Positions 1-64,000 of a stretch of 64,000 nucleotides of DNA are shown here, piece after piece. How positions within the stretch are numbered: the first letter of the stretch is position 1; each line of letters opens with the position of its first letter. Location: positions 1,952,001 to 2,016,000 of the forward strand of contig OY969100.1 in the NCBI GenBank assembly GCA_963697895.1, given 5' to 3'. The notes under the pieces were generated by a model, which saw only the letters and a program-made list of their open reading frames with translations, had not been told where the DNA came from and made no database searches. This DNA comes from an uncultured Methanomicrobiales archaeon. Lineage in GTDB: Archaea; Halobacteriota; Methanomicrobia; Methanomicrobiales; Methanospirillaceae. The position numbers and the translations under genes are program-made.

Positions 1-161
1 GGGGAAGAATCGATCAAGACGTGGTGCCCGGATGTTTCAATAAGGAGTGATGTTCGGAGACGCTCAGCACCGGTCCGCTGTGCTTCCATGCACTGTTTAC
101 AAGAACAGCCGATTTTGGGAGTCCCTATGGCATCCCCGGTCCCGAGCAGTGTAACCTTCAT
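1..161 (-). CDS. MBL-fold metallo-hydrolase, PhnP-like (5' part only; runs off the window start)
   Basis: Manual translation from ATG at 161: MKVTLLGTGDAIGTPKIGCSCKQC...RLRTSLLIETSGHHVLIDSSP, the LLGTG...P..GC.C..C N-terminus of the PhnP family; not in the ORF track. Confidence 0.85.
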   Translation of the reverse strand, partial: MKVTLLGTGDAIGTPKIGCSCKQCMEAQRTGAERLRTSLLIETSGHHVLIDSS

Positions 162-162
162 C

Positions 163-1437
163 CTATAACCAGTTCAGACGTCTGATTGTGTTCCGGTTCT
201 CGACCGCCAGGATTCCTCGCTCGATATCGTCCGGTCCGATCTCCTGGCTGTCCTTCATCATGGCCGACAATATGGCCTCTTTGATCATCATCCGCAGATC
301 AGCGCCGGAAAATCCTTCGGTCCGTGCAGCAAGGGCGCGGTGATCGCACGTGCAGGAGAGATGTTCTGTGATCTTTATGATGATCTCCTTGCGCATCTCC
401 TCGTTTGGAATACCGAATTCGACGACTTCATCGAACCGACGCCAGGCTGCCTCATCGAGCAGCTGCGGGTGGTTGGTTGCCCCGATGAGGAGCACGCGAT
501 TTTTGATCAGATTGATCTGGTCGATATTTTTCAGAAGAGCGTTTACCGCCCGTTTCATCGCCCCATGGTCGTCCGTCATCCGGCTCTTCCCGACATAATC
601 GAATTCGTCGATAAAAAGGATGCAGGGGGCTAATTTTTTGGCTAAATCAAAAATACGGTCGATATTCTTGGAAGTCTCTCCCAGGTACTGCGATGTGATC
701 ATGGAGAGGCGGACCTCCAGTAAGGGAAGGTGGAGTTCCCGTGATAATGCAAGGGCAAGTGAGGTCTTTCCCGTCCCCGGTGGGCCGACGAAGAGTAGTT
801 TTCCGACCTCGTGGATACGATGCCTGAGGAGGATCTCACGGTTCCTGCTTGCAACTTTTATCTTCGCGATCACATCCAGCTGTTCCCGGGTGAGAACAAT
901 ATCCCGGATCTCCTGCTCAACCTCTTCCGGTGCACTGATGATAATCAGGTCGAGGGCACCGCGGAGTTTTTCGTCTTCGCCGACAAGATGAGAGATCTTC
1001 GCATCCATGAAAACCCGGGAATCTTCAAATTGTGGATTCGCTTCCCGGACGGCGACATATGCAATATCCAGTGAATCAAATTTTTCAAAGAAAAATGCGA
1101 GCGTGGGGTTCTTTCCGATCAGCTGGACTCCTCCTTTTTTCAGAAACCACCTTGCTGCCGGTTCGAGGGTAGTAACATGGATACGCTGACCGAATTCCTC
1201 ACATTTCACCACAGGGTTATCTTTGATCTTCTGGCAGGCATCCGCGATCCCCAGCGTACGCCTGACAGACCCTTCACTCACCGTCAGCGGCCGTTTAATC
1301 TCTGGCGAGGTACCTGCACCGAAAAGCTCCCTGCAGGATGGCGTGAGGTCATTGATGTCAAGATTCGGATGCTGATTGAATATCTCTGCGGTGAGGAGCA
1401 CTTCCATCAGTTTCAGGCTCTCATCTTCTCCGGACAT
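163..1437 (-). CDS. AAA+ ATPase
   Basis: Walker A GPPGTGKT, Walker B ILFIDEFD, SRH motif ATNHPQLLDEAAWRRFD. Confidence 0.92.
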   Translation of the reverse strand: MSGEDESLKLMEVLLTAEIFNQHPNLDINDLTPSCRELFGAGTSPEIKRPLTVSEGSVRRTLGIADACQKIKDNPVVKCEEFGQRIHVTTLEPAARWFLKKGGVQLIGKNPTLAFFFEKFDSLDIAYVAVREANPQFEDSRVFMDAKISHLVGEDEKLRGALDLIIISAPEEVEQEIRDIVLTREQLDVIAKIKVASRNREILLRHRIHEVGKLLFVGPPGTGKTSLALALSRELHLPLLEVRLSMITSQYLGETSKNIDRIFDLAKKLAPCILFIDEFDYVGKSRMTDDHGAMKRAVNALLKNIDQINLIKNRVLLIGATNHPQLLDEAAWRRFDEVVEFGIPNEEMRKEIIIKITEHLSCTCDHRALAARTEGFSGADLRMMIKEAILSAMMKDSQEIGPDDIERGILAVENRNTIRRLNWL

Positions 1438-1482
1438 GACTGTAACCTAAGCTATAGCCTCTCGGATTGCATAAGGGTATCC

Positions 1483-2358
1483 CTACCGGGTGGTAACGGT
1501 ACATCCGTCACCGGTTACGATGATCGTGTGCTCGTGCTGAGAAACAAGTGAACCGGGCAGATCTGCCAGAACGGGATATGCGTGGAGTACCTGTGAGCGG
1601 ACCAGTAAGGAGATTGCAACATCCATTTTATCTTCCGGCAGCCATCTTCTGGCAAAGGGCATGCCATGCCGGTCCCGTATCGATTCGAGGACTTTTCGCG
1701 CGGATGCAAGCCGGACGGGCTTGATCGCGATCTGCTGAAATATTTCAACCCGTTTTCGTTCACTGACCCGACCGCTCCCGGTGCTAGCGAAGGGCTCTAT
1801 TGCAAAAACCATCCCTTCTTGAAGAACGGCGCCTCCGGTAATCCCGACATTCGGGATATTCGGAGGGCAATGGATTACATACTGGTCCAGCCCGTGACCC
1901 GTAAGGTTTGCGACCGGATGATATCCCCTCTGTTCGATCTGCAGCTGTATGACAGCTCCCAGCTGACCCACGGTCACTCCGGGCCGGACAAGATCGATCG
2001 CGCACGCGAGGGCCTGTTCCGATGCTTCAAGCAGAAGGTGGTTGCTGCCGAGGTCGATGGTAGTCGCCGTGTCTGCGATATAACCATCGAGATGCACGCC
2101 AAGGTCGAGCTTGACTACATCTCCTTTCTGGAATTCGCGTATATCTCCTACCGAGGCTGTATCATGTGCGGCGTTCTCATTAAGGGAGAGGTTGAGAGGA
2201 AATGCAAGTCCGGCCCCTTCCCCGGCGACCAGATCCTCAACAAAATCCACCACTTCCCGGTAAGAAGCCCCGATTCGAACTTCCCTTGATCCTTTACTAA
2301 GAATATTTCCGGCGATCCTACCGGCTTCAAAGTATTTATCGACAATTTCGTCATTCAT
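1483..2358 (-). CDS. map: Type II methionine aminopeptidase
   Basis: AFPLNLSLNENAAH, KLDLGVHLDGYIADTATT, NLTGHGL, AIEPF, SQHEHT motifs. Confidence 0.95.
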   Translation of the reverse strand: MNDEIVDKYFEAGRIAGNILSKGSREVRIGASYREVVDFVEDLVAGEGAGLAFPLNLSLNENAAHDTASVGDIREFQKGDVVKLDLGVHLDGYIADTATTIDLGSNHLLLEASEQALACAIDLVRPGVTVGQLGAVIQLQIEQRGYHPVANLTGHGLDQYVIHCPPNIPNVGITGGAVLQEGMVFAIEPFASTGSGRVSERKRVEIFQQIAIKPVRLASARKVLESIRDRHGMPFARRWLPEDKMDVAISLLVRSQVLHAYPVLADLPGSLVSQHEHTIIVTGDGCTVTTR

Positions 2359-3482
2359 AGGACAAACTCTCGGGGAAAACGAGTAATCAGGTCAAAACCG
2401 TTATTGATAACCGCACCGATGTTCTCAAGGCGGACACCCCCGATCTCTTCATAGTAAAGCCCCGGTTCCACGGTCACGACATTTCCGGCAGTGAGCGCGC
2501 TTCCACCGGGACCGACCGATGGCTGTTCATGTACTTCAAGCCCGACCCCATGTCCGAGGCTGTGAATAAAGCCCACTTTACCGCTCTCAAACCCATGTTC
2601 ATGGAAGAACTCCACAACCGCCTGGTGCACATCCTGACCGGTAGTCCCGCCTCTGATAAGCGACTGTCCAAGGTCCTGAGCTTCAAGCACTGCATGGTAC
2701 ATTTCCACAAGCTTCTCATCGGGTTCTCCTTTCGCGACCGTTCTGGTCATATCCGAATAGTATCCGGTCATATCGGCCTGCGGAAAGATATCGAGAACAA
2801 TCGGCTCATCGACGCGGAGCGGGCCAGTCCCGAGCACGTGCGGGATCGCAGTCTCTTTTCCGCAGGAAACGATCGTGTCAACCGCATGGCACCCCGCATT
2901 CATCAGTGCTTTATGCATCTCCGCCCGGACCATTTCTGAGGTGAGGGGGGCATTTTTATGGAAAAGAATCTCACCATGTGGGGTTGCATTCCGGATGAAT
3001 TTGATAGCAACCTTAATTGCAGATTCTGCAGCACCTTGGACGACCCGGATCTGGTCGATCTCGGCGCTTGTCTTCACTGCGCGGATTGTTCTTACCGTGT
3101 CTGGATCAATGGCAACCCGCCCCAGTGATTCAAGATCATGCCCAAGCCGGTAGGGAAACGACGGAGGAACCAGAACGTCCCCGCCGACGAGTCGCGAGAT
3201 CGTCAGTGCAAGTGCCATTCCGGGATCGGGCTGTTCTTTCAGAATATCGAGAAGACCGGATTCTGCCCGGGTTATCACCGTTGCAATGGATTCTTTTTCC
3301 GCACGTGCTCGCTCCATTTGCCCGACGATGATCCGGCCCGTTTCACCGGCCAGTTTAATGTATACAACCGGGTCTTCCGTCCTGAAATGGGTGAGATATC
3401 GCACATCCGGATTAGAAGAGGAACCAACCGCCACGTATCCTTTCGTTCCCGTGGCCTCCATGATATGATCCAGCTCGATCAT
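2355..3482 (-). CDS. Xaa-Pro aminopeptidase (M24B family)
   Basis: GYYSDMTRT, FIHSLGHGVGLEVHE, VTVEPGLY, GGVRLEN. Confidence 0.93.
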   Translation of the reverse strand: MIELDHIMEATGTKGYVAVGSSSNPDVRYLTHFRTEDPVVYIKLAGETGRIIVGQMERARAEKESIATVITRAESGLLDILKEQPDPGMALALTISRLVGGDVLVPPSFPYRLGHDLESLGRVAIDPDTVRTIRAVKTSAEIDQIRVVQGAAESAIKVAIKFIRNATPHGEILFHKNAPLTSEMVRAEMHKALMNAGCHAVDTIVSCGKETAIPHVLGTGPLRVDEPIVLDIFPQADMTGYYSDMTRTVAKGEPDEKLVEMYHAVLEAQDLGQSLIRGGTTGQDVHQAVVEFFHEHGFESGKVGFIHSLGHGVGLEVHEQPSVGPGGSALTAGNVVTVEPGLYYEEIGGVRLENIGAVINNGFDLITRFPREFVL

Positions 3483-3543
3483 GTGTATTCATGGGCGTGT
3501 GACCACAAGTACTTTTTTTATCTGGAAGCCGACTAGTGTGTGA

Positions 3544-3786
3544 ATGGATGAGGCAGTAAAGGAACGGTTTAAATGGAAATTTTTCGGGCTGGTCGCCCTT
3601 CTCAACCTCATTGTACTCCTGCTCGCAGGAGCGGTAATCGCGTACCTTCTCGTGCCGCCCCTATTCGGGGCCTGGATTGCAATCCTGCTCATAGTAATAT
3701 CTGTCCTGCTCATTATTCCCTTTATACGAATGTACCGGAGGACACAAGTCTGGCTGGATGAACATGGAGGAGAAAAAAATACATGA
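3544..3786 (+). CDS. Small two-TM membrane protein
   Basis: Two hydrophobic segments; overlaps the start of the next ORF. Confidence 0.7.
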   Translation: MDEAVKERFKWKFFGLVALLNLIVLLLAGAVIAYLLVPPLFGAWIAILLIVISVLLIIPFIRMYRRTQVWLDEHGGEKNT

Positions 3787-4108
3787 GCCGGATCGCCCCC
3801 GGGGTCGGGATCAGGCGATGCTTGAACAAGTAAACCACGAGATATATCTGCTGTCCAGGCATCTTCTGGTGGTGAAGGCAGTTGTCAGGGACCAGCCCAT
3901 CGGAATCATGAAGCTTTCAGAACTCCTCGATCTTCCCTTCCATCGGATCCGCTATTCACTCCGGGTCCTGGAGCAGCTGGGATATATCCAGGCGTCTCCT
4001 GCAGGGGCGGTAGCGACACGCCGGGCAAAAGAACTGCTCCTGAATCTCAATGAAGACCTCGATCAGCTCATCGATCATCTGGAATCGATGAAGGAAGAAG
4101 CTTCATGA
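3764..4108 (+). CDS. Winged-helix DNA-binding protein
   Basis: QPIGIMKLSELLDLPFHRIRYSLRVLEQLGYIQASPAGA, a wHTH pattern. Confidence 0.8.
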   Translation: MEEKKIHEPDRPRGRDQAMLEQVNHEIYLLSRHLLVVKAVVRDQPIGIMKLSELLDLPFHRIRYSLRVLEQLGYIQASPAGAVATRRAKELLLNLNEDLDQLIDHLESMKEEAS

Positions 4109-4212
4109 ATGAACCCATCGGAGCAAATTGTCACTTGAGAAGGAGAATGCAGGGAATCCGAACGCTATCTTTAAAAGGACTTACAAAGAATACAATAAGG
4201 CACAATGGGTGT

Positions 4213-4285
4213 GCCGCCATAACTCAGTTGGTAGAGTGGCTGGCTGTTAACCAGCATGTCACAGGTTCGAGTCCTGTTGGCGGCG
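4213..4285 (+). tRNA. tRNA-Asn (GTT)
   Basis: GCCGCCA acceptor stem, anticodon arm CTGG-CTGTTAA-CCAG, T-loop GTTCGAGTC. Confidence 0.97.
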
Positions 4286-4298
4286 CTAGTGAACTTTT

Positions 4299-4373
4299 GG
4301 GCCCGTAGCTTAGTCTGGTTAGAGCGCCCGGCTCATAACCGGGCGGTCATGCGTTCGAATCGCATCGGGCCCA
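4299..4373 (+). tRNA. tRNA with CAT anticodon, most likely tRNA-Ile2 (agmatidine-modified C34, reads AUA)
   Basis: Cloverleaf with CCCGG-CTCATAA-CCGGG; acceptor stem GGGCCCG identical to, and body very similar to, tRNA-Ile(GAT) at 16368-16441. Confidence 0.9.
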
Positions 4374-4431
4374 TTCTCTCTGCCTATGCATTTCTCGAAA
4401 GATTAGTAAGGGGAGCATACAAGATTCACGT

Positions 4432-5460
4432 ATGAGATGCCCGGTATGTGGCGGAGATTGCGTCACAGAGGCGCGTGAGATTCTCGAACTGGTTCCCGGT
4501 ATCTTCTCTCCCTGCCCTGGTTGCCGAGGGAGAATTCTCGACAAGCGTCTTCCCCTTGCCGACTTGTCCTTCGAAACGCCGTGCACTTGTGGCAAGCGGT
4601 ATATCGATGAGGTTTTTGCTCAGATCTACGTGATTATGATCGAGAGTGGGAATCTTGCCGGAACCGATCCGCTCAAAGCAGTCGGCATGCCGCTTGTACA
4701 CCCGGGGTTCGTCATGCAGGATCCGCCATATCTTCCCAAACAATCGTTGGTGCTCCTCTCCCCGCGGGTGACGCCGGAAACTGCGGGGCGGATTGTTCGG
4801 GAGGTGCCGGAAGTCAGAGGGGTGGTAAGGAGCGGAGATTTCGTGCCGGGGGTTCTCAATACAGATCTCACCCGGCCACCGGCGGTATATGAACTTCTTT
4901 CGGGGTGCGATGTTAGGGCGGATATATTTCGTTCTACGCAGGGATCACTGGTTCTGTATAAGCAGCAGTCGCTGATTCACATAGAGTTCCCACGGAGTTC
5001 GAACCCGAAGATTGTCGGGGTCGAAGAAGCGGTTCATCGTTCCCTGCCGTCCTGGTTTGTCGATGCATGTTCCGGGATAGGGACCCTCGGTCTCACCGCG
5101 GCCATGATGGGGGTTCCTCATGTGGTCCTGAATGATGCATGGTATGCTGCATCATTCTGGGCGGGATATAATCTCTGGGTGAACAGGGAATTCTTCCAGG
5201 TGGATTCGGTGGAAATGCTGCAGAATTATGAAGCAATGAAACAGCATCCGGTCGGGCAGGAGCCGGCCCGGGTCGCGGTTGCATCCGGTGAGCAGGAGAT
5301 CGACGTCTATCAGGGTGATTTCAATGAACTGTACCGCGTGTTGCCGAAGAAACCGGTTCTTGCCGTGATCGACCTCTTTGAAAAGGAAAACCGTGTGGCA
5401 GCGGATCGTATAATGAGAAAATGGAAGGAACATGTGTCCGGCGAGGTATTTATCCCCTAG
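4432..5460 (+). CDS. Uncharacterised protein with N-terminal Cys clusters (Zn-binding) and C-terminal class I SAM-dependent methyltransferase-like domain
   Basis: CPVCGGDC, CPGC, CTCG; motif-I-like FVDACSGIGTLG followed by VVLND. Confidence 0.7.
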   Translation: MRCPVCGGDCVTEAREILELVPGIFSPCPGCRGRILDKRLPLADLSFETPCTCGKRYIDEVFAQIYVIMIESGNLAGTDPLKAVGMPLVHPGFVMQDPPYLPKQSLVLLSPRVTPETAGRIVREVPEVRGVVRSGDFVPGVLNTDLTRPPAVYELLSGCDVRADIFRSTQGSLVLYKQQSLIHIEFPRSSNPKIVGVEEAVHRSLPSWFVDACSGIGTLGLTAAMMGVPHVVLNDAWYAASFWAGYNLWVNREFFQVDSVEMLQNYEAMKQHPVGQEPARVAVASGEQEIDVYQGDFNELYRVLPKKPVLAVIDLFEKENRVAADRIMRKWKEHVSGEVFIP

Positions 5461-5476
5461 TATACCCATATCCTAT

Positions 5477-5784
5477 GGGGACTAGCCCGGGTGGTTCGGC
5501 GTCACCTGTTACCCGAAACCGTCGGTATGCGGGAGGCGAAGTTTGAAGAAGGCCGTTACGAGCTGTCGGATACGGTTGTGTCCTGACGAAGAAACCTCGT
5601 CCCATGAGGCCGGTGGACAGGCATCAAAATCCCGGAGGGGATGGCGACCTGCTGTTGCGGGTACCGGTTGAGGCCCGGAAGGGAGCAGACTTACCGCAGA
5701 CATTCGGCGCCCATGGGGTTGCGGGGCGGAGGAGGGGTGCCTCTGTGATGACAGTCACGTGCGGTCGACCGATAACGCGTCCCC
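5477..5784 (+). ncRNA. ffs: Archaeal signal recognition particle (7S) RNA
   Basis: ~308 nt; ends pair (GGGGAC 5477 / GTCCCC 5784); helix-8 motif GGCCCGGAAGGGAGCA; Alu-like 5' domain. Confidence 0.92.
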
Positions 5785-5797
5785 AATGGTTATTCTC

Positions 5798-6742
5798 ATG
5801 TCAAAGGTCAGTGTAATCGGGGCAACCGGGAATGTTGGCACATTTGCGGCCCATGCCATATCGGAGATCCCCTATGTAAGCGAAATCCTCCTCTGTGGCA
5901 GACCGGGAAGAGAAGAGCTGCTGGACGGGATTGCGCATGACCTGATCGATTCCTTTGCCGCTTGCGGCAATTATACTCAGCTCACCTGGACTACCGATAT
6001 TCAGGATATGCGTAAATCCGATATTGTCGTCTGCACCGCAGGGATTCCCCGGCAGCCTGGACAGGATCGTCTCGATCTCGCGCTCCAAAATGCCCGGATT
6101 GTTGCCGGATTTGCAAAAGATATCGGAACCATCACACCGGAGGCAAAAATTCTGATGGTGACAAATCCGGTCGATGTTATGACATCCGTTGCCCTTAAGT
6201 ATTCGGGAATGGCTCCGGAGCATGTCTTCGGACTGGGCACACATCTCGATTCGATGCGGCTCAAATCCCTCATTGCGACCTATTTCAATGTGCATGTCAG
6301 TGAGGTCCACACCCGGATCATCGGAGAGCATGGAGAAAGCATGGTGCCCCTCTGGTCGGCAACGACCATCGGCGGGATCCAGATCAGTAACCTGCCCGCA
6401 TTCTCGCAGCTTCCCATGCAGGAGATGATCGATTCCGTGAAGAGCAGCGGGGAGCATATCATAATAAAGAAAGGATCGACGGTTTTTGGACCAGGAGAAG
6501 CGATCGCTACTCTTGTGCGGACCGTTCTTGGCAATGAAAACCGTATTCTTACCGTATCGGCCTACATTAAAAGTGAAGTCCACGATATCGGGAATGTCTG
6601 TATCAGTGTCCCCGCGCGGATCAACAGAAAGGGTGCGTTTCCGGTCACCATCAAAATAGACGAGTCAGAAGTTCTTCAGTTCAGGGAGTCTGTGGACAAA
6701 ATCCGAACTATTACCAGTCAGGTCATGAAGAACATCCAATAA
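5798..6742 (+). CDS. mdh: Malate/lactate dehydrogenase family protein
   Basis: VIGATGNVG, AGIPRQPGQDRLDL, VTNPVD, GTHLDSMR, IIGEHGESMVP. Confidence 0.9.
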   Translation: MSKVSVIGATGNVGTFAAHAISEIPYVSEILLCGRPGREELLDGIAHDLIDSFAACGNYTQLTWTTDIQDMRKSDIVVCTAGIPRQPGQDRLDLALQNARIVAGFAKDIGTITPEAKILMVTNPVDVMTSVALKYSGMAPEHVFGLGTHLDSMRLKSLIATYFNVHVSEVHTRIIGEHGESMVPLWSATTIGGIQISNLPAFSQLPMQEMIDSVKSSGEHIIIKKGSTVFGPGEAIATLVRTVLGNENRILTVSAYIKSEVHDIGNVCISVPARINRKGAFPVTIKIDESEVLQFRESVDKIRTITSQVMKNIQ

Positions 6743-6792
6743 TGAAAAAGCCAGGAAACTGGGAGATCGAGTCACGTAAAAAAAAGAATTTT

Positions 6793-7050
6793 CTATGTGA
6801 GTGTTAGCTCTACGATTTCCGCCCTTTCAACGCCCTTTATTGCACCGATCTTATTCTCAATCTGATCGCTTTCACCACCCTTGTCGCTGACCAGTACCGC
6901 GAGTTTCAGAGCCCGCAAACCAAACCCTATCGGCTCCTCCTGAATATCCCTGACCTCAGGCACCTCCTTTCTGATCGCAGCCTTCAATGCTTCCAGGTCT
7001 ACATCGGGCGATTCCGGCATTATTCGTAAAATGAGCGCAACATTACCCAT
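6793..7050 (-). CDS. ef1b: Translation elongation factor 1-beta
   Basis: LRIMPESPDVDLE...EEPIGFGLRAL. Confidence 0.95.
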   Translation of the reverse strand: MGNVALILRIMPESPDVDLEALKAAIRKEVPEVRDIQEEPIGFGLRALKLAVLVSDKGGESDQIENKIGAIKGVERAEIVELTLT

Positions 7051-7053
7051 AAT

Positions 7054-7215
7054 TTACGGGCCTCCGAATCCACATTTCGGACAGGTGTATGCGATGCTCT
7101 GTTCTCTGCACCGGTAACACCGGCGAATCTCCGAATGACATACCGGACAACCGAACTCACAGGCTCCTTCCTCGGCGAGTGGGGCATTGCAGGATGTACA
7201 CGATTTACTTGACAT
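7054..7215 (-). CDS. Small double Zn-ribbon protein (53 aa; HVO_2753-like)
   Basis: Manual translation MSSKSCTSCNAPLAEEGACEFGCPVCHSEIRRCYRCREQSIAYTCPKCGFGGP; position upstream of ef1b is typical; below the ORF-track length cutoff. Confidence 0.88.
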   Translation of the reverse strand: MSSKSCTSCNAPLAEEGACEFGCPVCHSEIRRCYRCREQSIAYTCPKCGFGGP

Positions 7216-7262
7216 GAATATACTCCATTGAACGATTCCTTATAATCTCTTCCCGGGAACAC

Positions 7263-7849
7263 TTAAAAGCTGGCACTGACCACAGTTCCCGGCGTTTGTT
7301 CCCCGCGAAGTACCGCGTTCACTCTTTCAATAAACCGGCCGTTTACAATCGTTGTGAACACGTTATTCCGGAGGACAAAGGGGATGAGACAGGGGTCTAC
7401 TTCGCTGCAGCAGAGAGGGTCACTAACATGCCGCAGGAGAGTTCCTCCTGATCTGATCCCATCTACGGATTTGAGAAGAATAAGCGGCTTTCCGAGTCGA
7501 TGAGCCACCCATGCGGCGATCGTATCGGATGTCACGTCCCACCGGTGAGGTAAGGGATCATCCCTGCGTAAGGCGGCATAGGGAAGGAACACCTTCACAT
7601 CATCCGGTTCACTCAGTTCAGTGGTGGTATTCATCCCATGAGCCGATATATACCAGCCATATTGCTCCATGGCTGCAATGGCCATCCAGTGTGCAGGGTC
7701 ATCACCGATGCTACAATGCCGGACCTCTTCTGCGAACCTCCCTCCGCCGGGGATAATGAGAAGAGGGCGTGCCTGTCTCATGAGAACCGGAATCAATGTC
7801 GGGATCATCCCCATCAAGCTCCCCCCAATTTTACAACGTACGGCTCCAT
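7263..7849 (-). CDS. Amino-acid-kinase-family protein, probable methanofuran biosynthesis kinase MfnE (apparent 1-nt deletion near the N-terminus)
   Basis: IIPGGGRFAE, AHWMAIAAMEQYG, LPHRWDVTSDTIA, LLKSVDGI; the expected VVK(L/I)GGSL start is restored by one extra base in the C6 run at 7821-7826 or the adjacent T4 run. Confidence 0.75.
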
Positions 7850-7901
7850 CATCACCGGATCTTTTTCATCAGGTTAATGTCCTAGCGACTAAATCTTTTC
7901 T

Positions 7902-9570
7902 ATGCGTCTGATCACCCTCATTTTTTGCCTTTTTCTCCTTATTCCCGCTGCATCGGCGTTAGCCCTGGTGGAGTGCTGTCCCGATCCCTATCTCCCGGAA
8001 GACCCCGATGAATACGTAGTACTGGAGGGAAACGGAACACTGGAAGGAGTGACGGTCTCTGATGGGGAAGGTGGGTTCCGGTTCCCGCCCGGGACAGAAA
8101 TCCAGGGCCGTCTCACTATCGCCAGGAATGGGGATGCATACCGGTTAAGTCATGGCGAGTATCCCGATTATGAATGGTACGATACCTTACCTGAAGTTCC
8201 GGATGTGATACGTGGAGGGACGCTCCGGCTGGGAAATACGAATGACAACCTCCAGCTCTTTGTAGACGGTCACCTTCAACAGGAGGTTGCCTGGCCACAG
8301 GATGTAAAACCCCGAGAAGGGCAGGTACATTTTTTCGAGGATAATACCTGGGATCCGAGAGTTTTTCTTATCGGGCAATCGGCATTCGATACGCAGACCT
8401 ATGAGAATGTTTCGGGTATCGCATTCGTCTCTCCAGACTGCTCCTCCGATGTGTACGAAGAGGTGATCGATGAATCGAGTGAGCGGCTCCTGGTGAATGT
8501 TTACGAATTCACACACCCTGGAATGGCAGATGCGTTCATCCGCGCCCATGACCGGGGGGTTTCGGTCACCGTCCTCCTCGAAGGGGGGCCCGTCGGGGGG
8601 ATCAGCCCTGAAGAGAAAGCAATATGCTGGAAGATGAACCAGAGCGGAATTCCCGTATTCCAGATGACTACCCTCGGTGGAGTTCACGCACCGTACCGTT
8701 ACAATCACGCTAAATACATCGTAGCTGATACCCGGAGCCTATTAATCACCAGTGAAAACTTTAAAGAAAGCGGATTCCCGGAACCCGGAGAGGGTGGGAA
8801 CCGCGGATGGGGAGTTTACCTCGAGAGCGTACCGGTTGCGGAGTATTTTACCCGTGTATTCGAATATGATACCGGGGGTGGCTGGATTGCTCCCCTTCCC
8901 GGCATATCGGGAACGGCTGAAGATAGTTATCATGAGAACCGCCAGGTGGAGTTCCGTCCGGAGAGGTTTTCCGGGGCAGAGGTGACCCCGGTCCTGTCTC
9001 CCGATACCAGCGGATTGGTGCTCCGGCTGGTTGAATCCGCAGAGAAGACCATCGACATAGAGGAAGCCTATATCAGCAATACATCCAGCCAGGAGTTAAA
9101 CCCGTATCTCGGGGCTGCGATCAACGCTTCGAGACGCGGGGTCAATGTCCGGGTACTTCTCGACTCGTACTGGTTCAATGTGGAAGATGAGAATGACAAT
9201 GACGAGATGGTTAGCTATATCAACCACATTGCACGGGTAGAAAAGTTGCCGCTTGAAGCCCGGTGTGCCGGACTTGATGCGGCAGGTCTTGAGAAGATCC
9301 ACAATAAAGGCGTGATCGTTGACGGTGAACAGGTTCTCATCAGCAGCATCAACTGGAATACGAACTCGCCAACCTTCAACCGGGAAGCCGGAGTCATCAT
9401 CGCTCATCCGGGGGTGGCCCGGTATTTCGGCCGGGTATTTGAAGACTGACTGGAAAGCATCATCAGGATCGGGATCGGCGGATAATCCGATTGATTATTT
9501 GAAGATAGGTCTTACAATTGGGGCAGTACTTCTCCTGATCCTGTTCTTTGTCTACCGGAGGACCCGGTGA
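7902..9570 (+). CDS. Secreted/membrane-anchored phospholipase D family protein (two HKD motifs), apparent +1 frameshift near 9445
   Basis: Signal peptide; HAKYIVAD and HNKGVIVD; C-terminus ...DWKAS...TM-RRTR continues in the +1 frame to 9570. Confidence 0.85.
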
Positions 9571-9677
9571 GGACGGGTGAGAAGCCCTCTCTTTGGGTCC
9601 CGGGACTTACCGCTACATGGATAATACCCATCCGTATGATATGATACGGTAATCACCCGGATGGAGGAAATGAAAAA

Positions 9678-9986
9678 TCAGGATTTCTTCATCGTGCATC
9701 TGCAGATGTCGCAGAGCGTGATGTTAGAGTCCTGGCCAAGTACTGCAAATGCCCAGCGATCAATAAGTGCATTCAGATCGTCGGAGATCACAATTCCTGA
9801 ATCCCCGCGTTTCTTACTCATGTACTGTGAGATGGCTGCTCTACTGATGCCTAACCTCTTCGCTGCGTCGCTCTGGCTGATCCCCTGGTTTTGGACCAGC
9901 CGGTATACCATCTCGGCACGCATACTAGGGAGGTATTTGCGGACCATGGAATCACATACCATGATATCGCACGGCACCTCCCTCAT
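9678..9986 (-). CDS. HTH transcriptional regulator with Cys motifs
   Basis: PCDIMV...LPSMRAEMVYRL...ISQSDAAKRLGISRAAISQYMSKKRG...LCDICRC. Confidence 0.85.
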   Translation of the reverse strand: MREVPCDIMVCDSMVRKYLPSMRAEMVYRLVQNQGISQSDAAKRLGISRAAISQYMSKKRGDSGIVISDDLNALIDRWAFAVLGQDSNITLCDICRCTMKKS

Positions 9987-10213
9987 GCAGCCACCGAATG
10001 AGGTGCTCTGTTCTGGTAAATGATCTGGCGTGCATCCCTGAAGTTGAATTTCTCAATGATGAGATGATTCTCCTTCAGTTTCTTTAATGCATACCGCACG
10101 GTTCGAGGTGCGAGGTTGCTCTTTTTGACGATCTCTTTATGCGTCATTGCACCTCCCTCGTCCAGCAGGTGCAGGACGGTCTTGGATGATGGCGGAAGGC
10201 TCACTTCTTGCAT
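9983..10213 (-). CDS. Small winged-helix transcriptional regulator
   Basis: LPPSSKTVL...MTHKEIVKKSNLAPRTVRYALKKL...DARQIIY. Confidence 0.85.
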   Translation of the reverse strand: MQEVSLPPSSKTVLHLLDEGGAMTHKEIVKKSNLAPRTVRYALKKLKENHLIIEKFNFRDARQIIYQNRAPHSVAA

Positions 10214-10220
10214 ACTCTAT

Positions 10221-10237
10221 TGTTAACGCTGTTAACA
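10221..10237. promoter_or_regulatory. Palindromic operator candidate TGTTAAC-N3-GTTAACA
   Basis: Perfect 7-bp inverted repeat between a minus-strand TATA-like TTTAAG (~10238-10243) and the start of the two-HTH operon. Confidence 0.6.
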
Positions 10238-10280
10238 CTTAAAGGTGTCGCTTTATAGGAGGATCGCTTATGGTACAGAC

Positions 10281-10658
10281 ATGCTCCTCCGTCAGGAGAA
10301 AATAGCCCTGTTGTTGCTTCTTACGGTGACAATATCGGCTGTGTGCGGATATATCGTGCTCGATGCATTTGGCAAGGGATCTTTTGCAGCGCCGTACTCT
10401 GATGCCGCAGCGGATGGGACACCGGTCAGACTGGACGGACAGGTGAATAGTGTAACCGTCTCCAGAACGGGAGGTCACCTGATCATGGAAGTGAGTGGTG
10501 TTCCGGTATTTGTTCCCGGTCAGGTAGCCGGAGGGATATCGATAAGGAAGGATGATCGGGTAACGATCACTGGTACGGTCCAGACATATCAAGGGAAGAA
10601 AGAGATCCTCGTGAACGATCCCAGGGACATCATCCTCTCCCGTTCAGAGCAGGAATAA
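10281..10658 (+). CDS. Membrane-anchored OB-fold protein
   Basis: N-terminal TM, then VRLDGQV...GGHLIM...RVTITGTVQTYQGKKEI. Confidence 0.75.
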   Translation: MLLRQEKIALLLLLTVTISAVCGYIVLDAFGKGSFAAPYSDAAADGTPVRLDGQVNSVTVSRTGGHLIMEVSGVPVFVPGQVAGGISIRKDDRVTITGTVQTYQGKKEILVNDPRDIILSRSEQE

Positions 10659-11160
10659 TATCAGGAATAATAATTTTTACGCTAATTACCACCGAACTCA
10701 GATCTTTCGGTTCCTGGTGGATGCTGAAGCATGACGGTTTTTCTTCTCGACATACTCCTATATCACCCGCTCCCGCGGAGTCAGATAGCGGTTTACCTGG
10801 TTTAACCTCCAGAAGGAGGTCATGACGAGCATCCCCCTTCTGAAAACCTATCCGAACATAATTAAATCCAGCGGGGTTCCCAGAAACGCGCACCTGTTGA
10901 TTGTAGAAAGTAGAAAGAGGGGATGACATGGTCAATCACTTTTCCCGCGATCAGGCTCTGCTCTTCCGATAGCGTCCTTCCAGATCTCTTGCTCTTCCTT
11001 GAGAATCCATTCCTCGATGAGCAGAAATATTCCGCGTCCATTGAGTCTGTTTATTTTCTGCTGTAATAACAGAACAGAATGAGGAATGCCAAAATTACGA
11101 TTAGAAGGATATGTTCATCCCCGTATATAGGATGAAAATATCACCATTCGCTCTTTCGGG

Positions 11161-11694
11161 TCAAGCAGATACAGTTCCCGTGTTCGCGACCTTTTTAAGA
11201 TGTTCCAGGGCGAGACCGACTTGGGTTCGGACCGCGGGATCGGCATCATTCCGGAGATCTTCCAATGGTTTGATCGCCCGGGGGTCCCCGATCTGGGCAA
11301 GAGCCCAGACCGCATTCTTTCGGACCGCAGGCTTCTTATCCTTGAGTGCATCGATGAGCGGGATCACGGCTTTCGGGTCACCTATCTTGCCTAACCCGAT
11401 TGCTGCTCCTATCCGGAGCCAGGTTTCCTCTGACTTGAGCGCATGGATCAGAGGTTCAATGGCCCTCCGGTCGCCGATTGCACCGAGAGATTTTGCAGCA
11501 AGCCAGGCGACATCGACATATTCGTCACTGAGCGCCTGAATCAGAGGTTCAACGGCGGTTTCATCCCCCACCTCTCCGAGGGCCTCCGCAGCTTTCCATC
11601 GGTACACCAGGTATGGGCTCTTGAGAAGTCCCACCAACGCCTCAATCTCCCGCTTTTTTGCAAGAATTTCGGGATCAACCGGATTTAAATCCAA
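11161..11694 (-). CDS. HEAT-repeat (PBS lyase-like) protein
   Basis: Repeated AA.ALG.IGD..A..PLI.AL.D units. Confidence 0.9.
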   Translation of the reverse strand: MDLNPVDPEILAKKREIEALVGLLKSPYLVYRWKAAEALGEVGDETAVEPLIQALSDEYVDVAWLAAKSLGAIGDRRAIEPLIHALKSEETWLRIGAAIGLGKIGDPKAVIPLIDALKDKKPAVRKNAVWALAQIGDPRAIKPLEDLRNDADPAVRTQVGLALEHLKKVANTGTVSA

Positions 11695-11800
11695 CGATAC
11701 CCCCTTCTCATGCGATCCCAGACCCGGGGATTTCCCAGGAAGGATAGAAATTCGTTTCTCTTATAGTAGTCATTTGGTAAAACCTATCCCGTTCTTCATC

Positions 11801-12625
11801 TCACCCGATTATCTCCAGACCGACATCAAGATTTTTCACCGAGTGGGTCAGGACGCCGAGACTGATGGCATCGGCTCCGAGTCCGGCATACCGGCTGATG
11901 TTCTCTTCACCGATTCCACCAGAGAGTTCGATCAGCACCCCTTCCCTGACTCCGCGCTTTTCTAGTTCCCGGATGGTCTGTTCAATCTGTTCAACCGGCA
12001 TGTTATCCAGCATGATGATGTCTGCCCCTGATGAAACTGCCCGCATCGCCGCATCCATGCTCTCAACTTCAACCTCGATCTTCCGGTAAAGCGAAGCATT
12101 CTTTGCCCGGCGGATCGCCTCCTCTACAGGTACTAACGCAAGGTGATTATCTTTAATGAGGATTCCGTCCGAAAGCGAGAGACGGTGCGGGTCCCCACCA
12201 CCCAGTCCCACTGCTTTTTTATCAAGCATCCTGAGTCCCGGAGCCGTTTTCCGTGTACAGGCGACACGACAGGAAGTATCGACCCGTTGTACCTGATTGA
12301 CACATGCCCGGGTAGCCGATGCAATTCCGCTCATTCTCCCGATGATATTCAGTGCAGTTCGTTCAACGAGAAGAATATCCCGGGCCTTGCCGTTAAGTCG
12401 CATGAGAATATCCCCATTGCGGATGGAATCTCCATCTCTGAACTTTTTTTGGGCAACCACTCCAAAATGAGAGAAAAGCATACCCGCTTCCTCCAGCCCT
12501 GCGACAATCCCGCTCTGATGACTTGTGATAACGCCATTGCACTCATCCTCACCGATAACCGTATCGGATGTGATATCACCGAACGGGGCGTCTTCCTCGA
12601 TAAAGGTGAGGAGATAATTAATCAT
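11801..12625 (-). CDS. nadC: Nicotinate-nucleotide pyrophosphorylase (carboxylating)
   Basis: EDAPFGDITS, ERTALN, TRKTAPG, HRLSLSDGILIKDNH, IEVEVE, IMLDN, SGGI. Confidence 0.95.
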   Translation of the reverse strand: MINYLLTFIEEDAPFGDITSDTVIGEDECNGVITSHQSGIVAGLEEAGMLFSHFGVVAQKKFRDGDSIRNGDILMRLNGKARDILLVERTALNIIGRMSGIASATRACVNQVQRVDTSCRVACTRKTAPGLRMLDKKAVGLGGGDPHRLSLSDGILIKDNHLALVPVEEAIRRAKNASLYRKIEVEVESMDAAMRAVSSGADIIMLDNMPVEQIEQTIRELEKRGVREGVLIELSGGIGEENISRYAGLGADAISLGVLTHSVKNLDVGLEIIG

Positions 12626-12858
12626 CGTCAACTACAATCACCCCCATTGAATCGGGTGGAAAGTCCGCATGGGCGCATTTCTCATATCGATGTGGCAAAT
12701 CAGGGAAATCCGAAGGTTTTCCGGCACGAGTCTTCTCCCATATGCTCCTATTCCCTCTCGTATCCTCATCCCCTGGATAAATCATTCATTCGTGATGGCT
12801 GACCTTGTTCACCCAATCTTACACAACTTATCCGCTTTATATTTCTATCCGAATCTCC

Positions 12859-13617
12859 TCATGTTCCCACAACGAGGGGATCATCCAGTTCACGGAGCAA
12901 CGTGAGGATCGACAGGGCTGCGAGGTAACTGGTGGCAGGGTTATCGGGACTGGGAGTATTCCTGACCCGGATGTATGCATCACCAAATTCACCTTCGGCA
13001 ATAATCTCATGTACATTTCTATCTACATTAGGGTCGGCCCAGAGCTCTACATCGATCTCTCTTCCAACAGCAAGACTGAGAGCGACGGATACATTTACAT
13101 TTTTCGGGAATTCCTTTATACATTCGTTTGCTTTTCCCTTGAAAATTAATCTGCGTTTATCTGCGGTAATCCCCAGACTTGCAGGGTTTTTTGTTGTTTT
13201 CAGGACAACCGAGTTCATTTTTGAAATACGGCCCACCTTCAGGTTGTCAAGCCCCATTACTGCTCCACTCGGAATATAGATCTTCCGCCCTTCCCTCCGG
13301 GCCGTATCGATGATCTCCTCTCTGAATGCCTCGTCAGAAAGTGCTCCCACACTCATGATCACCATATGTTTTTGCCGTCCGAGAACAGTACCGGCATATT
13401 TCCTGACCGCACTGACAGAGGCAGCCTCCACCACCAGATCGAAATCCTGTTCGATAAATGTCTCGAATGATTTATAAGAATCTCCCCGGGCCAGGAGGGC
13501 CAGCTCTTCCGCCCGTTCGTATATTTTGTCATATAATGCGACAATCTCTATATTTTCCCGATATTTTGCAATGATATGACCGATATTTCCGCATCCGAGG
13601 AGACCGATGGTAACCAT
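12859..13617 (-). CDS. nadX: L-aspartate dehydrogenase
   Basis: GLLGCGNIG, VVEAAS, SVGAL, PSGAVMGLD, FPKNVNV, PSPDNPATSYLA. Confidence 0.93.
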   Translation of the reverse strand: MVTIGLLGCGNIGHIIAKYRENIEIVALYDKIYERAEELALLARGDSYKSFETFIEQDFDLVVEAASVSAVRKYAGTVLGRQKHMVIMSVGALSDEAFREEIIDTARREGRKIYIPSGAVMGLDNLKVGRISKMNSVVLKTTKNPASLGITADKRRLIFKGKANECIKEFPKNVNVSVALSLAVGREIDVELWADPNVDRNVHEIIAEGEFGDAYIRVRNTPSPDNPATSYLAALSILTLLRELDDPLVVGT

Positions 13618-13783
13618 TGTACAGAGATAGCAGTATCATTGGTTAAGCATTTCTCTCCAATACCGGATTGACCGGAGAATAGTCACATCGTACGGGAAGG
13701 GATGAAAAAAATAAGGAATACTTCCGCTAAAACCGTACAATTATGATACTCCCCGTAAAAGGATACTTTATTTTCAGGTTTTG

Positions 13784-15038
13784 ATGACCGCTATCGAGAA
13801 CATACTTGAAGCCGTGCGAGGGAAAAAGGTATATCTGAGGACATACGGCTGCACGTATAACGCGGGCGATAGTGTCAAATTATCCGAAATTTTGCGGTCG
13901 CAGGGCTGTACATTCACAGACTCTTCTGAAAAGGCAGATGCTATTATTGTCAATACCTGCACCGTAATTGGTCCTACCGAACGAAAAGTGCTCAAATATC
14001 TGAAGCAGAACCGGGACCGGCAGACTCTTTGTGACCGGATGTATGCCGATCGTCCAAATGGAAGAGATCGAAGGGGTGTGTACCCCGCAGATAATTACCC
14101 CGGATGAGATACAAGATCTCTATTGTAATATCCGGACGGTTCCCCGGGCTCCGATCGGGATCGTTCAGGTTGCCACGGGATGCAGAGGCACCTGTTCCTA
14201 TTGTATAACCAGGCGGGCACGGGGGAAACTAAAAAGTTTTCCCCGCCATGATATACTCGACCAGATACGCCGTTATATTCGCGAGGGGGCTGTCGAGATC
14301 CGTCTGACGGCGCAGGATGCAGGTTGTTGGGGTGCCGATCTCGGGACTGGCGGCCTCCCCTCACTTCTGCACAGTATCACGCGGATTCCCGGGGACTTCC
14401 GGGTGAGATTGGGCATGATGAATCCATGCGGGATAGCTGACCAGATCGATCCCCTCATCCGGGAGTTGGAACACGAGAAGATGTTTAAGTTCATTCACTG
14501 TCCCCTTCAGTCCGGATCTGACAGGATACTTGAAGATATGAAGAGAGGCTACACATCAGGAGAATTCATCAGGATCGTTGAAGCTTTCCGCGCAGCATTT
14601 CCTGAGATGACTCTTGCAACGGACGTGATCATCGGGTATCCAGGTGAGACTCCGAAGGACCTGTCGGCAACCGTCAGAACGATCGAGACAGTCCGTCCTG
14701 AAAAAATACATATCACCCGGTATTCCCACCGGCCGGGTATTCCCCCGCATCCGGCCGGAGATCTCACCGATTATACCAAAAAAATCCGTTCACGATACCT
14801 GAATTCAGTTGCGAACCGGGTATATCATGAGAACAATGCCCTGTGGGTCGGAAGGAGGGTACCGGTGCTGGTTACCGAACGGGTCAGGCCGGATTCGGTT
14901 ATTTCACGAACGCCCTGCTATCGTAACGTTGTCCTACAGGGGGATCTATCACCGGGATACACGGGATGTGCATTCATCCAATCGGAGCACTTACATTATT
15001 TCAGAGGTGAGCTCGTCCCCGATGCAAGATGCGAATAG
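13784..15038 (+). CDS. MiaB-like tRNA methylthiotransferase (radical SAM), apparent +1 frameshift at ~14020
   Basis: N-terminal TYGC / NTC / (V)TGC Cys triad split across two frames; CRGTCSYC; HCPLQSGSD; IIGYPGET. Confidence 0.85.
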
Positions 15039-15279
15039 GGCTAGTCTTGCCGTTCACCGACAACAACGCAGGGTGTTCGGGCGTTTTATAATGGCTTTTT
15101 ATAGAGCATCATATAGTTTATATCATAAATAGATACAAAACCAAATGTTCCGCATATAGATTGAAAAACCGTGTAAAAAGGGTTCTTATCATCGGAGGAT
15201 GAGATGAGGCTGAAACCAGGTGAGGCGGTGAACAGAATCTCTATACCACGGGAAAGGTTGGGTCACAGAAGGTAGCAAA

Positions 15280-15855
15280 ATGGATGAGATTGAACAGGGA
15301 TTTTCGAAACTGATCGAAAAGATACAGGAAAAGGAAGCGAAAACCGGTGAGCTTGCAGCGGAGATCCGGAACCATGATGCCGAACTGCTCAGGCGCATGG
15401 CAGAATCAGCTATCCCGGTGATAAGAAAAGTTGGTCTGAATCTGCTTGAGAAGGGAAAACAGGATCCAAAAGGGGAGCTTTATGAAACCACCTTCTATTC
15501 TGACAAGGTAATCGTGCTCGGGAAGACAGACCCGCTCCCGTACCGGCCCGATGATCCCGGCAAGAAAGTAATGGATCAGTTCTGCATTCTGACCGAAGAG
15601 GGGGTCTTTCAGGAAATGATGTATAGCTCCGATGGGTATGTCCTCGATTCATATCGTCAACCGTTATCTGCGGAGGCAGCGCTCAACATCTATGGGTACG
15701 ATGTCATGTTCATGGTATACCGTGCAATGAAAGATTATCTCGATGCCGAAGAAGCACTTATCGAGGCCCTTGGGAGGGTTATTGAATATATATTCGGAAA
15801 AAAAGAGAACGGCGGTCAGGAACAGAGATCAGCCGGATTGGCGAAAAAGGAGTAA
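15280..15855 (+). CDS. Hypothetical protein with N-terminal coiled coil
   Basis: 191-aa ORF with plausible composition; no recognised motif. Confidence 0.75.
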   Translation: MDEIEQGFSKLIEKIQEKEAKTGELAAEIRNHDAELLRRMAESAIPVIRKVGLNLLEKGKQDPKGELYETTFYSDKVIVLGKTDPLPYRPDDPGKKVMDQFCILTEEGVFQEMMYSSDGYVLDSYRQPLSAEAALNIYGYDVMFMVYRAMKDYLDAEEALIEALGRVIEYIFGKKENGGQEQRSAGLAKKE

Positions 15856-15871
15856 AAAAATGATTTATCAG

Positions 15872-16327
15872 TCATTTCCATTTAAATAGGGGAAACATCG
15901 GTTTCAGGAGATCTTCCTCACCCGGATGTAAAGAGGACAATAGAGAGGTTGTTGAATACCGGCCGCCCCTTTCATTCTCGAATATTATTACCGCTTTCAC
16001 ATCTGGAACCATCGTACCGATTCGATAGGGGAACTCCTCCTCCTCTCGCAGTTCGGGAATGTCAAATTCGATATTCAGAGGCACAAGAGAGACATGTATC
16101 TTTTTTGCCGTTGCATTGCCCTGGTTTTTTATCCGAATTTCCTTTGAGTCATCCGTGAGATGGGCCACGAGATCAGGGTGGAACCGCGAGTCCTGCATGA
16201 TGAGGAAGGACATGACAAGAGCGATAACGATTACCAGTACGATCAGACCGAGATAGATATTGATGATCAGCAGAATGAGACTTACAAGAACTCCCGCACC
16301 TATCAGCATCTTTTCTCTGGTTTCCAT
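15872..16327 (-). CDS. Hypothetical membrane protein
   Basis: Two N-terminal TM segments followed by a beta-rich soluble part. Confidence 0.75.
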   Translation of the reverse strand: METREKMLIGAGVLVSLILLIINIYLGLIVLVIVIALVMSFLIMQDSRFHPDLVAHLTDDSKEIRIKNQGNATAKKIHVSLVPLNIEFDIPELREEEEFPYRIGTMVPDVKAVIIFENERGGRYSTTSLLSSLHPGEEDLLKPMFPLFKWK

Positions 16328-16367
16328 ACCGATCGTTGATCTCCGCGTATTAAGTGGATAATAACAA

Positions 16368-16441
16368 TGGGCCCGATGTGATTCGAACACATGACCTCCC
16401 GGTTATCAGCCGGGCGCACCACCTGGCTATGCTACGGGCCC
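16368..16441 (-). tRNA. tRNA-Ile (GAT)
   Basis: Reverse complement GGGCCCGTAGCATAGCCAGGTGGTGCGCCCGG-CTGATAA-CCGGG...GTTCGAATC...CGGGCCCA. Confidence 0.97.
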
Positions 16442-16562
16442 TTCAAGAGTTTCCTTATAGGGTAACCCTGCTGGGTTTTTATAAGTTGTGAAATGAAGGC
16501 CCGAAACAGTAGATTAAAAGCACATGATTGTTGTACCTTTCGGAAAGGAATGGGTATGGAAT

Positions 16563-18332
16563 ATGGATCGACGATATCTCCTTGGAAATGATGCGATTGC
16601 ACATGCATGCCTTGAATCGACGGTCGATTTCGTGAGCGGGTATCCCGGTACTCCTTCATCTGAGGTGATCGATACTCTGCGAGGAATGGCTGAACGGCAT
16701 TTTTACGTTGAATGGTCCGTGAATGAGAAGGTTGCCCTTGAAAATGCGCTTGGTGCTGCATGGTGTGGTATCCGTGCTCTCTGCACGATGAAGCATGTCG
16801 GCCTCAATGTTGCTGCGGATCCGCTGATGACCAGCGCATATACCGGAGTGACGGGCGGGCTGGTGATCATGAGTGCTGATGACCCGTTTGCCCATAGTTC
16901 ACAGAATGAACAGGATAGCCGGATATATGCACACTTTTCGGGAATACCCTGCCTGGACCCGTCCAGTGTCCAGGAGGCTCATGACATGATGCGGGATGCG
17001 TTTCCGCTCTCCGAAGAGCTCCGGCTTCCGGTACTCTTCCGCCCGACGACTCGCATCTGTCATTCGAAGAGTGATACGATCCTTGGAGATCCCGGCCGGA
17101 ACGTGAGAAAGGGGGTGTTCCATAAAGATCCACGACAGTACGTCGTTATCCCGGCGCATACCCGGGTCCTTCACAAGCAACTGAATGAAAAACAACCGCA
17201 TATTAAAAAAAGACTCGTCGAACTGGGATTCAACCGGTATCTGTTGAAGGGGACCCGGGCGATCATTGCCAGTGGCATCGCGGCATCCTATGTCCAGGAG
17301 GTCCTGCCCGATGAGATGTCATTTGCGCAGATTGGCGCCTATCCCATCGATCAGGACTGGCTCCGATCATTCATACGTTCACATGATGCCGTCCTCGTGA
17401 TTGAAGAGGGGGCTCCGGTCGTAGAGGAAATAGTACGGCAGGTCGCCGGCGTTATTCCTGTCTATGGTAAGATGACAGGGCACGCACCCGGTGAGGGGGA
17501 GTTATCTCCGCAGGCATTTTCCCGGATTATGGCATCCTGCGGGTTTTTACCGAAACACCAGTATCCGGAGACGAGACCCGTTCAGGATCTTCCGCTCCGC
17601 CCCCCCATACTCTGTGCAGGGTGTATGCACCGGTCGGTGTTCTACGCCATGAAGAAGATCTTCCGGGATGCTGTTTATCCCAGTGACATCGGATGCTATA
17701 CCCTGGGATTGCAGCTTGGGGCGGTGGATACTACCATCTGTATGGGGGCATCTATCACGGTGGCGAGCGGTATGTGCCATTCCGGCGAAGAACGGGATGT
17801 TGTGTGCACGATAGGGGACTCCACATTCCTTCATTCGGGAATGACCGGACTTCTGAATGCGGTGTATAACGGAGCAAACATGACAGTAATCATCCTTGAT
17901 AACCGGATTACTGCGATGACAGGTCATCAGCCAAATCCCACAACAGGATGCACGGCATGTGGCACGCCTGCAGCACCGGTCTCCCTTGAGGCAATCTGCC
18001 GGGCCTGCGGTGTTTCACTGGTCGAAACGATTGACCCCTATGATATTACATCGCTGACCACAGCATTACAGGATGTAAAAGTGCGTCGGGGGGTGAAGGT
18101 GATTATTGCACGACAACCCTGCGTGATAACCGCGAGGCGTGCAGGAATAAAAAGGGGCAGATATGAAGTCGATCCTGAAAGGTGTGCAGAATGTGGGATC
18201 TGCATCAAATTCGGGTGCCCCGCTATCGAGAGGCACGAAAACAAAGCGTACATCACCGATCTATGCAGTGGATGCGCAGTCTGCGCGCAGATCTGTCCGT
18301 CGGGTGCCATAGCACGGGAGGGTCTCCGATGA
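16563..18332 (+). CDS. iorA: Indolepyruvate:ferredoxin oxidoreductase alpha subunit
   Basis: LLGNDAIA, GYPGTPSSE, NEKVALE, MKHVGLNVAAD, SSQNEQD, GDSTFLHSG, C-terminal ferredoxin motifs. Confidence 0.95.
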   Translation: MDRRYLLGNDAIAHACLESTVDFVSGYPGTPSSEVIDTLRGMAERHFYVEWSVNEKVALENALGAAWCGIRALCTMKHVGLNVAADPLMTSAYTGVTGGLVIMSADDPFAHSSQNEQDSRIYAHFSGIPCLDPSSVQEAHDMMRDAFPLSEELRLPVLFRPTTRICHSKSDTILGDPGRNVRKGVFHKDPRQYVVIPAHTRVLHKQLNEKQPHIKKRLVELGFNRYLLKGTRAIIASGIAASYVQEVLPDEMSFAQIGAYPIDQDWLRSFIRSHDAVLVIEEGAPVVEEIVRQVAGVIPVYGKMTGHAPGEGELSPQAFSRIMASCGFLPKHQYPETRPVQDLPLRPPILCAGCMHRSVFYAMKKIFRDAVYPSDIGCYTLGLQLGAVDTTICMGASITVASGMCHSGEERDVVCTIGDSTFLHSGMTGLLNAVYNGANMTVIILDNRITAMTGHQPNPTTGCTACGTPAAPVSLEAICRACGVSLVETIDPYDITSLTTALQDVKVRRGVKVIIARQPCVITARRAGIKRGRYEVDPERCAECGICIKFGCPAIERHENKAYITDLCSGCAVCAQICPSGAIAREGLR

Positions 18333-18913
18333 ATGGAAGTTTTGATGTCCTGATCGTGGGCATAGGCGGGCAGGGAACCATCCTAGCCTCCAATATTCTG
18401 GGAGAGGCATGTATCATTGAGGGCAGGCCGGTCCGTGGAGCCGAAACCCACGGTATGGCCCAGCGGGGAGGATCCGTGGAGAGCCATATCCGCATCGGTG
18501 GTAATCTCGGCCCGCTGATCGCGCCGGGGACGGCAGACCTCATCATTGCCTTTGACCTCCTTGAAGCGGTCAGGTATTCGCATTATCTTAGCAGTGGTGG
18601 AAAAATGATCGTAAACAGGCATCTTGTCGTCCCGACTTCGGTCTTCATTCAGGGAGTGGCGGCTCCAACCGTTGAAGAACTAGAACAGAGCCTGGCGGGC
18701 CACTCTCCCTGTCTCATCGATGCCGATGGGATCGCGAGCGATGCAGGGAGCCCACTCGTCCAGAATGTCGTCATGATCGGGGCTGCTTCCCGGTACATTC
18801 CTCTCGCTCCACGCTCGCTGGAGGAATCGATACGCCGGCTGGTCCCGCAAAAAACCATCGAGATCAACATCCGGGCATTTGAGATGGGAGTTAATGCGGA
18901 GGATGTGTGCTGA
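18329..18913 (+). CDS. iorB: Indolepyruvate:ferredoxin oxidoreductase beta subunit
   Basis: GIGGQGTILAS, ETHGMAQRGGSV; ATGA overlap with iorA. Confidence 0.95.
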   Translation: MNGSFDVLIVGIGGQGTILASNILGEACIIEGRPVRGAETHGMAQRGGSVESHIRIGGNLGPLIAPGTADLIIAFDLLEAVRYSHYLSSGGKMIVNRHLVVPTSVFIQGVAAPTVEELEQSLAGHSPCLIDADGIASDAGSPLVQNVVMIGAASRYIPLAPRSLEESIRRLVPQKTIEINIRAFEMGVNAEDVC

Positions 18914-18930
18914 TCACGTACGAGGGAGAG

Positions 18931-19653
18931 ATGGATGCAATACAGCTCGGGCGATTTGCACTTGATACGATCTATCAAGGAGACGCCCTCCATCTCCTTG
19001 AGGAGCTTCCCGGGGGGTGCATCGACCTCATCATCACCGATCCCCCGTTTGCGATCGATTTTCGCTCACAGCGACTGAATTATAACCGTACCGGCGCTCA
19101 TGTCATTGATGGGTATCGCGAGATCCCCTGGCAGGAATATGGGCAATTTACCCACCGATGGTTGAAACAGGCTGCCCGAGTGCTTGCACCGGATGGGAGC
19201 CTTTACGTATTCTCCGGGTGGAACCGGCTGATCGATGTCCTGTCGGGCCTTGAGGGGGCCGGGCTGACGACGATCAACCATCTTATATGGAAATATCAGT
19301 TCGGGGTGTTCACCCAACGGAAATACGTCACCAGCCATTATCACATCCTTTATGCGGTGAAGGATCCCCGGCACTACCGCTTCAATAAAATTGAACATTA
19401 TCCTGAGGACGTCTGGGTGATCAACCGCGAGTATTGGAAAGGGAAAGCAAAGACACCGACGAAGTTACCATCCGCATTAATCAGGAAGATCCTTGGCTTT
19501 TCGAGTTGCCCGGGAGATATTGTCCTCGATCCCTTCGTCGGCTCTGGAACCGTTGCGGTGGTATGTAAAGAGATGGATCGGCATTTTCTGGGATTCGAGA
19601 TGGTGGAAGATTATTGCGCATTTGCAAAGGCACGGCTTGCAGAGATGGGCTAA
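18931..19653 (+). CDS. Orphan N6-adenine/N4-cytosine DNA methyltransferase (beta class)
   Basis: Catalytic DPPF precedes SAM-binding VLDPFVGSGT; no adjacent restriction endonuclease. Confidence 0.9.
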   Translation: MDAIQLGRFALDTIYQGDALHLLEELPGGCIDLIITDPPFAIDFRSQRLNYNRTGAHVIDGYREIPWQEYGQFTHRWLKQAARVLAPDGSLYVFSGWNRLIDVLSGLEGAGLTTINHLIWKYQFGVFTQRKYVTSHYHILYAVKDPRHYRFNKIEHYPEDVWVINREYWKGKAKTPTKLPSALIRKILGFSSCPGDIVLDPFVGSGTVAVVCKEMDRHFLGFEMVEDYCAFAKARLAEMG

Positions 19654-19748
19654 CGGGGATAACCGGTATTGGGCAACAGTAACCCGCCAGGCCGCCCTGG
19701 ATCGTACATTGTGAGCCTTGGCCCAGCCGGAGGTACTCGAAAAACAAG

Positions 19749-19834
19749 CGCTAAGGGGGAGATTTGAACTCCCGAGGGGCAAACGCCCCACAGGCTTTCC
19801 AGGCCTGCGCCCTACCGGACTAGACTACCTCAGC
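19749..19834 (-). tRNA. tRNA-Ser (GGA)
   Basis: Anticodon arm CAGGC-CTGGAAA-GCCTG, long variable arm GGGGC-GTTT-GCCCC. Confidence 0.96.
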
Positions 19835-19980
19835 AGAGAATGGTACCCACAATCATTGCACGGGGATTTTTTTAACACTATCCATCAGATGCCCGGTGAG
19901 AACACATCCTTGCACCAACGAGCGAGGGACAGGGTCCGGATCAATCCCTTGGGGTATAGGATTGAACGGACAATTGTTGT

Positions 19981-20946
19981 TCAATCAGGGCTAAATAGCC
20001 TGTTTTTCGTGCCGCTCTTCCAGTGCCTCGGATAAGTCTCCGGCTTCATAAATACAGAACGCGGGGCGATTACAAGACCGTGTTCCCCGGGCCGGAACGA
20101 TGAAGATGGGACGAGCGCCTCACCGATGCAGACGAGTTCGCCCCTTTTCGAGAAAACCGACACCATATCCTTCTTCTGGAATGGTGCCATTTCGATCACA
20201 CCGACACCGGCGAGAGTCGCCCCATGGCAGAGTGCATCGATTGACGCATCGGTGACCACCACGCGGGGGAGCTCAGATACCCCTTCCTCGACCGGGAGGA
20301 TGAACTGCCGGAGGGGTTCCGGGAACCCCTCTTCATACCCGCACACCCATGCATCCCGGAGCTCATGGAGGGAATGGGATATGTGTTCATCGAAGCGACC
20401 GGAGCGGGTCCGCCTGAGTTCCTGCATATGGGCACCAGTCCCGAGTGCGAGCCCGATATGATGACAGAGGGAGCGGATATAGGTACCTGCGTCGCACCGC
20501 ACCCGGAGCAGGACGAGCTGCCCCTCCATGTCGAGCAAGTCGATACGGGAAATGGTCCGGATACGTAACCGCCTGGCGACGGCACTCCTTCGGGGAGGAC
20601 GTTGGTATATTCTACCGGTAAATTCCCGGAGTACCTCCTCGAGCCGCTCCCGGGAGACGCTATGGTGCAATCGCATCAGGCAGACATACTCTTTTTCCTG
20701 ATTGAGCAGGATCGGGGCAAGCCGGACCGCATTCCCTATCATAATCACAAGTACCCCCGAGACCCCCGGATCGAGCGTGCCGGAGTGGCCGGCCGGAACA
20801 TCCAGGAGATCTCTTACCCAGGACGTTACCTGATGGCTCGACGGCCCCCGGGGCTTGTCGATTACGATGATGCCGGAACCGGGCCGTACAGGCCTGGCTG
20901 GACTTTCAGTTCGTGCCCGGGGATTATTATTGGGTGCGGTTTTCAT
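19981..20946 (-). CDS. cbf5: H/ACA RNA-guided pseudouridine synthase Cbf5 (TruB family, PUA domain)
   Basis: IDKPRGPSSHQV, AGHSGTLDP, QRPPRRSAV, CDAGTYIRSLC, MQELRRTRSG. Confidence 0.95.
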   Translation of the reverse strand: MKTAPNNNPRARTESPARPVRPGSGIIVIDKPRGPSSHQVTSWVRDLLDVPAGHSGTLDPGVSGVLVIMIGNAVRLAPILLNQEKEYVCLMRLHHSVSRERLEEVLREFTGRIYQRPPRRSAVARRLRIRTISRIDLLDMEGQLVLLRVRCDAGTYIRSLCHHIGLALGTGAHMQELRRTRSGRFDEHISHSLHELRDAWVCGYEEGFPEPLRQFILPVEEGVSELPRVVVTDASIDALCHGATLAGVGVIEMAPFQKKDMVSVFSKRGELVCIGEALVPSSSFRPGEHGLVIAPRSVFMKPETYPRHWKSGTKNRLFSPD

Positions 20947-21644
20947 ATAATTCCGGATCCCTCCTGTTCTTCCAATACGTACCGGTTCAGAACCTTCAGT
21001 GTTCCTTCCAGTGAACCGTCACCAACCAAATCAGGCGCAATTCCTGCGTCCCGCATCACTCTGGCGGTGACATCCCCGATGGCCATCACGAGAAGGTCAG
21101 GGTTCCGCTTCCATATCGCCCTCCGGAAGGATTCCGCACTGGTGAAGAGGATTCCCTCCGCATCATGCAGTTCGAGTTCCTCGTCTGTCGGAATAAGTGC
21201 ATAACACCGGATTTCAACGGGAATACCCCCGGCTTGTGTGATAGATTCAATCAAAGCACTATTAGGCAGATCGGCCCGGGGTATACCTATCCGCTTTCCG
21301 TGTATCCATATTCCGAGATATGGTACAAGATCGCGCGAGTAAAAACTCGGCAGGATTTCACACGGGATACCGGCTCTCTCCAGGGCATGTGCCGTCTGGG
21401 GTCCGATCGCGATCACCCGGGGCCATTGGGGGAGCAACGGAGCGATGATCGCGGCAGGAAGGGCACTCGCAAAGAAAATACAATCAAATGCACCTTCAGC
21501 CACCATATCGACAAATACACGCACCCTGTCCTGATGAATGATAGCTTTGAGCGGAGACACACTAAAACACGAATGGCCGTATTTCGCGCAACGAACTGCA
21601 TCTTGAGCATCTTTCCCCTTTAAGCGGGTAACTGCAATCATCAT
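20943..21644 (-). CDS. hemD: Uroporphyrinogen-III synthase
   Basis: IAVTR, AIGPQTA, IPRAD, LFTSA, AIGDVTA pattern. Confidence 0.85.
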   Translation of the reverse strand: MMIAVTRLKGKDAQDAVRCAKYGHSCFSVSPLKAIIHQDRVRVFVDMVAEGAFDCIFFASALPAAIIAPLLPQWPRVIAIGPQTAHALERAGIPCEILPSFYSRDLVPYLGIWIHGKRIGIPRADLPNSALIESITQAGGIPVEIRCYALIPTDEELELHDAEGILFTSAESFRRAIWKRNPDLLVMAIGDVTARVMRDAGIAPDLVGDGSLEGTLKVLNRYVLEEQEGSGII

Positions 21645-21721
21645 GGGTTTCCAGATCCTTATCCGTGCACATTATTTATTTCGAATGATTTATCTTCATC
21701 CCTCCCGATTTTCCCGCTGAT

Positions 21722-22933
21722 ATGATAGGGGTCTTCATCGGAACACTCATTGGCGTCGTGATCGGCACGGTGAGCGGTCTTGTACCGGGAATACACGCCA
21801 ATTCAATGGCAGGGGTGCTCCTGGGACTGCAGGGCTTGTTTCTGGCATTCATAGGTCCGGATGCTGTTGCTGCAGCCCTCTTTTCTGCTCTGGTCACCCA
21901 TACATTTCTTGATATTATTCCCAGCACTTTTCTCGGTGTGCCGAACCCGGATACTGCGCTCTCGGTCCTTCCGGCCCATGCTCTGTGCCTGGAAGGAAAG
22001 GGGGAGGAAGCCGTTCGTATCGCGGCACTGGGAAGCGCGTGTGCAGCGATCATCGCGATTCCCCTGTCCGTCGTCCTTCTGGGTATAATACCTGTTTTAC
22101 AACCTTTTTTCGACTGGTGGATAGGTATTTTGATCATATGCGTCGTCGGGTATCTGATTGTCACCTGTGAGTCGGCCGGATGGGCATTGGCCGTCTTCAT
22201 CGTATCCGGTATTCTCGGTGTATTTACGATCCATTTCGGGTATGTCGGCTGGCATACCCTGGGGGCGTCGGGAATCCTGATGCCCCTCCTCTCCGGTATG
22301 TTCGGGATCTCGGTGATGATCTTTGCATCATCAGATCCCGTGCCGGATCAGCGGTTTTCCGGGATCCATATGGATAATCGCGCGATCAGGAAGGGAACTC
22401 TCCTTGGGACACTTGCCGGCACTGTCGTGGGTTGGCTGCCCGGGCTTTCGAATGCAACAGCGAATGCGGTCCTTGCATCTGTAGCAGGCTACGAACGGGA
22501 CAGACGTGGGTATCTCCTTGCTACGAGTGCGGCAAACACCGCGAATGCGTTCATCGGGATTGCGGTACTTTATGCCATAGCCCGGATGCGGAACGGTGTC
22601 ATGGTTGCACTGGCCGCAATTGACCCGCCACCCATGCAGGAGATGCTTATTGTCGGCAGTATCGCCGCTTGTGTGGCATATCTGCTCACCATCAGATTTT
22701 CAAGATCTGCACGTTTTCTGAACGGCCTGAACAGCCGGAACCTGAATTTTGCGGTGATCGGATTCGTAACCCTCCTGGGATTCATCATTGCCGGGCCGTT
22801 CGGTCTGTTAATATTGCTCCTTTCTACCCTTGTCGGGATCGTCCCGCGAATGGTCAATATTCCCCGGGTTTTTTGCATGGGTGCGATTATGCTTCCGGTC
22901 CTGCTCTATTCCTTCGGATTTGCAGCGATCTGA
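21722..22933 (+). CDS. TctA-like (tripartite tricarboxylate transporter family) membrane protein
   Basis: GLVPGIHAN, HTFLDIIPSTFLGVP, SVLPAH; many TM segments. Confidence 0.82.
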   Translation: MIGVFIGTLIGVVIGTVSGLVPGIHANSMAGVLLGLQGLFLAFIGPDAVAAALFSALVTHTFLDIIPSTFLGVPNPDTALSVLPAHALCLEGKGEEAVRIAALGSACAAIIAIPLSVVLLGIIPVLQPFFDWWIGILIICVVGYLIVTCESAGWALAVFIVSGILGVFTIHFGYVGWHTLGASGILMPLLSGMFGISVMIFASSDPVPDQRFSGIHMDNRAIRKGTLLGTLAGTVVGWLPGLSNATANAVLASVAGYERDRRGYLLATSAANTANAFIGIAVLYAIARMRNGVMVALAAIDPPPMQEMLIVGSIAACVAYLLTIRFSRSARFLNGLNSRNLNFAVIGFVTLLGFIIAGPFGLLILLLSTLVGIVPRMVNIPRVFCMGAIMLPVLLYSFGFAAI

Positions 22934-23046
22934 TCCGCTGGCAACCATAACCCCGAAGGGGATTGGTGAACAGGTGGCGGAAAAGACTGATTCTATGAAT
23001 CCAACTCGGGTTCATTATATAATAATCCACATGCAACGATCGAGTA

Positions 23047-23914
23047 ATGCCAACCTACTGGTTTGGAGATGCAGGTGAACAGGGCTGTGTGCCTGTTGCC
23101 CGGGAGCTGGAAGCACGTGCGAGGCACATGAAATCACGTATAGTCTTGAGTAAATCCTTCACGCCCCTCGAATGGCATCAGGCGGTATCATGCGGGGTAG
23201 TGAAAGATCGTGCCGATTATCTGGACCAGCTGCGACAGCTTTGTTTCCATCTGGCAGAGCAACGAATTATCGCATACTGTCGGGGTCGCGATATTGAACT
23301 GCTCCAGGTGGTGCGTACCCTTGATCAGCTGGATGAGGCGATAAACCTCCTCACCGGAAGAGCTGTTGAATGGTACCGGACCAGAAATCCCTCATTCAGC
23401 CGAAAGTACCGGTGGCTCCCCGGAAGGAAAATGGTCGAAACTATGAAGCGGGATACATTCAGGGACGCTCAGACAGTTTAGCGAAGAGATCGACCGCCTC
23501 TCGGATCTCCGCCGTACCCTGATGTATGAGGTATCGGGAAGGGCAGAACAGGTACTCCCCAATTGCAGCGCTCTCATCGGTGGCCTGGTGGCTGCCCGTC
23601 TGATGGAACGGGCAGGAGGTCTCGAGCCACTTTCCCGAATGCCTGCGAGCGCCATACAGGTCCTCGGGGCCCGTTCAGCACTTTTCTCTCATATGAGATC
23701 CGGCACGCCGCCACCAAAGCATGGGATAATCTTCCAGCACCGTCGTGTCCATTCGGCAGGAAGGGATGTCCGAGGAAGGGTTGCACGCATATTGGCGGCA
23801 AAACTCGCCATCGCAGCCCGGGTTGATTACTACCGTGGGGAACTGGCACCCGGGTTTGTAGCGAAAGCACAGGCGGCCATTGATCGTGCAGGGGTGAAAA
23901 ATGCACTGGATTGA
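23047..23914 (+). CDS. nop5: Box C/D sRNP protein Nop5 (Nop56/58), apparent +1 frameshift at ~23458
   Basis: VRTLDQLDEAINLL..R..EWY in the first frame; PNCSALIGGLVAARL, MPASAIQVLGA, PPKHGIIFQH, RGRVARILAAKLAIAARVD in the next frame. Confidence 0.88.
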
Positions 23915-24510
23915 GGGGGTGCTCGTGTCTCCGGGTGAACCGGGCGTCTATGGGGAAAGAACATTACAGGGTTACCGTGTATGGGATCCATACCGGAGCA
24001 AACTTGCGGCTGTTTATCATCTCGGTCACGGAGTTGAACTCGATGTGACCATGAGAGTTCTCTATCTTGGGGCCGCTCACGGTACCGACCGTTTCCCATG
24101 TCGCAGATTATTCAGAATGCGTATATGCCATTGAATTTGCTCCAAATCCCATGCAGGATCTCCTGATGGTCGCGCAAAGGAGGAGGAATATCATCCCGGT
24201 CATGGCGGATGCGGCCCATCCCGAAGAGTATGCCGCCCTCGTAGAACGGGTTGATCTCGTGTACCAGGACGTGGCGCAGACGGACCAGGCCGAAATAGCA
24301 ATTAAAAACGCCATCTTTCTCCGCGACGGGGGGAAATTTATTCTGATACTGAAAACGCGAAGCGTGGATGTGCGAAAAGATCCAGAAGAAGTACGGAGTG
24401 AGGCAAGCCAAAAACTGATAAATGCTGGTTTTTCCCTCGAATCCGAATTCTGGCTTTCACCGTACCATCAGGATCACGCGGTCCTGATTTCCTCCGTAAA
24501 CCGGGAGTGA
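23901..24510 (+). CDS. flpA: Fibrillarin-like rRNA/tRNA 2'-O-methyltransferase, apparent +1 frameshift at ~24086
   Basis: YRVWDPYRSKLAA, VLYLGAAHGT|TVSHVAD, YQDVAQTDQAEI, LSPYHQDH. Confidence 0.9.
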
Positions 24511-24663
24511 ACGCTTTTGAGGAGTTGTCCCATTCACGTATCGAAAAATGTCATAAAATCGAGTTATGCCTGCATCTGGTAGACAACCCCTCTTTTCGGG
24601 AAATACCGAGATTCGATGTTTTATTGAACGGGCAGGATGATCCCGGACCAGAAATAGCGTGAA

Positions 24664-24736
<73 letters not shown>

Positions 24737-24787
24737 GCACCTCTCATTTTTTGCTCGTATGTCCTCATTAAAGTGACTGTTGGAAGG

Positions 24788-25513
24788 TTATACGTCCCGG
24801 GATCGCGAACACCCTCCGCACTTATTGCACACTTCCTGAATCGGTTGGATATATTCTCCCTTACCGCAGAACGGTTCTATGTCGTTGATGTCACGCAGGT
24901 AATAGATGTGCGGAACCAGGGAGATGTGCGTATACGTTCCACAGGGAATACCAAGCTGCCCGGCGATGTGGTTCTGTAAAGATACAAGGGCGTACATATT
25001 GGCGCCGGCCGCCGTAAGCATGTCGTTACTCCGGAAAACGGCCTTCATCCGAAGAGTCCCATTACGTACCAGACATTGTATCAGCTGAAGACACGGGCAT
25101 TCGTCCAGCAGCTCATCGATAACCGGGTTCCAGGTGATGGCAATCGCCCTCCGGCTGACCGGAGATGCAGAGAGTTTTTTCACGATGTATGCAATCTGGT
25201 CGATCCGGACCTCCTTCCCACCTGTGGAAAGCCGTTCTCCCCAGGCAAACAGTCTTCCATGGTAGTCGTATTCGAATACAGCATTTGAGCCGTGAATGAG
25301 ATCCTCTGCATAACGCTCCATAAATTTCTGGCCAAAACGGGAATGAGGACTAACCATGGGCTTCCCGAGCGGAGTATCTATCTGCATGGCAACGGAATCT
25401 AACTCTACCGTTGCCTCACCATCTTCTGTCTCAAGAACCTCTCCCTTTTCGAGAAGCATTTTTACCACCAGCTCATGTGCCCTTGCAATGTTTGGTGCCC
25501 GGATAACCCTCAT
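24788..25513 (-). CDS. thyA: Thymidylate synthase (archaeal ThyA-type)
   Basis: FEYDYHGRL, SRRAIAITW, CPCLQ, FRSNDM, ANMYAL, HIY. Confidence 0.9.
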   Translation of the reverse strand: MRVIRAPNIARAHELVVKMLLEKGEVLETEDGEATVELDSVAMQIDTPLGKPMVSPHSRFGQKFMERYAEDLIHGSNAVFEYDYHGRLFAWGERLSTGGKEVRIDQIAYIVKKLSASPVSRRAIAITWNPVIDELLDECPCLQLIQCLVRNGTLRMKAVFRSNDMLTAAGANMYALVSLQNHIAGQLGIPCGTYTHISLVPHIYYLRDINDIEPFCGKGEYIQPIQEVCNKCGGCSRSRDV

Positions 25514-25966
25514 GATTCAAAGGGTTTGAGAGTACGGATTAAAATAGATGAGCAAGTACTGACCGACCAGGTGCATCCGGTGATCCGGGATTGCAGTAGA
25601 ACAAACGGAAGATATTTGCGGACAATGCGTGAAATACGGATCATCCGGGAATACCCCTGATATCCCTGTGCGCGTGGGAAGATTCCCCCGGCGAACATGC
25701 ACGAACAGGTTGGCAGGGAGGGGGGGTGAGGGGTTTCTCAAAAACGCGATAAACAGCGCTGATCACGCTGACTCCGCAATTTTTTCCTCCTTCAGGGGGT
25801 CTTCATGACCAAAAAGGATATATCAGGTGTTTCACTAATATTGATTCATATTCCGTTATTCGGAGTATGGAGCACTATGAACCGGGAATCGACAGGTGTC
25901 GAACCGGTTGATATGCATTTGGATTGAACGTTCCACATTTGGACATGAGTAAGGAGGACAAATACG

Positions 25967-28546
25967 ATGACTAAGCGATTAAGCCTTGTCGTGATCGCAT
26001 GCCTCGCACTACTGGCGCTGCTCATTCTGCCGGCGTCAGCAGCTTCGGCGGTGGCGACGGTCCCGGCAGGCGGAGATGTATTTATCGGCGAACAGGGCCT
26101 CGATGTTACGGCCTGCGTCGGAACTGCAACAAGTCTTGCATGGTTTGCCGCAGGGAGTGCCCCGGCAACCGATGTACCCAACTATGTATTGACGATCGGC
26201 GACCCGGCCAATTTCTATGTGGCCCCCTCGACCTTCGTCGGTAGAACCGGCAACTGGTATCAGTGGTCAGGTTCATCCCCGGCGGGAGCTGCGGCATTTA
26301 ATGCACTGGACCCGTCCATGGACCTCAAAGTCTGGGATCAGGGTACAAACAAGGATGTGTCTGGCAAATCGGTTGCACCGGGAGAATTCCTGAACTTCCG
26401 GGTCGAGACCAACCTGTATACGGTCGCACAACAGCGGAGCCCCGCAGTGGGGATCTTCACGATCAAGGTGAAGACCGCGGATGGTGCGGTCTATAATGCA
26501 CTGTACCAGTCAACGGACACTACCATCACGCTGCTGGGAGTCAACATCAGCGCTCAGCCCGGCTACTGGGTAACCCCGCCGCCACCCCTGAATGCAAACG
26601 GATGGAACACCGGGGTTGTTGATAACGCGGGAACCAAGATCTACAAGGCAGGGACCTACAGCTGCACCGTTGAGTCAAACGTCAACGGGATGAAAGACAA
26701 CTACAAGGCACCTGACGGATCCGACTACACCGGCAAGACCATTTCGGGAGTCCGAACGGTCAACATCGCTACCGACACGGTAGCCATCGAGGCCAGCAAG
26801 GACTCGGTTGTGAAAGGTAACCCGTTCTCGGTCACCATCACTGGCAGGCCCAGCACCCCCTACATCCTGTGGGTCAAGGGTACCGGCCAGATGACCGGTG
26901 CCCCACAGAACCAGCCGCCGTTCATCCTGTCGAACCAGGAAGGACTTCTCCAGGATCCCGTCAATGGACCCTATAACATCGGTGGCTACCAGTTCCAGGG
27001 CGGCGCAGGCCGGACGGTCAAGCAGGACGTTCCCGCTGTGCCAAGCAACGGTACTATCTACTATGGACTGGTGACCCTGAAGGACACAGGCGTCCGCACG
27101 ATCGGCTGGCAGTCCACCCAGGATACCAAGGACCAGAAGTACACCATCCGTGTCGAACGCGGACCGCCGGGGTCGAATGGCCTGCCTGCGATCTTTGCAA
27201 ACGTCACGGAGTACAAGTCCGATGAAGTGGATGTCACAATAGAGAAGGGAACGGTCACGGTCGTAGCGGCCGGAGACCAGAGTTACTACCTCGGTGCGGA
27301 AGTCCAGTTGTCCGGTACGAACTCGGAGACCGACACGGTCTACCTGTTCATCACGGGACCGAACCTCCCGGTTGCCGGGGGCCAGCTGACCAACCCGAGA
27401 GCACCGGTCGTAGATGGGGATCCCACAACATTCACCACCACGTCCGTGCTCGATGACAACACCTGGAGTTACAAGTGGCAGACGGCAAACCTCAACGTCG
27501 ATGCAGGTACATACACGATCTGGGCGGTATCAACCCCGAATAACCGGGACAACCTCGGAAACACCCAGTACTCGACTGTATCGGTCATCATCAAGAAGCC
27601 GTTCGTGTCTGCAACCACCTCCGCATCGACCGTCGCCGCCGGTGACAAGTTGTATGTCCGCGGTGTTGCAGCCGGTCAGCCCTCTCCGGGAGTCGCCATC
27701 TGGGTTCTCGGAAAGAACTATGCAAGCTACAAGACAACGACCGTGAACTCTGACGGCACCTTCTCGCAGGAGTACACCTCGGGAGAGACGTCACAGCTGG
27801 CAAGCGGCCAGTATTTCGTCGTCGTCCAGCACCCGATGTACAATGACGTATTCGATGTGTACCCGTCCGGGCAAATATTCCCAGGCGGACCGTCGGTATT
27901 TGTCCAGAGCACGTACCCGACCCCCGGAAGCAACGTCTTCCAGTTGACCGGTCCGGGCAGTCTCCAGGGATCTGACGCGGCAGAGGCACTCGTTACCGCA
28001 CTGAACAACCCCAGTGTTGACGATACCTATACCAAGCTCCAGTTCCTGATCGACACCCCGACGATCAACATCTTACCGATCCCGCAGCAGACGGTAGGCG
28101 ACCAGTTTACCATCAAGGGAACAACGAACCTCGCGGTTGATGACGAGATCAGCGTTCAGGTAACCTCCTCGTCCTTCCAGCCCACCCAGAAGACCCAGAG
28201 CGGGGAATTCAGCGGTGCCAGTGGCACGGTAAAGGTCGTGCAGGGAACGGGCGGATTGAACACCTGGTCATTCCCGGTCGATTCCAAGAACTTCCAGCCC
28301 GATGAGTACATCGTGGATGTCGAAGGCATCACCGTGACCGCATCCGCAACCGCACTGTTTAATGTCGTTGCATATGTGCCGACCACGGTTCCGACCACGG
28401 TTGTTACGACCGTCCCGGTTACCAACGTAACCACCATTCCGACCACCATACCCACCACGGTACCAACCACTACACCCGGATTTGGTGCATTGATTGCCCT
28501 GGTCGGTCTTGGAGCAGTTGCATTCCTCGTCGTGAGGAAGCACTAA
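25967..28546 (+). CDS. Major cell-surface/S-layer-type glycoprotein with PGF-CTERM sorting signal
   Basis: Signal peptide, GGDVFIGEQGLDVT N-terminal domain, Ig-like beta repeats, N-glycosylation sequons, Thr-rich linker, PGF-TM-RKH C-terminus; strong C-ending codon bias; poly-T downstream. Confidence 0.9.
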   Translation: MTKRLSLVVIACLALLALLILPASAASAVATVPAGGDVFIGEQGLDVTACVGTATSLAWFAAGSAPATDVPNYVLTIGDPANFYVAPSTFVGRTGNWYQWSGSSPAGAAAFNALDPSMDLKVWDQGTNKDVSGKSVAPGEFLNFRVETNLYTVAQQRSPAVGIFTIKVKTADGAVYNALYQSTDTTITLLGVNISAQPGYWVTPPPPLNANGWNTGVVDNAGTKIYKAGTYSCTVESNVNGMKDNYKAPDGSDYTGKTISGVRTVNIATDTVAIEASKDSVVKGNPFSVTITGRPSTPYILWVKGTGQMTGAPQNQPPFILSNQEGLLQDPVNGPYNIGGYQFQGGAGRTVKQDVPAVPSNGTIYYGLVTLKDTGVRTIGWQSTQDTKDQKYTIRVERGPPGSNGLPAIFANVTEYKSDEVDVTIEKGTVTVVAAGDQSYYLGAEVQLSGTNSETDTVYLFITGPNLPVAGGQLTNPRAPVVDGDPTTFTTTSVLDDNTWSYKWQTANLNVDAGTYTIWAVSTPNNRDNLGNTQYSTVSVIIKKPFVSATTSASTVAAGDKLYVRGVAAGQPSPGVAIWVLGKNYASYKTTTVNSDGTFSQEYTSGETSQLASGQYFVVVQHPMYNDVFDVYPSGQIFPGGPSVFVQSTYPTPGSNVFQLTGPGSLQGSDAAEALVTALNNPSVDDTYTKLQFLIDTPTINILPIPQQTVGDQFTIKGTTNLAVDDEISVQVTSSSFQPTQKTQSGEFSGASGTVKVVQGTGGLNTWSFPVDSKNFQPDEYIVDVEGITVTASATALFNVVAYVPTTVPTTVVTTVPVTNVTTIPTTIPTTVPTTTPGFGALIALVGLGAVAFLVVRKH
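28378..28478 (+). repeat. Degenerate 12-nt repeats encoding (V/I)PTT Thr-rich linker
   Basis: VPTTVPTTVVTTVPVTNVTTIPTTIPTTVPTTTP. Confidence 0.8.
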
Positions 28547-28825
28547 ATCTACATTTTTTTCACGTTTTCTTACCGCAGATCTCTCCGGTGACTTAACCGA
28601 TAATTCTCGAATTAAGGTCTCGGCCGTTTCAATACGAAAAGGGGCCGCGATCCGCTCTTTGGCCTTTGCCTTTTTTGATTATCTCCAGACGTGGAGCATT
28701 ATTAAGGGAGACTGCATATATTCTGGTCTAAGAACTTCCATCGAATCTGAGAGATCGGGGATCGTAACGGCACGGTGAATGATGCAACTCATTCGGTGCG
28801 TTTGCTCGAGATCACGGGAGAACAC

Positions 28826-30355
28826 ATGAAGCTGAATGCAAAACTGATGGATATTGCGACGCGGGAAGTCCTGCTCAATCGAAGCGATGCGGCGGAAATT
28901 GGTGTGTTAATGGGGGATCGGGCACAGATCCTGAATCAGGCGAACGGGGTCTCTGTAGCCGCCTTTGTGGATACCACCACATCCCTGATTCCCAAAGGGA
29001 CCATCGGCATCTATCTGGAAACAAATGGCCGGCTTTCAGTTGTGGATGGCGCCACCGTCGAGGTACGAAAGGCGGAAAGTCCGGTATCGCTTGCGTACAT
29101 CCGGAAGAAAATGGACGGCGGCCGGCTCTCCAAGGAAGAGACGGATGCAATTATAAACGATGTGGTCAGGGATAACCTGTCTCCAGCCGAGCTCACCGCG
29201 TATATCACCGCCAGTTATATCAATGCATTGAATATGGATGAAGTGGAGCACCTGACCCGGGCGATGGTGGACACGGGCGACCGGCTCACGTTCCACGCTC
29301 ACCCAATCGTCGATAAGCATTCGATCGGGGGTGTCCCGGGGAACAAGATATCGCTTCTTGTAGTCCCAATCATAGCAGCTGCCGGTCTGAAGATCCCAAA
29401 AACCAGTTCCCGGGCGATCACCGGGGCGGCTGGAACAGCAGACCTGATGGAGGTGCTCGCCCCGGTTGAATTTTCAGCGACAGAGGTCGAGAAGATGACA
29501 CTCCGGGTCGGAGGTGCGATCGTATGGGGAGGTGCAACCAACATCGCTCCTGCCGATGATCGAATCATCATTCAGGAATATCCCTTCAAGATCGACGCCC
29601 GGGGACAGATGCTGGCAAGCGTGATGGCGAAGAAGTCAGCAATCGGGGCGGATCTGGTCGTGATCGATATCCCCATCGGATCTCACGCGAAGGTTTCGGA
29701 TATCCAGGAGGGGAGAAAGCTTGCCCGTGAATTCATCGAGCTTGGCGATCGCCTCAAGATCCAGGTCGAATGTGCTCTTACGTATGGCGATTCCCCGGTC
29801 GGGAGAACAATCGGTCCTCATCTGGAGGTTATCGAGGCATTGAAGGTTCTTGAGGGGGCGAATGAACCGAACTCCCTGATCCAGAAGAGCGTAGCCATCG
29901 CCGGAATGGCACTCGAGATGTCGGGCAAGGCCGCAAAAGGAGCAGGATCAGAGGCCGCACACGAAATCCTCAGAAGTGGAAAAGCACTTGAAAAGCTCCG
30001 CCAGATTATTGAGATACAAGGTGGCAACTCAAAAATTACCTCAAATGACATCACCCCGGGACAGTTCACCTTTGTCGTGAATGCTCCCGCAACAGGGTAT
30101 GTGATCGAGTTGAACAACTCATCTCTCGTCAGCATCGCCCGCGCAGCAGGTGCACCACATGATCCGGGAGCGGGGATACTCCTCCATGCCAAGAAAGGAA
30201 ACAGGGTGAAGGCGGGTGAACCGATATTCACCATTCACGCGGACCGGAACTGGCGCCTCCAGAGAGCGGTTGAAGAAGGCAGGAGCCTTATGCCGGTGCT
30301 GGTGGAGGGAATGCTCCTTGACCGGATACCCCATGAGATGCGGTGGGAAGAATAG
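28826..30355 (+). CDS. deoA: AMP phosphorylase (thymidine phosphorylase family)
   Basis: [42 protein letters not shown]; ~510 aa with N-terminal extension. Confidence 0.92.
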
Positions 30356-30539
30356 GGCTGTACTCGCTTTTATGAACACTTGGATCAAGAGAATCCCAAT
30401 CTGATCGTCGTAAAACCCTGCGGTCCTCTATGAGCCCGGATCGCAGATGTAACCGCAAATAGGGTATTTAGGTTCTGATGGAGAACAGACGCTATCGCGG
30501 GGATTGAGGGGGCGAATTGGATAACCCCCGATAGCACAA

Positions 30540-30611
30540 CGGACCCAGCGGGAATCGAACCCGCGTCCTTGGGTCCGAAGCCCAAGAGGATGTCCTCTAC
30601 CCCATGGATCC
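30540..30611 (-). tRNA. tRNA-Arg (TCG)
   Basis: Anticodon arm TTGGG-CTTCGGA-CCCAA; T-arm GCGGGTTCGATTCCCGC. Confidence 0.95.
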
Positions 30612-30667
30612 GTCATTTCGTTTATCATCCAAGATATTAAGCATTTTCAACCGCATTGATCTGTCAT

Positions 30668-31105
30668 ATGATCCTGTCATCTCAGGAGATCTGCAGACGC
30701 CTTCAAAATAATGGGGAGAAAGATAGCCTCATTATCAGGCCTTACAGCGAAGAATGTCAGCAACCGGCATCGTATGATCTTAGAATTGCTGACAAAACCC
30801 TTCTTTCACGGGGCGTATGTACTCTCGTTTCCAGTCTGGAGTGGATACAGCTCCCTGTTGATCTGGCGGCAACAATCCGCTGCCGATCTTCCCTCGGGAG
30901 AAGAGGCATTTTAATCACCGGAGGGTTTGTCGATCCCGGGTTTCGCGGTCAGCTGACCCTCTGTCTGACAAATCTGGGAGTGACCGAGGTCGTCCTCAAC
31001 CAGAATGATCGCGTGGTGCAACTGATCCTGCAGGAGGTATCGTCGGGTGTTCGCGGGTATGAAGGACGGTATCAGGATAGCACAGGCGTGGTGAGGGCAA
31101 GATGA
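30668..31105 (+). CDS. dcd: dCTP deaminase / dUTPase family protein
   Basis: QPASYDLRI, RSSLGRRG, GFVDPGFRGQLTL, YEGRYQ. Confidence 0.88.
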   Translation: MILSSQEICRRLQNNGEKDSLIIRPYSEECQQPASYDLRIADKTLLSRGVCTLVSSLEWIQLPVDLAATIRCRSSLGRRGILITGGFVDPGFRGQLTLCLTNLGVTEVVLNQNDRVVQLILQEVSSGVRGYEGRYQDSTGVVRAR

Positions 31106-32062
31106 CAGTTCTTCGCACGGAACGAAAATATATCGAAATACTCCGGATTCTAAAGGATCATAACGAGCCTCTCGGCGCGAAGCGTCTCTCGGAGTTAATG
31201 GCAGAACATGGATATGTTCTTTCAGATCGGGCAGTCCAGTACTATCTTTCTTATCTCGATGCGATGGGTTTCACCGAAAAAGTGGGAAATCAAGGGCGGA
31301 TTCTGACATCCGAAGGAATGGCGGAGTCAGAAAATGCCCTGGTGGAAGATCGGATCGGATTTATTATTTCAAAACTGGAACGGCTTGCATTTAGAAGCAC
31401 TTTTGATCCTGTAACGCAGACGGGGGATGTCGCATACAACCTGTCGATTGTGCCGGAAAACCAGCTTGAAGGGGTCTGCGGAGCGTTCGATGAGGTTATA
31501 TCGGCAGGTTTGGGATTCTTCTCATCATATCATGTCATCGAGCAGGATCCCCGGATACCCGATGGCTCTGTCGGGATCATGACTATCTGCAGTATTACGA
31601 TGGATGGCGTTCTCCAGCGGCGCGGAATACCGGTGAGAATGGCGTATGGCGGGCGCCTTAGTATTGATGAGGGGGAACCACAGCGGTTCCTGGACCTCAT
31701 CGGGTACCGGGGGACCACTATTGACCCCCTCCAGTTGTTCATCTCCGCCGGCCTGACCTCTATATCCTCCCTTGTCACGCAAAAAAAAGGCGTAGCCCTT
31801 GCAAATGTCAGGGAGGTGCCGGTGGGGTCCGGCACGCAGGTCGGGGAGTATATCGAAATGATGAGGAAATGCGGATTTGTGTATCCGATCCGGATGGGAA
31901 CATCAATCTTCAATCTCCGGCCGGATCCATACCGGCTCTCGATTGTTGCATTTAGCGGCCTGAATTTTATTGGAAATGCGGTGGAACACGGGTTCAGAAT
32001 CAAGACAGAGATCGGAGCGGGAAATATATCGTTCTCAAAACTTACCGGCCGGAGTCTGATGA
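31102..32062 (+). CDS. NrpR-family regulator (wHTH plus NrpR regulatory domain); true 3' end probably ~32059 (run-on ORF to 32286 likely a +1 error)
   Basis: IEILRIL..PLGAKRLS..LSDRAVQYYL..GFTEKVG..GRILT; TICSITMDGVL; YRGTTIDPL; TGATGA in the +1 frame at 32057. Confidence 0.8.
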
Positions 32063-32100
32063 ACCAACCGGTGTGTCCATCATTTCCGAATATTCTGCAG

Positions 32101-33258
32101 TTAAGGGTTCGCGACAGATTTTCCCTGGTCCCGGATCTTTCTGATCTCATCGATCCGGGGAATCGGCCTGACCCCTGCGAGAAGGATCAATATTGCAACA
32201 TAACGGGAATGGCTCAACGGATAATCTCCGGATCTCACTTCTCTCCCGGCGATGCTCCGATCAATCCATTTTCTCACTGTCATTGACCCCTTCATGCTTA
32301 TCTCATGGGTTGGCCCGGCGATCAGGATCAGCCCTTTCTCTGCGGAAGAGAGATCGCATTGAACTGAGATCTCCTCATAGACCGCTCTTTTCGCGAGTGA
32401 GACCAGCCTGATCGCTTTGGTATGACTATCCTCGAAAGAGGTCCCCGCTAGTTTAAAATGGCGGATGAATTCGAATCCTCCTTTGACAACCTCTTCAGTC
32501 GCATAACCGAGGGCAATGAATCCCATACCCCGCATCGTATTCAGCACCTCGCCTGTGTCGAGCACGACCTCGCCGACATCCCGTCCGGGGCTCTCATGGA
32601 ATTCTCCGGCACGAAGAAGAAGGCCAAAACGCTGTGCAATGAGGTCATTGATCTGATCAAATGTCCTGAGATGGAGGCTCCGGTCAGGTTGTAATTTTCC
32701 TGAACCGGGAACGAAAGACCGGTTCACCGACTCCTTTTTTTCAGACAATAACCGTCCGGCCTTCGGATACCAGATTTCATTGTCGAAAATAATGATTCCA
32801 TCGAGCATTGGGTTAAGAAGATCCAGATCATCAGCAGCCCGCACCGTGCGCTGCTCACCTTCGGCAACGCACGGAAGCGTGAATAATCCAAAAACCGGCT
32901 CAACCATCACCTTCCGGATGGACTGTATGATACGGGGGGCGGCTTCCGCCATAGTACCCCCAAGTCCCATGCAAAAAAGAATTGCATCCAGATCACCCGT
33001 ATCCAGCCTTTGGATCTTTTCTATAATCTCTTCGATGGTAATATTTTCGAGGATATCATCAGGATGGCGGGGATCCATGGACGGGAAAAATAGTTTCTGC
33101 ATATCTGGCATAGAAGAGAGACCCGTTAGAACATCAGAATCGCGATCAACGGCAATTGCATCGAGGCAGATGACTTTGCCGAACTTACGGTCTTTGGCAT
33201 ACAATGTATCCACCATCCGACATCCTGCTCCTCCAAGGCCTATAGCCACAACCCGCAT
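32101..33258 (-). CDS. Tubulin/FtsZ superfamily protein, CetZ-like, with degenerate T4 loop
   Basis: AIGLGGAGCRMVD, TLP...EG, IIFDNEIW, LLRAGE, VGEVVLDTGEVLNT, EVRSGDYP. Confidence 0.85.
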   Translation of the reverse strand: MRVVAIGLGGAGCRMVDTLYAKDRKFGKVICLDAIAVDRDSDVLTGLSSMPDMQKLFFPSMDPRHPDDILENITIEEIIEKIQRLDTGDLDAILFCMGLGGTMAEAAPRIIQSIRKVMVEPVFGLFTLPCVAEGEQRTVRAADDLDLLNPMLDGIIIFDNEIWYPKAGRLLSEKKESVNRSFVPGSGKLQPDRSLHLRTFDQINDLIAQRFGLLLRAGEFHESPGRDVGEVVLDTGEVLNTMRGMGFIALGYATEEVVKGGFEFIRHFKLAGTSFEDSHTKAIRLVSLAKRAVYEEISVQCDLSSAEKGLILIAGPTHEISMKGSMTVRKWIDRSIAGREVRSGDYPLSHSRYVAILILLAGVRPIPRIDEIRKIRDQGKSVANP

Positions 33259-33699
33259 CCGATCTATCCTGCCGGCAATTCATACATCCCGGTTCTATGA
33301 ACTGTGTGTACTCTCCCGTGCCATATTATTTTGGCTCTTACCGGCAGACCTGTTCGCCTTGAACGAAGGGGACGCAAGTGGCAACTCGACGGCCCGGAGG
33401 GACCCAGAATGCCCAGACATCATGTATTTATGATAATTTCTGAAAGAAACGGAATATAGGAGAAATATTAATTTTATACACTAATTCCTCCCTACACTAT
33501 TCGGATGGCAATAAAGGGTTTTCTTTTTTTTCAGGCGGGAAATAACGACTTCTTTACCTCCCATTCCATTGAGCGCGAATATTAAGGACCGATTATGGCG
33601 CCGTTTCGATCCCGGTCGGGGCTTCTTTTGACTACGGGAGATCGATTCGATAATATATTTAACCCTTGTGGGCGATACTACACACTGAGGTGCATTACC

Positions 33700-34686
33700 T
33701 TGAGTTATGGAATAGAATTTGTACCAGGAAACGTGAACGTGAAACAGGTGGTCAATTACTGCAAGCTTGCGGAATCAAAGGACATTGATTATGCCTGGAT
33801 CACGAATCACTACAACAATCGTCATTGCTACCCGACTCTGGCCGCGATCGCAATGAACACGACAACCCTGAAGATGGGTCCGGGGATCATGAATGCGTTT
33901 ACGGATACCCCCGCCGCAATGGCTTCTTTCTTCTGCACATTAAATGAGATATCAGATGGAAGGGCGGTGCTCGGGATCGGACCCGGAGACCTTTCTACCC
34001 TTCCGAAACTTGCGATCAAACCGGAGAAACCCGTAGCACGGCTGAAAGAAGCGGTCGCTCAGATCAGGAAGCTCTGTGCCGGTGAGGAAGTAAAGAAGTC
34101 AGGTATGGAGTTCTTCGACTATGATGGCGCGAAGCTGACCGGTGTCAATCTCCCGGGCAAAAAAGGCGTTCCTATCTATATCGGAGCCCAGGGACCGAAA
34201 GTTCTCGAGCTTGCCGGTACGGTCGGGGATGGCGCCCTGATTAATGCATCCAATCCAAAGGATTTCGCGGTCGCGATCCCCATTATCAAGGCCGCCGCCG
34301 ACAAGGTCGGAAAGAAGGGATTCGATGTAGGCGCGTATACCGCAATGTCCATTGATATGAACGAGAAAAAGGCACGAAATGCGGCAAAGATCGTTGCTGC
34401 ATTTATCGCCGCCGGATCCCCGCCGGATCTCCTCACCCGCCACGGACTCGACCTGAACAATGTCGCGAAGATCAAAGCAGCATTGTCCAAATTCGACTTC
34501 AAAACGGTAGGAGAGCTCGTCGGTGACAAAGAGATCGATGCATTCACCATCGCAGGAACACCCGACATGGTCAAGCAGAAATGCGACGCACTCACAAAGG
34601 CCGGGGTTACACAGATCATCTTCGGGTCCCCCCTCGGGCCTGATATGACAACTTCGATCCGTCTGCTTGGCAAATACATCGTATAA
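33700..34686 (+). CDS. mer: F420-dependent methylene-H4MPT reductase
   Basis: GIEFVPG, WITNHYNNR, GRAVLGIGPGD, IYIGAQGPKVL, LINASNP, GSPLGP; TTG start after GAGGTG RBS. Confidence 0.96.
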   Translation: MSYGIEFVPGNVNVKQVVNYCKLAESKDIDYAWITNHYNNRHCYPTLAAIAMNTTTLKMGPGIMNAFTDTPAAMASFFCTLNEISDGRAVLGIGPGDLSTLPKLAIKPEKPVARLKEAVAQIRKLCAGEEVKKSGMEFFDYDGAKLTGVNLPGKKGVPIYIGAQGPKVLELAGTVGDGALINASNPKDFAVAIPIIKAAADKVGKKGFDVGAYTAMSIDMNEKKARNAAKIVAAFIAAGSPPDLLTRHGLDLNNVAKIKAALSKFDFKTVGELVGDKEIDAFTIAGTPDMVKQKCDALTKAGVTQIIFGSPLGPDMTTSIRLLGKYIV

Positions 34687-34758
34687 GAAACTGAGAGAGA
34701 AAACCAATCTTTTTTTAATAAGTACCGGTTTTCTTAGAAGTATCCCAAAAAGGGAACC

Positions 34759-35691
34759 ATGTTCACCATAACGGAGATCCCTGCTGGTAAAGGGATTTTA
34801 CAATACCGGGAAGAGACACTCACCGGTCTGCGGTGTCGGATCTCACCGGAGAGACTCCAAAGGCGGGTCGATAACTCCTTCTTCATGCCATCGGTCCCTG
34901 TTGAATGCCCGTTCTGTCCGGATTCCGTCACTAAGGTCACACCCTGTTTTAAGGACGGGAAACGTATCCATGTCGGGGAGAGTGTAACATTTCCAAACCT
35001 CTTTCCCTTTGCAGCACACCATACCGTAACGGTCATAACCCGTTCACACAACCCGGAACAATTCAACGCATCGCAGCTGAAGGACGCCTTCATCGGTCAG
35101 ATCCGTTCATTCCAGCATACAGAAGGATATCCAAGCATCAACTGGAATTTCCTCACCTCTTCAGGAGCGAGTCTGACACACCCTCACCTGCAGGGAATCG
35201 CTGACCGACGGCCGGGTGTCATCGCGGAGCGGTACATCATCAGGAGCGGCGAGCATCGTGTACGGACCGGGTGCTCATACTGGGAAACTCTCAGGATTAC
35301 GGAAACCATTACGGACCGTTACCTCCTCGGGGATGAGATCGTTTGGGCGTCACAGGGCGTCCCTCTGGGGGAACGGGAGATACGGGGATATCTCCCGATA
35401 GCCCATCTCGATTCTCTTGAATCATATCTCGATCCTCTTATATCCGGTATTATGCGGGTGATCGAGTTCTATCGGCATCTCGGCACTCATGCGTTTAACA
35501 TGGGAATTTTTTTCGACCGGTCCGACAGGGATCACGGATTCTCGGCATTCTGTTCGTTCATTTCAAGAATTAACCCCAACGCCTCTTCGATCAGTGATTC
35601 GGCATTTATGGAACGGCTTCATCTGGAACCCGTCATCCTCACGCTCCCTGAAGAACTGGGGAGGTTTTATCGCGAGGCGATCGCCAGATAA
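34759..35691 (+). CDS. GalT-like (HIT superfamily) nucleotidyltransferase
   Basis: CPFCP, FPNLFPF, NWN...SGASLTHPHLQ (HxHxQ). Confidence 0.82.
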   Translation: MFTITEIPAGKGILQYREETLTGLRCRISPERLQRRVDNSFFMPSVPVECPFCPDSVTKVTPCFKDGKRIHVGESVTFPNLFPFAAHHTVTVITRSHNPEQFNASQLKDAFIGQIRSFQHTEGYPSINWNFLTSSGASLTHPHLQGIADRRPGVIAERYIIRSGEHRVRTGCSYWETLRITETITDRYLLGDEIVWASQGVPLGEREIRGYLPIAHLDSLESYLDPLISGIMRVIEFYRHLGTHAFNMGIFFDRSDRDHGFSAFCSFISRINPNASSISDSAFMERLHLEPVILTLPEELGRFYREAIAR

Positions 35692-35830
35692 TCTCATCAC
35701 GAACCGACAGCTTATTTTTCTCCAGATCTTTGAAATACATGAGAACATGTCAATTATAATTGAGAACAGATCCGGGTTGACCTTTCACCGGTGACAGAAC
35801 CTACCAGAGAAAAGAAAAAAGAATGCTGAA

Positions 35831-36670
35831 TTATTCAGGTTTGCTGATCAGCTTGGTCTTTGAGACGATAACGCCGTCCTTCTTGTGTGGTTTTCTTATC
35901 ACACCATCAGAGGCTTTCTCGATCTCCCGTGCATCGTCGCAGAGGATTGCTGCTGCTTTCATCATTTCATGAGCACTTGCCACAATCGGGACATATTGCT
36001 CCCATTCTTTCGTCATGAAACAGCCCTTTACGTTTACCATTGCAACGGCGGATGCAATCTCATATGCGGCACGCGCCTTTGCCAATGCGTAGGGGTTGGT
36101 GAATTCTCCCATCACGGCCTTATCGGAGGACATGACAATCTTGGGAAGAACCAGATCATGCCCTTTCTTCCCGGCCTTTACCTGATTGATCACGTCGTCG
36201 AGCGCCATCTGCATCTTGCGGAATGCGCCGGTAAGGGCGAGGACTTTGACGAGATTCCCATTGTAGTCAGCCATCTCGATAGGGTCAAGGAACTCCCTGC
36301 GTGCACCAATCATGGAGTCGGCCTTCATGATGATGTATCCGAATTTACTATCCTTCATTTCGGCCCATTCTTTTTTAGTCGTGACATCATCGGTAATCAC
36401 AACTACCGGTATACCCGCCGCAGCAAGTTGCTCACGGGCACCGGTCGGACCCGGCAACACCCCATTTGGAGATACAACGATGGCAAAATCAGGCTTCCAT
36501 GCCTTCATGTTCGAAACTACCCGGTCGATATCTTCCGGCTGGAGCTTCGTCCCGCTGGTCGCCATGAATGTCTGCATATCTTCCCTGTCTGCCCGTTCGT
36601 CAAGGAGCAGTTCGGCCATTACACCACTTGCAATGTTGCCCAATTTGGCAACTCCTACTTTAACTACCAT
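35831..36670 (-). CDS. mtd: F420-dependent methylene-H4MPT dehydrogenase
   Basis: KLGNIAS...[41 protein letters not shown]. Confidence 0.97.
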
Positions 36671-36853
36671 TTTACACCTCACAATTTTATAACACGTTAC
36701 TATACCACCGGGGAAATATAAACGTTTTGAAAATTTTCTTTCTATGCTCTCTGTTCAGCGGAGCGCGTGCATTTGGGGTGATATAGGAGATGTGGCGGGA
36801 TCCAGCCGATGTTAACGAAAAGTGTTTTATGTCTCCCCGCACAATGCTCTCGT

Positions 36854-37258
36854 ATGAAGGATGGGCTCCTCACGGATCGCCAGAAAGAAGTACTCCGCTA
36901 CAGGAAACAGGGGATGACCCAGCAGCAGATTGCGGATATCATCGATACCTCGAAGGCGAACGTCTGCACGATCGAAAAATCGGCAATGGAAAACATCAGA
37001 AGAGCTCGTGACACGCTTGAATTCCTTTATACTCTGGATGCGACCCATCTCTGCACGATACAGGCCGGTACCGATCTGCTGGACGTCCCTCCTGTAGTAT
37101 ACCAGGAGGCGGAACGCCATGGTATCAAGGTGAAATACGATACCATCTCACTCATCAATAAACTCCGCGAATCAGCGCCGGAGCGATTCAGAGCCAGACA
37201 AGTCAGGGAGAATGTCGATGTTTACATTAATGACGAAGGTGATCTCTATTTCGGATAA
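36854..37258 (+). CDS. tfx: Tfx family DNA-binding protein
   Basis: LLTDRQKEVLRYRKQGMTQQQIADIIDTSKANVCTIEKSAMENIRRA. Confidence 0.9.
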   Translation: MKDGLLTDRQKEVLRYRKQGMTQQQIADIIDTSKANVCTIEKSAMENIRRARDTLEFLYTLDATHLCTIQAGTDLLDVPPVVYQEAERHGIKVKYDTISLINKLRESAPERFRARQVRENVDVYINDEGDLYFG

Positions 37259-37300
37259 TCAGGTATACATTTTCACAAATTCCAGCAGGTTGTACTAATA

Positions 37301-37307
37301 TTTATAT
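37301..37307 (+). promoter_or_regulatory. Candidate TATA box for the long leader / ribosomal protein operon
   Basis: TTTATAT in an AT-rich stretch just upstream of the structured region. Confidence 0.5.
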
Positions 37308-37350
37308 CCGAATTTAACTAATAATAATGGAAGCCTATATGTGGTTAACG

Positions 37351-37873
37351 GCAGGGGCTCCACAATCAGGATGATAATTTCCGCATGGTGGCTCTCGAGA
37401 GGGATTCCTGCATGTGGATTCATCCGGATGTGCTCTGTTTCCGTGACCCGTATGGTCCACCCCCCGTAAAATCGAACGGGGGTTATACCGAGAAGAAGTT
37501 GTGAATTGTTCACAACGGGCTGAAGCGCGGAATCTGATCAGGTACGCAGGGTGGACGTTGATGAAAACGAGCCCGTACAGAGCGTCCGAGTCAGGATCTA
37601 TTCAAGAGACTGGTAGTCTGGTATAATCCAGGGCAGTGGTGGAACCACATACATGATATGCGGTCAACACTTCTTCATCCGGGTACGGATGGCGGGGTGA
37701 CTGGCCGGGGTATGGGTATTTCAACAGAAAGCGGTTTCGGTTCAGTATTACGCGAGAATTATCGCGGTAATCTCGGCCTCCCTATATGAAACGGGAGAGA
37801 ACAGAAACAATGGAATCGGCCGGATATCGGCTGATTCAGATAACAGTGGATAGTGTGCTCATAAAAAAGCACA
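37351..37873 (+). ncRNA. Candidate large structured RNA / 5' leader of the rpl3 operon
   Basis: No credible ORF; more than ten complementary segment pairs found by eye, nested long-range helices and K-turn-like GAUGA/UC(C/U)GA motifs. Confidence 0.6.
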
Positions 37874-37890
37874 AGAGGAATGATTGAAGC

Positions 37891-38904
37891 ATGCCAAAAA
37901 TTAACAGGCCACGCAGGGGTTCCCTTGCATTCAGCCCGCGGAAGCGTGCAAAGAGTCCGATCCCGAAATATCAGTCATGGCCGGTATTCGAAGGGGCACC
38001 GATGCTGCAGGGCTTTGCCGGGTACAAAGTGGGAATGACGCATGTTATCATGGTGGATGACCATAAGAACAGCCCCACCGAGGGAAAGGACATCATGGTA
38101 CCGGTTACCGTAATCGAAGTGCCGGCAATGAAAGTCGCCGCAATCCGGGCTTATACGAAGGATACGTACGGGAAACGCCCGCTCACTGAGATCTGGTCCG
38201 ATCAGATCGATCCGGAACTCTCGCGTCGGATAACCGCCCCGAAAGAATATGATCCTACCCATGCACGTGAAGAGATCCAGAAAAGCATCGCAAGCGGATC
38301 AGTTGTTGAATTGTGTGCATTGATGTATACTCAGCCGGGTTCAGTGACGGGAATTCCTAAAAAAGTTCCGGATCTCATGGAGATCAGGGTAGCCGGAGGG
38401 TCCCTCGATAAGCGGTACGAATTCATTTCAGGGCTCCTCGGAAGAGAAGTAAGCCTGAACAACGTCATTTCGATGGGTGCATATGCCGATATCACCGCAA
38501 TTACGACTGGGAAAGGGACTCAGGGCCCGGTAAAGCGATGGGGAGTGGCGCTTCGGAAGCGCAAACATTCCCGCGGTGGAAAGGAGCGACATGTAGGTAC
38601 TTTAGGACCGTGGAACCCTCACCATATCCGTTGGCAGGTACCCCAGATGGGACAGATGGGGTATCAGCAGAGGACAGAGTTTAATAAAAGGATCCTGAAA
38701 ATCGGAGAAGATGGAGCGGATATTACCCCGGAAGGTGGATTTCTCCATTACGGGACTGTGAAGAATCCGTATGTCCTGATCAAGGGTTCCGTACCCGGAC
38801 CGGTGAAGAGGCTTGTGCGGATTCGACCTGCAATGCGTCTGGGAGAACATGTAGTGCGTGCTCCGGTTCTCGAATTTGTGAGTACACAGAGTAAGCAGGG
38901 GTGA
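37891..38904 (+). CDS. rpl3: 50S ribosomal protein L3
   Basis: [46 protein letters not shown]. Confidence 0.98.
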
Positions 38905-38910
38905 TCAGGT

Positions 38911-39657
38911 ATGAAAGCACAAGTTAGGACACTCGACGGGAATATCACGCGTGAGATTCCGCTTCCGGCAGTATTCGAGGAGGAATACCGACCGGATCTC
39001 ATAAAGAGAGCGGTCATTGCGCTACAGAGTACCCGGAGACAGCCACATGGCACCGACCCCTTTGCCGGAATACGGTCTTCGGCAGTCGGATGGGGGAGCG
39101 GGCGCGGGGTATCCCATGTACCACGAATCAGGAATGGATCGCGGGCTGCAAAAGTACCACAGGCAAAGGGGGGCAGGGCAGCACACCCCCCTCTTACCGC
39201 GAAGATTCTTATCAGACATATTAACAAGAAGGAAAAACAAAAAGCGCTCCGATCAGCAATAGCCGCAAGTATATGTGATGAATTAGTGAGAGGCCGGGGC
39301 CATGTCTTCGAAGGAGATGTCCCTGTCGTAATCGAAGACCGTTTCGAAGAGCTCTCCCGGACCAGCGAAGTTATTGCGGCACTCTCGGCTGCCGGTGTCT
39401 ATGGGGATGTTGAACGGGCCAAGTTGAGTAAAAAAGTGCGGCCAGGTCGTGGGAAGATGCGGGGGCGCCGGTACCGTCAGCGGAAGAGTCTGCTAATCGT
39501 CACCGCCGATAAACCACTCCGTGCAGCCCGGAATCTTGCGGGTGTCGATGCGGTCACAGTCGATGAGCTGAATACGGAACATCTGGCACCGGGAACTCAC
39601 CCCGGGAGACTCACGGTGTGGACAGAGAGTGCATTGATGCGGCTGGAGGGGAGATGA
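38911..39657 (+). CDS. rpl4: 50S ribosomal protein L4
   Basis: RPDLIKRAV, WGSGRGVSHVPR, HLAPGTHPGRLTVWT. Confidence 0.98.
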   Translation: MKAQVRTLDGNITREIPLPAVFEEEYRPDLIKRAVIALQSTRRQPHGTDPFAGIRSSAVGWGSGRGVSHVPRIRNGSRAAKVPQAKGGRAAHPPLTAKILIRHINKKEKQKALRSAIAASICDELVRGRGHVFEGDVPVVIEDRFEELSRTSEVIAALSAAGVYGDVERAKLSKKVRPGRGKMRGRRYRQRKSLLIVTADKPLRAARNLAGVDAVTVDELNTEHLAPGTHPGRLTVWTESALMRLEGR

Positions 39658-39660
39658 ACC

Positions 39661-39909
39661 ATGGTTCTGAAACATCCGTTCGTCACAGAAAAAGCCATGA
39701 TGATGCTCGAAAACCAGAATAAGCTTCAGTTTCTGGTACGAAACGAAGCCACAAAACAGCAGATCAAACGGGAGATCGAAACCACATTTGAACAGAAAGT
39801 CACCTCGGTGAACACAATCATGACATCGAAAGGTGAAAAAAAGGCCATTGTGAGTTTTGTAAATGAAAAGGCTGCAGAGGAGATACTCAGCCGTCTCGGC
39901 ATTATGTAG
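39661..39909 (+). CDS. rpl23: 50S ribosomal protein L23
   Basis: HPFVTEKA...NKLQFLV...KKAIV. Confidence 0.97.
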   Translation: MVLKHPFVTEKAMMMLENQNKLQFLVRNEATKQQIKREIETTFEQKVTSVNTIMTSKGEKKAIVSFVNEKAAEEILSRLGIM

Positions 39910-39918
39910 GTGTTAGAT

Positions 39919-40635
39919 ATGGGACATCGAATAACAACACAGAACAGAGGAAAGGGAGGACCCACATATCGGGCGCCATCTCATAGATATAAGGCAGCAT
40001 TGCGCCACCTCGGGAACGGAGACGCGCTGGTAACAGGAACAGTCATCGATATCGAGCATGATCCGGCACGGAATTCCCCGATAGGAAAGGTACGCCTCGA
40101 TAACGGTTCTCAATCCTATGCCCTTATCACTGAGGGTATCGGGGTCGGTGATGTGATCTCCTGGGGATCGGATGCTGAGGTGAAGAACGGCAATACGCTC
40201 CCCCTTCGGGCGATCCCGACCGGCGCATATGTTTGTAACATCGAAGCGCGCCCACAGGACGGGGGAAAATTTGTGCGTTCAAGCGGGGTTCAGGCAATCG
40301 TGATCGATAAAGCTGAGGACCGGGTTGGTGTGCAGATGCCCAGCGGGGCGACGAAATGGTTTAATGCTCGGTGCTCTGCAACGATCGGAATCGTTGCCGG
40401 AGGGGGCCGTGGTGAGAAACCGTTCGTTAAGGCAGGAAACAAATACCACAAGATGAAAAACACGGCATCCAACTGGCCACGTGTGCGTGGCGTCGCAATG
40501 AACGTAATCGATCATCCCTTCGGGGGCGGGGGACATCAGCACCCGGGACGACCGAAGACTATTGCCCGTGGTACATCGCCGGGAAGGACGGTTGGCCATA
40601 TTGCCGCCCGTCAGACTGGAAGGGGCAGAAAGTAA
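39919..40635 (+). CDS. rpl2: 50S ribosomal protein L2
   Basis: IEHDPAR, WPRVRGVAMNVIDHPFGGG. Confidence 0.98.
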   Translation: MGHRITTQNRGKGGPTYRAPSHRYKAALRHLGNGDALVTGTVIDIEHDPARNSPIGKVRLDNGSQSYALITEGIGVGDVISWGSDAEVKNGNTLPLRAIPTGAYVCNIEARPQDGGKFVRSSGVQAIVIDKAEDRVGVQMPSGATKWFNARCSATIGIVAGGGRGEKPFVKAGNKYHKMKNTASNWPRVRGVAMNVIDHPFGGGGHQHPGRPKTIARGTSPGRTVGHIAARQTGRGRK

Positions 40636-40649
40636 GGAGATGGTGAAAT

Positions 40650-41063
40650 ATGGCAAAGAAAACACAGAAGAGATTACCCAGACGGCGTGAGGAGTTCACC
40701 TACCACGGCCTCAGGGTCGAGGAGCTACAAAAAATGGCAACCATTGAACTGCTCCCGGTGATGCCAGCCCGTGCCCGCCGCAAGATAAGAAGAGGTCTCA
40801 CCCGGAGTGAGGAGAATCTCCTCGCGAAGATCAGAAAGGGTGGCGAGCATATCAGAACACATGTTCGGGATATGGTGATCATGCCGGAAATGATCGGGAA
40901 AGAGATCGAGGTCCATAACGGGAAGGAATTTGTAAAAGTCGAACTCCAGCCAGAGGCAGTCTTCCACTACCTGGGAGAGTTTGCCCTGACCCGGAAGAGG
41001 GTCTCTCACGGCAGTGCCGGTATCGGAGCGACCCGTTCGAGCAAATATGTACCGTTGAAGTGA
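40650..41063 (+). CDS. rps19: 30S ribosomal protein S19
   Basis: [27 protein letters not shown]. Confidence 0.98.
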
Positions 41064-41068
41064 TGGAA

Positions 41069-41530
41069 ATGGCAAGAGTTGCATATGGAACTACAATCGC
41101 AGGAGAGAACATCGCCCGCGGTAAGGCAAATGAACTGCCCATTTCTCCGAAGCATGCAATTGAGATCGCTCAGTTCATCAAACGGAAGCGGGCTGATGAC
41201 GCGATTGCATACCTCGAACAGGTTGTCATCCGGAAAAAAGCGATACCGTTCAGGCGATTCAACCGGAACGTGGCACACCGGCATGGCTTGGAAGGCTGGG
41301 ATGCCGGCCGCTACCCTAAAAAGGCATCGGAGGCCTACATCAGACTCTTGGAGTCGGTGAAAAAGAACGCCGAATATATCGGCCTCGATACGGAGAAACT
41401 CGAGATCGTTCACGCCGCAGCAAACAGAGGAAGGGCTCAGAAAGGGTTTTTCCCACGGGCAATGGGGCGGGCCACGCCGAAGATGCGGGAAACGGTTAAC
41501 ATCGAGATCATCGTCCGGGAGGTGGAATGA
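41069..41530 (+). CDS. rpl22: 50S ribosomal protein L22
   Basis: [26 protein letters not shown]. Confidence 0.97.
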
Positions 41531-42231
41531 TGGCAGTGGAGAGAAAATTTATCGCAGAAGGAGTCCGACGGGCGCGAGTTGAGCGGCATCTCGTTCATGA
41601 ACTGAAACGTGCCGGTTACGGAGGGATGGACCTGGTCAGGACCCCACTCGGCACACAGGTAACGATATTCGCCGAGAAACCCGGTATAGTTATCGGAAAA
41701 GGGGGAAAGGTGGTACGTCAGCTGACTCAGGATCTTGCCACCGATTTTGGGGTGGAGTCCCCGCAGATAGAAGTACAGCAGGTCCCAAATCCGAGCTTTA
41801 ATGCACAGATCATGGCAGAAAGGCTTGCAAATGCGCTAGAACGCGGCTGGTATTTCAGGAAAGCAGGTTCAAGCGTGATCCGCCGGGTAATGGAGTCCGG
41901 GGCACTTGGCTGTGAGGTGATCATTGCGGGCAAACTGACCGGGTCACGTGCGCGGGTACAAAAATTCACCGAAGGATACATCAAACATAGTGGTGAACCG
42001 GTCAACACCATCGTTGAAAAAGGGTTTGCAGTCGCAATCAAGAAACTGGGTGTTATCGGTGTCCAGGTAAGAATCATTCCACCCGGTGCACGCCTGCCCG
42101 ATCACTTCGAAATGATCGAGCCCAAAGAGAAGGCGCCCAAAAAATCGGAGATTATCGTTACCGATATAGGCGAAGATGTCGAGCTGGATCTCGATCTTGC
42201 GGGGGATGAAGAGTTCGTGGAGGAAGAGTGA
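41527..42231 (+). CDS. rps3: 30S ribosomal protein S3
   Basis: [15 protein letters not shown] (KH domain), [10 protein letters not shown]. Confidence 0.98.
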
Positions 42232-42434
42232 TGGCCATATTCCGGGCACATGATGTGGCTCAGCTCTCCGATGTGGAGTTGAAAGAACAGATGGGAAAGC
42301 TCAGGCTTGAATTGATCCAGCATTACGGTAAAGTGAGCGCGGGTGGGGCAACCGAGAACCCCGGTCGGATAAGAGAACTCCGCCGTACCATCGCCCGTAT
42401 GATGACTGAACAGAATAAGAGGGTACGGGCATGA
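42231..42434 (+). CDS. rpl29: 50S ribosomal protein L29
   Basis: ENPGRIRELRRTIAR. Confidence 0.96.
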   Translation: MAIFRAHDVAQLSDVELKEQMGKLRLELIQHYGKVSAGGATENPGRIRELRRTIARMMTEQNKRVRA

Positions 42435-42715
42435 TTTCGCCCCAGAACGTCATACGGCACGAACTGATCGGCCTTGACGTTCTGGTCGTCCATGCCAGCA
42501 ACCCGACACAGGAAGGGTTTAAGGGCCGGATCATCGATGAAACCAGAAATTTGCTGATCATTGAAGGAGGATGTGGCGTGCGGAGGATTCCCAAAAGGAT
42601 GAGCATCGTTCGCGTTACGCTTCCGGATGGCAGATTGGTCGAGGTGGATGGCTCTGTGCTGGTGATGGCCCCTGAAAGGCGAATCACCGTCCAGATAAAA
42701 AATAGAGGTACATAA
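42431..42715 (+). CDS. rnp1: Ribonuclease P protein component 1 (Rpp29/Pop4)
   Basis: [26 protein letters not shown]; canonical position. Confidence 0.94.
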
Positions 42716-43041
42716 TGGCAAAAAATATCGGTTTGAACGTCCAGCAGCCTGAAGAGGCATGCAATGACGTTAATTGTCCGTTTCACGGCACTTTACCGGT
42801 GCGCGGCCAGGTGATCACCGGCAAAGTCGTGAGCGATCACATGATGGAAACGGTCGTTGTCGAGCGTGACTATCTCCACTTTGTAAGTAAGTACAACCGG
42901 TACGAGAAGCGGAGTTCCCGGTTCCATGCCCATAGTCCTCCGTGTCTGCACGCGAAGACCGGGGATATGGTGAAAATTGCTGAATGCAGGCCGCTTTCAA
43001 AAACGGCAACCTTTGTCGTGGTGGAGGTGGCCCGGTCATGA
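42715..43041 (+). CDS. rps17: 30S ribosomal protein S17
   Basis: [27 protein letters not shown]. Confidence 0.98.
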
Positions 43042-43436
43042 AGGCAAAACAGTCAAAAACCCCCCGGGCACTTGCAACGGGAACGCGGCTAATCTGCGCC
43101 GATAACACCGGCGCACGAGAGGTCCAGATCGTTTCTGTCTTTGGATATCATGGAGTAAGGCGCCGGCAGCCGAAGATGGGACTAGGAGATCTCGCCACCG
43201 TGAGCGTAAAGAAAGGAACCCCGGATATGCGGCGTAAGCTGGTCCGGGCTGTTGTCATCCGGCAGAGAAAGGAAATCCGGAGACCGAACGGGCTCCGGGT
43301 GTCGTTTGATGACAATGCGGTCGTGGTCGTTGATGAAAAGAATGAACCCAGGGGAACAGAGATTAAGGGACCTGTTGCCCGTGAAGTGGCAGAACGGTTC
43401 CCGAAACTCGGGACCATGGCCACAATCATTGTATGA
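43038..43436 (+). CDS. rpl14: 50S ribosomal protein L14
   Basis: [28 protein letters not shown]. Confidence 0.98.
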
Positions 43437-43445
43437 GGGGAGTAC

Positions 43446-43811
43446 ATGGTACGAATTGTCAGCAAACAACCAAGGAAACAGCGAAAAGCACGTTATAATG
43501 CACCCGCTCACCTCAGGAGCAGGTTCCTCTCTGCACCCCTCTCGACCGTGCTCAGAGATCAGTACAAGAAACGGAGTCTGCGGGTTGTGAAGGGAGATAC
43601 CGTAAAGATCCTCCGTGGTGAATCGGTCGGAACAGAGGGGATGGTTGATCTGGTCGATACGAACAAATCCCGAATTGTTGTTCAGGGGGTCTCCATACCG
43701 AAATCAGATGGTACCGAGATGCCAAGGCCGGTGCATCCCTCAAATGTCGAGATCACCAAGCTAAACCTGAAAGACAAGCGTCGGATGGAAAAACTCGGGG
43801 AAGGTGTCTAG
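43446..43811 (+). CDS. rpl24: 50S ribosomal protein L24
   Basis: SKQPRKQRK, KGDTVKILRG, HPSNV. Confidence 0.98.
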   Translation: MVRIVSKQPRKQRKARYNAPAHLRSRFLSAPLSTVLRDQYKKRSLRVVKGDTVKILRGESVGTEGMVDLVDTNKSRIVVQGVSIPKSDGTEMPRPVHPSNVEITKLNLKDKRRMEKLGEGV

Positions 43812-44537
43812 ATGGGCGATCATCTGAAGCGTCTGAATGCCCCTGATTCGTGGCACATCTCGAAGAAGACGAATGTCTTCATCACGAAAACAGCCCCGGG
43901 ACCGCATAATGCCAATGCTATGCCGCTGGTGGTGTGGCTTCGCGATCACATGGGGATCGCGAGGAACCTGAAGGAAGCCAAACAGATCCTTTCGCGGAAG
44001 GACGTCATCATTAACGGCCGTCCGTGCCGGGATCCGAAGATCGGGATTGGTATATTTGACATCATATCCCTCCCACGGGCCGGGAAACACTATCGTATCC
44101 TCCGGGATAAGAAAGGTCGCCATCGGACAATCGAAATAAACGACGAAGCGGCCCATACCCGATTGGCAAAAATACGGAACAAAACGATCATATCCGGTGG
44201 CCGTGTGCAGCTAAACCTACGGTTTGGAGGTAATATCATTGCCGATAACCAATATAAGCCACAGGATTCCGTGGTCCTTTCTCTTGTGCCTGAAGAACGT
44301 TTCAGAATTGTCGATCACTTTCCATTTGCCGTCGGGAATATGGCAATGGTGATCGGCGGTAAGCACTCGGGAAAGGTTGCCCGGATTGTTACAATTGAGA
44401 AAGTTCCCGGGAGCGTACCGAATCGTGTCATCCTGGAAGACGATATCTCCAAAACGCGCTTCGATACGATTGATTCCTACATCTACATGGTGGGAAGAGA
44501 GACTCCGGCACTCACTGAATGGGGGATTGAAGAATGA
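43812..44537 (+). CDS. rps4e: 30S ribosomal protein S4e
   Basis: HLKRLNAP.SW, PGPH, GGKHSG. Confidence 0.97.
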   Translation: MGDHLKRLNAPDSWHISKKTNVFITKTAPGPHNANAMPLVVWLRDHMGIARNLKEAKQILSRKDVIINGRPCRDPKIGIGIFDIISLPRAGKHYRILRDKKGRHRTIEINDEAAHTRLAKIRNKTIISGGRVQLNLRFGGNIIADNQYKPQDSVVLSLVPEERFRIVDHFPFAVGNMAMVIGGKHSGKVARIVTIEKVPGSVPNRVILEDDISKTRFDTIDSYIYMVGRETPALTEWGIEE

Positions 44538-45040
44538 ACCCTATGCATGAGCTCCATATCGATAAGGTGGTTGTTCACATGGGAGTCGGTGAGAGCGGGG
44601 ATAAACTCTCCAAGGCTATTGAGATCATGAAGACGATCACCGGGCAGACCCCCGTAAAGAGCATCGCAAAGAAGACCCAGCCGGCCTTCGGAATCCGAAA
44701 GGGTGCGCCTATCGGCTGCAGGGTCACACTTCGCGGCGCAGCAGCCCGGAATTTTCTTGCTACATCTCTCGACATTATAGAGCGGAGGCTTTTTGTTACA
44801 CAGTTTGATAATAAAGGGAACTTTTCGTTCGGCATCGAGGAGCATACTGATTTTCCCGGTATGTCATATGATCCGCAGATCGGAATATACGGCATGGATG
44901 TCAATGTGGTTCTCGCCAGGAAGGGCGTGCGAATTGCCCGACGTCGCGCCGAACAGAAGAAACTTCCGATGAAACAGCAGGTCAACCGCGAAGATGCGAT
45001 GAAATTTCTGCAGTCATCGTACCAGGCAGAGGTGCGATAA
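44534..45040 (+). CDS. rpl5: 50S ribosomal protein L5
   Basis: [27 protein letters not shown]. Confidence 0.98.
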
Positions 45041-45195
45041 TGGGTGGAGAACGGACGAAAAAATTTGGTCGCGGTGCAAATGAATGTAAGATGTGCGGCC
45101 GGAAACAGGGCCTTGTTCGCAGGTATCATATCATGTTCTGCAGGCAGTGTTTCCGCGAATGGGCCCAGAAAATGGGTTTTAAAAAGATGAACTGA
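45040..45195 (+). CDS. rps14: 30S ribosomal protein S14 (Zn-binding, 51 aa)
   Basis: Manual translation [51 protein letters not shown]; not in the ORF track. Confidence 0.96.
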
Positions 45196-45206
45196 GGGGT
45201 GCTGAC

Positions 45207-45599
45207 ATGTCTAGACTCAATACTATCGCAGACGGAATGAGCGCACTCAAGAACGCAGCGGATTGCGGCAAATCGGAATGTGTCATCGAACCAGCGAGCA
45301 AATTGCTTGGTGCAATGTTCCGTACGATGCAGGAGGCCGGATATCTTGGTGGATTTGAATTCATCGACGATGGCCGTGGTGGTCAGTTCCGGGTGCATCT
45401 GAATGGCAGAATAAACAAATGTGGCTCGATATCTCCTCGTTATTCCGTACCTCTCAGTGAACTCGAATACTGGGAGATGCAGTTCCTTCCTGGTAAAAAC
45501 TTTGGACTCCTGATACTTTCCACCTCACGGGGTGTCATGTCCCATGACCAGGCCCGGAAAGAGGGTATCGGTGGAGAGCTGCTCGGTTATGCGTACTAA
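45207..45599 (+). CDS. rps8: 30S ribosomal protein S8
   Basis: [27 protein letters not shown]. Confidence 0.98.
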
Positions 45600-45610
45600 G
45601 GGTGAAGGAA

Positions 45611-46135
45611 ATGACAAACGTTATTAATCTCCCGATTCCCGAGGGCGTGAACGTAACCGTGCAGGGCACGGTATTGCATGTATCAGGGCCGAAAGGACAA
45701 CTAGAACGGGATATGCGATTCCCCCAGATAACTGTGAAAGTTGAAGGGAAGGAGGTCGTTATCGCAACCGGTTCTGAACGGAAACGGATCACCGCGATGG
45801 TCGGAACCTATGGTGCCCATACGAAGAACATGTTCACCGGGGTGACCGAGGGATTTGAATACCACATGAAGGTGGTATACAGTCACTTCCCCATACAGCT
45901 GAAGTTGCAGGGGAACCGGTTGGAGATAACAAATTTCCTCGGGGAGAAAAAATCACGATACGCGCGGGTTGAACAAGGGGTCAGTGCAAAAGTGGGAAAC
46001 GATGAGATCGTCCTCTCGGGAATCGATAAGGAAGCAGTGGGTACGAGTTCAGCGAACATCGAGCATGCGACCAGAATACGAAACCGTGACCCCCGCGTGT
46101 TTCAGGATGGGATATACCACGTACGGAGGTCATGA
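45611..46135 (+). CDS. rpl6: 50S ribosomal protein L6
   Basis: IPEGV, YSHFP, NFLGEK, DPRVFQDGIY. Confidence 0.98.
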   Translation: MTNVINLPIPEGVNVTVQGTVLHVSGPKGQLERDMRFPQITVKVEGKEVVIATGSERKRITAMVGTYGAHTKNMFTGVTEGFEYHMKVVYSHFPIQLKLQGNRLEITNFLGEKKSRYARVEQGVSAKVGNDEIVLSGIDKEAVGTSSANIEHATRIRNRDPRVFQDGIYHVRRS

Positions 46136-46560
46136 TTCAGATGGCTGGTGAAAAACAGAGGTTATTGCGTGCCCGTGTTGCGAAGCGTGCTTCGTTTAAA
46201 CGTGACGGAGAAGGGAAAAAGAAACAGCTCTCCGATGCATGGCGGCGTCCGCGAGGACTACATAACAAGCAACGCAGACAAAAAAAAGCAAAAGGCCCAC
46301 TTCCGACTCCTGGATTTGGAAGTCCGGTTGCGGTCCGAGGGATGCACCCGAGTGGATACTATGAGGTGCGTGTTTCCACCCCCGGAGAACTCAAAGCTCT
46401 TGACCCGGATATGCACGCGGTCAGAATTGCAGGTTCTGTAGGGAATCGTAAGCGTTTGCTGATACAGCAGGACGCCGTATCCAGTGGACTGAAGGTGTTG
46501 AATGCACGTAACATCGCCATAAGGCATGAGGGTGAAGAAGAGGTGGAGAGCGATGAGTAA
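46132..46560 (+). CDS. rpl32e: 50S ribosomal protein L32e
   Basis: WRRPRGLHNKQR, RGMHPSG. Confidence 0.96.
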   Translation: MIQMAGEKQRLLRARVAKRASFKRDGEGKKKQLSDAWRRPRGLHNKQRRQKKAKGPLPTPGFGSPVAVRGMHPSGYYEVRVSTPGELKALDPDMHAVRIAGSVGNRKRLLIQQDAVSSGLKVLNARNIAIRHEGEEEVESDE

Positions 46561-47005
46561 TCTCTCTAATCAGAGACGAATGGGGGCTTCAATCCTTAAA
46601 TGTGGTGCCAATCGTATCTGGTTCGATCCCGAACGTCTTACGGATATCCAGAATGCCATCTCCCGGGATGACATCCGCGGACTCATCGAGGCGGGGGCGA
46701 TAACAGCCCACCAGATACAGGGAGTGAGCCGGGGACGAGCACGCCTGAAGATTGCCAAGCGCTCCTATGGCCATTGCAGAGGCCCGGGACGGAGAAGAGG
46801 CGCCGCAGGAGCCAGACACCCAAGCAAGCGCCAGTGGATAAAGCGAATCCGGGCGATCAGACGGGTTCTCGTAGAACTGCGCGGTAGCTCCGCGATTGAT
46901 CCACATATGTATCGGATCCTGTACCGTAAGGCGGCAGGCGGGCAATTTAGGAATATTGCGCATCTGAAGGCGCAACTGGAGATAATGACCGGGAGGATGA
47001 AGTGA
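46553..47005 (+). CDS. rpl19e: 50S ribosomal protein L19e
   Basis: [29 protein letters not shown]. Confidence 0.97.
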
Positions 47006-47006
47006 T

Positions 47007-47534
47007 ATGGCAACAGGAGCACGATTTTTTGTCCCCTTCAGAAGGAGAAGGGATGGCAAAACAGACTACTACAAACGTTCCAAAATGGTTGTTGCGGATC
47101 GGCCCCGGATGGTCGTCCGGAAGACGAACCGGCATATCATTGTCCAGCTGGTCACCGCCGAGCTCATTGGTGACCGGACTCTCGCTGCAGCAAACTCGGG
47201 AGAGCTCGTGAAATATGGGTATACAGGCTCGGCCTCGAGTACTCCCGCTGCGTTTCTTACTGGGATGCTGCTTGGGGTAAGGGCACTGAACGCAGGCAGT
47301 GAGAGAGCAATACTGGATATCGGACTGAATCGCGCGACACCTGGTGCACGGGTTTTTGCCTCGTTGAAAGGTGCGGTCGCGGCAGGTCTGGACATCCCCC
47401 ATGGCGAGGAGGTTCTGCCGGATGATGGCCGGGTGCGCGGATTACATATAGTATCATATGAACCGGACCGTGCATCCGGGCTGGCAACGAACGTAGAACA
47501 GACGATGGATGCTATCATGAAGGAGCTTGAGTAA
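47007..47534 (+). CDS. rpl18: 50S ribosomal protein L18
   Basis: [25 protein letters not shown]. Confidence 0.97.
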
Positions 47535-47535
47535 C

Positions 47536-48153
47536 ATGGCATATGAAAAAGAGCAGTGGGTCCCCCTCACCGGACTTGGCAAAGCAGTCGCCGCCGGAGA
47601 GGTGACCAATATTGACCAGGTACTCGAGAGCGGAAGGCCAATAAAAGAGCCCGAGATCGTGGACGCATTCCTGCCAGACCTGGAGGACGAAGTGCTGGAT
47701 ATCCAGATGGTGCAGCGTATGACAGATTCCGGACGCCGTGTGAAGTTCCGTGCGGTTGTTGTGGTTGGAAATCGTAACGGCTATATCGGGTTCGGCCAGG
47801 GAAAGGATGTACAGGTCGGCGATGCGATTAAAAAGGCGATTGTGGATGCAAAGACCAACCTCATCAAAGTCAAAAGAGGATGTGGCAGTTGGGAATGCGG
47901 ATGTAATCTCACACATTCGATTCCTATGCAGGTCGAAGGGGCTGCGGGAAGTGTGCGTGTCACCCTGAAACCGGCCCCGCAGGGAATCGGGCTTGTCACA
48001 GGAGAGATCAGCCGGAAGGTACTGGAACTTGCCGGGATCAGGGATGCCTGGACATTTTCACGTGGCCAGACACGGACAACGATTAATTTTGCAAAAGCGA
48101 CCTTCAATGCGTTGAAAGCAACAAACATGATCAGGATGGGGGGAGCGCAGTGA
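47536..48153 (+). CDS. rps5: 30S ribosomal protein S5
   Basis: [27 protein letters not shown]. Confidence 0.98.
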
Positions 48154-48614
48154 TGTTTGCGATTGTCCAGGTCCGCGGAGTGGTAAATACCCGCCGCGAT
48201 ATCAAGGATACCCTGAAAATGCTTCGCCTGCACCATATCAATCACTGTGTGCTTGTTCCCGATACGCCCGAGTATCTGGGCATGATCAGGAAAGTAAAGG
48301 ACTTTGTGGCCTATGGTGAAGCAGATGCCGAAACCATTGAAACGATCCTGCGAACCAGAGGACGGGTTGTGGGAGATTATCCCCTTACTGACGAATATGT
48401 TCGCTCTCATTCGTCTTATCAGAGCATTGGGGAGTTTGCGAATGCACTTGCGTCAGGTGAACAGCGGCTCATCGATATGCCCGGATTAAAACCGGTTCTT
48501 CGCTTGCACCCACCTCGGAAGGGATATAAGACTATCAAGAGAACATTTCCACAAGGTGGCGCCCTCGGCTACTATGGAGAAGAGATTAATGCGCTCCTGC
48601 ATAAGATGAGGTGA
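48150..48614 (+). CDS. rpl30: 50S ribosomal protein L30
   Basis: [21 protein letters not shown]. Confidence 0.97.
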
Positions 48615-48619
48615 AGGCA

Positions 48620-49045
48620 ATGCCAGTCAACAAACGTTCAAAATTCCGCGGGTCAAGAACCTGTGGGGGCGGCACCCATAAAAATCGTCGCGGGGCGGGA
48701 AATAGAGGTGGCAGAGGTAGGGCGGGTCACCGGGATCATCGGTTCACCCACTTCCTCCTTTCAGGTGAAATCCATAACGGGAAACACGGGTTCTTCAACC
48801 AGGCCGCGGTCCCCGTCAGTGCCTTATCAATCGGCGCCCTTGATCAGATGCTACCGGCACTGCTCGCAGAGGGTATAGTGATGCAGGAAGGGGATGCGTT
48901 CGTGATTCATGCCCCGGGTATGGGTATCGATAAGGTACTGGGAGCTGGGAAGGTTACAAAAAAGATGTATATCTCTGCAAAGGCCTTCTCAGAACAGGCA
49001 AAGCTGAAGATCGAAGCCATGGGTGGTAAGGCACAGGTCATCTGA
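48620..49045 (+). CDS. rpl15: 50S ribosomal protein L15
   Basis: RGSRTCGGG, RGAGNRGGRG, KVLGAG, KIEAMGG. Confidence 0.97.
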   Translation: MPVNKRSKFRGSRTCGGGTHKNRRGAGNRGGRGRAGHRDHRFTHFLLSGEIHNGKHGFFNQAAVPVSALSIGALDQMLPALLAEGIVMQEGDAFVIHAPGMGIDKVLGAGKVTKKMYISAKAFSEQAKLKIEAMGGKAQVI

Positions 49046-49068
49046 CCTGATAATTCCCGGGTGAGGAA

Positions 49069-50502
49069 ATGGGAAGCCTGCTCGATCGGATGGAACCCCT
49101 CCTGGCAGCAATGCCTGCAGTCAGGAGCCCGGAGGGACACATCCATTTTAAGAATAAGCTGCTTTGGACAGCCGGCATATTAATCCTGTATTTTGTACTG
49201 ACCAATATTCCTCTGTGGGGTCTCGCCCCGACCTCACAGGATATGTTTCTCTATTACCGTGCCCTCGTTGCAGGAGCGAGCGGATCATTGATCCAGCTCG
49301 GTATCGGCCCGATCGTAACCGCATCCATCGTTTTGCAGCTCCTGAAAGGTGCCGATATACTTCATATCGATACGACGGAGGCACGCGGCCAGGTCATGTA
49401 CATGGGACTTCAAAAGCTCCTCATCTTCGCGATGATCATCATCGAAGCTCTTCCGAACCTGATTGGCGGGTTTCTGCAACCTGATCCGGCTATTGCGGCG
49501 GAGTTCTTCGGTGGGAACCTCTTTGCGGTCACGCTCATCATTTTCATCCAGATTGTTATCGGCGGGATCCTCATCATGTTCATGGATGAGGTGGTCACCA
49601 AATGGGGTATTGGATCCGGGGTCGGTCTCTTCATCATTGCAGGTATATCCGAAGCGATCGTCAACGGGTTCATTAACTGGACCCCGGTAAGCGATCCCTA
49701 CCCGGTCGGGTTCATCCCCCGCCTCTTTGCGGTGCTAATAGACGGAGCGAATTTCATCCAGTATTTCGGGTTGAATCTTCTTGCGTTCGTATCAACCGTA
49801 ACGATATTCCTGATCATCGTGTATGTGGAATCGACTAGGATCGAAATACCCCTGGCACATGCCCAGGTGCGGGGAGCGAGGGCCCGGTTTCCGGTAAAAT
49901 TGATCTATGCAAGTGTCCTTCCGATGATCCTGGTACGGGTGCTGCAGGCAAATATCCAGATGATCGGGTTGTTCCTTTATAATATTGGAATCACCATATT
50001 AGGCACATTCGACGGGGCAACCGCGGTTAGCGGGCTGATGTACTATCTTTCCCCGATTTATGGGCCGCAACAATGGATGTGGTGGGTGTTTGATGTCGGT
50101 CATCCCGCATGGCAGGTCCTCATCCGTCTGGGTATCGATACGGCTTTCATGGTCATCGGAGGTGCGGTCTTCGCGCTCTTCTGGATTAAAACAGCCGGAC
50201 TCGATTCGAAGGATGTGGCTCGACAGATACAACTCTCCGGTATGTCCATTCCGGGATACCGGAGAAATCCACAGGTGCTTGAAAAGTATCTCGACCGGTA
50301 CATCCCCCGCGTAACGGTAATCGGCGGTATCTTCATCGGGGTGCTTTCAGTGGCCGCTAATCTTTTCGGGGTGATCGGAGCCGTGAGTGGTACCGGTCTC
50401 CTCCTGACGGTAAGTATCACCTATCGTCTCTACGAGGAGATCGCAAGCCAGCAGATCATGGAGATGTACCCATTCATGCGGACATTCTTCGGAAAAGAAT
50501 AA
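49069..50502 (+). CDS. secY: Preprotein translocase subunit SecY
   Basis: LGIGPIVTASI, KWGIGSGVGLFI, FPVKLIYAS, GTGLLLTV. Confidence 0.98.
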   Translation: MGSLLDRMEPLLAAMPAVRSPEGHIHFKNKLLWTAGILILYFVLTNIPLWGLAPTSQDMFLYYRALVAGASGSLIQLGIGPIVTASIVLQLLKGADILHIDTTEARGQVMYMGLQKLLIFAMIIIEALPNLIGGFLQPDPAIAAEFFGGNLFAVTLIIFIQIVIGGILIMFMDEVVTKWGIGSGVGLFIIAGISEAIVNGFINWTPVSDPYPVGFIPRLFAVLIDGANFIQYFGLNLLAFVSTVTIFLIIVYVESTRIEIPLAHAQVRGARARFPVKLIYASVLPMILVRVLQANIQMIGLFLYNIGITILGTFDGATAVSGLMYYLSPIYGPQQWMWWVFDVGHPAWQVLIRLGIDTAFMVIGGAVFALFWIKTAGLDSKDVARQIQLSGMSIPGYRRNPQVLEKYLDRYIPRVTVIGGIFIGVLSVAANLFGVIGAVSGTGLLLTVSITYRLYEEIASQQIMEMYPFMRTFFGKE

Positions 50503-50845
50503 TCTATTTTTCAAAATTTTCAGGTTTGTCGGAAGAAAAATCCGATCAGATAGGCGGATCATAAAAAACGACGGACTTTTTTGCATTATAAATGGGGTCG
50601 GTAACTTCAAAGGAAAGGAGCGGCACTTCCCAAACTTTTAAATCGAATAATAATTTGGCTGAAATAATCAACACGTAAGAACCGCCTGTTTTCGATGACA
50701 TTTTACCGATGGAAGAAATAAAAGGGAAAATCCACACGATTAACCGATCTTTTTATGGGATATGCAGACAGATTTTCTATACCGATTTCACCGCGCCAAT
50801 CGTGAATCCGGAACCCATTTTATATATACGATCGGAGGAGGAAAG

Positions 50846-51418
50846 ATGACAGGAAGGAGGGTGATCATTACCGGAGTGCCGGGTGTAGGAAAAACTACGG
50901 TGGTGAACGGTGCGCTTGCACGACTCAAAGATGAGGGAATCTTATATGAATCCCTCAATTTTGGCACATTCATGTATGATGTTGCACGGCAGGAGGGCAT
51001 GGTGCAGAATCGGGACGAGATGCGACGACTCGATCGGGAACAGCAGAAACGTCTCCAGCAACTGGCAGCACATGGAATGGCAATGGTGCCGGGAAATGTG
51101 ATCATCGACACTCACGCATCGGTAAAGACACCAAATGGATACCTTCCCGGACTTCCGGAATGGGTCCTCCGTGAACTGTTGCCTGATACCATTATCCTCG
51201 TGGAGACCGATGAAGACCAGATCCTGATGAGGAGGCTCGCAGACGAGACCCGCACGCGTGATATGGAAGGTAGCAGGTCGATCTCACTCCATCAACAATT
51301 TAACCGGTCAATAGCTGCATCATATGCAATGGTGACCGGATGCACAGTAAAGACGGTTGTCAATGCCGACCATCTCCTTGAACAGGCGATTGATGATATG
51401 GCAGCCACACTCAGGTGA
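50846..51418 (+). CDS. adkA: Adenylate kinase (archaeal type)
   Basis: TGVPGVGKTT, RDEMRRL, IIDTHA, YLPGLP; GGAGG RBS. Confidence 0.95.
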   Translation: MTGRRVIITGVPGVGKTTVVNGALARLKDEGILYESLNFGTFMYDVARQEGMVQNRDEMRRLDREQQKRLQQLAAHGMAMVPGNVIIDTHASVKTPNGYLPGLPEWVLRELLPDTIILVETDEDQILMRRLADETRTRDMEGSRSISLHQQFNRSIAASYAMVTGCTVKTVVNADHLLEQAIDDMAATLR

Positions 51419-51424
51419 CATGCA

Positions 51425-52021
51425 ATGGATATGAAGAAATACGGGGGATATATCGCCCTTCTGGTTGCGCTTCTTATGATGCTCGCGTACAGTGTGCCGG
51501 CGATTCGGAATGGTGTTGGAAGTGTGATAGACCTGATATTCGGGCCGCTTGTTGATCTTTTCGGGATCCCGTTTTATGTGCTAATAATCATTCTGGCAAC
51601 CCTCACTGCTCTGTATTCCTCCCTCATCCAGAAGTATACCATCGATTATGAGCATATGCAGGATGTACAGGCGCGCATGAAGGATTTCCAGAAGGAATAC
51701 CGTGAGGCACAGCTTTCACAGGATGAAAAAAAGATCAAAAAGCTCGACACAAAAAAAGATCGACTGATGAAGGAACAACTGGAGATGTCCCAGCAGCAGT
51801 TCAAACCGATGGCATATATTCTCGTTATTACGGTTCCGATCTTCTTCTGGCTTCTTTACCGGCTTAATGGCATCAATACTACGATAACAATGCCGTTTTT
51901 TGGACAGCTCGCCCTTACGGAGGCAATCTGGATTTTGCCTTCATGGATTCTCTGGTATATGCTCTGTTCGCTCACCATCAGCCAGGTGGCGAGAAAGTCC
52001 CTTAATATCGGGGGCATCTGA
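51425..52021 (+). CDS. DUF106 / Oxa1-superfamily (EMC3/TMCO1-like) membrane protein
   Basis: TM + coiled coil, FKPM, WILWYMLCS; canonical position between adk and cmk. Confidence 0.9.
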   Translation: MDMKKYGGYIALLVALLMMLAYSVPAIRNGVGSVIDLIFGPLVDLFGIPFYVLIIILATLTALYSSLIQKYTIDYEHMQDVQARMKDFQKEYREAQLSQDEKKIKKLDTKKDRLMKEQLEMSQQQFKPMAYILVITVPIFFWLLYRLNGINTTITMPFFGQLALTEAIWILPSWILWYMLCSLTISQVARKSLNIGGI

Positions 52022-52557
52022 TGAGGATTACGGTGAGCGGTCTCCCGGGTTCCGGGACGACTTCACTCGCCCGGTATCTTGCCTCAAAAAAGGGATTTTC
52101 GTTTATTTCTGCTGGTGAGGTATTCCGGCAGATGGCAGAGCAAAGAGGCATGAACCTTTCAGAATTTGGTATGCTTGCCGAACGGGAGCCGGAAATAGAT
52201 AAGTTGATCGATTGCCGGCAGAAAGAGATTGCGTACTCATTGGATAACATCATCGTCGAGGGAAGACTTTCCGGGTGGATGATCGACGAAGCGGACCTGA
52301 AATGCTGGCTTTCTGCGTCATTGGAACGCAGGTCGTGTCGAATTCAGACCCGCGATCAGATTAAGGACATAGAAACCGCTGCACTGCTGACCGAAGAGCG
52401 TGAACGGTGTGAATCCCTCCGGTACCAGGAATACTATGGGATCGATATAAGCGATCTCTCTCCTTATCATATCATTCTGAACTCTGAGCGATGGGGCATT
52501 GAGGGTCTTGGGGAGATAATGGACACTGCAATTGCTTCGATCGAACAGAATCCATAA
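52021..52557 (+). CDS. cmk: Cytidylate kinase
   Basis: ITVSGLPGSGTTS, SAGEVFR, VEGRLSGW, RYQEYYGID. Confidence 0.95.
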   Translation: MRITVSGLPGSGTTSLARYLASKKGFSFISAGEVFRQMAEQRGMNLSEFGMLAEREPEIDKLIDCRQKEIAYSLDNIIVEGRLSGWMIDEADLKCWLSASLERRSCRIQTRDQIKDIETAALLTEERERCESLRYQEYYGIDISDLSPYHIILNSERWGIEGLGEIMDTAIASIEQNP

Positions 52558-52718
52558 TATAAGAATGCTACCCGGATTTTTAGCATGAGTTTCAGTATTT
52601 CCGGAATTCCGATACAAACCAGCAAATTAACCATTCTTACTAGTGATCCTGGATATGGAAGCAGTGACTTGATCTGGGAGCACAATGTTAAGGCTTTCAT
52701 GAGTACATCCTGTTCCGT

Positions 52719-53168
52719 ATGGATGAGCATGAGATCGCGGTCAGGATCGTTTCTAACTGGAACACTGAATCAGTTGCAGCTCTCTACCGGGCAGGTGGCT
52801 GGTGGAAGGAAGAATGGAACCACGAAGAGTTGACCGATCTCATGCGATTCAGTTATGCTTTCGTCATAGCATACCGGATCGCATCCGGCACCGCAGTAGG
52901 AATGGGAAGAGCGATTTCAGACGGTGTTTCGGATGCATATATTCAGGATCTCGTTGTATTGCCGGAATGGCGTGGAAAAGGGGTCGGAAAGAGGATACTC
53001 TCAACATTGATCGAATATTGTCGAAGCCGGGATATAGAATGGATTGGTCTTATTGCAGAACAGGGCACAGAGGGATTTTATACATCGATGGGGTTCTCTC
53101 TGCTCGAAGGCTGCGTACCTATGAAATATCGGAGGGAGATCGCGCATGCTGGCATTGAAAGACTTTAG
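52719..53168 (+). CDS. GNAT family N-acetyltransferase
   Basis: GMGRAISDG, IQDLVVLPEWRGKGVG, FYTSMGF. Confidence 0.9.
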   Translation: MDEHEIAVRIVSNWNTESVAALYRAGGWWKEEWNHEELTDLMRFSYAFVIAYRIASGTAVGMGRAISDGVSDAYIQDLVVLPEWRGKGVGKRILSTLIEYCRSRDIEWIGLIAEQGTEGFYTSMGFSLLEGCVPMKYRREIAHAGIERL

Positions 53169-54054
53169 ACCGGTCACCCTGGCTGATCAATCTTACTTCC
53201 AGAATCATTTTGAGCGGTATCCACAGGTCCATAGCGATAACACGTTTACCAATATGATCTGTTGGAATCACTATGCCAATTATGAATTTGCTCACGTCCG
53301 GGATAATATCATCATTTCAAGCACAATTGATGGAAAGACAACATTCCGGCCACCGATCGGGCCGCAGGACAATGGTCTCCTTCGCGAGGTGATCCGGCTT
53401 GCTGTGGATTTTGGTGACACCGTTCCGTTTGTCCTGGTAGACGATGAATCACGGGAGTGGATTCAAGAGATATTCACAGACATTGAGTTGTCGCTCGATC
53501 GTGACTATGCGGAGTATGTATATCGGTCATCAGATCTCGCAAATCTTCCGGGAAAGGAATATCTCACCATCCGTCACCAGGTAAATAAATTCAGGCGGAA
53601 TTGTTCACCGGTCGTTCAGCCATTGGGTATTTCGGCTCTTGAAGAAGTGAAACAATTTCTCCTTGAATGGTGTGAATGGAAGGATTGCGACGGGAAAGAA
53701 TTTCTCAAGAATGAGAAAGATGCCATTCTCTTTGCGATTGACCACTTCAGCGAACTCGGCCTGAAGGGTCTTTCTATTCGAGTGCAAGGGAAAATTGGGG
53801 CCATTTCACTCTACGAACCGCTCAATCCCGATACAGTTGTCGTTCATTTCGAAAAAGGACTGCCCGACTGTGAAGGGATTTATAAGGCGATCAACGCAGA
53901 GACCGCTCTCCTGCTTCAGGACGCGTACCGGTACATCAATCGTGAAAGCGATATGGGGGTACCTGGACTGCGCGAAGCAAAGCTTCGATATCATCCGGAT
54001 CATATGGTGGAGGTGTATACTGCCCGGGCAGACGAACTTGAAAAATACCTTTAA
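53146..54054 (+). CDS. DUF2156 family protein (MprF C-terminal-like aminoacyl transferase fold)
   Basis: RDYAEYVY..DLANLPGK, VVHFEKG, YINRESDMGVPGLREAKLRYHP. Confidence 0.85.
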   Translation: MLALKDFRPVTLADQSYFQNHFERYPQVHSDNTFTNMICWNHYANYEFAHVRDNIIISSTIDGKTTFRPPIGPQDNGLLREVIRLAVDFGDTVPFVLVDDESREWIQEIFTDIELSLDRDYAEYVYRSSDLANLPGKEYLTIRHQVNKFRRNCSPVVQPLGISALEEVKQFLLEWCEWKDCDGKEFLKNEKDAILFAIDHFSELGLKGLSIRVQGKIGAISLYEPLNPDTVVVHFEKGLPDCEGIYKAINAETALLLQDAYRYINRESDMGVPGLREAKLRYHPDHMVEVYTARADELEKYL

Positions 54055-54354
54055 GAATTGAATCAAAGTTTTGTTGATATAAAATTTTTCTGAATGTGGG
54101 ACCTCCTTCAACCCTGATTTTTGGTCTTTTTTTTAACCTCATTTTCAGCGGTGCGCGGCAGAATTTTACGAGCAAAATGGCCAGATTTGAAATGCGCCTG
54201 ATTATGAGTTTTATTTCGACGAAAGGGTTAATATACGTGAGCAATATCCAGAAGCGTCGTCAATTCATGCGATGACTCGACAAAAAAGTTTAAGTCAGGA
54301 AGGTCCGAACTTCTAAGAAATAGTTTGTGAAAACTATAGTGGGAGTGAAAAAAA

Positions 54355-54780
54355 ATGCTTGACATGAAACATGAAGTTCTGGTCCAACAGATGAAAGATG
54401 AAGATGTGATTAAAAAGTTTAAGAAAGAGAAGGCATGGGGCCTCTGCACCAACGTCGACCTGAGAGCGTGCAATCCTCAGACGATACGGAACCCGGAGAA
54501 GATTAGGGAGTTTATCATAGAACTCTGTGATCTGATCGAGATGAAGAGATTCGGCGAGCCCACTATCGTACACTTTGGCCCCAACGAACGCGTCGCAGGG
54601 TACTCCATGACACAACTCATCGAAACATCCCTGGTTTCCGGACACTTTGCCAACGAAACAAATGCAGCATACCTAGACATCTTCAGCTGCAAGGAATATC
54701 CTCCGGAGAAGATGGCAGAATTCTGCAAACGATTCTTCGGTGCAAAATCTATGACATACAACGTGGTCTTCAGGCAGTAA
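54355..54780 (+). CDS. speD: S-adenosylmethionine decarboxylase proenzyme family
   Basis: VDLRACNP, HFG...GYSMTQLIETSLVSGHF, YLDIFSCK. Confidence 0.85.
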   Translation: MLDMKHEVLVQQMKDEDVIKKFKKEKAWGLCTNVDLRACNPQTIRNPEKIREFIIELCDLIEMKRFGEPTIVHFGPNERVAGYSMTQLIETSLVSGHFANETNAAYLDIFSCKEYPPEKMAEFCKRFFGAKSMTYNVVFRQ

Positions 54781-54897
54781 ATCAAATAGGAGACAACATT
54801 CTTTTTTATATTTCTGCAGATTTACTCGGTCATAATGGTCCAGTTGAAGGCATATTCCGGGCTTCTACCCGATATGTATCGCTGAAACCCGGTTGGT

Positions 54898-55341
54898 TCA
54901 GGGCAGGTAGGGATCAAACCAGTGTTTGATCCGCTGTTCTGCCGCCTCGTACCCGCCATCGATAAATATTGCGCCGATCAACGCCTCAAGTGTCTCGGAA
55001 AGGACATAGGGTTGTCGCTCTGCATGTTGTTTTTTCTCTCCTAGACCCAGCTGTATAAATGCACCTATTCCGATATCACTCGCAATCTTTGCCAGGAGCT
55101 CCTCACGCTCGAGTTCTTTCTTTTTCTGTGTGATCTCATCCGGAGTGGAATATCCTCCCCGGATGAGGAGGTCTACCAGGATCGCTTTCAGAACGGCGTC
55201 TCCGAGTGTGCTGAATATCTCCTGATCTACACACATGCAGTTCCGCTGCTTCTGCTCGTTTGCGAAGGCTTTCCGTGTCAATGCGCGTCCGAGCGTGGCT
55301 TTTTCAAAAAACACATATCCCAACAGATCCTCGATACCCAT
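54898..55341 (-). CDS. Stand-alone ribonuclease III domain protein (no dsRBD)
   Basis: LGYVF...ALTRK, QEIFSTLGDAVL, LSETLEALIGAIFIDGG. Confidence 0.88.
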   Translation of the reverse strand: MGIEDLLGYVFFEKATLGRALTRKAFANEQKQRNCMCVDQEIFSTLGDAVLKAILVDLLIRGGYSTPDEITQKKKELEREELLAKIASDIGIGAFIQLGLGEKKQHAERQPYVLSETLEALIGAIFIDGGYEAAEQRIKHWFDPYLP

Positions 55342-55613
55342 ATAGTTTGCAGCTCCTAACTCATCCGGAAATATGGTTGTCTCGTATCTTGATAAATGAT
55401 CTGAAAGAAGGACGAAAACGTGATTGTACGAGCGAGTCCCAAAATCTTTGAATGGGAGACCCCTGGGATTATCTTTTTTGTTGAATTCGGAATCGATCGA
55501 ACAATTTTTGGTCGCAGGTAATAATGGAGGCCTTCAACACTATACGTTGATGATTGAGGTGGCACAAGATGCCTGGGTTTGACAATATCCCCGTCTCTAC
55601 GAAGCCAATCACC

Positions 55614-56201
55614 TCAAATCAGTGTAAAAATTCCATCGGAAATAATCTTGATAGCGATGGCGGCGACGAGCAGACCAAGCACCTTTGCAATGATTTCCGT
55701 AACACAGTCGCCCAGAAAACGCTGAATTGAGGCTGCGTATTTAAGGATTACCCAGGTTGCGGCAAGAGACAGTGCAATTGCGATCGCCGGGATGATTATC
55801 CCGTAATCCTTGGAGAGAAGGAGCACAGTGGTTATTGCTCCCGGCCCGCAAAGGAGCGGGGTTCCGATCACGACCCCTGCTGTAGTGGCGGAGTGATCGC
55901 CCCCCTTTCCGATCGCGATGCCAAGCGACATCTGCATGCCAAGAATGAACAGAAGAATGCCTCCCGCGATCTGGAAACTGGATAGGGTTATTCCCAGCGT
56001 ATCAAATATCAGGAAATTGAAAAAAAGAAAGATATACATCAGAATACCCGCGACAGCGACCGCGATGAATGCCTGCTTATTGATCTCTCCGGCTGGTTGC
56101 CCTTTCGTCATCGAGGCGAAAATGGGGACGCTCAGGAGGGGATCGAGGATGACAAAGAGCGCCGAAAATGCAAAGATAACGGCCGAGAGAGCGTCCTGCA
56201 T
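55614..56201 (-). CDS. MarC family integral membrane protein
   Basis: LFVILDP..SVPIF, SFQIAGGILLF, TPLLCGPGAITT. Confidence 0.9.
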   Translation of the reverse strand: MQDALSAVIFAFSALFVILDPLLSVPIFASMTKGQPAGEINKQAFIAVAVAGILMYIFLFFNFLIFDTLGITLSSFQIAGGILLFILGMQMSLGIAIGKGGDHSATTAGVVIGTPLLCGPGAITTVLLLSKDYGIIIPAIAIALSLAATWVILKYAASIQRFLGDCVTEIIAKVLGLLVAAIAIKIISDGIFTLI

Positions 56202-56711
56202 GGTCCTTATGTCAATTGTTGTCTCTCCGGATGGATAAACAAGCTGGATCCTATTGTCCGGATCGAGAGCAATCCCACCGAGGAAGATAAAGGAAAGAAT
56301 CCCCATAAATTAATCATGCCTTCCGAAAAAAGGGGTCATACGCCAGCAGAACGCCTGTGGCCGTATAAGGAATGAGCGAGAACCAACTATTGACCGGGCC
56401 GATCTTCGGAATTTTAATAATGCAGGAAAATGATGACAGAAAGGAGCGTGTTCAGAGGATGCTCTTGATTTTGGAACCACCTGATAGATAGGGGGATGCC
56501 AGATTTTTGGGGGGTGTCCAGCAAAACGAAAAAAACCAGGTGTTGCCATCACCAAGAGCTAATAGTATATGGGTGTCCTGTTCTTAAAAAATTTGAGGTA
56601 TTAAGATGAATTGCCTGTGATGATCGGATCCAAATGATCGCTTTCCATGCGAGATCCGGCACTGCTTCGAAATGAAAATCCGGATATTTGAGAAGATCGG
56701 CGATATGAGAT

Positions 56712-58067
56712 CTAGCGCCGATCGACCAGTCGTTTAGGCCTTCCCTTAACCCGGTAGAGTTCAAGGGCTCCCGGGCGTACGAAATTAAGAATAATCCGGA
56801 AGCGGTCGTCCTGATATTCCTCTTGAAGTCCGCGTTTTTTGCCAATAAACGCAGAGATGAAACGATCATGCACTTCCCGCTGATCGCAGGAATCCAGATC
56901 AAGACATTCAATACTGACGCGAAGCATCGTCTCTCCTTCGTCCTCTCCTCCGTACAGGAATGCTTCATATTCACCAGTCAGCTGCTCCATGTTCTCCCGT
57001 TGAAAAACACCTCGTTCTATATCCACCCGGTTAAGGGGAGTTCCATGGACCCAAACGGTCTCGGACTCGCGTTGAGGGTTCATTATCTTCATATGCGTCC
57101 TGCCGCAGACACAACGCTCCCGGGACAGAACTACGCTCGTATCTTCGGTATCATAATTGATGAGCAGTGTCCCGCACGTCCCCCCGACCGGAATGAGCGT
57201 TGTGAGGATATTTCTTCCACACTCACCATCCGGAACGAATTGTTTCAGATTCGGATCATAGAGATCCAGGTGCACTAGATCTTCAGGTACATGAAGCCCG
57301 GAGAGGTCGGCACATTCCCCGCACATTGCCCCCTCTGTACTTCCATAGGTATTGTAGACAGTACATCCCCAGATCTCGCTCAGATAAGCCCGGGATTCCG
57401 GAGCAAAACTCTCCCCTCCGACAACCAGACGCTCGATCGATGAATCTGCGGGTACTATTCCCTCTTCCCGCAGGTTTCGTGCAAGCCGAAGCAGCTTAAA
57501 GATGCTTCCCACGATTCCAGTTGGTTTATAGCTCTTAAGCACCCGTACGGAAAAGTTGCAGTTTCCGATCGGGATGACCGTAAAACCGATATCGTGCGCA
57601 GCGAGTGTCATAGTGTTTGCCCCGACATTCATGCCGTAAGAAGCACAAATGACAACCCGGTCGTGTCGGTCGAACCCTTGCGAGATGAATATCCGGGCGT
57701 ATCGTTCTGCATATCGCTCCCAATCTTTCCACGTCAGGAAGAAGCTTTTTGGTATCCCTGATGTACCGCTTGTCTCATGTACCGTAAAAATTTCTTCCCA
57801 TTCTGCACTTCTGAACAGAAAATCCTTCGATACAGGTGGTTGATTCTCACGGATGGTCTGACCGGATATTACCGGGAGCCTTGCCAGATCTTCATGAGAT
57901 GTGATCGTTGCAGGATCTATCGCGTGTTCGCGAAACCATGCACGGTAAAAGGGAGAATGTTCATTCGCGTACTGCACAGTATAGCGAACCCGTTCGTCTA
58001 CCAGCGCATCGAGGTCCTTTCTTCCCAGTGTCTCAACCGACTGATTGAAAAAGGGCATGGTATCCAT
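56712..58067 (-). CDS. ftsA: Coenzyme F390 synthetase (phenylacetate-CoA ligase-like)
   Basis: HETSGTSG.PK, NTYGSTEG, LLINYDTED, KGRPKRLVDRR. Confidence 0.85.
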   Translation of the reverse strand: MDTMPFFNQSVETLGRKDLDALVDERVRYTVQYANEHSPFYRAWFREHAIDPATITSHEDLARLPVISGQTIRENQPPVSKDFLFRSAEWEEIFTVHETSGTSGIPKSFFLTWKDWERYAERYARIFISQGFDRHDRVVICASYGMNVGANTMTLAAHDIGFTVIPIGNCNFSVRVLKSYKPTGIVGSIFKLLRLARNLREEGIVPADSSIERLVVGGESFAPESRAYLSEIWGCTVYNTYGSTEGAMCGECADLSGLHVPEDLVHLDLYDPNLKQFVPDGECGRNILTTLIPVGGTCGTLLINYDTEDTSVVLSRERCVCGRTHMKIMNPQRESETVWVHGTPLNRVDIERGVFQRENMEQLTGEYEAFLYGGEDEGETMLRVSIECLDLDSCDQREVHDRFISAFIGKKRGLQEEYQDDRFRIILNFVRPGALELYRVKGRPKRLVDRR

Positions 58068-58655
58068 GACGTGGAGTATAAGGAAAATAATCCCATAAAT
58101 ATTTCCTTCCGGGAAAATCTTCCCGGAGGAACAAGACTTCGATACGCAAAGTCTGAGAAAGAGGGAATATACCTTGTCCGATAGATATATCCCGATTGCG
58201 ATATCAGGCGGGGTACTTATCTCGCGAGCAAAAAAATGGCAAAGCAGAAAAGCAGTACGGAATGAACGAAGTGATAACGAAATTACTTGTTCGATCCTGA
58301 ACTGGTTGGAAAAGAGAAGGAGAATGGCACTGATATCTCAGGTAACAACAAAAAAAAATATAATTGCTCCCGCTGTGGTACCAAGGCCTGTTCAGATATG
58401 GCGACCCCCCTCATCATGGTTAAAATGCAAGGTCTATTTGGTTTGAGAATTTCTGCTTTATACGGCAAAGAACATATATCCTCAATGCCGGCTTTCTCCC
58501 TTCAATTCCGCATTTTCAGGTATATGCAAAGCAAAAGGAAATCATAACCGGGTGAGGATCATCCATAACTATATGATTTTTCCCATAAACCACTATACAA
58601 TCCCACGATAAATCAGTTATCTCCAGGGATGAGTCAAAGAACTGAGGAAAGTAAT

Positions 58656-59039
58656 ATGGCCGTCGTAAAGAGATACAAATGCAGATTCTGCTCGTATGTC
58701 TACTCCCCACTCAGGGGTGAACCGCATAACGGGATTCCTGCGGGAACACCGTTTGAAGATCTTCCGGATACGTATGTCTGCCCGATCTGCGGTATGGAAG
58801 GGAAAGGGAAGATAGGCACTTGGGGTTTTGAGGAATTCGTTCCAACAAAATGGATCTGTCAGGTCTGCGGATATGTATACGATCAACAGCGGGGTGAGCC
58901 GCATCGTGGTATTAAACCCGGTACTATGTTTGAGGATCTCCCGGATGACTATACCTGCCCGATCTGTGCAATCGACCCGAAAATAAGCAAGGATTATGGA
59001 AAGGTATTCAAACAGGGATTTGAGCCCCTGATGGTGTAA
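58656..59039 (+). CDS. Tandem (two-domain) rubredoxin
   Basis: CRFCSYVY...[10 protein letters not shown] and CQVCGYVY...[10 protein letters not shown]. Confidence 0.92.
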
Positions 59040-59067
59040 AGCTAACGCCCGGGCATTGACTGCCAGA

Positions 59068-59340
59068 TCATCTCATCAAATTTTTTCTTTTCTGATCGTC
59101 CTCTTTCGTGGCATCCCGTGCCGCACGGTCTGTTCTCTCCGTCTGCAGACCTCGTTCATCCGACCGCATTACTTTCAGTAGTTCGATGAACACCGAGAGC
59201 ACTGCGGCTTCGAGCGGGTCACCGGTTGTGGCGAACCGAGTGTCCGTGTGAGAACGGATCATGCCGTCGAGCCGGTCGGATGTGCCGGGGCTCTCTCTTC
59301 AGTGCCCGGCGTACCCGCCTGCCAGCGCTCCCCGGTGTCT
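59068..59340 (-). pseudogene. Probable decayed gene, resembling the small helical protein of archaeal PolB2 operons (arCOG07300-like)
   Basis: Fragments ERW / RRALKRE / DRLDGMIRSH...DPLEAAVLSVFIELLK lie in different frames with no intact start; family assignment is from memory of the motif. Confidence 0.45.
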
Positions 59341-59612
59341 GTGCCATACTTTCCTGTACCCGGTTAGTTCTGCGCTGACGTTTTTATATACAGTCACTGT
59401 GTCTGTGCATTGATACCAATTTCTCCCTCGGAACGTGGAAACTCGGTATGCGAGGTGAAAGTTGACAGGTGTTCATCAAGGAAAAAAATTATGACGGATT
59501 GTAATCTGTCGATGATCCGAAGGATGGTGGATTGTCGGGTTCATTTTAATGGGAAAGCGAGAACAGATGCCCTTTTCGTGATGCAAATTCCCATATCCGG
59601 AGTAAAAAAAAA

Positions 59613-60653
59613 TTAGATGAGGAGTTGTATCGGGTGGTGAGTGTCAGCGGCGACATCGGTACCCATAGTGCGTACTGCTTCGAGGGTGACGATATCCATA
59701 TACGCCTGGGTAGTGATCATCGGCTCGACGTTCTCGATCGGGCCGTACATGATCAGGTCTGCCCCGAGCGTGCTCGCGATCAGGTTGCATCCGATATCAG
59801 GTGCGGACCATGCTGCCTGTTTGATACCCTCCATGCCGCCGAGGTAGTGATGGGACATCTGCTCGAGGAGGAGGGGTTTGTCCTTGTAACCTGCTTCGAG
59901 GAGGGAGGGGTTCTTCTTCGTTCCCTTCCAGCGCCGGAGCCACGTCCATGCGACGGTCATGTTGTGATACGCACCGCCGGTTGGGAACCCGTGAATTGCC
60001 TTGCATGCGAGGATCTCACGGTATGAGCCTCCGGAGCCGAGCCCGAGCGGGGTAGCCGCGGTGTCGAGAATGGGCCGGGTGATCCCGCACTCCTCGGCGA
60101 TCTGCAACATACCCTTCGTCTGGCCGGCGACACCACCCTCAACGAGCACCTTCTCTCTCCCTGCTACCGACGGGTCGGCCGGGTTAAAGGCGAGGACGAT
60201 TGCTGCGTTGACATCGCTGTTCTTCAGTGCCTCGATGTTTTCCGGTAAGATCGAACCGTTAATCGAGTTGTAGATCGCCCTGTCAGCGAGACCGACCTCG
60301 GTTACATATTTACAGGCATGAGCGAGTGCGGCCGGTACTGATGAATCCATCAGGAATGCGGTCTTGTTGTCGATACTGTCAAACCAGCTGAAATAGTTCT
60401 CAAACGCTGGAGCGGACTCCGAAAGGATTTGGATAAAATGGGGAATCCCCACAGTGTCAGAGAGTACCTGGCACCTGTTCCAGAGGGCCTCGGCCTTTGG
60501 TTTGTCAATCTTACCCGCCTTATCATCGAGCACGATCTCATGCTTGTTGTAGAAGATCGAAGCAGCCAAGACGGTCGGGTATTCACCTGGCTGGCCACCT
60601 ATCTTGGTACCATTGAAATCCCAGATTTTCTGCTCTTTTTCAAATCTGAACAT
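59613..60653 (-). CDS. mtrH: Methyl-H4MPT:CoM methyltransferase subunit H
   Basis: MFRFEKEQ, IGGQPGEYPTVL, AIYNSIN, YGPIEN. Confidence 0.97.
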   Translation of the reverse strand: MFRFEKEQKIWDFNGTKIGGQPGEYPTVLAASIFYNKHEIVLDDKAGKIDKPKAEALWNRCQVLSDTVGIPHFIQILSESAPAFENYFSWFDSIDNKTAFLMDSSVPAALAHACKYVTEVGLADRAIYNSINGSILPENIEALKNSDVNAAIVLAFNPADPSVAGREKVLVEGGVAGQTKGMLQIAEECGITRPILDTAATPLGLGSGGSYREILACKAIHGFPTGGAYHNMTVAWTWLRRWKGTKKNPSLLEAGYKDKPLLLEQMSHHYLGGMEGIKQAAWSAPDIGCNLIASTLGADLIMYGPIENVEPMITTQAYMDIVTLEAVRTMGTDVAADTHHPIQLLI

Positions 60654-60669
60654 ATCTTTTCATACCTCC

Positions 60670-61407
60670 TTACAGTAATACATTCAATTTTGGCAGCAGC
60701 ACCAGCAGCAGTACGAATACGATCAATCCTGCCACCAGTCCATAGAGTATGCCGATATCTCGGCCGATTTTTCTGCCCACTCGCTGGGCGATCTCTGCAT
60801 CCACGAACTCGATCTGTTTTTCAACCTTGTCGAGCCGCTTCTCGATCTCCAGGAATTGAGGATTGACGCCTGCTGCGGCAACTTCGACGCCACCGGCGGC
60901 TTCCTTGACCTCGATGATCATCGCGTCGGCAGGGAATGCTCCCGGATCCTGTGCCTTGAGTTCGGCGAGTTTCGCCTTGACGGCACCGAGATCCTCGGTC
61001 TCCATAATGTCGACGACTTTAACCTGCTCCTGGAACCGCTTGATCGCTTCATCCTTGAGGTTCTCGATGAAGGGGATCGCACCTTCCGCACCGACGACCC
61101 TTCCGTCCTTCACGCCATTGGCGTGGAGTGCCTTCATGGTCTGCCCGGACAAGTGCCCCTTCACCTCTGTACCACAAGTGAGCATGAACCGGATATTCGG
61201 GTTGGAGATGATGTTTGCAATGACCTTCTCCAGACCGAGGTTTTCCGTCTTACAGGACCCGCAGATCGCAGCCCCCGCATCACAGATACCCTGCTCGTCG
61301 AGGTGAGAGCCCATGGTCACGACAGCGGTGGGGTTGTTGGGATCGCCCGAGTGGAAGTCACCCCTTACGAGCGGCCATCCACTAGCCGGATTTTTCTTAT
61401 CAACCAT
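60670..61407 (-). CDS. mtrA: MtrA-MtrG fusion (second mtrA copy)
   Basis: MtrA domain (TMGSH, CKTENLG, GHLSGQ) fused to MtrG-type [33 protein letters not shown]. Confidence 0.93.
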
Positions 61408-61410
61408 TTT

Positions 61411-61626
61411 TTACACCCCTTGCATGAGGAGCACCGGCACCACAATCAGGATCAGGGCCACGACGACGCCAGCGGTGAATCCGACAATCCCGATAGACGT
61501 TATTGCGGAATCGAATTTATTAGTCCTGGCCAGTATCTGGGATTTATAGCGGATATTCTCCACCATATTGTCGATCGCAACCATCCTGATTGGTCCGGCT
61601 GCTTTTGATCCTTCTTCTTCTGCCAT
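61411..61626 (-). CDS. mtrF: Mtr subunit F
   Basis: IDNMVENIRYKSQILARTNK plus C-terminal TM. Confidence 0.92.
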   Translation of the reverse strand: MAEEEGSKAAGPIRMVAIDNMVENIRYKSQILARTNKFDSAITSIGIVGFTAGVVVALILIVVPVLLMQGV

Positions 61627-61631
61627 CTCCG

Positions 61632-62354
61632 TCACCCCATCAATACGAACCCGAGAAGGGCGAAGATCACGATAAGTCCAATCATAAGGCCCTCGATCTT
61701 ACCTGAATAGACACCCGAGGCAAATTTATCCCGGTATCCGATGTCAGTCACCATCTTCTCGATTATCTTCATTCGTGCATGAACCAGTGCCAGTTCCCCG
61801 GAGAGCGGCCGTACTTCACCAGTTGCCTCTTCGGCACCCCCGGCGGCTTCCTTGACCTCGATGATCATCGCGTCGGCAGGGAATGCTCCCGGATCCTGTG
61901 CCTTGAGTTCGGCGAGTTTCGCCTTGATGGCACCGAGATCCTCGGTCTCCATGATGTCAACGACTTTAACCTGCTCCTGAAACCGCTTGATCGCTTCATC
62001 CTTAAGATTTTCAATAAAGGGGATCGCACCTTCCGCACCGACGACCCTGCCGTCCTTCACGCCATTGGCGTGGAGTGCCTTCATGGTCTGCCCGGACAGA
62101 TGCCCCTTCACCTCAGTACCACAGGTGAGCATGAATCGGATATTCGGGTTGGAGATGATGTTTGCAATGACCTTCTCCAGACCGAGGTTCTCCGTCTTAC
62201 AGGACCCGCAGATCGCAGCCCCCGCATCACAGATACCCTGCTCGTCGAGGTGGGAGCCCATTGTCACGACAGCGGTGGGGTTGTTGGGATCGCCCGAGTG
62301 GAAGTCACCTTTTACGAGCGGCCAGCCACTGGCCGGTGATTTTTTATCTACCAT
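61632..62354 (-). CDS. mtrA: Mtr subunit A
   Basis: [15 protein letters not shown], cobamide-ligand His in [17 protein letters not shown]. Confidence 0.97.
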
Positions 62355-62365
62355 TTCTTTTCACC

Positions 62366-62647
62366 TCAGACAAAATGGAACACCAGAATACCCGCAATGA
62401 GCAGTCCGACAGCCAGTCCATACCAGAACGCGGTCATACTGCCCGCGATAGGAAGTGCTTTCTCCCTGTTCGGGAACGATGCGCGGAAATTGCCGTAACC
62501 TGAGAGCATATTGACGAGGTCTTCGGATATCCCTTCAATGATCTGAACCTTCTCAATGATGGGGGCAAATGACTCTCCTGCCGTCGTCACGATCCCGACA
62601 AGGGGATCTACCACAAGCCCATACTCGGGAAGAACTTCTACGAACAT
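62366..62647 (-). CDS. mtrB: Mtr subunit B
   Basis: VLPEYGLVVDP, SFPNRE, AFWYG. Confidence 0.94.
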   Translation of the reverse strand: MFVEVLPEYGLVVDPLVGIVTTAGESFAPIIEKVQIIEGISEDLVNMLSGYGNFRASFPNREKALPIAGSMTAFWYGLAVGLLIAGILVFHFV

Positions 62648-63495
62648 TACTGTCCCTCCATTTCAGGGATCGGCTTTGAATCAAGCCAGCTCGCCGCATC
62701 GCGTTTCGACAGCATGACATACCGGTTGTAGGTATACCACCATCCGATCAGGCTAATGATGATCGTCAGAATGGCCGGTCCCGTGCTGATCAGGGCAAGT
62801 GATATGACCCCGCCCGCGAGCATGGAAAGGAACCCTGCCTCTGCGGCAAGCATCAGCATGCGATCCTGTTTCCACCCCGGGCCCAGTGTTGCATTGAACG
62901 GGTGCTGGATTGCAATTGCCGAGAGCATGAACATGGTCGCGATCAGAGCCCCGCCGATATACGAGGCCACGTAGCTTGGCAGTGAGATCCCGAGGAAAGT
63001 CACCGAACCGGTTGTCAGTCCCAGGAACGTGAAATTCCCGGTCAACATCGCCGAGAAACCAAGCAGTGCCAATGCACCTACTATCGTGAGTTCAGTGAGG
63101 GATTTGATCATCACCGGTATGCGCATATTGAGCACATTGTTCGCCAGATAACCGAGAATAATCCCAATAATGGCCGCTATAACAAGGGCAACGATGGGTG
63201 TCAGGGCACCGTATCGGGTCGCAAACATCATTGCAATGATTCCCGAACCGAGAGATACCATACCAGCCGAAGGTACACCCGTGCCGATACCATAACTGCA
63301 GAGGGTTTTGATGGTATGACTTCCCCATATAATTGCTACAACCGCCCCAAGCCCGCCGAAGAATGAAAACCACGGAGTGCCGATCAGGACATTCAGCCAG
63401 GTCAGGTATATCAATACCATGCTGCCGATAAGTCCTGCGACCAGGATTTTGTTATGGGGGATGCCACCCTCGATAACTTCAACTTTCACAGTCAT
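62647..63495 (-). CDS. mtrC: Mtr subunit C
   Basis: CSYGIGTGVPSAG, IQHPFNA.LGP. Confidence 0.95.
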   Translation of the reverse strand: MTVKVEVIEGGIPHNKILVAGLIGSMVLIYLTWLNVLIGTPWFSFFGGLGAVVAIIWGSHTIKTLCSYGIGTGVPSAGMVSLGSGIIAMMFATRYGALTPIVALVIAAIIGIILGYLANNVLNMRIPVMIKSLTELTIVGALALLGFSAMLTGNFTFLGLTTGSVTFLGISLPSYVASYIGGALIATMFMLSAIAIQHPFNATLGPGWKQDRMLMLAAEAGFLSMLAGGVISLALISTGPAILTIIISLIGWWYTYNRYVMLSKRDAASWLDSKPIPEMEGQ

Positions 63496-63505
63496 TTCAT
63501 TCACC

Positions 63506-64000
63506 TCAGATTGCCACAATCGCAATTGCGACCAGTCCGACCAGAGCAGATGCAGTTGCAGATGCAATGACTGCCCGTGGCCAGCGCTTGAACTTGGGGT
63601 CGTGCGGTCCTTCGATCGTGCCGGTTATGTTATAAGCTGCAAGGACTGCGTTCACGAGGAAGAGTCCGATGGCGAATATACCGGCGAGTGTCACTGCAAT
63701 GGGCATGACCTGGGTGGCCGTTGCATTCAATACTCCCGGCAAGGATCCTGAGTACACGTCGAGCAGCATGATGTAGATGAGCGTCCCACCGGCACCGCCG
63801 AAGAGACCCCCGGTCACACCGCCGACATAGGATACGAACGGTAATCCATGTCCTTCAGTCCCCTGGGACTTATATTCCGGCTGGGAGTCCCCGGTTATCG
63901 GGTCCTTCTTTACCTTTCCGGATGCAGCAGGAATGCCCATCCCATACACATAGATGAAATTGACAAACAGGCAGGTGATCGCCATCATCAGTCCGCCGCC
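63506..64000 (-). CDS. mtrD: Mtr subunit D (3' part; start beyond the window)
   Basis: DPITGD.Q..Y.SQGTEGHGLP, YNITGTIEGPHDPKFK. Confidence 0.96.
   Translation of the reverse strand, partial: GGGLMMAITCLFVNFIYVYGMGIPAASGKVKKDPITGDSQPEYKSQGTEGHGLPFVSYVGGVTGGLFGGAGGTLIYIMLLDVYSGSLPGVLNATATQVMPIAVTLAGIFAIGLFLVNAVLAAYNITGTIEGPHDPKFKRWPRAVIASATASALVGLVAIAIVAI

Follow-up and report, generated by a model that had tools for sequence, protein, structure and literature searches.

A candidate structured leader retained in an eroded SPOUT methyltransferase gene upstream of rpl3 in Methanomicrobiales

What occupies the 632 nucleotides that separate tfx from rpl3 in this uncultured Methanomicrobiales archaeon? 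The window, that is, the whole 64,000-nucleotide stretch of DNA analyzed here, carries on its plus strand tfx (36809-37258; PF14601 TFX_C, 111 bits), rpl3 (37891-38904; an ORF, L3 being present in 118 of the 121 genomes of the order) and, directly after it, rpl4 (38911-39657; an ORF named by the usual operon order and by the initial annotation). The gene upstream of rpl3 is tfx in all 40 upstream regions of the order and at 10 of the 13 loci found by DNA match. The initial annotation had seen no credible ORF in this gap, which we confirmed, the longest ORFs being 72 amino acids (aa) on the minus strand and at most 43 aa on the plus strand. We consider it probable, taking the explanation as a whole, that the gap is a leader built from a dead gene that has retained a folded RNA, through which a ribosomal protein may exert feedback on its own operon.

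Conserved helices and their RF03135 core

The 15 complementary pairs listed in the initial annotation all exist where it had placed them, and comparison with relatives supports several of these as helices. For CCCCCGT/ACGGGGG (hairpin P0, CCCCCGU/ACGGGGG in the RNA, 37461-37482, plus strand as for all elements below), relatives form a hairpin of different sequence at the same place (mean z = -2.42, 42 copies). Support also extends to GTTGTGAA/TTCACAAC (hairpin P2, GUUGUGAA/UUCACAAC, 37498-37516; mean z = -4.18), in which 4 of the 7 pairs have changed on both sides and 90.8% of cells are paired. Less firmly supported is ATTACGCGA/TCGCGGTAAT, or hairpin N (AUUACGCGA/UCGCGGUAAU), which with the UCUCGG of block O that follows it spans 37747-37776: in an alignment of 33 gaps, a hairpin of unrelated sequence stands immediately before UCUCGG, with the weakest comparative signal (mean z = -0.64). 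Another hairpin, P7 (CUGG-UAUAAU-CCAG, 37618-37631), is a hairpin in relatives as well, often with a UGCACRC loop (mean z = -1.55).

The long-range helix P1 joins block A, CCGAGA (37488-37493), to UCUCGG (37771-37776), a pairing that is part of the minimum free energy (MFE) structure of the window's own RNA. Of 50 decayed gaps, 26 carry both blocks in exactly this form, and in L016 and L019 the pairing is replaced by UAUGAGU/ACUCAUA. The helix GAAGAAG/CTTCTTC of the initial annotation is real as complementarity but is in part contradicted by the relatives: it overlaps the conserved CCGAGA, whose partner lies at 37771-37776. The remaining helices of that annotation sit in stretches that cannot be aligned between relatives. 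Altogether, ~200 nt (≈37435-37635) and the 3' block 37747-37776 are kept out of about 560 nt, and the former view of ~540 nt as one structured RNA has to be narrowed to these ~200 plus 30 nt, ~37640-37745 and ~37780-37870 being variable filler.

The core of the conserved part corresponds to RF03135, the L4-Archaeoglobi r-leader, which matches the plus strand at 37534-37594 with 27.1 bits (E = 0.0062), below the gathering cut-off of 34.5 bits; an Rfam search at the gathering threshold found nothing in the gap. Among 20 relatives, the orthologous site reaches the cut-off in 11, with 34.7 to 58.8 bits, and 13 have a match with E below 1. The RNA had been said to match no recognizable family, whereas its core is RF03135, subthreshold in the window and above the cut-off in these 11 relatives. 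This homology places the core in a catalogued candidate family, so that the RNA does not constitute a new class. As described in passages of its source publication, RF03135 is a candidate ribosomal protein leader upstream of rplC-rplD-rplW-rplB (Eckert and Weinberg 2020, PMC7247131), and here the match is located on the strand of rpl3, 297 nt before its ATG, as expected of the family. The same passages rate the motif as borderline and label L4 as its ligand by analogy ("Prior") with the Escherichia coli S10 leader (PMC7247131). We found no paper that places RF03135 inside a gene or describes it as the relic of one, a statement that for PMC7247131 refers to passages of the main text.

The homologous junction (37530-37599) consists of P3 (GAAUCUGA/UCAGGAUCU, within this interval), P4 (GGUACGC/GCGUCC, 37541-47/37582-87) and P5 (GGGU..CGUU/AACG.GCCC, 37549-59/37566-74); the outer CUGA/UCAG helix, the inner helix and the GGGU...GCCC hairpin with its internal loop are all present in the window copy. 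The hairpin GGACGTT/AGCGTCC, proposed earlier from this region, is contradicted by the relatives, in which GCGUCC pairs with GGUACGC in P4 and GGACGUU goes into P5. The third, variable hairpin P6 is missing here, the 27 positions of the model being reduced to 4 nt; among the 42 aligned decayed copies, 41 have this hairpin, the sole exception being the window's. With 27.1 bits, no P6, an A-C mismatch in P3 and a divergent conserved block K (UUCAAGAGAC, consensus UUCGCGAGAC, 37601-37610), the window copy is the weakest of its family. That block K (UUCGCGAGAC) might pair with block M (UCGCGGGU) was considered and set aside, L011 and the window showing mismatches without compensation. The translation initiation region of rpl3 (GAGGAAUGAUUGAAGCAUG, 37875-37893) is kept as AGGAUUGAUUGAAACAUG across families; its pairing with block O (UCAAUC with GAUUGA) agrees with the sequences of family f1 but not with those of f3 and f4 and was set aside too. 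RNase P RNA has its own site in the genome outside the gap (207 bits), so the gap does not represent it.

Loss of a SPOUT methyltransferase gene and selection on its RNA

The origin of the gap became apparent from relatives that retain a gene at this position. In L045, an intact ORF of 285 aa separates tfx from rpl3; its PF02598 score is 190 bits, and it also matches 1K3R (E = 1.8e-35). L006 and L008 likewise have an intact ORF, and the synteny tfx-[SPOUT]-rpl3 is common to the three. The RF03135 match falls inside the intact ORF of L045, and window positions 37485-37574 are 76 to 77% identical to the codons of L045 and L006 over 93 aligned columns (E = 2e-9 and 1e-10, respectively), which establishes the gene homology. 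PF02598 was detected in only 5 of the 121 genomes of the order, and a six-frame search of the window's own genome returned no match to it above 27 bits. In the other gaps, tblastn recognizes the protein only at aa ~100-180, weakly and split over frames, and in the majority of decayed copies every one of the three frames is interrupted by stops within the core, so that loss of the frame is equally clear. On these comparisons, the gap is the eroded remnant of a PF02598 SPOUT methyltransferase gene. The initial annotation had counted a decayed SPOUT methyltransferase gene upstream of rpl3 as evidence against its RNA; the synteny of L045 and the codon identity reveal precisely such a gene, yet this does not refute the RNA because compensatory changes persist after frame loss.

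Indeed, aligning the rpl3-upstream regions of Methanomicrobiales, as the initial annotation had suggested, revealed both conservation and compensatory changes. A profile of the core matched 52 of 53 gaps, among them 38 of the 39 gaps outside its seed. With a hand-drawn structure whose pairs were counted on reliable columns of 42 decayed copies, 94.7% of cells are paired versus 33 to 46% in slid controls; 8 pairs are doubly changed, and the covariation score was reached by none of 500 shuffles. For P4, an alignment-free test compared cognate with noncognate duplexes, which average -9.21 and -5.64 kcal/mol, respectively (0 of 10,000 permutations as low). RNAalifold recovered only 14 pairs from a plain MAFFT alignment because that alignment shifts the variable helices by one or two columns. 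Several positions have U-G and G-U pairs, which are compatible with the plus strand alone and thus settle the strand, and hairpin loop lengths differ by non-multiples of three. As read from these alignments, selection acted on the RNA after the coding frame was lost, as shown by the compensatory changes found throughout the order. Moreover, loss of the host frame removes coding constraint as the cause of RF03135 conservation, while the covariation persists.

In the phylum at large, RF03135 was found in 96 of 151 genomes, with a single match in each. A SPOUT-like open frame encloses the match at 30/30 best loci and at 14 of 16 further loci (44/46), L3 being just downstream at all 16 of the latter. 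Over the 44 intact genes, the RNA region has a synonymous codon identity of 0.593, versus 0.462 elsewhere (Mann-Whitney p = 1.4e-4), and ranks at the top of 249 windows. Haloferax volcanii, a genetically tractable archaeon used here as a control, has an intact gene with an embedded match; in such a gene, synonymous mutations could part the function of the RNA from that of the protein. In L105, from another family, the gene decayed independently and more recently, a second case in which the core was retained. The core is common to six families, the gene being unrecognizable in its N-terminal and C-terminal thirds. In families f7, f11, f12, f15 and f26, the gene and RF03135 were each found in none of 37 genomes, and the core profile matched none of five rpl3-upstream regions taken from f7, f11 and f15; the RNA is thus dispensable in some lineages. 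The genomes examined provide a series of stages: the intact gene, a recent pseudogene (L105), an old relic (the window) and complete loss (f11 and f15).

The inferred leader and the alternatives

The TATA-like TTTATAT noted by the initial annotation at 37301 is confirmed (37301-37307, plus strand) and is conserved in the alignment of relatives. It begins exactly 28 nt before a conserved GGAAGCC block (37329-37335 in the window) in 22 decayed gaps, and in L045 and L008 the same TATA/GGAAGCC arrangement precedes a SPOUT ORF that is still intact, so that it probably represents the ancestral promoter of SPOUT and the rpl3 operon. Based on the usual archaeal distance from TATA box to start site, transcription would start near GGAAGCC. 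No run of four or more T was found in 37327-37890, i.e., before rpl3 or after the conserved domain; because the promoter is conserved and such runs are absent, we infer cotranscription with rpl3. The relic (37327-37890), in the position of the PF02598 ORF of L045, is thus most likely a structured 5' leader of roughly 560 nt transcribed from the old SPOUT promoter. This agrees with the initial annotation in that a structured, conserved RNA on the rpl3 strand lies behind a conserved TATA box and is far longer than typical archaeal leaders. An upstream ORF starting at a conserved AUG after GGAAGCC was considered and rejected, the AUG being missing in L002, L005, L047 and others.

Most sampled genomes of the phylum have a PF02598 (COG2106, MT0001-like) gene immediately upstream of rpl3, with the folded RF03135 segment residing within its coding sequence. 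In nearly all Methanomicrobiales, including the window's genome, the reading frame is destroyed, while selection has kept the base pairing of P0, P2, P7, the P3/P4/P5 junction and the CCGAGA/UCUCGG closing helix. The relic is probably still transcribed from the TATA box at 37301 as a leader for rpl3-rpl4 and the downstream genes. In the model that we propose, the element would be bound by a factor acting in trans, for which a ribosomal protein encoded in the operon (by analogy, L4) is the most plausible candidate, and the output of the operon would be tuned via RNA stability or elongation and not by masking of the distant ribosome binding site of rpl3, which lies ~300 nt from the element. Such feedback by a ribosomal protein is suggested by analogy with known leaders. 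A "leader" that sits within a gene in most of the phylum also bears on annotation and on the mechanisms that are plausible, elongation, coupling or decay fitting an intragenic site better than start-site masking. A more specific version, which we offer tentatively and regard as close to evenly balanced, is that RF03135 is an intragenic riboregulator that has outlived its rRNA methyltransferase host, the carcass of the gene being kept as a leader solely for its RNA. If true, this would be a natural case of a coding sequence turned UTR around a preexisting intragenic riboregulator, and ribosomal protein synthesis would be tied to an mRNA that formerly encoded an rRNA-modifying enzyme.

The usual hallmark of ribosomal protein feedback sites is missing, since no rRNA similarity was found: a blastn-short search against the genome's own rrn operon, a weak test of mimicry, gave chance-level words (best E = 0.16, in a nonconserved loop), and RF03135 run against the same operon, likewise a weak test of structural mimicry, gave nothing at E up to 10. 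This, together with the distance of the element from the ribosome binding site, speaks for the foremost alternative, a conserved RNA that acts in stability or processing without any ribosomal protein, for instance as a 5' structure shielding the long operon mRNA or through a cut in the long leader that frees the ribosome binding site. A precedent exists in Methanolobus psychrophilus, whose ribosomal protein operons are described, in the passages available to us, as having long 5' UTRs (mean 154 nt) that are cut near the ribosome binding site, resulting in mRNA stabilization and activation of translation (Qi et al. 2017, PMC5499594). Nevertheless, the invariant unpaired and junction nucleotides (CUGA, GGG, GCC and UCAG) suggest a specific partner, and one specific junction kept throughout a phylum goes beyond generic structure; we judge this alternative unlikely, though worth keeping in mind.

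That the conserved domain is freed as a stable trans-acting noncoding RNA, its linkage to rpl3 being merely historical, appears improbable. The ~290 nt closed by the 37488-93/37771-76 helix in the window's own MFE structure would suit such a molecule, as would the Haloquadratum DUF171 gene, which an excerpt of PMC5496347 places among abundant transcripts. However, the RNA is present as a single copy per genome and always adjoins rpl3 upstream in the loci examined, it lies within coding sequence in most of the phylum, and neither an oligo-T run after the domain nor a separate promoter was seen.

It is more improbable still that the region is only a pseudogene, with similarity due to ancestry and helices arising by chance or from coding constraints. 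The region is demonstrably a dead gene, gene and RNA have both been lost in some lineages, and one coding control folds as well. The plus strand folds at -209.2 kcal/mol (z = -5.26, with 0 of 100 dinucleotide shuffles as low), which is better than shuffled sequence, a comparison that the initial annotation had called for; the minus strand reaches z = -4.31, and among 22 control windows of the same length from this stretch (mean z -1.20, standard deviation 1.44), one inside ribosomal protein genes (43000-43560) reached z = -5.03, so coding sequence can fold as well. The folding score alone is weak evidence. Against the leader reading itself, the homology-based fold of 37455-37782 lies 7 kcal/mol above the MFE (-114.9 versus -121.9 kcal/mol), and only 29 of its 55 pairs recur in the MFE structure. 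Neutral decay is contradicted by the double compensatory changes and the P4 cognate test, by loop lengths varying by non-multiples of three, and by a core kept in six families while the ends of the gene became unrecognizable. Finally, that the core still encodes a small protein, e.g., an OB-fold remnant of the SPOUT protein, is scarcely credible and was rejected: open stretches of 74 to 173 aa overlap the core in some copies and tblastn gives weak matches to aa 100-180, but these matches switch frames, three-frame stops interrupt the core of most decayed copies and the 41-aa ORF at 37501-37623 has no Pfam match.

Comparison with known systems

The proposed leader has the position upstream of rplC-rplD-rplW-rplB and the helix architecture in common with RF03135, from which it differs in that the motif here belongs to a more extensive group of conserved helices (P0, P1, P2, P7 and N). 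With the PF02598/COG2106 SPOUT methyltransferases (MT0001, PDB 1K3R; human C9orf114), it shares the position and the homology to the central part of the gene; unlike that gene, the gap has no open frame or Pfam match, and what survives of the gene is limited to the stretch that folds as RNA too. The S10-operon leader of E. coli is regulated by L4. The likeness there is a structured RNA upstream of an L3, L4, L23 and L2 operon with proposed feedback by a product; sequence or structural homology is lacking, the oligo-U attenuator is absent here, and the coding-sequence origin of the window's leader has no counterpart in E. coli. Like the processed 5' UTRs of methanogens, as far as the excerpted text describes them (PMC5499594), the proposed leader is long, structured and placed before a ribosomal protein operon, but it would be ~4 times the reported mean length, with a conserved structure known from sequence.

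The remains of a methyltransferase gene between tfx and rpl3

The gap between tfx (36809-37258, its product matching PF14601) and rpl3 (37891-38904) is 632 nt long and, as the initial annotation had claimed, holds no credible ORF, none exceeding 72 aa; the TTTATAT that it placed before the RNA is present at 37301-37307, and its complementary pairs were all found where it had located them. Among relatives, the same site can carry a gene. At the rpl3-upstream locus L045 (family f4), a 1081-nt gap contains a 285-aa ORF on the same strand as rpl3, which matches the SPOUT methyltransferase family PF02598 (Methyltrn_RNA_3) with 190 bits as well as MT0001 (1K3R) and human C9orf114, and SPOUT ORFs are also found at L006 and L008 in family f2. 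Window positions 37485-37574 are 76% identical to L045 codons (E = 2e-9), and positions 37590-37613 are 87.5% identical. When the L045 protein was searched by tblastn against 53 gaps, the matches outside the three intact loci covered only aa ~100-180 and were weak and split between frames, and in most decayed copies (gaps lacking an intact SPOUT frame) each of the three frames of the core is interrupted by stops. PF02598 was found in 5 of the 121 genomes of the order Methanomicrobiales, which belong to three genera within f2 and f4, and a six-frame search of the own genome did not find it. At 22 decayed loci, the TATA element is followed 28 nt later by GGAAGCC (37329-37335 in the window), an arrangement that L045 and L008 also have in front of their intact ORFs; the promoter is common to decayed loci and intact SPOUT genes. 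Altogether, the tfx-rpl3 gap is a dead SPOUT methyltransferase gene carrying the RNA, and the proposal of one 540-nt RNA has to give way to an RNA core riding on the wreck of this gene.

By alignment to MT0001/C9orf114, what has been retained is the central part of the protein (about aa 100-175). In COG2106 proteins, the SPOUT fold is described as carrying an inserted OB-fold domain (Tkaczuk et al. 2007, PMC1829167), and the retained segment is probably this insertion. The Haloferax member HVO_2565 is a predicted 23S rRNA m3U methyltransferase (Grosjean et al. 2008, PMC2584109).

A search for L3 succeeded in 118 of the 121 genomes, and in all 40 upstream regions fetched, covering the six families of the order, tfx lies upstream of rpl3 with or without a SPOUT gene between them. 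Decayed gaps measure 488 to 989 nt (median, 638; n = 48). By DNA search, the region occurs only once in its own genome and is detected in 12 of 40 relatives searched, always as the block around window positions 37485-37576 and always upstream of rpl3. A core profile built from 14 sequences matched 52 of 53 gaps (38 of the 39 outside the seed), L055 being the sole gap without a match. Within its family, the window copy has diverged furthest: it has the lowest profile score among full-length f1 matches, an A-C mismatch in helix P3, and no hairpin P6. The profile had no match in five rpl3-upstream regions (gaps of ~70 to ~555 nt) from families without the gene or the motif; thus, the RNA is not indispensable everywhere. 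The leader of L002 (genome G021) has, ahead of its UCGCGUGU block, a terminator-like GC-rich hairpin (CCACCGG...CCGGUGG) with a U7 run after it; close relatives have no counterpart.

A core related to RF03135

At gathering thresholds, an Rfam scan of the gap gave no match; in the window, such matches are limited to the archaeal SRP RNA (173 bits) and six tRNA genes (5475-5786 and 4213-4373 among other coordinates). With E-value reporting, RF03135 (L4-Archaeoglobi ribosomal protein leader) aligned to 37534-37594 with 27.1 bits (E = 0.0062), below its 34.5-bit cutoff, 4 nt standing in the window copy in place of the third hairpin of the model. At the orthologous site in relatives' rpl3-upstream loci, 11 of 20 reached the cutoff and 13 of 20 had E < 1, the best scoring 58.8 bits. 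RF03135 was described from Archaeoglobi upstream of rplC, rplD, rplW, and rplB, among others, and was rated "?", i.e., a borderline candidate, for reasons given in the supplement of that paper (Eckert and Weinberg 2020, PMC7247131). Hence, the claim that the RNA matches no known family does not stand: as judged by orthology, its core falls within a known Rfam family of borderline standing. RNase P RNA was rejected as the identity of the gap, its gene being elsewhere in the genome.

At L045, the RF03135 match (locus positions 502-589) is inside the ORF (114-971), and this location recurs across the phylum Halobacteriota. RF03135 was found in 96 of 151 sampled genomes, once in each and above the cutoff in 86, and also in Haloferax volcanii as a control. 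At the 30 best loci, it always lies within an open frame (275 to 465 aa from stop to stop) holding a SPOUT-like ORF of ~270 to 300 aa; at 16 further loci from other families, all with the start of L3 closely following, it lies inside an intact SPOUT ORF in 14, and L105 and L106 depart from this. L105 (G172, f14) has no open frame at about 940-1680, aligns in six collinear nucleotide segments with the intact coding sequence of a relative of the same genus, the best of them (90.6%) over the RNA core, and, like the window copy, has lost the third hairpin; it is an independent, more recent decay of the same gene in another family. Judged by eye, the open frames upstream of the gap at L105 do not look like tfx. 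In L106 (G186), the gene occupies two different frames and contains one TGA. SPOUT genes in two Pfam or tblastn pieces, seen in G186, G158, G174, and G214, may reflect a frameshift, an early pseudogene, a contig break, or a sequencing error.

Outside the order, RF03135 and PF02598 co-occur by family almost perfectly: both are present in f8, f10, f13, f16 to f19, and f21 to f25, and neither was found in f7, f11, f12, f15, and f26. In f9, the motif was matched in 3 of 4 genomes and the gene in 4 of 4; in f14, the motif was matched in 11 of 15 and the gene in 9 of 15. Both f20 genomes (G163 and G257) have PF02598 and neither has an RF03135 match, so that, at the search sensitivity used, the gene can lack the motif. 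The RNA without the gene is restricted to the order and part of f14. Where two of the 44 intact genes encode the same amino acid, they use the same codon in a fraction of 0.593 of cases at alignment columns 121-180 versus 0.462 elsewhere (Mann-Whitney p = 1.4e-4; first of 249 sliding windows), RF03135 occupying columns 131-166. Since sequence pairs are not independent, this result supports, and does not prove, a probable RNA-level constraint within the coding sequence.

Pairing kept after loss of the frame

The gap folds on its plus strand with an MFE of -209.2 kcal/mol (z = -5.26 versus 100 dinucleotide shuffles), and its minus strand (z = -4.31) and one control window (z = -5.03, one of 22 of equal length; mean, -1.20; standard deviation, 1.44) come nearly as low. 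That control, 43000-43560, scored with mononucleotide shuffles, lies within ribosomal protein-like ORFs at 42715-43041, 42984-43436, and 43446-43811. Therefore, folding energy alone does not distinguish the gap, which is set apart by comparative evidence.

In the window, the elements are hairpin P0 (37461-37482), P1 (CCGAGA, 37488-37493, with UCUCGG, 37771-37776, a helix in the window's own MFE), P2 (37498-37516), GGGCUGA (37517-37523), P3 (37530-37538 with 37590-37599), P4 (37541-37547 with 37582-37587), P5 (37549-37574), the conserved block K (37601-37610), P7 (37618-37631), and hairpin N (37747-37771), P6 being absent from this copy. Exact copies of the two P1 blocks occur together in 26 of the 50 decayed gaps, and UAUGAGU/ACUCAUA stands in their place in L016 and L019. 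For 37455-37782, the homology-constrained fold reaches -114.9 kcal/mol versus -121.9 for the MFE, which contains 29 of the 55 homology pairs.

Of the 50 decayed copies, 42 entered the alignment, seven with partial profile coverage (L020, L033, L040, L042, L044, L053, and L054) and the unmatched L055 being left out. On it, we tested a hand-drawn structure of 23 pairs from P2, P3, and the two parts of P5, confined to columns whose alignment is reliable. Standard pairs fill 94.7% of cells versus 33 to 46% when partners are slid by 1 to 3 columns, a comparison favoring a structure drawn from the same sequences; both sides have changed in 8 of the 23 pairs, and none of 500 shuffles reached the covariation score. 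P4 was tested free of alignment, by comparing the duplex of each 5' strand with the 3' strand of the same copy to its duplexes with the 3' strands of 40 other distinct copies: cognate strands average -9.21 kcal/mol versus -5.64 for noncognate ones, a difference inflated by relatedness, and none of 10,000 permutations was as low. Applied to 34 distinct sequences from intact genes, this test gave -9.58 versus -8.44 (0 of 10,000 permutations). Mean z-scores against shuffles are -4.18 for P2, -3.42 for P6, -2.42 for P0, -1.55 for P7, -1.17 for P5, and -0.64 for N. Loop lengths varying by 1 to 4 nt among close relatives fit an RNA and not a coding sequence, and the wobble pairs (U-G and G-U) seen at several positions fit the plus strand only. 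Pairing has been under selection, the junction nucleotides are invariant, and each genome has a single copy.

A probable leader of the rpl3 operon

The feature is real, and the reading as a structured leader of the rpl3 operon holds as far as sequence can tell. Our literature search, of main texts, returned no account of the intragenic location of RF03135, of its survival after gene loss, or of the extra helices of the order. We propose that the old SPOUT promoter would drive transcription of a leader of ~560 nt, to which a specific factor would bind. No T run of 4 or more occurs in 37327-37890. Since the element lies ~300 nt from the ribosome binding site (rpl3 initiation region, 37875-37893), masking of the start site is unlikely, and an action on elongation, decay, or processing would fit better. 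The most economical candidate factor would be a ribosomal protein encoded by the operon, which is also the published guess, L4 having been put forward for RF03135 because it is a known ligand in bacteria (PMC7247131); against it, no resemblance of the gap RNA to the rRNA operon of the same genome was found. As for processing, long ribosomal protein leaders are reported to be processed in another methanogen (PMC5499594).
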